DNA from: Promethearchaeota archaeon
GTDB lineage: Archaea > Asgardarchaeota > Hermodarchaeia > Hermodarchaeales > Hermodarchaeaceae
Assembly: GCA_048938295.1 (NCBI GenBank)
Contig: JBHLMI010000004.1
Coordinates: 30,001 to 62,000, forward strand
Direction of reading: 5' to 3'
Length of the DNA stretch: 32,000 nt
How positions within the stretch are numbered: the stretch's first letter is position 1; every line of letters starts with the position of its first letter. Made by a program: the position numbers and the translations under genes. Positions 1 through 32,000 of the stretch are shown here, piece after piece. The notes below the pieces were generated by a model. It was not told where the DNA came from. It saw only the letters and a program-made list of their open reading frames with translations, and did no database searches.

Positions 1-1492
1 TTATTGTCCATGAGGTCTGAGTCTTCCACCAATTCTCCATCGGCTTCGTCCGAAGGTACCCCATTATCCAGAGTCCATCAATTAGGGTGATGGGTAGGAA
101 AAGAATGAAGTAGAGAGGGATAAAGAGGGCTCGCTGTGGGGAAAGGGCTTTCAGGAAGGGGAGGAAGACACGAAAGTCCAAGGCGAGAAGCAGATCTACT
201 GGCAGGACCCAAAGGTAGAGCCAAGCGATCCCAATGATCCCGAGTAGGAATCCGAGGCCGATGGTCTGAGCGGTCTTGCTGTAGCTTTTCTGTTCGCCTC
301 CGTTAAAACCTCCAAAATCGTTCCAGGTGGGAGTATCACTTTTTCGATTTAGGATGTATTTAATTCCGAAAAGCAGGAGCCCTGCAACTAGACTTCCGAT
401 GAACAGTCCCAAGATTACAGGTAAACCTAAGCTCTGTGGATAAGCAATAGGGAGATCAGTAAGAAGCATAGCGAATAGAGCCCCAAGGCCAAGGAGACCA
501 TAAAGGAGGCCCATACCTAGGTAGAGAGGTGTCCGAGCATGATATGCTGAATCAGGTTCTTGTTGGATTTTGCGAAAAACAGGGAACCCGATTATGATTG
601 TGAACAGAGTAAAGACTGAAAGAATCGCTCCAAGACATGCTAAGAACCCACCAGCAACCCAAATGGGATAAAGAAGATTTTGGCTCGGAATCCAAAAGGC
701 ATCCGGAGCTCCTTTGAGGCTTGCCATGAGCCACTCAATTGTCGAGCTAATACAGGCGGTATCAAGGGTTTCGAACAGATGATTGGTTGGAGGGAGAATA
801 ATACCACGAGCGGTCCCTGTAACAAAATCACCATAGAGCTGTCCAGGAACCACAGGTCCTGTTGTGTTGAAGGGACCTGTCAGGGTGTTTAGAAGTTCTG
901 GCACATCAAAAAGCTCATCATATAGACCTACCACAAAGAACAGATTGCGGGGATAGGTGGCGTTTGCCCACGTCGCCATGCTGCCACTGCTACCACCCAC
1001 AAGAACAAGGCTATCCACTTGAATGGAAGACTCGTTGATAGTTTGGATTGCTATTCCTGCACCCATGGAATGGCCTATCACCCCCAGAGTGCTCACATAG
1101 GAGAGGTCGTTCAAGTATTCCAGGGCAGTCAGACCTCCGCGATCAGCATTTGGGTCTGTACTAGACCCGGAATTACCATGTCCTACGGCATCGATAGTGA
1201 GGACCACGAATCCTCGCCGGGCTAGTTCGATGCCAAAGGCCATGACCCATTCTTTGGATTGAATGACTCCGTGAATAACGACAACACCGGGGAGGGGTGT
1301 GGCCCCAGTGGCGGCAAGGGGACGTTGAAGGATGCCAGAAATAGGGACCCCGTCCGAGGTGGCTAGCGTGATTTCAGTGGCTTGAACGGTTCCGAAGTTA
1401 TTTTGGGCAACCCAAGCCATGCTGATACCACTCACCATCATGATAATGCTGATAAGAAATACAAGGTAGCGAGGCCGTAAACGTCCCATCAT
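1..1492 (-). CDS. Secreted/membrane-anchored alpha/beta hydrolase with C-terminal multi-TM region (3' end runs off the window)
   Basis: Missing from the ORF track because no stop lies in the window. Hand translation from ATG 1492 gives MMGRLRPRYLVFLISIIMMVSGISMAW (signal/anchor), VVVIHG (oxyanion region), ELARRGFVVLTIDAVGHGNS, nucleophile elbow GHSMG (1061-1075), candidate catalytic Asp (GLYDELF) and His (TNHLFE), then several hydrophobic helices. The frame stays open to position 2. Confidence 0.85.
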   Translation of the reverse strand, partial: MMGRLRPRYLVFLISIIMMVSGISMAWVAQNNFGTVQATEITLATSDGVPISGILQRPLAATGATPLPGVVVIHGVIQSKEWVMAFGIELARRGFVVLTIDAVGHGNSGSSTDPNADRGGLTALEYLNDLSYVSTLGVIGHSMGAGIAIQTINESSIQVDSLVLVGGSSGSMATWANATYPRNLFFVVGLYDELFDVPELLNTLTGPFNTTGPVVPGQLYGDFVTGTARGIILPPTNHLFETLDTACISSTIEWLMASLKGAPDAFWIPSQNLLYPIWVAGGFLACLGAILSVFTLFTIIIGFPVFRKIQQEPDSAYHARTPLYLGMGLLYGLLGLGALFAMLLTDLPIAYPQSLGLPVILGLFIGSLVAGLLLFGIKYILNRKSDTPTWNDFGGFNGGEQKSYSKTAQTIGLGFLLGIIGIAWLYLWVLPVDLLLALDFRVFLPFLKALSPQRALFIPLYFILFLPITLIDGLWIMGYLRTKPMENWWKTQTSWTI

Positions 1493-1608
1493 ACTCAACC
1501 CAAATTTAAGTGAAACCATGTTTTGTTTAGATTCATCTCTTATTGTTTATGGAGAGGTAAAATCTGCCTCAGAAATGCTACTGACTTAAATAGTGAAACG
1601 GAATCGCC

Positions 1609-1629
1609 TCATGAGCTGATAACTCATGA
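1609..1629. promoter_or_regulatory. Perfect 7-bp inverted repeat TCATGAG-N7-CTCATGA overlapping the arsC start codon; candidate operator or start-occluding hairpin
   Basis: Seen directly. It lies downstream of TATA-like TTAAATA (~1585) and includes the ATG at 1626. Confidence 0.4.
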
Positions 1630-2036
1630 AATATGTGCTATTTGTTTGTATACAAAATGCGGGACGCAGCCAGATGGGCGATGCATTTGCGAAAAAACAC
1701 GGTGAAGGGAAAATCACTTCGGCCTCAGGTGGAACACACCCAGCAGATCATGTGCATCCTGGGGTTGTCAAGGTAATGGAGGAAAAGGGCATCGACATCT
1801 CTGAAAACGTCCCCCGGCGAATAACCGTCGCTGAGCTGCACGAAGCCGACACCGTCGTTGTCATGGGTTGTGGTGCAGAAAGTTTCTGTCCAGCCCCCCT
1901 GTTAGACCGAGTCATCGATTGGGAATTAGACGACCCCGCAGACCAACCTATCGAAAAGGTGCGAGAGATTCGTGATGAGATTGAACGCCGTGTCCTTGAA
2001 CTCATCGAGACCCTTAGTACAATAGAAGAGGGGTAA
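1626..2036 (+). CDS. arsC: Arsenate reductase, LMW-PTPase fold (thioredoxin-coupled type)
   Basis: P-loop CX5R motif LFVCIQNAGRSQM, SASGGT, HPGVVKVMEEKGIDIS, resolving-Cys segment MGCGAESFCP, and WELDDP. Confidence 0.85.
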   Translation: MKYVLFVCIQNAGRSQMGDAFAKKHGEGKITSASGGTHPADHVHPGVVKVMEEKGIDISENVPRRITVAELHEADTVVVMGCGAESFCPAPLLDRVIDWELDDPADQPIEKVREIRDEIERRVLELIETLSTIEEG

Positions 2037-2112
2037 TGATTCTTTGATAACTTTCGGTCTTCTTACCGATGAATCGATTGAAGTGGACTGTCAACAGTAC
2101 GAAAATCAGAGG

Positions 2113-2144
2113 TTTTTATATTAGTGTGAATTGTCTTAACACTA
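2113..2144 (+). promoter_or_regulatory. TATA box (TTTTTATA, 2113-2120) followed by near-perfect palindrome TAGTGTgAA-N5-TTaACACTA (2122-2144); candidate repressor site
   Basis: Seen directly. 8 of 9 positions are palindromic, located between the TATA box and the hemerythrin ATG (2155). Confidence 0.55.
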
Positions 2145-2154
2145 CCCTAAAGAT

Positions 2155-2715
2155 ATGGAGTTCGAAAATATGCAACCGATAGAACACCTAGCCCAAGAGC
2201 ATCGACTGATTGCGAAGGCAATACCAATCACAAAGTCCTTCCGAGATGAAATTAGAGAGGGGGGCCCAATACGCCCTCGCCGGTATTGGTGGCTCATCGA
2301 CTTTTGGAGTACTTACGCTGACATTGTCCACCATGGAAAGGAAGAACAATGGCTGTTTCCTGTCATCATTGAACAAGGTGGCACCTCAGAGTTTGGAGAG
2401 ATCATCGACAAACTCGTTGAAGAGCATATGTATCTTTTAGCCTACATCGCAGAACTCCGACGCTTTGCTCGTCCAATGTTCACTGGCGACCGTCCTGCTC
2501 GTGAAAGGGTCATCGACTGTCTCGATAAATACATCGACCTCATCGAACCCCATATTAAGCTGGAAGACAACGAATTGTTTCCTGCTGCTAATCAACTATT
2601 ATCTAAGGAAGAAATGGATGAATTAGCCAAAGAGTTTAAGGCAATGGATACACGAACGGGGACACAAGTTCAATCGTATTATAGTTCTCTCCTGAACAAG
2701 CTCATGGAGAAGTGA
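2155..2715 (+). CDS. Hemerythrin (HHE cation-binding) domain protein
   Basis: Ligand pattern EHRLI ... HHGKEEQWLFP ... EEH ... HIKLEDNELFP, typical of hemerythrin-like domains. Confidence 0.9.
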   Translation: MEFENMQPIEHLAQEHRLIAKAIPITKSFRDEIREGGPIRPRRYWWLIDFWSTYADIVHHGKEEQWLFPVIIEQGGTSEFGEIIDKLVEEHMYLLAYIAELRRFARPMFTGDRPARERVIDCLDKYIDLIEPHIKLEDNELFPAANQLLSKEEMDELAKEFKAMDTRTGTQVQSYYSSLLNKLMEK

Positions 2716-2722
2716 AAGAAAC

Positions 2723-3148
2723 GTGACAAATGAACGGCTAATCAAATTACTTGAAACCCAACTCACTTTGGAAAATGAATCAGCACGCGCACTGCGGAAA
2801 GAAATGGAAGACATCGATCATCCTGGCATCAAGATCTTGTTTGAAATCTGCGCCGCAGATTCAACGAAACATGCAAGCATAGTTCAGATGCTACTTGAGA
2901 CATTAAGAAAGGAGAAACTTGCACACGAGGAAGCTGAGGAAAAAACCTATGTAAGCACCTGGAAGCAACGAAACCAGGGAATTGAAGCCATCAAGGGCCA
3001 CATCGAACGCGAAATGAAGATGATTGAACTCCTTAAAGACCAGATCCTCGCAACGGAGGATAAGACACTCAAGATCATCCTCAAATTCATCGTTGAGGAC
3101 GAAAAGCGGCATCATAAGATTCTCAAAGACGAGATTTGGAAAGTCTAA
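2723..3148 (+). CDS. Ferritin-like (rubrerythrin/erythrin-type) four-helix diiron protein, no rubredoxin domain
   Basis: Repeated half-motifs LENESA / DSTKHA / HIEREMKM / EDEKRHH. No CxxC pairs. GTG start 7 nt after the hemerythrin stop. Confidence 0.8.
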   Translation: MTNERLIKLLETQLTLENESARALRKEMEDIDHPGIKILFEICAADSTKHASIVQMLLETLRKEKLAHEEAEEKTYVSTWKQRNQGIEAIKGHIEREMKMIELLKDQILATEDKTLKIILKFIVEDEKRHHKILKDEIWKV

Positions 3149-3175
3149 AGGGTTACAATGCGAAGAGGAGAAGTC

Positions 3176-3191
3176 TTTTTAATATGTGAAT
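3176..3191 (+). promoter_or_regulatory. TATA-like TTTTTAATA followed by TGTGAAT, upstream of the second ferritin-like gene
   Basis: Seen directly and preceded by purine-rich GAGAAG. It supports a start at ATG 3230 rather than the ORF-track start at 3158. Confidence 0.45.
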
Positions 3192-3229
3192 CTCAGTTCA
3201 GAGTCAACGTATCTGATGGTGCGAAGATC

Positions 3230-3652
3230 ATGTCTGAAGGCCCCCATAAAGAATTACTCGATTTTATTCAACGAGCTATCAAGGTTGAAAAAGAAGCCGT
3301 GAAGCTCTACAAGGATACAGCAGCAATGATTGATAACGCGGCGGTTAAGCTCATCATTGATGAGTTGGGTATGGACTCTGGTAAACACGCAAAGATGTAT
3401 GAAACCATCGAACGAGTGCTGAAGAAACAGCCTTACTCATTCAAGGATTTCTATGAAGAAAAATGGACTGACAAGTTGGTGGCAAAACGTGACCTACAGA
3501 AGCACATCAAGGTCGAAGAACACATGATTGAGCTCGTGCAAGAGCAAATCAAAATTGTCAAGCAACCAACGATCAAGGCAATCCTAGAACATATCCTCGC
3601 AGACGAAAAACGTCATCACAGCTACCTCATGCAAGTGATTAAAGGGCTTTAA
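3230..3652 (+). CDS. Second ferritin-like diiron protein (paralog of 2723..3148)
   Basis: VEKEAVKLY / DSGKHA / HIKVEEHM / ADEKRHH has the same motif spacing as the upstream paralog. The ORF track starts at 3158; ATG 3230 (MSEGPH) matches the paralog length. Confidence 0.8.
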   Translation: MSEGPHKELLDFIQRAIKVEKEAVKLYKDTAAMIDNAAVKLIIDELGMDSGKHAKMYETIERVLKKQPYSFKDFYEEKWTDKLVAKRDLQKHIKVEEHMIELVQEQIKIVKQPTIKAILEHILADEKRHHSYLMQVIKGL

Positions 3653-3744
3653 TACGACCGGCAACTGATGCACACAAATTTGAGCCCACATTGGATTCAT
3701 TTTGCAATTCACTTATTTAGGAGATTAAGCTGACAGCTGGTCTC

Positions 3745-4695
3745 ATGGATATTCATATTCACTCCTGGGATGATGTCAATTCAGACAAGATTGCTGAGTT
3801 TTCAAATCAGGCGAGACAGCGAGATAGCCTTATTATTGAACCCCCTACGATCGACTCGTTTTGTAACGCAATCGAATGGTGGAAGAACCGCACGCGAAGC
3901 GTTCCGATTATTGCATATTCAAACGACCAGATTGTGGGTTGGTTAGTATTCTTTTCCATTACTTCAACAACGGCTACCATCGGTCGGTGGCATCCAGTCG
4001 CTGATCCAGGACAAAGACAAACTGAGATTAGTGAACAACTTCTCCAAACGGCAATCGCGTATGCAAAAGAACAGAACTTTGAGCGTTTTGAAGCAGAAAT
4101 CACTGGAATCACACCACAAAACGAAGCAGTGTATGAAGTATACAAGAAATGGTATGAAGCTCAAGGAATGCACCTGGCAACAGAGGAACTTCGTCTGGAA
4201 CTTGACCTGACACAGCAGGCAAGCACTGAACTCAATTTTCCTCCGCAGTTCCAACTTCGTCCCTTGGCAGACTATTCTAACGAAGACCTTGAAGGGCCAT
4301 TCTGTGAGATGTTTGATGACAGCAAAGACCGGTTTTGGCTCGATCAAACGATGAAACAGCGAAGGGAAATCTTTCAATATTGGTTTGACCGCGAACGTCC
4401 CTTTATTGAGGAATCGACAGCCGTCTTAGTCAAAGACAAGGAGATTGTGGGATTTACGATTGTTCGCCTTATTCAGGACGCGGGAATGTTGGGACCCATT
4501 GCGGTAAGTTCCCGTTATCGCCGACAAGGCTTGGGTCGAGCCCTTATGGCTTTCAGCCTTCGGGGTGCCCTACAATGCGGATTGACTAAGATGCAGCTTG
4601 AATTCGATATCATCAACGAACCTGCATATCAGCTCTATACAAAGCTAGGGTTTTCGCCTGTGCATCGTCTAGTGCTGTTTGCCCTCAGGTTGTAG
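3745..4695 (+). CDS. Tandem GNAT-family N-acetyltransferase
   Basis: C-terminal domain has acetyl-CoA motif A (IAVSSRYRRQGLGRALM) and NEPAYQLYTKLGF. N-terminal domain is a more divergent GNAT (QLLQTAIAYAKE ... WYEAQGM). Confidence 0.85.
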   Translation: MDIHIHSWDDVNSDKIAEFSNQARQRDSLIIEPPTIDSFCNAIEWWKNRTRSVPIIAYSNDQIVGWLVFFSITSTTATIGRWHPVADPGQRQTEISEQLLQTAIAYAKEQNFERFEAEITGITPQNEAVYEVYKKWYEAQGMHLATEELRLELDLTQQASTELNFPPQFQLRPLADYSNEDLEGPFCEMFDDSKDRFWLDQTMKQRREIFQYWFDRERPFIEESTAVLVKDKEIVGFTIVRLIQDAGMLGPIAVSSRYRRQGLGRALMAFSLRGALQCGLTKMQLEFDIINEPAYQLYTKLGFSPVHRLVLFALRL

Positions 4696-4791
4696 TGTTG
4701 TGAGTTGCGAAAAATTTCACCCATCTTCCGTTTAAACTCGAATTTACGTAGGAACAGTTAATTTTAAATGGGGTAAGCGCATAGTAACGGA

Positions 4792-5946
4792 GTGGAGACA
4801 TCGACTTTGCCAGCACCGTCGACCTGGTCACCAAACCGTTTCATTCCTTCCAACCGTCCCATTTTGGGTGCAGAAGAGATAGCAGCGGTGACAGATGTAC
4901 TGCAATCAGGCATGCTGACGCACAAATCAGGAGCTGGGACTTACACCCTTCGATTTGAAGAAGCATTTGCCAAGTTTGTAGGTTCAAAACACGCGATTGC
5001 AGTAAACACTGGAACCGCTGCTCTTCATGCAGCCTTACTAGCTTTTGATGTGAAGCCAGGCGACGAGGTCATCGCTCCACCATTCAGCTTCATCGCCACG
5101 ACCAACATGGTGCTGTTGACGGGAGCAAAGGCAGTATTTGCCGACATCTCGATGGACACCTTCACCTTAGATCCCGAAAAAGTAGAAGCCGCCATAACAC
5201 CCCGCACAAAGGCCATCATCCCCGTTCATTTGTATGGACACCCAGCCGATATGGATCCCCTTATCGAGCTGGCTACAAAGCATGATATCAGAATCATCGA
5301 AGATGCTTGTCAAGCCCATGGATCTAAATATCGTGGACAGGATGTGGGCACCATCGGAGACGTGGGATGCTATAGTCTCTATCCTAGTAAAGTCATCACA
5401 ACCGGTGAAGGTGGATTACTCACCACCAACGATGAGGATCTGGCCGAACGGTTACGCCAAATCCGTACGCATGGCGAAATCAAGCCCTACGAGTACGTGC
5501 AGCTTGGACATAATTATCGGATGCCTGAGATCCAGTCTGCCATTGGTCTAGCCCAAGTAAACCGCCTCTCCGAGTTCCTCAATGCCCGGAAGGCGAACGC
5601 TGAATATTTAACGAAAAATCTTCGTGATATTGAGGGAATAATATTACCTACTGAGGCTTCATGGGCAACGCATAACTGGTACTTATACACGATTCGGATT
5701 CTTTCTCCTCGAAAACGAGATGTTGTTCAGAAAGCCCTACACGAAGCACAGATAGGTGCAGCAGTATATTACGAAGTCCCTCTTCATCTTACTCCAATTT
5801 ATCGTAAACTCTTTCAGTACAAAGAAGGATTAATGCCCGTTTCTGAACAAGCAGCCAAAGAGGTATTATCGCTTCCAGTACACCCCGCCCTCACTGAAGA
5901 AGAGCTAGAGTATATCGTGCAGCAGAGTTGCCAAGTCCTCGCGTAG
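4792..5946 (+). CDS. DegT/DnrJ/EryC1/StrS family PLP-dependent sugar aminotransferase
   Basis: AVNTGTAALH, GDEVI, AIIPVHLYGHP, IEDACQAHG, PLP-lysine motif SLYPSKVITTGEGG, GHNYRM and LSLPVHP. Confidence 0.95.
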   Translation: METSTLPAPSTWSPNRFIPSNRPILGAEEIAAVTDVLQSGMLTHKSGAGTYTLRFEEAFAKFVGSKHAIAVNTGTAALHAALLAFDVKPGDEVIAPPFSFIATTNMVLLTGAKAVFADISMDTFTLDPEKVEAAITPRTKAIIPVHLYGHPADMDPLIELATKHDIRIIEDACQAHGSKYRGQDVGTIGDVGCYSLYPSKVITTGEGGLLTTNDEDLAERLRQIRTHGEIKPYEYVQLGHNYRMPEIQSAIGLAQVNRLSEFLNARKANAEYLTKNLRDIEGIILPTEASWATHNWYLYTIRILSPRKRDVVQKALHEAQIGAAVYYEVPLHLTPIYRKLFQYKEGLMPVSEQAAKEVLSLPVHPALTEEELEYIVQQSCQVLA

Positions 5947-6019
5947 CTGGATTGAGCTGTTGATAGCCAGGCGCAGCAGATCCGGTTACGTGAGGATTTG
6001 GTATTAATATCAATAATGG

Positions 6020-6589
6020 TTAGTGATCGATAAGTTCCTGAAGTAAATCTCCAATCTCTTGAGCGAGCGGATGATTGGGCTCTTTCTCCAGCAGTTGTTG
6101 AGCCCTTTCAAGGGTGTTAATCGCATCAAAGGTGAATCCAGTTTCGCGGCGATGAATGGTTGCATTTTTATAGAGTAGTTCGATGGCAAGTGAAAGTTCG
6201 TTGAGTGCAATTGACAAATCAATGGCTTTTTCAACGGCTTGGGTGATTGCTATCCAAAGGTCTTGATTCTTTTCACGAACGGCGAAGAAGGAGTTAGCTG
6301 CTGCAAGATATGAGTCACGAGCTTCGCTTTTCCGTCCTTGTTGGGCTTCAAGGTCAGCAACCCTAAGGAAGCTATGACCTGCTTCATATGGCGCTTCTGC
6401 AGCCGTGAAGCCTGCTGCCGCATGTGCCCATAATTGTTCGAGCTGACTAATTTTCTCAGCTGCCTCTAGTTTCCCTGATGCCTCCTCGAATTCTAGAAAG
6501 GCACGTGAGCGTTGACCCTCACGGATGAAATCTTCAGCATTCTCAAGATGTTCTTCAATTGCTCGACGGAGTTGTTCTTCATCGCTCAT
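6020..6589 (-). CDS. All-helical TPR/alpha-SNAP-like protein
   Basis: Ala-rich helical repeats (WAHAAAGF..A...EAGHSF.RVA.L..Q...K.EA..SY..AANSF) resembling the N-terminal helices of alpha-SNAP; compared from memory. Confidence 0.6.
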   Translation of the reverse strand: MSDEEQLRRAIEEHLENAEDFIREGQRSRAFLEFEEASGKLEAAEKISQLEQLWAHAAAGFTAAEAPYEAGHSFLRVADLEAQQGRKSEARDSYLAAANSFFAVREKNQDLWIAITQAVEKAIDLSIALNELSLAIELLYKNATIHRRETGFTFDAINTLERAQQLLEKEPNHPLAQEIGDLLQELIDH

Positions 6590-6781
6590 TATAATCCCCC
6601 GTTGTACTGGAAATTAAAGGTAGGTTCTACAAATAGGTATGCTGATAGGTAGAAACCTGAAATAAAAGAAACACGGAGTCCTGAATAACAGAACACAAAG
6701 GAAAAAAGAAGAAGCCCGTACAGTCAGTAAAGGAATTTAAAAAGCACCTACTAAAGCGATGTATGAGGATTTTGTGTTAAC

Positions 6782-7711
6782 ATGTCTCGACAAGCACTGA
6801 GTATAGCCATCATTCTCTTCATAATGGTCGGTGGATGGAATTCCTATGCGTTACAGGCATTTCAGGTGATAGCCTATGTTCCAAGTGAGGGCCATTTTAC
6901 GACCTATGATTATGGCTTCATTAACGTTCTTTATAACCAATCCGCGGTCCAGATAAATCAGTGGACTGAGCTCGTTCTTGATCCTGGAAATTATACCATG
7001 CATTGGCATCAGCATGTGAATTTGTCGATTCTGGTTATGCAATTAATTCCGAATGGTGCCGTTTTCCAGGCCTATTACAATTTCTCGGTTATAGTCTTCA
7101 GCAATGTCGTCACTGTGTCGAATAGTAGTTCCTGGCAAACCATAGTCTCTTTAAATGGATCTGTTCCGGCTCCAGCTCCAACCGGAGTGAGTTCCGGTCT
7201 TGTTGACTACCCCATGACACAGGGGCTTCCAGGATTCTTCCTTGACGACACTACCTTGAGCACAATTACTCCTGGGTTAAATGTAATCGTTGGGGGAAGC
7301 TCTTGGCAGTCCATCACTCACACAGCATTTACACTGGGAGATGACGAACAATTGTGTTATCGTTTCTTCAACCAAAGTTCTAGTCAAGATCAAGACACTG
7401 AGACCACATACGTCATTGACCACGATGTGGGTATCTACTACCAAGCAAATGAAACCCGGATTACTACCGTCGGCTCCTCAATCGTCTATCTATCATATTA
7501 TTATCAAGTACTTACCACAAATATCTCGTTAATCCCTCCGCCAAGTCCCTTACCTATTTACATTGCGGCTGCAATTGCGACCATTGTGCTGGTTATTGTT
7601 GTGACCTTAATAGTTCGTGCGTTATGGTTACGCCGCAAACTTCGCGGCTCCTTAACAACGGCTTCAGAATCGACCTATTCTGAATTGCGTTCTATGGATA
7701 TATCTCTCTAG
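6782..7711 (+). CDS. Single-pass cell-surface glycoprotein of unknown function
   Basis: N-terminal signal peptide (LSIAIILFIMVGG), beta-rich ectodomain with many N-x-S/T sequons, Pro linker PPPSP, C-terminal TM (IYIAAAIATIVLVIVVTLIV) and basic stop-transfer RALWLRRKLR. Confidence 0.75.
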   Translation: MSRQALSIAIILFIMVGGWNSYALQAFQVIAYVPSEGHFTTYDYGFINVLYNQSAVQINQWTELVLDPGNYTMHWHQHVNLSILVMQLIPNGAVFQAYYNFSVIVFSNVVTVSNSSSWQTIVSLNGSVPAPAPTGVSSGLVDYPMTQGLPGFFLDDTTLSTITPGLNVIVGGSSWQSITHTAFTLGDDEQLCYRFFNQSSSQDQDTETTYVIDHDVGIYYQANETRITTVGSSIVYLSYYYQVLTTNISLIPPPSPLPIYIAAAIATIVLVIVVTLIVRALWLRRKLRGSLTTASESTYSELRSMDISL

Positions 7712-7741
7712 GTTTCGAAATTCAGTGGAAACCCATTTATA
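7711..7741 (+). promoter_or_regulatory. Palindrome GGTTTC-N11-GAAACC (7711-7733) directly upstream of TATA box TTTATA (7736-7741)
   Basis: Seen directly. The TATA box is about 30 nt before ATG 7772, consistent with a leaderless or short-leader transcript. Confidence 0.45.
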
Positions 7742-7771
7742 CGAACTTACGAACATCACAACGGGCTTGCT

Positions 7772-8797
7772 ATGATACACCAACTGTATCATTTTCACAA
7801 AAGTGGACTCGTGCTGACTTCCATTGGATTCGGTCCAATGACAGTGAACGTAAGCCCTGAACTCGTCTCAGGATTTCTCTCAGCCCTTCGAATGTTTGGA
7901 CAAGACCTTCTTGCGGATGATGTCACAACCATCGAAACGGGTAATTACCAGTTCGTCTGGGATTTCGCAGATCCTGTCTTGAGCGTGGCCCTCGCTGACC
8001 GAGAAGACGATGACGTCTCAATCATGGCCGTGCTCAAGACCCTCAACGCCTTGTTTCTAGACCGCTATCAAAAAGAGCTACGTCGCTGGACCGGAGAAAT
8101 TGCACCCTTCCGGCATTTCAACCCTATAGCTAGAGAGGTTGTGCAAGATTACTTACCAACCTTCGAAAAACCTCCGGAAACTGAAGCCCTCCGCCCAGCA
8201 ATTATTAGGCTTTGGCGCCGCTTTGGTCAGGGATTAGACATCCTTTTATATGGGCTCCTGCGGGGTATGCCAATCCTTGCAGTTGGACGGAAATCAAGAA
8301 ACCAGTCAGTGATTCGAGCACTTCAGACGATGCGTGGTCGACGAATCCCTGTAATGTATTTTGATGATGCAGGTGCAGCGCTGCAAGTGCTAAGAGATCG
8401 ACCACCCAACATGTCATTCATTCTTAGTCTCCCCAATCGCGCTTATGAGGAAACCTTTGCAGATTCATCCAATATGGGACTCACATATACCTGTCTATTA
8501 GTCGAAGAACACATCGTGTTGCCAGTGGGCTTTGATGCCAAATCATTGGGAATAGCTGATACCGTCGCACACGCCGAGAAGGTGCTTGGAGAAAGTGGGG
8601 CGGAACTGCGGAATATTACTGAAACGGCGTTTCTCACTGTCCGAGAAAGAATTAGAGGAGTAGCTAAACTTCTTGCACAGACGGACAAGATCCCGGATGA
8701 TGAGGCCGCTAGACTCCTTCGATTGGCAAAAGATGATTATTATATCTTCAAGGAACTGGCAATAGAAGGAGGTTATGTGAGACGTGCCCGAAAATGA
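7772..8797 (+). CDS. Longin-domain protein with a putative cDENN-like middle domain and C-terminal helical/wHTH-like segment
   Basis: aa ~1-125 fit the Asgard-type longin pattern (LYHFHKSGLVL; ELVSGFLSALRMFG; LF...Y...L..WTGEIAPF..F). aa ~150-250 (ILLYGLLRGMPILAVG ... VIRALQTM ... FILSL ... CLLVEEHIV) fit the cDENN core pattern by eye. Confidence 0.6.
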   Translation: MIHQLYHFHKSGLVLTSIGFGPMTVNVSPELVSGFLSALRMFGQDLLADDVTTIETGNYQFVWDFADPVLSVALADREDDDVSIMAVLKTLNALFLDRYQKELRRWTGEIAPFRHFNPIAREVVQDYLPTFEKPPETEALRPAIIRLWRRFGQGLDILLYGLLRGMPILAVGRKSRNQSVIRALQTMRGRRIPVMYFDDAGAALQVLRDRPPNMSFILSLPNRAYEETFADSSNMGLTYTCLLVEEHIVLPVGFDAKSLGIADTVAHAEKVLGESGAELRNITETAFLTVRERIRGVAKLLAQTDKIPDDEAARLLRLAKDDYYIFKELAIEGGYVRRARK

Positions 8798-9314
8798 AGA
8801 GACTGATAAGAGCCGCATTGAGAGAGAAGCTCGTACCTATAAAAAGATTCATGCTCTCCCAAAACGGTATTTTGACCTGATGAATAACGGAAGCACGCTC
8901 GCAAAACAGGGGAAATTTTCAGAAGCTGCAGAGACATTTGCTGAAGCCCGAGGAGAGGTAGCTAAGATTCTGCAACAACTCCTTGAGATGCCTAAAGAGC
9001 CCAAGACACAGATGTGGCAATTCTTTGGTATTCTCTGGGCATTCAAGCTCATCAAGAGTGTGTTCTATTATTTCCTTGCCCGAAGCGAGGCAGTTCAGAC
9101 GACAAAGGAGCGAGAAGCCCTACTAATGGCAGCTTTAGGTGCCCAACGCATTGGTGCAGATATGATCCCAGCCTTTGAAACACTGAACCAAAGCTTTACA
9201 GGTGAAGATCAAGACCTTCTTCCAATGCTGGGTGAAGCGATACGAAATTACGAAGAGAGACAGCGGATTTTAGAAAAAGCTTTAGCCAAACAAGGTTTGG
9301 ATTTCCGCATCTAA
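8784..9314 (+). CDS. Helical TPR-like hypothetical protein, overlapping the upstream gene by 14 nt
   Basis: LMNNGSTLAKQGKFSEAAETFAEAR is a TPR-like helix pair. The rest is predicted amphipathic helices. Confidence 0.55.
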   Translation: MPENEETDKSRIEREARTYKKIHALPKRYFDLMNNGSTLAKQGKFSEAAETFAEARGEVAKILQQLLEMPKEPKTQMWQFFGILWAFKLIKSVFYYFLARSEAVQTTKEREALLMAALGAQRIGADMIPAFETLNQSFTGEDQDLLPMLGEAIRNYEERQRILEKALAKQGLDFRI

Positions 9315-9321
9315 GGAGACC

Positions 9322-9339
9322 CTTTTTTCTGAAAAAAAG
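9322..9339. terminator. Oligo-T/oligo-A tract (CTTTTTTCTGAAAAAAAG) just after the stop at 9314
   Basis: T6 then A7 directly after the gene. Oligo-T tracts are the established archaeal termination signal. Confidence 0.45.
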
Positions 9340-9368
9340 CCGATTTATATACTTTATAAGGCAAAAGA

Positions 9369-9403
9369 AGGCGACAGAAATCTTTTTAAAGCAAAAGTCG
9401 CCT
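9369..9403 (+). promoter_or_regulatory. Histone-gene promoter: TTTTTAAA (9383-9390) bracketed by 7-bp inverted repeat AGGCGAC / GTCGCCT
   Basis: Seen directly: arms at 9369-9375 and 9397-9403 with a 21-nt spacer containing the TATA box. Confidence 0.5.
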
Positions 9404-9416
9404 AACCTCACTTTAG

Positions 9417-9454
9417 CGGCGTTTCTTCTCGTATTGAAATGGGAGAAGAAGCCG
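9417..9454 (+). other. Putative 5'-UTR stem-loop upstream of the histone gene
   Basis: CGGC-gt-TTCTTCTC (9417-9430) pairs with GAGAAGAA-GCCG (9443-9454): 12 bp, 2-nt bulge, 12-nt loop. Confidence 0.45.
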
Positions 9455-9479
9455 TGTCTTCAAGTTGGAGGATACAAAA

Positions 9480-9656
9480 TTGGCTGTTGATAAAATCGTA
9501 AAGAAAGCAATTTCAGCAAAAGCCCACAAGATGGGCTTCAATGTTTCTGCAGACGCATACAAAGCAATCGATGATGCTGTTGAAGCACTCATCACCAAGG
9601 CCACCCACCGAGCCAAAGCCAACAAGCGTAAGACCTTGATGGCCTACGACTTCTAG
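9480..9656 (+). CDS. Short histone-fold protein of the alpha3 class (face-to-face / bacterial-dimer type)
   Basis: NVSADA...AVEALITKA...AKANKRKTLMAYDF. The RKT..D motif is present, the alpha2 helix is 4 residues shorter than in HMf (as recalled), and the protein ends right after the Asp. GGAGGA at 9467-9472 supports TTG 9480 (58 aa) over the ORF-track start at 9465. Confidence 0.85.
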   Translation: MAVDKIVKKAISAKAHKMGFNVSADAYKAIDDAVEALITKATHRAKANKRKTLMAYDF

Positions 9657-9689
9657 CAATCCTGTGATCCTATTATTGAAGTAAGGACT

Positions 9690-9742
9690 GGGACAATCTC
9701 GTCGGCGAGCAGTTTGCGGGGGATTGTCCTCTTCTCTTTTTT
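9690..9742 (+). terminator. Stem-loop plus pyrimidine/T tract between convergent histone and membrane-protein genes
   Basis: GGACAATC (9691-9698) pairs perfectly with GATTGTCC (9722-9729), extendable by G-U/C-G pairs, followed by TCTTCTCTTTTTT. Confidence 0.55.
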
Positions 9743-9749
9743 AGGACCG

Positions 9750-10370
9750 CTAAGGGGTAAGCCCCTCATTTTCTGTGGTTCTTAACATTGTATCTTTCTT
9801 CCGTATCCTCTGATAAAGAGGAACAGCGAGGTAAGTGCGGATGATTAAGTATAGGGAGAGAAAGATCCCGACGAAACCAATTGCAATGGCAGCGAAGTAG
9901 GTGAAGGCGGCAATAAGGCTGGGGCCCCAGGCAAATGTGTGTATCGGGATGGCATACAAATGGAGTTGAAGCATAATGAGTAGGGCAGTAGGTGGTGCAA
10001 AAGGCATGATGAGAATAGGGACGAGTGCAGCGGCAATGAGGATTATGGATACAATGATGAAGGCAATAGCTAAAGGAACAATTGCTGAATCAAGAGATAT
10101 TCCCCTTTGTCCGATGAGGAGAAGAATGTGTTCATTGATATTGACAACGAGGGTCAAGACGACTGTGGTCATACAGGTCCCAATAATCCAGCTGAAGATA
10201 TAAACAACCCAAGAAGCATGTTCGGATTCAACACCAAAAAGAGAAAGAAAGGATTCATTGTACTTGAAGAACCAAGGAAGATAACGACGAAGACCGAGGA
10301 TTAAAACAGAGCATATGATTAGGACTGCCGTTGTAATGAAGAACCAAATTTGGTGGAGAGCCAAGCTCAT
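9750..10370 (-). CDS. Polytopic membrane protein (about 5 TM), unknown function
   Basis: Five long hydrophobic segments and a basic C-terminal tail. No recognised motif. Confidence 0.65.
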   Translation of the reverse strand: MSLALHQIWFFITTAVLIICSVLILGLRRYLPWFFKYNESFLSLFGVESEHASWVVYIFSWIIGTCMTTVVLTLVVNINEHILLLIGQRGISLDSAIVPLAIAFIIVSIILIAAALVPILIMPFAPPTALLIMLQLHLYAIPIHTFAWGPSLIAAFTYFAAIAIGFVGIFLSLYLIIRTYLAVPLYQRIRKKDTMLRTTENEGLTP

Positions 10371-10467
10371 AATGAATCACTTCGTGGTGTGGACACTGGT
10401 GAGGAAGGTCTCTAAAAGCTTACGTGTTTGGAATCTTTTCAAAAGAAATACGGAAAATAGCCTGCGA

Positions 10468-10481
10468 GCGGAATTTATAAG
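10468..10481 (+). promoter_or_regulatory. BRE/TATA (GCGGAA-TTTATAAG) for the roadblock gene
   Basis: TTTATAA at 10474-10480 in the divergent intergenic region. Confidence 0.5.
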
Positions 10482-10540
10482 CGGTTACGCCAATTAGAGA
10501 GTATTGCAGCGGAGTGATTAGCAAAAGCGGTGGAAGTGGT

Positions 10541-10927
10541 ATGTCTTCAACGTTGGATTCGCTAACAGACATCTTAGAGGAGCTTAATAAAACGGGTCGA
10601 GTGAGTGCAAGCATAGTCGCAGATGAAGAAGGATTCGTTATTGCTTCAGCGGTTAGTCGCGGTGTCGATGAAAAAGTCGCTGCAGTAATGGGAAGCATCG
10701 TTTTTAATAACGCCGATAGAGCCAGAGACGAGTTGAAATTAGGCTTAATGCGCGACATCACGATCCGATGCGAAAAAGGCTCTTTGGTGTGTAAGTCTAC
10801 GCCATTAGAGGACGGTAGACCTGTGGTCTTGGCGGCTTTGGTCCCACGAGCCACGAGATTCTATATCCGACAAATCAATAACTCATTGCGAAAAATACAG
10901 AATGTTCTCCGCGAACTGAATATCTAA
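10541..10927 (+). CDS. Roadblock/LC7 (MglB-like) domain protein
   Basis: Pattern L.DILEEL...GRVSASIVADEEGFVIAS ... VAAVMGSIV..ADRARDELKLG.MRDITIRCEKGSLV. ATG 10541 is preferred; the ORF track starts at GTG 10514. Confidence 0.85.
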   Translation: MSSTLDSLTDILEELNKTGRVSASIVADEEGFVIASAVSRGVDEKVAAVMGSIVFNNADRARDELKLGLMRDITIRCEKGSLVCKSTPLEDGRPVVLAALVPRATRFYIRQINNSLRKIQNVLRELNI

Positions 10928-10947
10928 CCTAACAGGTTTTTAGAATT

Positions 10948-11703
10948 TTGTGGAAGGTCTGGGGTGATTGTCTGGTTTCTATAAATGATGAAGAGCGAGT
11001 GCTTTCCTCATTCACGAATGGATTTCAGCTCCGGAGCCTTCTGGTTGCAACGAAAGGAGAATCATCGTTTCAATCAAACCACCTCGCCCAAATTATTCAT
11101 GACGCTGGATTCCTTCGTTCTTTAGAATCAGCCCAGCTACTAAAGAAGGATGGAAACCAATTGAATTTCCCAGGTTATGCAAAAATTCGAGTTGCCATTC
11201 GTGCATTGCAGTTGGGAGAACCCAACCGTCCTATACTTACCGCATTGACTTGGCAAGAATTCGAGGAATTTGTTGCCCATGTTCTAACCTTTCACGATTT
11301 CACGGTTCTGCATCGGTTTCGGTTCTCAACGAACCGCCGATTCGAGATTGATATTGTTGCGCATCGTCAGTCAGTTCTGTTATGTATTGATTGCAAGCAA
11401 TATGGCGTGAGGTCAGGGAAAGCGTCAAGCCTTCGAACTGCGGCTGAGGAACAGCTTCATCGTACAAAGGTATTAGCTGACAACTTCGCTCGATTTCAAG
11501 CAAATCTTGGTTGCCTTGACACAGCGCACCCGGTCTTAATTCCATTGCTGGTTACCATGATGAATGAAGACATCTTATTTCACGAGCAAGTTCCCATTAT
11601 CCCAGCACCCCTCTTCAATGCGTTCCTACTAGAATATGAACGGCAGCGAGATTCGCTGCGAGTTGTGCAACCAAGTTCTAGCCGGCAGAGCCGGCTCATC
11701 TGA
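10948..11703 (+). CDS. Mrr-like PD-(D/E)xK restriction-endonuclease-fold protein with N-terminal helical extension
   Basis: LTWQEFEEFVAHVL ... EIDIVA ... LLCIDCKQY matches the Mrr catalytic-domain pattern. Start codon uncertain. Confidence 0.7.
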   Translation: MWKVWGDCLVSINDEERVLSSFTNGFQLRSLLVATKGESSFQSNHLAQIIHDAGFLRSLESAQLLKKDGNQLNFPGYAKIRVAIRALQLGEPNRPILTALTWQEFEEFVAHVLTFHDFTVLHRFRFSTNRRFEIDIVAHRQSVLLCIDCKQYGVRSGKASSLRTAAEEQLHRTKVLADNFARFQANLGCLDTAHPVLIPLLVTMMNEDILFHEQVPIIPAPLFNAFLLEYERQRDSLRVVQPSSSRQSRLI

Positions 11704-12031
11704 GAAGCCGAGGATTCCCACCATTTTTTGCTAAAGCGCAATTTAGAGTCCAAAGAAAATCTTCAAGGAGTAATAGCATTTGATCAAGGTTTTGATGGGA
11801 TCCAGAGGAAAGCATTGAGCCACTCTCATTAATAATCGAATGCCCCTCTTGGATAAGGATAGCATGTATTTGCTCAAGGCTGTGGAAGAGAGCGGAGAGG
11901 TCATTTAACCGTTCCTCTGTAAGTCGCTTTTCCCCAATTCCTCGACCAGGTCCGCGTCGTTTTGACTGTTTCACACGTTTCTCCGATTTAAGGAGCATTG
12001 GACCGTTGGAGGGATTATAGGTTTCCTTCAT
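11696..12031 (-). CDS. Small hypothetical protein, probably co-transcribed with 12052..13815
   Basis: AGGAG-like RBS about 8 nt upstream on the minus strand, 20-nt gap from the upstream gene, helical C-terminal half. 3' end overlaps the convergent Mrr-like gene by 8 nt. Confidence 0.5.
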   Translation of the reverse strand: MKETYNPSNGPMLLKSEKRVKQSKRRGPGRGIGEKRLTEERLNDLSALFHSLEQIHAILIQEGHSIINESGSMLSSGSHQNLDQMLLLLEDFLWTLNCALAKNGGNPRLLR

Positions 12032-12051
12032 TTTTTTCTCCTGTGTTTCGG

Positions 12052-13815
12052 TTAGGGGTTAAAGTGGATCGGGTCTGGGTCCTGTAACTCACCAGTATGA
12101 GATTCTACGTGATCGAAAGCTGTCGGGAAGTATTCCCGGAACCATTGCCACTGTTGCTTTTCAAAATCGAATTGACAACGTTGATGAACCTTTGTCGGGA
12201 TGAAATCCTTGGCGCCGTTCCCATAGAAAATCGCAGCGTCAAACTCGCTTTGATCTAAAAAGAGATGGTTGAGTTCCCGACCCATTCTTAGGGCTAATCC
12301 TGTTGGTAAGCCAAAGGCAACGATACATCCTGGGGTAGGGTGATGAAATATCGAGCCTCCATAGAGAGGGGCTTCACGACAACCAGCAAGAAAATTGTGG
12401 ACTATCATATCACTACCCTCCAGGATGATGAATAAGGTCTCGTTGAGCCCTAGGTGGTGCATACTGAGATCGGGTCGCTCAAACAGCGCCTGTTGCGTGA
12501 ATAGGGATTTTATTCGTCGACGAATGACGTGTGAGGACTCACCCAGAAGCATCCCCAAATCCTCTGCTGAATTCTCGGGGGTGATGTGGGCAAGCAGTTG
12601 ATAATCCAGTGGATCTAAGTCAGCTGGTTCTGTGTTGGGTTCACTATACTCATAGATATAGGGTTGAGCCAAGATTTCTCCATAACCATCTCGAATCAGG
12701 ACATTGCGTAAATACCGAATCCAAGCCACCCACCGGAAGCGCTCGGCTACAGGGACATCCGACTCATGGGCAAGATAGCTTCGGAAATTATACCCGTTGA
12801 ACACACCGCTTAGGGGATAGAAGCGATAACGGAGTAAATGGCCCATTGCGACGAGTTCTTGGAGCCATTCATGGAGGCGGCGAAGGCGTAAGCGAGGTAG
12901 AGTGTAACTGAGAAGATAGGGAGCTCCAGCTCCCCCGAATCGGTGGATTTTCCGAAGATAAGGACACTGTTCGAGATAGCGTTGTACGTGACTGCCAGGT
13001 GCTGGGTAGGCGAGAACTGCGACATGGTTCAAGCGTATCCGTGGATAATTCACTCGATAGAATTTCGAGAACAGCAGTCTCTCACGAAAACTGGTCATAT
13101 AATTGCTTAAGGTGCCCAATGAGTGATGGGATAGCTTTTGCAGTTGACGCAGAGATGCAGTAGGATTTTCTTGAATCAGATGCAGCACACGAAGCTCCTG
13201 TTCAGTAAGAGGTGACGCATAGTTCAGCATGAAAGTTTCAAGGAGGTCGACGTATTCACGGGAACTTAAAGGTGTCATCGCAGGTTCTAATTCGTCAAAG
13301 AACGGGAGCACTCGACGAAGGAAGGTGCCTTGAGTGACTTGGTTGAAAACTGGAAAGGCGAGAGGGGCGTTATAATCAACATCGCCATAGAATCGTCGAG
13401 GGGAAACCACTTGCCACAAACGAAGGAGTTGGTCATGATTTTCTTCGGAGGTATGCTGGAACGCACACAGGATACCCAGATCACCACTTTCGGGTACAGC
13501 CCGCACCACCGGTGGTAGCAGTATAGTAAACATCTCTCGGTAGAGCACAGTTTCAAGGAGTAATGACCGATTCAGTAGCTGACTTGCCACACGAAATTTT
13601 TTATCTTTATAGGACCCACAAAAGCTTGGACACGTGAGGGCATCATCTCCATAAAATAGGATCTGGTCAGGGAGCGGTGGCGAACGGTTGGCCAAATGGG
13701 TGATGTCGGCTTGAATTCTTTTGAGTTGCCTTAGGATCTCTTGCCGATGATAGCGGCGCTGATTTGTACTGAGTGTTTCATCCTCATGTTGTTGTGTACG
13801 TGCCGGAGTCGCCAA
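12052..13815 (-). CDS. Large regulator-like protein with two Lrp/AsnC-type winged-HTH plus ferredoxin-like repeats and an unknown N-terminal domain
   Basis: HTH1: LTEQELRVLHLIQENPTASLRQLQKLSHHSLGTLSNYM..F....LF....VNYPRIRL. HTH2: LDPLDYQLLAHI....SAEDLGMLLGESSHVIRRRIKSL.......DLSMHHLGL. Each is followed by a beta-alpha-beta segment. Confidence 0.7.
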   Translation of the reverse strand: MATPARTQQHEDETLSTNQRRYHRQEILRQLKRIQADITHLANRSPPLPDQILFYGDDALTCPSFCGSYKDKKFRVASQLLNRSLLLETVLYREMFTILLPPVVRAVPESGDLGILCAFQHTSEENHDQLLRLWQVVSPRRFYGDVDYNAPLAFPVFNQVTQGTFLRRVLPFFDELEPAMTPLSSREYVDLLETFMLNYASPLTEQELRVLHLIQENPTASLRQLQKLSHHSLGTLSNYMTSFRERLLFSKFYRVNYPRIRLNHVAVLAYPAPGSHVQRYLEQCPYLRKIHRFGGAGAPYLLSYTLPRLRLRRLHEWLQELVAMGHLLRYRFYPLSGVFNGYNFRSYLAHESDVPVAERFRWVAWIRYLRNVLIRDGYGEILAQPYIYEYSEPNTEPADLDPLDYQLLAHITPENSAEDLGMLLGESSHVIRRRIKSLFTQQALFERPDLSMHHLGLNETLFIILEGSDMIVHNFLAGCREAPLYGGSIFHHPTPGCIVAFGLPTGLALRMGRELNHLFLDQSEFDAAIFYGNGAKDFIPTKVHQRCQFDFEKQQWQWFREYFPTAFDHVESHTGELQDPDPIHFNP

Positions 13816-13876
13816 GCTTTGATTCGCCCCCTGCTCGGCGGTTGCCCTTGAAAGAGGGAAAAGTCCTTGGTGCGTA

Positions 13877-14014
13877 TTTAAAGCCCACGAAGAGTCTCGG
13901 AATAATGACTTTAAATCGCGTTATTGTGTTTTCTGAGCCTCTTTTCGCGCTAAATTGATTTTAAAGTGTTTTCCACAAGTTTCCGAGTAAAATAAGCCCC
14001 TAAAAGGCTTTAAA
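13877..14014. repeat. Four copies of palindromic TTTAAA in the AT-rich region upstream of the double-HTH gene
   Basis: Copies at 13877, 13910, 13960 and 14009 (spacings 33, 50, 49). Confidence 0.35.
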
Positions 14015-14127
14015 TTCGTCATCTAACTAGTGTTGGCATTATACCATCGATAATTCTTTCATATGGAAAAAAAGTCCACTAAATATCATTATCAGTTGGA
14101 AAGCGAAAGAGACTTGCCAATGGCTGT

Positions 14128-15066
14128 TTAGGGTATGCGTCGGGTCAGTGGGTGGACTTCACAGGTACGATTTTTGCAGGTAGTGCACTCGGAACTTTGA
14201 TGCACCCAATAGTGGTCAAACCGTTCGACGAACTGCTTAACAAATTCCAAGTTGTTGGTCCAAGTAGCTTGTTCTCCGATCCCTGAGAGGCCTTTATTGG
14301 TAAAGTTAGCGCTCCCTTCTAGAACCTCTGATTCATCGATGATGAGAGATTTGATATGCATTTGAGCGCAGACTAGTATTTCGATCTTGGGTGCATCACT
14401 GAGAACTGTCTCAACGGCTTCTTGAAAGTGTGTGGCTGCAGCACCGAAGGCTTCGGGTTCCCGAATGATAATACGAATTTTAACACCTTCATTGGCTTTT
14501 GTTGTGAGCCGGCTGAGTAGGTTTACGTCGCAGGATTCAGTGCCTACGTTAATGGTTTTAACATCGGTGAAGTTCTGGACCATGATTCGGATACTGTGGC
14601 TGGCGCGGTCCAGCATCTCGACAAGGGTGCAGGCAATGGAGATCCCTTTGAGAAGTTGATGATGGTTTGAACGAACCCCTTCCCGGTATTCCAAGGGAGG
14701 TTCCCCAGTGCTATCTGTTTCCAGCTCTTCGTGGAGATCATCACCTGGAATGGGTTCCCCATCGTGGGTGATGGGTTCAGATATTGCCGGTACCTGGTTA
14801 TCGGGGAAGAAGCTATCCAATGCATCGACCAGATGCATGGGAAGGGGTTCTTCTCGCCGTAGGACTTTGGTAATCTCGACAAGAGTCTTTGCTCGTTGAT
14901 AGGCGAGTTTTGAAGAGGAGCCTGTAGAATGTTTTGCGATTTCGTTGAAGGCTTCAGCTGCTTTGAGTGCAGCATCGGATGCACGTTGAAAATCTCCTTG
15001 ACCCATGAACTTTCGGATGAGCAAGAGTGCTTCCTTTGCCACACGGCCTAATCGGGTAGTACTCAC
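14128..15066 (-). CDS. MIT-like three-helix domain + acidic/Pro linker + single-HKD phospholipase D/nuclease domain + C-terminal Cys/His motif
   Basis: Canonical HxKxxxxD (HIKSLIID, nt 14335-14358) followed by GSANFT; A..SIRIMV and GVKIRIII strands; C-terminal CTTCKNRTCEVH; N-terminal ~65 aa three-helix pattern like Vps4 MIT domains. Confidence 0.75.
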   Translation of the reverse strand: MSTTRLGRVAKEALLLIRKFMGQGDFQRASDAALKAAEAFNEIAKHSTGSSSKLAYQRAKTLVEITKVLRREEPLPMHLVDALDSFFPDNQVPAISEPITHDGEPIPGDDLHEELETDSTGEPPLEYREGVRSNHHQLLKGISIACTLVEMLDRASHSIRIMVQNFTDVKTINVGTESCDVNLLSRLTTKANEGVKIRIIIREPEAFGAAATHFQEAVETVLSDAPKIEILVCAQMHIKSLIIDESEVLEGSANFTNKGLSGIGEQATWTNNLEFVKQFVERFDHYWVHQSSECTTCKNRTCEVHPLTRRIP

Positions 15067-15320
15067 CTGTAACCCTCAACGGTTTGTTAATTGTAGCTTG
15101 TCGTCAAAGCCATAAGAAGTTTCGTAACTCAGTGTTTACTTGGAGCTAAGATTGGGGAGAACTGGGTGAATAGTTGTGAGGCGCAAGTGGGCATTAAGCA
15201 TTGGTGGTTGATGAGTTGGAGTTTGTTTAGATTCTTTATTTTGCACAAATTTTCATATTCATCTAAGGAGTAATATCAGGGAGAGGGATGAGAGCGAGGA
15301 CGAAGATACTCAATTGCTGG

Positions 15321-18300
15321 TTATGAGTCACGTAGATCTCCTTCCTGGTTAGCTGGTAAGGTGGATTCAGAAAGGAGTGTGAGAAGGCGTTGGATGAGCC
15401 GTCGGTTTTCGCATTGAAGGACAATGTGTAGCTCTTGCCCCTGTTTCTCCCAGGCTAGTATTACTCGGTCACTCAAATAGCGATTTGTACTGGTATTAGT
15501 CAATCCAAGCCGGTGGATGATTTGCGTTAGTTGTCGTTTGACATCAGTATTAAGTGGAATCCGTTGCTGCTGAGTTTCGGCCTCAGGGCTACCCCAGTGG
15601 ATCTGAACTCCATCGATTCCAGGGAGGTGCAGCTCAGGCTGAACAGAGCCTGATTGTTGTTGACGACGTTTCCCATTACGCATCCAAATGATACCAAGCA
15701 CGCAAAGCCCAATAAGGAAGGCTAGTGGCAGGAGGGAGAGGATGAGGTTCACCGTCGAGTACCCAACGAGGAGCAGATGTTCCACTGAGAGGATATAGTG
15801 GTTATCTGACAGCAGGCTAAGGGATAATAGACGGACGCCAGTATCAACGACGCTTGCAGGGAGGTATTGAATTTGAAAGGTGATTGACCGAGTTTCGTTG
15901 CTTTGAACAATGACTTGTGCGAACCCCCAGAAATTAGGCACTGCTACAATATCGAAGGCCCGTGTTTGTGATCCAAGGTTGGTGAGATTGATTGTGACAA
16001 GAAAGAGTTGATTTTGCAAAGCCTGATCTGGAGTATCAACCAAGGCTAGAATGAAGGCACCTTGCACCGTGAGAGGCACTTGCTCGAAAAGCAAAGTAAG
16101 TGGATGGCTGGTAATAAGGAGTGTGAGGTTGAATGCCTGCGGGGGACAGCTCGGAAGGACTTCCAGGTTGAGGTGAAAAAGGTTTTCACCGGGAACAAGG
16201 ATGAGGTTCGTTTTACTAATGGAACCAACATGAACTTCAAACAGACTAAGGTTGATGGTTGCAGCGGTAGCCCAGGAGGAGTTAATGAAACAGGAGACAG
16301 CAAGGTATTCTCCTTGCTGGATAATTGGAGAGTATTGCAAGTGAGCCGTACAGACGGGATGGGAAACGAGATAATAAAGGCCTTCTAGTCCTGAATTAGA
16401 GTGGGCGTGAACTGCGTACGTGGTTGGTGCTGCCAGGTATAACTCAAGTTGAGCTGTGCCTGTTTCGTTGGTGACGACTTGATAATCTTCCATAAAGTCC
16501 AAGGCGGTGATGTTGAGGTGGACGGGTTCTAATACGTAGCCGGTCCAGTTCGTGATATCGCCTGCAAAGACGTAGAGAATAGGTGAGCTACCAACTTTGG
16601 GAGCTATTTGGTTTAGTCCCATACAGATGCCGGTGGAAGTTTTTTCTAAGAGCCAGCGTAGACCCTGTTTAGCTATTTGACTGACGATTGGATATTCGGG
16701 GGAAGGCACTCCTAAAAAGAGGACAGGAGCTTCAGTTAGACTTGGTGGATAGAAGCTGAGGGAAGCCCATGTTGTGTTACTGACCAAGGCGAGCCCCACA
16801 TCACTTGGAGTGACTGCGAAGACCGATGAACAGTTTTGGAACAATTGGGTGGCTTGACCTTTGAGAAGGGATGGACTTTGAATGACGGGATGAAAGGCTT
16901 TGAGCCCCTGGACTTCAAGTGTTTGGGTTCCTCTTGCAGTGATGCTTAGACTAAGGGTTTCTTGAAGAAGCTGGCCACCCGCATATCCCAAGACCAGTAG
17001 GGGCTGGGAAAGGCTGGTTAGGCGGTTTGCAAGAATACGGTCGACGGTAATGAGAGGGTCAAGTACAAGTGCCTGAAATGTGGGCAAGAGAGGATTCAGG
17101 TAATCGGTGATGGTGATGTTGGCTACATCCGAGAGAAGGGGGATCCACTCAGTTGCAAGGGTTGGAGGATTGGAGGGTAGGACAAGGGTAAGCTCAACAA
17201 TAAGACCTATGATGAGCTTGGTTGTGTTCACTACATTAATGAGCGCGCAGTGAGAGAGACCATCATAGAGAGAATGTTTGTAGGGATCGGGGTATTGGTT
17301 GGTTGAAATGGTTATGGAAGGAATGTGATTGGTGTGTAGTGTCCATTCGGATATACACCATCCAAAATCATCTTGAACTGATGCCAAGTTTTCTGCACGA
17401 GGTCGTTGAAAGCCAATGAGTTCAATATCAAGATTATTCGAAACAGTGGTGAGTGAACTGTGAATAACTGTTACGTCCTCAGTCATGTACTGATACATGG
17501 CTAGAATGGTTGGCCAGATTGTTCCCTGGTATGCAATTTCATCAATATTGAGGGCTAAGGAAGTAATCGGATTGATACCGAGTGCATTCAGCCCATGAGA
17601 TATTAGCTGGTTGGAGCCGTATAACGAGAGAGTGCCATTGCCTTCTTCACCTCCCAGGAAAGCAAATAAGACATTCCACTGCAATGTTGAACTGTGGTTT
17701 TGAGAGAGGATATCTAAGGATTCCAGCAGCGAGGCAATACCGGCAGCGTTATCGTTTGCGCCTGGAGCGTTCGTGGGCAACATCCCCAGTAGGTCGTGTT
17801 GTGCAGAATCAAGATGGCTAGTGATGATCAGGCTGGGAGCCGACGGGTTGATACCCCATGGTGTGATGTATAGATTGCGAGTCCAGTAATACTGGTACAC
17901 ATAGCGGGTACCATTCCAGATTCTTTTGGGAATAGAAAACCAATCATCGGTGTATGATATGCCATTAGAGGTCAGATAGGAGCAGACAAAATCAATGGAT
18001 GCGTTGCCATCACTGGTGAATGGATGGCGGCTGTTGAAGTTTGTAAGTGAAGTGAGAAGACCCAAGAGACGCGACTCGTTCACACACATCGCTAGTTCGC
18101 GTTGCCAGTAGGCGAGAGTTGAGACGTTGGCCACGTATGCAATTGATGGAGGGGACGATTCGGGTGAAGAAACAGAGCGGGAACGGGGAGAGGGCAGGGT
18201 CGCATTCTGTGACCACACATCGTGGGTAGCAAGAGATGCAGAGAAGGAACCTTCAGTGAGAGGGGGCACTAAAGCAACACTGCTGATTAGCAAGCTAACG

Positions 18301-18332
18301 AATACCAGCGTGAGAACATATGTGCATCTCAT
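15321..18332 (-). CDS. Membrane-anchored M28-family zinc peptidase with extra ectodomains and a cytoplasmic tail
   Basis: Signal peptide; M28 ligands SHLDS, PGANDNAAG, GGEEG, NIDEI and YKHSLYD; many sequons; Ig-like beta-rich region; TM (LILSLLPLAFLIGLCVLGIIWM) then RNGKRR and about 110 further residues. Confidence 0.85.
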   Translation of the reverse strand: MRCTYVLTLVFVSLLISSVALVPPLTEGSFSASLATHDVWSQNATLPSPRSRSVSSPESSPPSIAYVANVSTLAYWQRELAMCVNESRLLGLLTSLTNFNSRHPFTSDGNASIDFVCSYLTSNGISYTDDWFSIPKRIWNGTRYVYQYYWTRNLYITPWGINPSAPSLIITSHLDSAQHDLLGMLPTNAPGANDNAAGIASLLESLDILSQNHSSTLQWNVLFAFLGGEEGNGTLSLYGSNQLISHGLNALGINPITSLALNIDEIAYQGTIWPTILAMYQYMTEDVTVIHSSLTTVSNNLDIELIGFQRPRAENLASVQDDFGWCISEWTLHTNHIPSITISTNQYPDPYKHSLYDGLSHCALINVVNTTKLIIGLIVELTLVLPSNPPTLATEWIPLLSDVANITITDYLNPLLPTFQALVLDPLITVDRILANRLTSLSQPLLVLGYAGGQLLQETLSLSITARGTQTLEVQGLKAFHPVIQSPSLLKGQATQLFQNCSSVFAVTPSDVGLALVSNTTWASLSFYPPSLTEAPVLFLGVPSPEYPIVSQIAKQGLRWLLEKTSTGICMGLNQIAPKVGSSPILYVFAGDITNWTGYVLEPVHLNITALDFMEDYQVVTNETGTAQLELYLAAPTTYAVHAHSNSGLEGLYYLVSHPVCTAHLQYSPIIQQGEYLAVSCFINSSWATAATINLSLFEVHVGSISKTNLILVPGENLFHLNLEVLPSCPPQAFNLTLLITSHPLTLLFEQVPLTVQGAFILALVDTPDQALQNQLFLVTINLTNLGSQTRAFDIVAVPNFWGFAQVIVQSNETRSITFQIQYLPASVVDTGVRLLSLSLLSDNHYILSVEHLLLVGYSTVNLILSLLPLAFLIGLCVLGIIWMRNGKRRQQQSGSVQPELHLPGIDGVQIHWGSPEAETQQQRIPLNTDVKRQLTQIIHRLGLTNTSTNRYLSDRVILAWEKQGQELHIVLQCENRRLIQRLLTLLSESTLPANQEGDLRDS

Positions 18333-18493
18333 GGGTTCTTCGTTGTGCTGGCGGATTTTGGTTTCTTTATATGCATTATGGTGGATGGCAAGGCGGTTAG
18401 TGGCGTGTTAGCATTGAAAGAATCGAAGTTACAAAAACGAATATGCAAAAAATATCATCTATTGGGTAACGGGAAATTTGCCTATTGGTTGGA

Positions 18494-18910
18494 TTAATTG
18501 AGGGGAACGGCACGGATGGTGTCTTCCCTTTTTTCGAGAAATCCTTCGGCTTTGAGGACATCAATTGCCTCCTGTACTTCCTTGGGGAGAAGTCCCGCTT
18601 CGATACACTGTTGGTAGATTTCGTGGATCGGAAACCATTGTGGGCAATCGGTGCGATGGGAGCGAAGGATTTTGAGGACCTGTTGCACAGGCCGGAGATG
18701 CAGAGTAGGAGTTACGAGACCATGAAGGACGTATTGCCTTTGTTGCACTCGGATTTGTGCCTCCTGGAGATTGGGAACAATAACGCCTTGCAACTCGTGA
18801 AGGGCAACTTTCTCGTTACATCGAGGGCAGGTATTTCGCCAGACACCTATGGGAATGTAGGTGAACTCGGAGCAGTGGGGGCATTGGATAATTTTGTACC
18901 TCCGTCCCAT
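18494..18910 (-). CDS. Zn-ribbon (DUF1922-like) plus C-terminal winged-helix protein
   Basis: YKIIQCPHC ... NTCPRC (two CxxC) and C-terminal IHEIYQQCIEAGL...EVQEAIDVLKAEGFL wHTH pattern. ATG 18910 lies 1 nt after the stop of the giant gene; the ORF-track start at 19075 overlaps that gene and is unlikely. Confidence 0.7.
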   Translation of the reverse strand: MGRRYKIIQCPHCSEFTYIPIGVWRNTCPRCNEKVALHELQGVIVPNLQEAQIRVQQRQYVLHGLVTPTLHLRPVQQVLKILRSHRTDCPQWFPIHEIYQQCIEAGLLPKEVQEAIDVLKAEGFLEKREDTIRAVPLN

Positions 18911-18911
18911 G

Positions 18912-21900
18912 CTAGTTGTCACCAAAATCAAATATATTTTCAGAGCTTCTTGGGGGTTGGTCAATGTCTTCTGCAATTTCAGCCATCGAAGATATGGGTC
19001 CATCCTGAATGGGTTGCAGGCGTTCCAGGAAGGAATTGAGGCGGTTCTGTAACCGTTTGAAGAGGAGAGCCCCAAGAATGAGACCGGTAATCATTACCGC
19101 AAGTGAACTCAGCAAAAGGGGGGAAAAGATGGCTACTATGGGATTGTGAGGGGGACGCACTAGAAAGGGAGTGGTGGCCGAAGTAGGAGCGAACCCATGT
19201 TGACCTTCAAAATATGCCGTTACAGAATAGATACCCGGTAAGGGAGTCGTGATAGTTAATTGGCCTATTCCGGACAAATTAGTCCAGATTGTAAAGTTCG
19301 CAAGTAAGCTGCCTTCCTGGGAATACAAGTGGATTGAGAGATTTGCTACCAGCCCATATGAGGATGAGCCATTACGATAGGAGAGCCGTATGATGATTTC
19401 TAGGGTGGGTTGGAGAAAGGCGTCATCAACCTCGAGGGGATTGATCGCTAGTGTGAGGTTGGGTGTGATGATGCCTTGCAAAGTGACCTTAAATGCAGCT
19501 GAGGTTTCTGAATAGAAATCTGGAGCATCTAAGTGTCCAAAGCGTACAATAACCAAATGCTCTCCGACCAACTCAGAGTATGAGGTTGAAAGGAGTATGG
19601 TGCCTGTTCCTTGGGTGATGAGGATATCTTGTCTCCAGGCTCCATCCCAATATATGGAGGCAGTGCCATTGGGATAGTCTGAAGTAGATGTGGTCACAAG
19701 CACTTCGAAGATGAGAGATTCACCGATATAGACCTGTGTCGTATTGCTCGTGAGGGTGATGAACGCAGTATCACGTATGAGATAATCAAAGGGTGCGGAG
19801 AGGAATGGAGCGTGAGTTGTCGTGCCCATGATTTCAATGTGTATTGTTTTTACCCCGACCGGGGCTGAAGCGAACCACTGGCAGATGGCTCTGCCATTAG
19901 CATCGGTGGTGTTGGACGTAAGGAGGATGTCGTCTTCATAGATGCTGATAACTAAATATGGAATTTGGGATCCGTTCAATTCGTCTGAGACTTCAACTTC
20001 GATTGAACTTTGATTGCCAATGAAGACAGAGGAAGGAGGTGGTTGCGAAATGTTACAGACTAGTGTTCGGCGATTGACCGTGATCACAGTTTTACTTTGA
20101 CAAGCAGCGTACATATCTTGGCCTTGAAACCTATAATCGATCTGCCACGGCCCAACCTCAGCTGGCTCCCAGGAGCAAAGGGCTAAACCGGTTGTGTTGG
20201 TGTCGACTAGCGTTGTTTGAAAGGGAGCAGATTCACCGGGACGTGTAACGTTGAAAGCCACCTGATAACCTTCTAATGGAGTGCCACTGTCATTCCACAA
20301 TCCAACTACTATGGTGGTTGGGTCAAAGAGGACCGGGGTAGTGGGCAGGATCTGTTCCAAGGTGAGGTGGGTATCAAATACAACGACCGACAGGGGGACG
20401 GTTTCGGTATGAGGAGTGCAGTAGGGGATACTGGCGTTGATACGAAGGAGATGGGTGATGGGAGCGAGTTGCTGGGTTTCGATTGTGGTGCTATATTGGT
20501 TTGGTGCCTGCAGGGATGTAGGGTATACGTCAGATGTCGTTTCGACGGTGATGGTAACTTCTCCCATTCCAAGTGGGTCTGTAGAATTCTCACTTCCCGC
20601 TAGACCCACCTTAACAGTTACATTAACTGGGATGCTTCGAGGCACCATTGCACTCGGAGTAAATTTTGTTTGGAGGGCTAGGGTACCCCAGCCAAGGCAA
20701 ATGCTAGGATTGTAGTAAAAGTGGGGAATAGCGCCTGGGGCATATGCAATGATGCTGAGGTCTTGGGGACCGAGGGAAGATGATGAAACCGGCACAGCAT
20801 CTTGCAGCTCATAGTATCCCGGGATAGCTTGACTACAGGACTCAAGGTAGCTGATATTGAAGATTGCAGTTTTTACGAAAATAGTGTCTGGCAGGTGAGC
20901 CCAACGCATTTCTATTATGGACGCAGAGATCTCAAAGTTAGTCCCGACAGAGAGAATGCCTGTTGGATAGGTGAATTGTGTGAGGTTTAGGATTGGATTG
21001 ACATCGAGATGAGAGCGGAGTTGTAAGCGATCAATTAACTGAACACCTAGGTTGATCAGGTGAGGCATCCATTTTCCTAATGGGAGTGACGAATCGATAA
21101 AGAGGCCATGATAAGTGAACCGTTCAAGGAGTTGGCCTCGAACCCCATCCCAGTCGAGAAGTGTTAGGGCATCTGGATTGAGACCGGTTTCTACGAGGAA
21201 GTAGAGAATTTCTGTAGCATAATATGTAGTAATCAGAGAGCTATTTTCGTGGAGATATCCAGCTGCGTAGCTTGCAAGTCTTTGTCCGTCAAGATCAGAC
21301 ATGGAAGGGTTGAGGTACCTATAAGCTTGGACACCAAGCCATGTTTCAGCGAGATACCCTTCAGCCTCTCGCCATTGAGCTGATATAGGAATCGTGTGGA
21401 CGAGATCGCGAAAGTATTGATGAGAAACGTTCGTTTGCAGGCAACCAACAAGATAAGCGAGGGCCGCTGTGGCATTGTTGAGTTCAGCCGGAGTTCCGCC
21501 TAGCGATTGATGGGCGAGGAGGTTCCAGCAGGTGGTATCGAACCGGAACGTCCAGTCGCTTTCATGTCCAACGTAGAGATGATGGAGCCCAAGCATTCCA
21601 TAGTATCCAGCGGCACTGCTCTGACAGTTGATAATTTCCTGTCGTAATTGACTTGCCCGGGTAGTCCAAAGAGTAGTTGTGAGGTTAAGGACAGGAACCA
21701 GTTGGCTATACATATAATGGTAAAGGGGTCCAAAGGTGCAGGTTTCTAATGCGATGCGGTCAGGGGTTGATGAGTCAGTGTCCGTGCCAACGACGAATGG
21801 GAGTTGATGGGCAACAAAGGATGTCCGACTTGGGGACCAACAATTTTCGAGAAAACTCAGAAACGCTGTGATATTCATGGACTGTAGAGCATCGACCTGG

Positions 21901-23849
21901 GCTAGCGCCATGATGATTTCCACACTGGTGAGGAAATCACCGAAGATGGCTGGTTCTGTCGCCCCACCCCATTCTGTAAGGCAGCTAGTCAGGTATTGGA
22001 TGAGGTTCGATTCAGTTACTCCCAATCCGCCGGTCAACCCTAGCGCACTTGCACAATACCAAGTTTCATCTGGGGAGTTATGGAAATCATGCAGATAATC
22101 GCCTCGACCCCAACCACCATTAGGATACTGGTTTCCCATAATATAGGCTCGACCCGCACTGGTGTCGTAAAGACTTTGGGCATCTAGTATTGTGAGGAGC
22201 TGGAGGGCACAGGCGGTTCCTAGCACCCATTCATCAGAGTCCAGGGTGTATTTCGTATCAAAGATGGAGCTCTCAGCAGGATCCTCGCATGATCCGATAA
22301 AGGAACGGAGTGCTGTTTGGTTGATGGCATTCAATTCAGAGACCACTTTCAGAGCGACTAGAGCGTGAGAAGCCTCAACAAGGCTAGCGCTAATGCCTCC
22401 AGCATCTGAGGAGTAGAATCCACCAAACTCCGAATCCAAGGGATTCAGTTCTTGACAATTGGCGATATAAACAACGGCGGCTGGTAGATTAATTGTGGAC
22501 AGCTGACCCAGCACCGCAAGAGCTTCGAGGGCAAACCGGGTTGCCGTTAAACTGGTGTGTGTGGCTCCATATTCTGTGAAGAATCCACCCGAGAGTAGAT
22601 CTTGGCAACTTGCTAGATAGGCACTAATAGCGGCTTGATTTAACTGATTGAGTATTCCAAGCCTATCAGCCATGAGAACACTCATCGCCGTGGTGATGCA
22701 TCGATCATGGAGTTGCACGCTTGCCAAATCCTCGAAGCATCCCTGAGTTATGTTATATCGACTTTGTAGCCACACCCCGAAGGTTGATAGATTTAGAGCT
22801 AATCCGTGGGTAGTCATCATATCCGTTACGTAATATGACAGACGAAGAGACGGTTCTAACGGGTAACCAAATCCACCTGCGCCTTGGGTCTCCCAATAAT
22901 CTCCGCTCATACCCATTTGGAGCTGCCATGCAGCCAAGGTTTCGCCTAATCGTTGTTGGAGTGTTGGCCGAATGAGCCAATGTATGAGATTTTCACACAT
23001 CTGCCATCCTTGGCTGTTCAGCTTGCTAGCTTGATTAATTCCCCAATAATAGATGTGGGGATTACCAGAGTGGGCTCGAAACCAGAGAAGCTGTGCTCCA
23101 GTGCCATCGTAATTAGTTCCTAACACTTCAACCTTAGTGGGTAGGCTTGAGATGCGATAGGCATCATAACTGACTGGTTCGGAATATAGACTGAACCGGC
23201 TGTCTGTAAAGGGAATCGTATGGGGAAGTGAAAAAATTTGCAGCTTCGCATCAGGAGGCCAGAGGTATCGTTCTATACAAGGGATGAAGGCTGTGACTGG
23301 ATGAAAGTTTTGGAGCCGGTCTAAGACCTCATGAGCGTATCCTAGAAGCAGAATGGGTTGTGGGGAACTTCCTATTGCTTGTGCTGAAACTAGAGAAACC
23401 CCAAAGGATTCATCACTAGTGCCCACGCTAGGTGTGACGACAATCAAATCAAAGTCCGATGATTGGGTGAAACTATCGATATGACTAGTTGAGGTGTTAA
23501 AGCCGAGGGCATTAAAATGGGCAATCCAGATTTCAATCGATTCCTGACCTGATTCGTTGACATAATCACCATACAGAACAAGCAGGTTGCCTAAAGCAAA
23601 ATTGGTTGGCAATTCATTGGGAAAAGGTATTTCGCTAGACTGAATCTCCGCTTGAGTGGAAAGTGGATGAGAAGCCTGTAGTCCAGAGGAGGGGGCTCCA
23701 ATACTCCAAATTGGGGAGTCAATTGAGGAAGAGTGCAATGCATTAGCGGCGGAAATAGGGGTAAGCGCAGAGGGAAGAACAGCGAGTGTCATGGCTATGA
23801 AGAGCCAGAGGATGGCAGCGTTACGTATCTGATTCTGAAGATAATGCAT
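18912..23849 (-). CDS. 1645-aa cell-surface protein: signal peptide, alpha/beta domain, about 10-12 prenyltransferase/squalene-cyclase-type repeats, Ig-like domains, C-terminal TM anchor
   Basis: Repeats such as YLASCQDLLSGGF, YIANCQ...FGGFY and RAYIMGNQYPNGGWG (QW-like), each followed by S/T...A...L helices. Ig-like motifs (VDTNTTGLA, NTTDANGRA, YTAYFEG-like VTAYFEGQHGFAP); many N-x-S/T sequons; TM near the C-terminus followed by KRLQNR. Confidence 0.85.
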   Translation of the reverse strand: MHYLQNQIRNAAILWLFIAMTLAVLPSALTPISAANALHSSSIDSPIWSIGAPSSGLQASHPLSTQAEIQSSEIPFPNELPTNFALGNLLVLYGDYVNESGQESIEIWIAHFNALGFNTSTSHIDSFTQSSDFDLIVVTPSVGTSDESFGVSLVSAQAIGSSPQPILLLGYAHEVLDRLQNFHPVTAFIPCIERYLWPPDAKLQIFSLPHTIPFTDSRFSLYSEPVSYDAYRISSLPTKVEVLGTNYDGTGAQLLWFRAHSGNPHIYYWGINQASKLNSQGWQMCENLIHWLIRPTLQQRLGETLAAWQLQMGMSGDYWETQGAGGFGYPLEPSLRLSYYVTDMMTTHGLALNLSTFGVWLQSRYNITQGCFEDLASVQLHDRCITTAMSVLMADRLGILNQLNQAAISAYLASCQDLLSGGFFTEYGATHTSLTATRFALEALAVLGQLSTINLPAAVVYIANCQELNPLDSEFGGFYSSDAGGISASLVEASHALVALKVVSELNAINQTALRSFIGSCEDPAESSIFDTKYTLDSDEWVLGTACALQLLTILDAQSLYDTSAGRAYIMGNQYPNGGWGRGDYLHDFHNSPDETWYCASALGLTGGLGVTESNLIQYLTSCLTEWGGATEPAIFGDFLTSVEIIMALAQVDALQSMNITAFLSFLENCWSPSRTSFVAHQLPFVVGTDTDSSTPDRIALETCTFGPLYHYMYSQLVPVLNLTTTLWTTRASQLRQEIINCQSSAAGYYGMLGLHHLYVGHESDWTFRFDTTCWNLLAHQSLGGTPAELNNATAALAYLVGCLQTNVSHQYFRDLVHTIPISAQWREAEGYLAETWLGVQAYRYLNPSMSDLDGQRLASYAAGYLHENSSLITTYYATEILYFLVETGLNPDALTLLDWDGVRGQLLERFTYHGLFIDSSLPLGKWMPHLINLGVQLIDRLQLRSHLDVNPILNLTQFTYPTGILSVGTNFEISASIIEMRWAHLPDTIFVKTAIFNISYLESCSQAIPGYYELQDAVPVSSSSLGPQDLSIIAYAPGAIPHFYYNPSICLGWGTLALQTKFTPSAMVPRSIPVNVTVKVGLAGSENSTDPLGMGEVTITVETTSDVYPTSLQAPNQYSTTIETQQLAPITHLLRINASIPYCTPHTETVPLSVVVFDTHLTLEQILPTTPVLFDPTTIVVGLWNDSGTPLEGYQVAFNVTRPGESAPFQTTLVDTNTTGLALCSWEPAEVGPWQIDYRFQGQDMYAACQSKTVITVNRRTLVCNISQPPPSSVFIGNQSSIEVEVSDELNGSQIPYLVISIYEDDILLTSNTTDANGRAICQWFASAPVGVKTIHIEIMGTTTHAPFLSAPFDYLIRDTAFITLTSNTTQVYIGESLIFEVLVTTSTSDYPNGTASIYWDGAWRQDILITQGTGTILLSTSYSELVGEHLVIVRFGHLDAPDFYSETSAAFKVTLQGIITPNLTLAINPLEVDDAFLQPTLEIIIRLSYRNGSSSYGLVANLSIHLYSQEGSLLANFTIWTNLSGIGQLTITTPLPGIYSVTAYFEGQHGFAPTSATTPFLVRPPHNPIVAIFSPLLLSSLAVMITGLILGALLFKRLQNRLNSFLERLQPIQDGPISSMAEIAEDIDQPPRSSENIFDFGDN

Positions 23850-23899
23850 AATTTCGGTTCCCTATTGTACGATGGCAGAGCGGGGTTTTTGGTTTCTTT

Positions 23900-24571
23900 T
23901 TATGAATTTCGGTGAGGGTTGAGAACCTGCCAAAGGAGTAAGGCGAGTAACCCTCCACCGAGGATTGCTCCTGAAAATATCAAGAAAGAGAAGGTTGTTT
24001 TTGTTAGGGCTGAATAGACAAGGTAGGCGATGCCTGTGATAAGAGGGAATGAAAGCAATCCTAGTTCAAGGAGTGTTTGGCTAGGACGATCCCTAGCTAC
24101 AGACACTACTAGTTGGACATCAGCTTTACTTGGTGAGAGGCCGATGAAGAAACAAAACGCAAAATACAGGGCAAGGACTCGATGCATCGGTAAGAATTGC
24201 CAGAAGGCGATGAAAAGGTACAAGGCGACCGCGAGGATGATGAGGGGCGCAAAAGCGACTAGGAACCCGCTCGTAAAGGTTTGGATTTTTCTGGCATCAA
24301 CGATGACACCTCCGACGACACCTTCCTGCTTCCCCAAGAAGATCCGATGTTCCACGATGGGAACTCCTGTTAGCCGGCAAAGCAGGTAATGGCAGACTTC
24401 ATGTAAGACGACTCCGGGAAATGCTAAGTAGCGAATGAAGGTGCCCAACTTGCTGCAAATTAGGTCAATAAACTTCATGATGAAGAGACTAGCGAGCAGA
24501 AAAATTGGGATATAGATCATGGCTTCGAAGAGCAATCCCAATGCGAAAAGGTCTGGACTGATTTGCATCAA
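23900..24571 (-). CDS. Membrane-embedded HExxH zinc metalloprotease (M50-like / DUF3267-like)
   Basis: FPGVVLHEVCH in a hydrophobic context, VAFAP, PSKAD (likely third ligand) and about 6 TM helices. Confidence 0.8.
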   Translation of the reverse strand: MMQISPDLFALGLLFEAMIYIPIFLLASLFIMKFIDLICSKLGTFIRYLAFPGVVLHEVCHYLLCRLTGVPIVEHRIFLGKQEGVVGGVIVDARKIQTFTSGFLVAFAPLIILAVALYLFIAFWQFLPMHRVLALYFAFCFFIGLSPSKADVQLVVSVARDRPSQTLLELGLLSFPLITGIAYLVYSALTKTTFSFLIFSGAILGGGLLALLLWQVLNPHRNS

Positions 24572-24572
24572 T

Positions 24573-25931
24573 TCACCCTTGTTCTCTGATAACAGCGGAT
24601 TTTGTCTTCCGTTTTTGTTGAGCTTGATTCACGGATTGATTGGGTTCTTGAACAACAGGAATAGTAATGGTATTTAATCGTGGGACAATCTGAAAAATTT
24701 GAATCTCCCAGGTGGGAGGGATGGCATGCTGTTGGCGTAGCAGCCTAACGGAATAATTCATCAAGTGTTGAGCCTCATTGGCAGTTAGGGGGCGGTTTTG
24801 TCGGGTTTCAGCGAGACGGTGAACCCAACCACGAAGCGAACGTTGGGTTTCATTGGAGGGAATCTGCTCAAGTATCTCGCTCAAGTTGTCTGGTGGAACC
24901 GCACTGGTACGTTTGAGTATACTAACCTGTAACCCGTTGATCAAAAAAGCCCGTACACCTTCCGAGAAAAGGGGCCAATTTTCGGCTTGGTATGCAGCGA
25001 GGGCATCATGCATGGCTTTTTCCATGGAATCATGGAGGTAGAGGAACCTGTTAGCTGTTGACCAAAGGGTGGTTGGAGAGGAAACCGGTTGGGTGATTTC
25101 TTGTTGGGGAGCCATTTCAAGGGCTACTTCTGTCTGAATGGGTTGAGTAGTCTGGAGAGTTTGCAGTTGAACGGTTTGAACAAAAATGGAATTGTGAAGT
25201 TGGAATTGGGTGAACGCGCCACGAGCTTTGCGAAGAAGAAGCACGCATCCGAGAACTCCGAGCAGACCTGTAAGGAGGGCTAATGGTAACAGTCCTAGGC
25301 TAATACTGATGCCTGTGAAGCCGATTATGACAGGAATCAGAAGAAATGCCAGTCCAAACATTTGATATGAGGTCCGTAAATGGTGGATAGTGGAGGAGGG
25401 TCCGGGGTGCTGAGATAGGTGCGTAGGCAGATGCTGAGCGAGAAAAGCGTCGAGCTGGCTGTGGTGAATGATGTGGGCTGGTGATGCCGATGCTCGGTCG
25501 CTGACCGAAGGAATGAAGTCATCAGACTGATTGATGAGGACAGCTGTCATTTGACAGTGCACCATGTGGCCATTTGGCGTGGCGAGTACGTGTGCCTTTT
25601 TACCGAAGAGACTGATGGTATGGCTTTGAAAGGTGGAGTGAAGAGACTGAGGATTGCTGGGGAGAGTGGTTTGAAGATGGGAGAGCGTTTCAACGAGGGC
25701 AGTAACCTCCTTTTGGAGCGCCTTACCCGCCCCGTTGAATTCCCGATAAACAAGTAGATCGCAGCAAACGACACCCTGATGCTCATGATTACGAACGGCT
25801 ACTTGGGTGCCATCTCCTCTAGTCGGCAAGGACACGAAATCACATTGATGTAGAATTTGCCATAATTCACCCGTGGACCTTTGATTCACTCTATACACTT
25901 CATTCAAGCCAATGACGATTTTGGGCGGCAT
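24573..25931 (-). CDS. Hypothetical protein with two central TM helices and soluble N- and C-terminal domains
   Basis: TM hairpin FGLAFLLIPVIIGFTGISISLGLLPLALLTGLLGVLGCVLLL, Gln/Thr/Pro linker and helical C-terminal domain. Stop abuts the start of the HExxH gene. Confidence 0.65.
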   Translation of the reverse strand: MPPKIVIGLNEVYRVNQRSTGELWQILHQCDFVSLPTRGDGTQVAVRNHEHQGVVCCDLLVYREFNGAGKALQKEVTALVETLSHLQTTLPSNPQSLHSTFQSHTISLFGKKAHVLATPNGHMVHCQMTAVLINQSDDFIPSVSDRASASPAHIIHHSQLDAFLAQHLPTHLSQHPGPSSTIHHLRTSYQMFGLAFLLIPVIIGFTGISISLGLLPLALLTGLLGVLGCVLLLRKARGAFTQFQLHNSIFVQTVQLQTLQTTQPIQTEVALEMAPQQEITQPVSSPTTLWSTANRFLYLHDSMEKAMHDALAAYQAENWPLFSEGVRAFLINGLQVSILKRTSAVPPDNLSEILEQIPSNETQRSLRGWVHRLAETRQNRPLTANEAQHLMNYSVRLLRQQHAIPPTWEIQIFQIVPRLNTITIPVVQEPNQSVNQAQQKRKTKSAVIREQG

Positions 25932-26458
25932 TTGAAGTTTTTTTAAGGATTTCTATTCGTGGTACTATTAGGATTAATTGTGGGTGTTAAACTAGCTCAA
26001 CTCCGCAGGATTTTCCAATCCCCTTTTGTGATCATTCAAGAACCACAGACTCGCCCTCCTAACATAGAGACGGTTTAATCGCTTCTCATCCAGCAAGGAT
26101 TCATTGAACAACGAGCCCTTTGGACACGAAATCGACTCTTAACGGCGTATCATACCAACCGAACAACTCAACAATTCCTCTCATAGCCTAAAGGAGGAGC
26201 AGTACTAGATTGTTCAGAAAAGCTAGCCAAAAAATGAACACCTTAACAGATCCGCCTCAAGCTACCATCGATGTTTATTGACTGGTCTAGGTCGCTACCA
26301 GTAGCTTCTAGTGCCTCTCATTCGTTCTTGTAGGAACGCAGGATATGAACAGGGTTCAGCAATTTGACCGAATTACTGAACATTTCTAAGTGATTATGAT
26401 TTTCTAGAAGGAAACAGCGCTGTGTGTGGTTTAAGTAGCAACTTCTGAAGAGGTTAGA

Positions 26459-26761
26459 GTGTGGAGTATCGACGGAATGAATGAACATCAGTGGTTGATC
26501 AGCTCAGCCATGCGACGCGTTGCTCTGCAAGCGCGAGGGCCCGCATTACCTTTGGCGAAGAGTATGTTGGAGCAAATCCCTCAATTCATCTCAGCAGGTA
26601 TGCCTGTGGAAGTGGCCCTACGGGAATCACTTCTTTTAGCAATCCATTCAGCTCGAGTTATGGTCCGGCATTGTGTGGGCAACGAACGTTTCGCGCTTGA
26701 TGATTTCATCACAACCTGCTTACAATTGGAAGCTGAAACCGAGTATCTCCTCAGCGTCTAG
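26459..26761 (+). CDS. Small helical hypothetical protein
   Basis: 100-aa ORF with normal composition filling an otherwise empty region. The start may be ATG 26477. Confidence 0.45.
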   Translation: MWSIDGMNEHQWLISSAMRRVALQARGPALPLAKSMLEQIPQFISAGMPVEVALRESLLLAIHSARVMVRHCVGNERFALDDFITTCLQLEAETEYLLSV

Positions 26762-26850
26762 CATGTTGGAGGAAGCCAATCTTGGGCAACCTTGTCAAAG
26801 GTCCGTACAAGTAATTCTAATGGAACGCCACGGACCGTCAATAATTCTGT

Positions 26851-26878
26851 GATTTGAACCGTCATCGTGGTTCAGATT
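26851..26878. other. Inverted repeat (core TGAACC-N8-GGTTCA) between the small ORF and the Lrp cluster
   Basis: GATTTGAACC pairs with GGTTCAGATT as a 10-bp stem with two G-U pairs. Confidence 0.3.
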
Positions 26879-26977
26879 CGCGCGGATTTTGATTCCTTTA
26901 AGTAGCGTGGAGTTAGCAATGAAGAAGAAAGGCTTTAATCACAGCTTGATAGGTGAAGACAATAATAACGAAAACTG

Positions 26978-27229
26978 ATGGTGAAACCGATAACAGTATC
27001 TGCATTTGTCATGTGTAAGGTGTTCATGGGGCACATCGATAAAGTGGTTAAAGCCCTACGCGAGCTTGAGACTGCCACCAGTATTGCTGTTACCACAGGT
27101 GATTATGATATCATTGCTCGCTTCGATCTACCAAACCTGGAGTCCCTTTATGATCTCACTGTGAATCATATCGGAAAAATCCAAGGTTTAGAGAGCGTTA
27201 CGACATCCATCGTCGAAAAAGAATTCTAG
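26978..27229 (+). CDS. Stand-alone Lrp/AsnC ligand-binding (RAM) domain protein
   Basis: AFVMCKV ... VVKAL ... TTGDYDIIAR ... I.KIQGLESVTTSIV. No HTH. Confidence 0.9.
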   Translation: MVKPITVSAFVMCKVFMGHIDKVVKALRELETATSIAVTTGDYDIIARFDLPNLESLYDLTVNHIGKIQGLESVTTSIVEKEF

Positions 27230-27257
27230 GATCCAAGGAAAAAAGGAGCGTGTAACA

Positions 27258-28541
27258 GTGCGGGCAGCAATGGAGCGACGAGTTAGCTCCCAACGCAGTA
27301 AGACCATTTTCTATTTCCTGGCGCTCATTTCGGGAGTCTTGTACGCCTTCTCTGTATTCTCAGATGTCTTCATATACCGAGTGTTTTTTCATCCCTTTCT
27401 CACCGATATCGTCTCATCTGTTGCCTTCGCCCTGGCAGAACAATGGTTCGCACTCCTATTCACCGTTATTCTGCTCATCGTTCTAAGCATTCCCACCAAT
27501 CGAAGCCACCGCCGAAGCCTTGGAACAAAGATCGACAGCTCCTTCTTCCATATCACGTTACCTTCTCGAAAAATCTTTTTTGGTGTCATCCTCGCAGGAG
27601 TATTTGCTGGAATCTCTTCTTTCGCCTACTACTATGTAGCAGGACAGAGTAGTGACATCTCCGCTGTTATCCCCTTCTCTCGGCTCTCCCTAATTTTTCT
27701 GATGATCGGTGACCTAATCTTAATTCGTGATTGGCCAAGTACAATCGAAGCCCTTTCCATCCTTGCCATTACTTTTGGGGTTCTCCTGGTGGGGATCACG
27801 CCGGGGGGATTCTTTGACCCCACACTGTTATTGTTTGTCATCACCGTTTGGGCTGGAGGTGTAGCAATTAGTATTTTCTTCCAAAGCCGAGTAAAACGAA
27901 CGGAGATACGTCCAAAAACGACGACCGACTCGCTAAACCTACGATTATGGATACTGCTCTTCCTTAATCTTACTATGACGTTATTCATGATCCCATTCAT
28001 TACCCCAGAGGTAATTGGCTTCCTTGTCATTCAATTTCCCTTGGTTTGGGGCTGGCTGTTATTTCCGGTTGCGTTAACCTTCTTCTCATTGGTTGCCTAC
28101 CTTCAGGCCCTTGGTCGAGGTAAAATGTCGGTGGTCCAAAGTATTGGCTCTATCTCGATAGTTATTGGGATTCCACTCACAATGATGGGGGCTTTCCTCT
28201 TTCCCAGTGTGTTTAACCCTCCTGCCACCGATTTCTTGTCCTGGATGCTGAAATTCACGGGAACGATCTTTGTCATTGCTGGTATTGTCGCCTTGTCTAC
28301 TGCCACATTTCGAGGATACGTGTTCGTGAAGATACGACCTGGAACTGGAGATATCATGATCCGATTACGCCGAATCCATGGTGTCCGCTGTGTCTCTGCG
28401 GTGTCCGGTCGATGGGACTATCTTATTCGCATTGAGATTCGAACCCTTAGCAGCACCCGTGTAAAGACCCTTCATGAAATCGAAGAAGTCGAAGGCGTCA
28501 TCGATCTGGAAACAGCTCTTATCCTCAAGGAATGGCTGTAA
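27258..28541 (+). CDS. EamA/DMT-superfamily membrane protein fused to a C-terminal Lrp/AsnC ligand-binding domain
   Basis: About 10 TM in two repeats with DMT signatures (YYYVAG..DISAVIPFSRLS; YLQALGRGKMSVVQSI..ISIVI). C-terminal GYVFVKI ... GVRCVSAVSGRWDYLIRI ... VEGVIDLETALIL is a RAM domain. Confidence 0.8.
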   Translation: MRAAMERRVSSQRSKTIFYFLALISGVLYAFSVFSDVFIYRVFFHPFLTDIVSSVAFALAEQWFALLFTVILLIVLSIPTNRSHRRSLGTKIDSSFFHITLPSRKIFFGVILAGVFAGISSFAYYYVAGQSSDISAVIPFSRLSLIFLMIGDLILIRDWPSTIEALSILAITFGVLLVGITPGGFFDPTLLLFVITVWAGGVAISIFFQSRVKRTEIRPKTTTDSLNLRLWILLFLNLTMTLFMIPFITPEVIGFLVIQFPLVWGWLLFPVALTFFSLVAYLQALGRGKMSVVQSIGSISIVIGIPLTMMGAFLFPSVFNPPATDFLSWMLKFTGTIFVIAGIVALSTATFRGYVFVKIRPGTGDIMIRLRRIHGVRCVSAVSGRWDYLIRIEIRTLSSTRVKTLHEIEEVEGVIDLETALILKEWL

Positions 28542-29578
28542 CCCATTTCCTGACCCTGAATTCTTTATTCACCGGTCTCCGCAAGTCTTTTAAAACAACC
28601 AAATTCCGCCTGCTTTTGATTACTATGGAGCCAAGTACCCTCTTACCACTTGAAGGGATCAGCGAAGGTTACGGCCTTCGAGATGATGCCCTTGACCAAA
28701 TGCTAATGACCACTGGTTACAGGGAAGTAACTTTGCAATATCGCGCTGCTGTTAAGCATATCCAAGATGTGTTTTGTACGGATATTCGGCTACGTATTGT
28801 ATCGATGTCCTACGATGATGAAGAAGAAGACCCCCTTTGGCCACATATGGCCTGGATGCCACTGTGGTCAAACCGGGATACCTGCGTGTTAGTGGCTGAT
28901 CCTCTGAAACCACCGAGCCATCACGATTCTAACTATCTACTGCCACTGGGTTTTGCCCAGTTTTTTGCCCACGCTCAAGAGGAGTATCCTTATTACATGC
29001 CATTGAGCACCCCTGACATGCTACTACCCCAATATCTGGAATGTCAGCTCATTCGGTTAACCCCCATGATGGCATTGAACCCACAAATTCCCCATGAATC
29101 CGAAGATAGTGAGCCGACAATCTTCTCTTTGGTTTTGGAAACCATATTTCGCCTTCGTGCGTTCTTAGGTGACCAAGTACTAATCGAACGTGGATTCACG
29201 ACTGGAGTTGCCTATCAGCATACCAGCCTTCTTTACGAGTTGCCGCTTCCAGCTTACCCCGAGGTTATCGAAACCCGTTGGTCTCTTCCTTTTCTCCTAA
29301 TGGATGCTGCTCGAGCAATCCTCACCTTGGGTCAGACAGACTATCTCACCTTTACAGGACTACAAAACCTCACAAATCATGCCCGGAATCGGTTAAACGA
29401 ACTCGATCTCTTGGTGGGTAATGTCTCCCCCAATCCGACCTTTGTCTCCCTATTTGATAACATTCGCCACCACTTCACAGGTCTGCACAAATCCTATTTG
29501 CGAGACCCCTCGGAAACTAACGTGTTCGTTTACGAGTTATTGGAGAAGGCTGAAATCTTCCAACAGGAAGAGGGCTAG
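28532..29578 (+). CDS. Hypothetical soluble protein
   Basis: Long ORF overlapping the upstream stop by 10 nt. No recognised motif. The true start may be ATG 28625. Confidence 0.6.
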   Translation: MAVTHFLTLNSLFTGLRKSFKTTKFRLLLITMEPSTLLPLEGISEGYGLRDDALDQMLMTTGYREVTLQYRAAVKHIQDVFCTDIRLRIVSMSYDDEEEDPLWPHMAWMPLWSNRDTCVLVADPLKPPSHHDSNYLLPLGFAQFFAHAQEEYPYYMPLSTPDMLLPQYLECQLIRLTPMMALNPQIPHESEDSEPTIFSLVLETIFRLRAFLGDQVLIERGFTTGVAYQHTSLLYELPLPAYPEVIETRWSLPFLLMDAARAILTLGQTDYLTFTGLQNLTNHARNRLNELDLLVGNVSPNPTFVSLFDNIRHHFTGLHKSYLRDPSETNVFVYELLEKAEIFQQEEG

Positions 29579-29808
29579 TCTTCACCGGACCAAGTTATCA
29601 GATATTTAACGAAACCAAATCCAGCACAAGGAACGAGAAATACCTCCAAACAAGCCTAACGCAGCAACGCAGTATGAACATAGGTCTACTCCATCACGCC
29701 CACAAACTAGGACACGATTCGAAGGATAGCTAGCAATAATTGGAGTTTAAATGCTTAAAAGCCAAAACGAATTACTGATGCCACACAACCTCTCTGGTGA
29801 ATTCACTC

Positions 29809-30483
29809 ATGCAATTTCCCTCTCCGGATCCATTATGGTTATTAGAACTCGCGAAAGTTATCATTCTTTTCGCGTTGGGATTTCTTCTCCTCATTCGATG
29901 GTTTCGTGCTGAACGCCGCTTCTATACGGATATCCCTTTTCTTTTCGCAATAGGATTTTTCATCCTGGCAGGAGCAGAATCTGTCGATGTGCTAATTCAT
30001 TCAGGTCTCCTTCCTCCCTTTGACTTGTTTACATACAAAATCCGAGCTGCTTTTACGGCGATTAGTTTAGCTTTCTTCTTGTATCCAACCTTACTCATTT
30101 GGGTGAGTGAGCGTCGACGACTCAGAGATATGACTCCGATCATTTACATAATCTTAGTGCTCCTAATAGTTGCCTTGACCCCCACAGAACTGCTCCTACG
30201 GCTGCTGCTTATTCCCTTTATGTTAGTTGTGTACGTTGGGTTTACAATCTCATTCTTCGCTGCATGGATGATGGGAAGGCTAGCTGAGGTTCACGGATTG
30301 ATAATCAGCATCGGTGGAACGGTGACAATCCTTGGACAAATTCTCAAGGTATTTCTCCCTATCACATTAGTCTGGGTTTCAGAAGTTATCGAAATACTTG
30401 GTCTGATCATCCTTTGGGCTGGTCTGAACATCAAATCTGGGAGGACAAAATTACCACCACCAACCCAAAGCCCACCGGCGTAA
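29809..30483 (+). CDS. Stand-alone seven-TM membrane protein
   Basis: Seven hydrophobic segments by eye, with a short N-terminus and Pro-rich C-tail. GGTGA RBS 8 nt before ATG 29809 (ORF track starts at GTG 29797). Confidence 0.7.
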   Translation: MQFPSPDPLWLLELAKVIILFALGFLLLIRWFRAERRFYTDIPFLFAIGFFILAGAESVDVLIHSGLLPPFDLFTYKIRAAFTAISLAFFLYPTLLIWVSERRRLRDMTPIIYIILVLLIVALTPTELLLRLLLIPFMLVVYVGFTISFFAAWMMGRLAEVHGLIISIGGTVTILGQILKVFLPITLVWVSEVIEILGLIILWAGLNIKSGRTKLPPPTQSPPA

Positions 30484-30564
30484 GGGTCTCTAATAGAAGT
30501 GAACCAGAGGAATCTATCTGAATCCCCATTGAGAAAAAGAATAGATTCCTGGTCCTATCACTTG

Positions 30565-32000
30565 TTAGGGAGCAGTCGCAGTTGCGACAATGAGGTGTTC
30601 TTGTGCTTGGTCAATAGTTGTAATTCGTGGCATTTTCGTTTGCCCAATTGCACATTGTTGGGATTGTAGTCTGTTGAATTCGTAATCATCGAAGCGTCCT
30701 GTGGGAACCGAGTGAATGACCGCAGGACCAATAGTCTTTGCTGTGCGAACTTCCCAGTAGAGGCGATTTATCTCTTTGAGTGCTGAATCGAAGCCCCTTG
30801 TGAACCCTCCTAGATCCTGGGGAGCACGATTGAATTCGACGAAGAGATGATAACAACTATTAGTTGGACTCACTAACGGAGCGACAACGAAATCGCGGAC
30901 TAACGCATCTTGCTCCTCACTTGTAATTTTAAGAGCAGCGCTAATATGTTGTTCAGATACCTTTTCACCGCTCAAATTCAGAATGTTTGTACTTTTACCG
31001 AGGCACCGGAGGGTGAGTGGATTTAGAGAGGTAAACATCACCACATCGTGCAAGTCATACCGCCATAAGGTGCTGGGGGTCGTAACGATGATACGATAGG
31101 GGGTGTCTTTCTTCACTTCGCCAAGAGGAATTGTCTCAGTATCTGGGGCTAGTGAGTCTTTCTGCATACTTGCAAACTCGAACACAATATCATCCATCAT
31201 CGGGACGACACCCACATGGTCTTCAAATAGTTGAATTCCGTAACAGGCCTCTGTCCCAGCGTAAACTTCATGGATATGAACATCACCTGCAAGATCATGG
31301 ATCATTGGTTCGTATAAATCGCGAACAACCCCGCCATGAAAAATCACTGAAAGGTCTGGCCATAGCGCTCTGATGTCTAAAGTACCTTCATCGATGAGAG
31401 CCGCTCGGAGTCGCTGCCGTGTTTCTGGAGACAGGGTAGGATCGGTCTTTAGCCAATCATAGGACTCATATTTAATGCGGCGAAGGAGTGCGAGTATGAA
31501 GGAGGTTATTCCACCGCATGCGGTGACTTTGGGAGTGCTTATACCTTGGCGAATCGTTTCATGGAATTTGAGTTCCCAATCGGTGATGTCAAAGACGTCG
31601 GTCGTTGGTATGACTTTACTTCTAATAAGTCGACTTCCGCCCTTCATCGCTTGCCCAGTTCCGTAACCGACCTCCCAATCACCAATTTTAGTGTACACTG
31701 CAGGAGCAACCATGACGAGGATTTTCCCATGCAGGAATGGCCGGATTCTTGCTGCGGCCGCAAAGGACATAATCCGAAGGCGTTTGAGTGATTTCAAGCA
31801 AGTCGCTGTCTGGGGGATAAGCTTTGGTTTGCCTGTACTCCCACTCGTTGACAAGACCACCTGGATGGGTTCAGGATACAGCGTGTTATTGAGTCCATCT
31901 AGTTCCTGCTGAATATATGGTTGGAGATCGGCATATTGGTTGATTGGGATGCTGTTCACAAAATCTTCATAACTGCTGATGTCGCTGAATTGGTGGCGCT
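30565..32000 (-). CDS. GH3-family (auxin-responsive GH3 / acyl-acid amido synthetase-like) adenylate-forming enzyme, 5' end outside the window
   Basis: ANL motifs LSTSGSTGKPKLIP, YAGTE and WRYDLHDVV, plus LNLSGEK and IGQTKMPRI. The frame stays open past GTG 31959 to the window edge (RHQFSDISSYEDFVNSIPINQYADLQPYI), matching the GH3 N-terminal pattern. Confidence 0.85.
   Translation of the reverse strand, partial: RHQFSDISSYEDFVNSIPINQYADLQPYIQQELDGLNNTLYPEPIQVVLSTSGSTGKPKLIPQTATCLKSLKRLRIMSFAAAARIRPFLHGKILVMVAPAVYTKIGDWEVGYGTGQAMKGGSRLIRSKVIPTTDVFDITDWELKFHETIRQGISTPKVTACGGITSFILALLRRIKYESYDWLKTDPTLSPETRQRLRAALIDEGTLDIRALWPDLSVIFHGGVVRDLYEPMIHDLAGDVHIHEVYAGTEACYGIQLFEDHVGVVPMMDDIVFEFASMQKDSLAPDTETIPLGEVKKDTPYRIIVTTPSTLWRYDLHDVVMFTSLNPLTLRCLGKSTNILNLSGEKVSEQHISAALKITSEEQDALVRDFVVAPLVSPTNSCYHLFVEFNRAPQDLGGFTRGFDSALKEINRLYWEVRTAKTIGPAVIHSVPTGRFDDYEFNRLQSQQCAIGQTKMPRITTIDQAQEHLIVATATAP

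Follow-up and report, generated by a model that had tools for sequence, protein, structure and literature searches.

The window, a 32-kb stretch (C33:30001-62000) of the genome of an Asgard archaeon from sediment, carries an unannotated gene, ORF1 (7772..8797, plus strand), for which the ORF listing and translation give a protein of 341 aa with an ATG start and a stop codon at 8795-8797; its predicted fold is that of a longin and DENN-module protein. The N-terminus starting at the ATG at 7772 (MIHQLY...) is conserved among ORF1 orthologues. A second gene on the same strand, ORF2 (8784..9314), translates into an all-helical partner of 176 aa and begins with a GTG inside ORF1; its frame is open from 8781, the GTG at 8784 is its earliest start, and the two genes overlap by 14 nt. 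This overlap, already proposed from the letters of the DNA, is confirmed by the position of the first ORF2 start and by DNA contigs of two other metagenome runs, which span the junction without differences; since these junction-crossing contigs are identical, the overlap is not an assembly artefact. A Shine-Dalgarno-like GGAGG (8768..8772, plus strand) lies inside the end of ORF1, 11 nt 5' of the ORF2 GTG. The sequence TTTATA (7736..7741, plus strand), ~30 nt 5' of the ORF1 ATG, reads as a candidate archaeal TATA box and suggests that ORF1 may have a promoter of its own with a very short leader, and a T6 run (9323..9328, plus strand), nine bases past the ORF2 stop, is a candidate archaeal terminator that would close a two-gene transcript. 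The two elements together would be compatible with a single ORF1-ORF2 transcript, so that the genes may be transcribed together, with translation of ORF2 probably coupled to that of ORF1. In one wetland metatranscriptome library, in which DNA carry-over is possible, 151-nt RNA contigs map to the 5' part of ORF1 only, and no contig of this library bridges ORF1 and ORF2.

A word-indexed search retrieved 42 clusters of ORF1 homologues with 51-96% identity, all unannotated, and the few that carry a name are labelled as Promethearchaeota MAGs. Two distant relatives of full length, P0046 (25% identity, residues 2-330) and P0045, came from an exhaustive search, as did ~90 further proteins matching residues 1-130 of ORF1 only. 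The contigs of P0045 and P0046 are too short for gene context. Among the longin-only relatives are proteins with longin-type matches in Pfam and fusions to Arf-like GTPase or Roadblock domains. On ORF1 itself, the Pfam family Fuz_longin_1 gives a sub-threshold match (E 0.0098), and it is weakly matched in 24 of the 27 ORF1 family members. The DENN, folliculin and NPR2 families were absent for all 27 members in Pfam searches at E<=1, and the Pfam DENN profile (PF02141) had zero matches in the genome at the same cut-off. Searches of ORF1 against NCBIfam, PDB sequences and language-model atlases returned nothing useful, and a shape search of the ESM Atlas returned longin-domain matches only. Because ORF1, its 26 aligned relatives and the genome lack a DENN signal at sequence level, the DENN assignment is a structural one.

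An AlphaFold2 model of ORF1 (pLDDT 82.7, pTM 0.76), built on a shallow alignment of 27 sequences (51-96% identity), places a longin (uDENN-like) domain at residues 1-131 (7772..8164, plus strand), assigned from a match to Sec22b and the weak Fuz_longin_1 similarity, and, after a linker, an alpha/beta domain. The longin part runs strand, strand, helix, three strands and helix (residues 2-104), with two helices after the last strand over the whole domain, and Sec22b aligns to it with a Z of 16.1 and an rmsd of 2.3 over 125 residues. The DENN part (residues 142-341; 8195..8794, plus strand), delimited by fold matches, comprises a cDENN-like core (~144-272) and a dDENN-like helical end (~277-340). 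In its middle, the model has helix 154-164 (ILLYGLL), strand 168-171 (ILAV), helix 174-185 (VIRALQT) and strands 194-196, 217-220 (ILSL) and 239-243 (CLLV), which reproduces exactly the helix-strand-helix-strand order that the sequence-only reading had assigned to this domain. The same reading had described the C-terminal tail as short, helical and wHTH-like; the tail (261-340) is all helical, but it has no beta wing and superposes on the helical end of DENN modules, so that the helical description stands and the wHTH-like one does not. Superposition of the middle domain on cDENN had been named as a check of that reading, and the predicted DENN part does superpose on the module of DENND10 (8p0v_M; Z 13.6, rmsd 3.6, 177 aligned residues), the folliculin C-terminal domain (3v42_B; Z 12.0, 173 aligned), DENND1B (3tw8_A; Z 12.0, 178 aligned) and DENND1A (6ekk_A; Z 11.1, 183 aligned), the DENN-part alignments covering 173-183 residues with rmsd of 3.5-3.7. 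With the stated noise level for an alpha/beta domain at ~7-8, Z values of 12-13.6 and Foldseek E-values of 1.8e-5 (PDB) and 5.3e-7 (Swiss-Prot models) indicate that the match of the predicted fold is more than chance.

Whole-length Foldseek matches in the PDB were headed by folliculin (1.8e-5), followed by C9orf72 (aligned across 288-300 residues), DENND1B, FNIP2, DENND1A and DENND10, all of them longin-DENN proteins. Among Swiss-Prot models, DENND10 ranked first (5.3e-7, residues 1-331), then DENND11, C9orf72, FLCN and DENND2B/C, and in these whole-length alignments of the predicted model the domain order along the whole ORF1 chain is that of DENND10, DENND11, C9orf72, FLCN and DENND2B/C. Whole-model TM-scores are 0.36-0.43 and whole-chain rmsd is ~10-29 A, against 2.3-3.7 for single domains, a difference that points to differing domain orientations in the model. 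These comparisons support a reading of the predicted structure as a compact protein of longin (uDENN), alpha/beta cDENN and helical dDENN parts; the initial proposal of a longin domain followed by a cDENN-like one is thereby upheld at the level of predicted structure, every whole-length fold match being a longin-DENN protein.

Within this broad class, the model of ORF1 looks more like a DENND protein than a folliculin-class one, because DENND10 and DENND11 are its best matches. DENND10 (FAM45A; 357 aa; 8p0v chain M; Q8TCE6) resembles ORF1 in size and three-part build and works bound to long helical partners, ORF2 being long-helical as well, whereas identity is only 11-12% with no similarity at profile level. 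In eukaryotes, DENND10 is a subunit of the Commander complex and is not an established exchange factor. Its partners CCDC22 and CCDC93 are reported to be restricted to eukaryotes, and DENND10-like folds in archaea have been mentioned in passing (PMC13392464); we claim no resemblance of ORF2 to CCDC22 or CCDC93. DENND1A and DENND1B (6ekk, 3tw8), exchange factors for Rab35, share with ORF1 the order of longin-like uDENN, cDENN and dDENN, but at 8-11% identity and with long C-terminal extensions that ORF1 lacks. The GAP complexes of folliculin and C9orf72/SMCR8 (6nzd, 3v42, 7mge, 6lt0) have the same longin-DENN two-domain build; unlike ORF1, they possess a GP motif and a second longin-DENN partner in place of the helical ORF2, and no Rag-type GTPase is linked to the ORF1 gene. 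The longin GAP class (folliculin, SMCR8, C9orf72, NPRL2) is defined by the GP motif before strand 2 together with a neighbouring arginine finger, and Asgard longins that keep both have been reported (PMC12290439). The corresponding loop of ORF1 reads K10-S11-G12-L13, and in all full-length members Leu, Met or Ile comes after the Gly, so that the GP motif is absent. R77, an almost invariant arginine that P0038 replaces by Lys, sits in a loop following strand 5 and is a candidate counterpart of the fingers FLCN R164 and SMCR8 R147. Further conserved patches read IETG, LKTLN and RRIPVM. No second longin-DENN subunit was found at the locus, where ORF2 is all-helical and the gene upstream is that of a single-pass surface protein; the paralogue of ORF1 lies on another contig. 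That upstream ORF (6782-7711) was considered as such a subunit and rejected for its N-terminal hydrophobic segment, many N-x-S/T sites and C-terminal membrane anchor.

ORF2, which has 49 clusters of homologues, is modelled (pLDDT 86.1) as six helices, the last three of 29-31 residues. It had been described from the letters alone as TPR-like, and this holds at most for one hairpin (~residues 29-62), which gives a sub-threshold TPR_2 match for 8 of the 22 members (best E 0.0056), but not for the rest of the chain, where the helices past the hairpin are 24-31 residues long, three or more tandem 34-residue TPR repeats are absent, and structural matches are of a generic helical-repeat kind. Foldseek gave no specific match, its E-values being no lower than 0.09 in the PDB and 0.039 among AlphaFold clusters. 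A wide structural alignment ranked designed helical repeats first (Z 13.3) and TPR proteins at ~Z 10, neither score rising above the noise stated for helical proteins. Conservation is highest in an aromatic helix at residues 73-103 (W78, Q79, W85, F87, K88, L89, K91, F94), which, we speculate, might serve as an interface or face the membrane. Kinship of ORF2 with the neighbouring SNAP-like protein was rejected (hhalign probability 1%). A prediction of the ORF1-ORF2 complex scored 0.01, a value that bears neither way on binding.

The distribution of the pair was assessed in a sample of 301 genomes of the phylum, in which the class of the archaeon is represented by one family (f1) of 19 genomes and two genera. 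Full-length matches to ORF1 (E below 1e-150) occur only in this family, with ORF1 present in 17 of the 19 genomes, the window's own included. Of the 18 other genomes of the class, 17 have ORF2 and 16 have the overlapping pair, ORF2 adjoining ORF1 wherever both were found. The sequence-only reading had looked to conservation of the pair across Asgard genomes as a check, and this was not borne out: the pair was not found among the 282 other Asgard genomes sampled and is restricted to one small class, its metagenomic relatives reaching down to 51% identity. At the junction, the ORF2 start lies inside ORF1 in 15 of 15 loci examined, with overlaps of 14 to ~44 nt; the GTG has an equal relative position in most of these loci, and roughly half of their printed junction windows show GGAGG or something close to it. 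Overlaps were also called in distant orthologues, and the pair and its wider gene order are kept in metagenomic sequences at 51-60% identity. The conserved order comprises a DegT aminotransferase, a SNAP-like protein (minus strand), the single-pass surface protein, ORF1, ORF2, a small ORF, a membrane protein (minus strand), a Roadblock/LC7 protein and a NERD-like protein, and the conserved surroundings include a gene for a 5-TM protein. The Roadblock/LC7 (Robl_LC7) gene (10514-10927) lies 1.2 kb downstream, separated from the pair by a histone gene and the minus-strand membrane-protein gene, and keeps its place in distant orthologous loci. Such synteny inside one class may reflect relatedness alone.

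Outside the class, a profile of the DENN part gave weak matches in 24 of 29 genomes of a second family (f4), mostly to ORFs of ~300-360 aa. One of these f4 ORFs aligned to the ORF1 profile with an hhalign probability of 91.6%, from the longin end into the first strands of the alpha/beta core, and no ORF2-like neighbour lies beside it. The one ORF2-like gene outside the class (G004, E 4.4e-18) was rejected as a second instance of the pair, having no DENN-like neighbour.

The genome (2.5 Mb, 91.6% complete) is rich in small GTPases, the Ras (PF00071) and Arf (PF00025) profiles each matching 33 times. None of these matches falls inside the window, as the sequence-only reading had concluded and the whole-genome searches with both profiles now corroborate, and the nearest lies ~28 kb from ORF1. 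A 206-aa minus-strand ORF considered as a hidden GTPase was rejected, since it has several membrane spans and no Pfam match. Contig C8 carries an ORF1 paralogue of 349 aa (30% identity across 195 residues), and in four of five genomes of the class the best-scoring Ras/Rab-like GTPase gene follows the paralogue on the same strand, 2.4-5 kb downstream, which suggests this GTPase (C8:10607-11086) as a first candidate client. A 402-aa ORF near the paralogue was considered as a further ORF1 relative and rejected. Asgard DENN and longin-DENN proteins, among them proteins of folliculin build and paralogue families in several lineages, were described by Liu et al. (bioRxiv 10.1101/2020.10.19.343400; Nature 2021), who also predicted a link of DENN to Roadblock proteins and Rab-like GTPases (10.1101/2020.10.19.343400). 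Their operon combines a Roadblock-type protein, a Rab-like GTPase and DENN, whereas the ORF1 locus has no GTPase gene and an overlapping helical partner; of the two companion genes, only that of the Robl_LC7 protein is present in the 32-kb window. It is only the C8 paralogue that lies near a Rab-like GTPase, and its neighbourhood resembles the DENN, Rab-like GTPase and Roadblock set of Liu et al.

We propose, with slightly better than even confidence, that ORF1 and ORF2 act as a complex that binds and regulates one Ras-superfamily GTPase of the genome in a DENND-type role, and not as an arginine-finger GAP. From the conserved gene overlap we infer that the two proteins would form a complex; this complex would bind and regulate one of the many Ras-superfamily small GTPases encoded elsewhere in the genome, the GTPase being held, by analogy, by the DENN and longin surfaces. 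In such a DENND-type role ORF1 would serve as an exchange factor or as a non-catalytic platform, and ORF2 would be an accessory or targeting subunit. A DENND-type role is likelier than an arginine-finger GAP because the longin domain has no GP motif. For GTPase regulation in general we counted the 33 Ras-family matches of the genome, the paralogue near the Rab-like GTPase, the fusions of longin relatives to Arf-like GTPase or Roadblock domains and the Roadblock gene at the locus; against it we counted the distance to the nearest GTPase gene and the place of DENND10 in Commander. A more specific version, in which the pair is a minimal two-subunit regulator of small GTPases and ORF2, with its invariant aromatic helix (residues 73-103), either replaces the second longin-DENN subunit of eukaryotic complexes or tethers the DENN module to the membrane, seems distinctly unlikely to us; if true, eukaryotes would have no counterpart of this DENN-complex architecture, which would be peculiar to a single Asgard class.

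Three other readings of the same evidence were weighed. ORF1 and ORF2 could be a non-catalytic adaptor, in which the DENN module docks on its helical partner as DENND10 does on CCDC22-CCDC93 and is tied to the membrane- and trafficking-type genes around it (those for SNAP-like, Roadblock and membrane proteins), with no action on a GTPase. Both libraries have DENND10, a protein of equal size, as the best match, ORF2 has long helices including the highly conserved aromatic one, no GTPase gene is near ORF1, and the SNAP-like, single-pass surface, 5-TM and Roadblock genes are conserved around the pair; the eukaryotic restriction of CCDC22 and CCDC93, the lack of a specific structural match for ORF2, and the tie of the paralogue to a Rab-like GTPase, which points to GTPase biology, leave us regarding this reading as rather unlikely. 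It is quite improbable, in our estimate, that ORF1 is a folliculin/SMCR8-type GAP subunit that supplies an arginine finger to a Rag- or Arf-like GTPase, with ORF2 replacing FNIP or C9orf72. Such a role would agree with the leading position of folliculin in the PDB Foldseek search and the Z of its C-terminal domain, with the near-invariance of R77 (in D-R-x-D-D) and with the Asgard folliculin-like longins with GAP motifs that have been reported (PMC12290439). Yet the GP motif is replaced by K-S-G-L, Pfam folliculin and NPR2 matches are nil, R77 itself gives way to Lys in one orthologue (P0038), the partner ORF2 is not a longin protein, and DENND10 and DENND11 rank above folliculin among Swiss-Prot models. 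Finally, the DENN likeness could be an artefact of modelling or of fold convergence, with ORF1 consisting of a longin domain and an unrelated Rossmann-like alpha/beta domain, as might be argued from the missing sequence-level signal, the low whole-model TM-scores and the shallow alignment behind the model. We consider this very unlikely: the low TM-scores go with large whole-chain rmsd and small single-domain rmsd, all domain-realignment rows covering residues 142-341 are DENN proteins, domain order and helical end match too, and the remote f4 relative has the same helix-strand-helix motif at the start of its alpha/beta core.

DENN modules were long regarded as specific to eukaryotes, and their occurrence in Asgard archaea bears on the origin of GTPase-based membrane-trafficking machinery. 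Asgard DENN proteins are already known from Liu et al., and ORF1 changes nothing in that picture; what is particular to ORF1 is its DENND10-like non-GAP longin, its overlapping helical partner and its restriction to one class. The family brings a compact longin-DENN protein, of DENND10 size, to one more Asgard class. With its conserved, overlapping partner gene, it forms a two-protein system, small and readily expressed, and the paralogue near the Rab-like GTPase offers the candidate with which to begin. The value of the ORF1-ORF2 pair is as a tractable test case for the activity of archaeal DENN proteins.

The pair formed by ORF1, the longin and DENN-module protein, and the overlapping all-helical ORF2 is flanked by two membrane-protein genes, one encoding a single-pass protein with many N-x-S/T sites (6782-7711, + strand) and the other a protein with several spans (9750-10370, − strand), and both hold their position in relatives. 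Between ORF2 and the latter, directly 3' of the pair and preceded by a TATA-like sequence, lies a 63-aa ORF (9465-9656, + strand) with a sub-threshold match to the histone fold (E = 3.7e-5). A Roadblock/LC7 domain protein (10514-10927, + strand; E = 9.9e-10) is encoded 1.2 kb 3' of ORF2, and its gene occupies an equivalent place in the distant orthologous metagenomic loci L001, L002 and L005. A PLD-like (PLDc_2) gene (14128-15066, − strand) is likewise found downstream in distant orthologous loci.

On the upstream side, a 189-aa protein (6020-6589, − strand) matches the SNAP (soluble NSF attachment protein) family of Pfam above cut-off (34.3 bits, E = 2.3e-8), and the position of its gene is kept in distant orthologous loci. 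This SNAP-like protein was considered as a relative of ORF2 and rejected, the two being unrelated. In the distant loci, the SNAP-like gene and that for the single-pass surface protein are separated by a DUF354 (glycosyltransferase-like) gene (L001:3729-4982, L002:3684-4787, L005:3856-4935), which is missing from this position in the window.

The only ORF2-like protein found outside the class that holds the pair is encoded by another Asgard genome, G004 (L023:5909-6415; 27% identity, E = 4.4e-18), where no DENN-like gene lies beside it and the gene that follows encodes an FtsX-type permease. ORF1 has a paralogue of 349 aa at 30% identity (contig C8:13663-14340 of the window's own genome, − strand; locus L011:6298-7347), which lacks an ORF2-like partner. 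Of five genomes from the class, four encode their best-scoring Ras/Rab-like GTPase (L011:3569-4117) 2.4-5 kb downstream of this paralogue on the same strand, with an AAA/STAND-type ATPase gene between the two.

More remote similarity to ORF1 was detected in another Asgard family, f4, in proteins of mostly about 300-360 aa that occur in about 24 genomes (for example, L031:5240-6220 in G026) and in a gene context that differs from that of ORF1. Where the alpha/beta core starts, these proteins have a motif in common, GxD-x-(I/L)LY-x-L-x-G-x-P-(I/L)-hydrophobic-x-G, and one of them aligns to the ORF1 profile with an hhalign probability of 91.6%. The f4 proteins probably represent a remote sister family of longin-DENN proteins.
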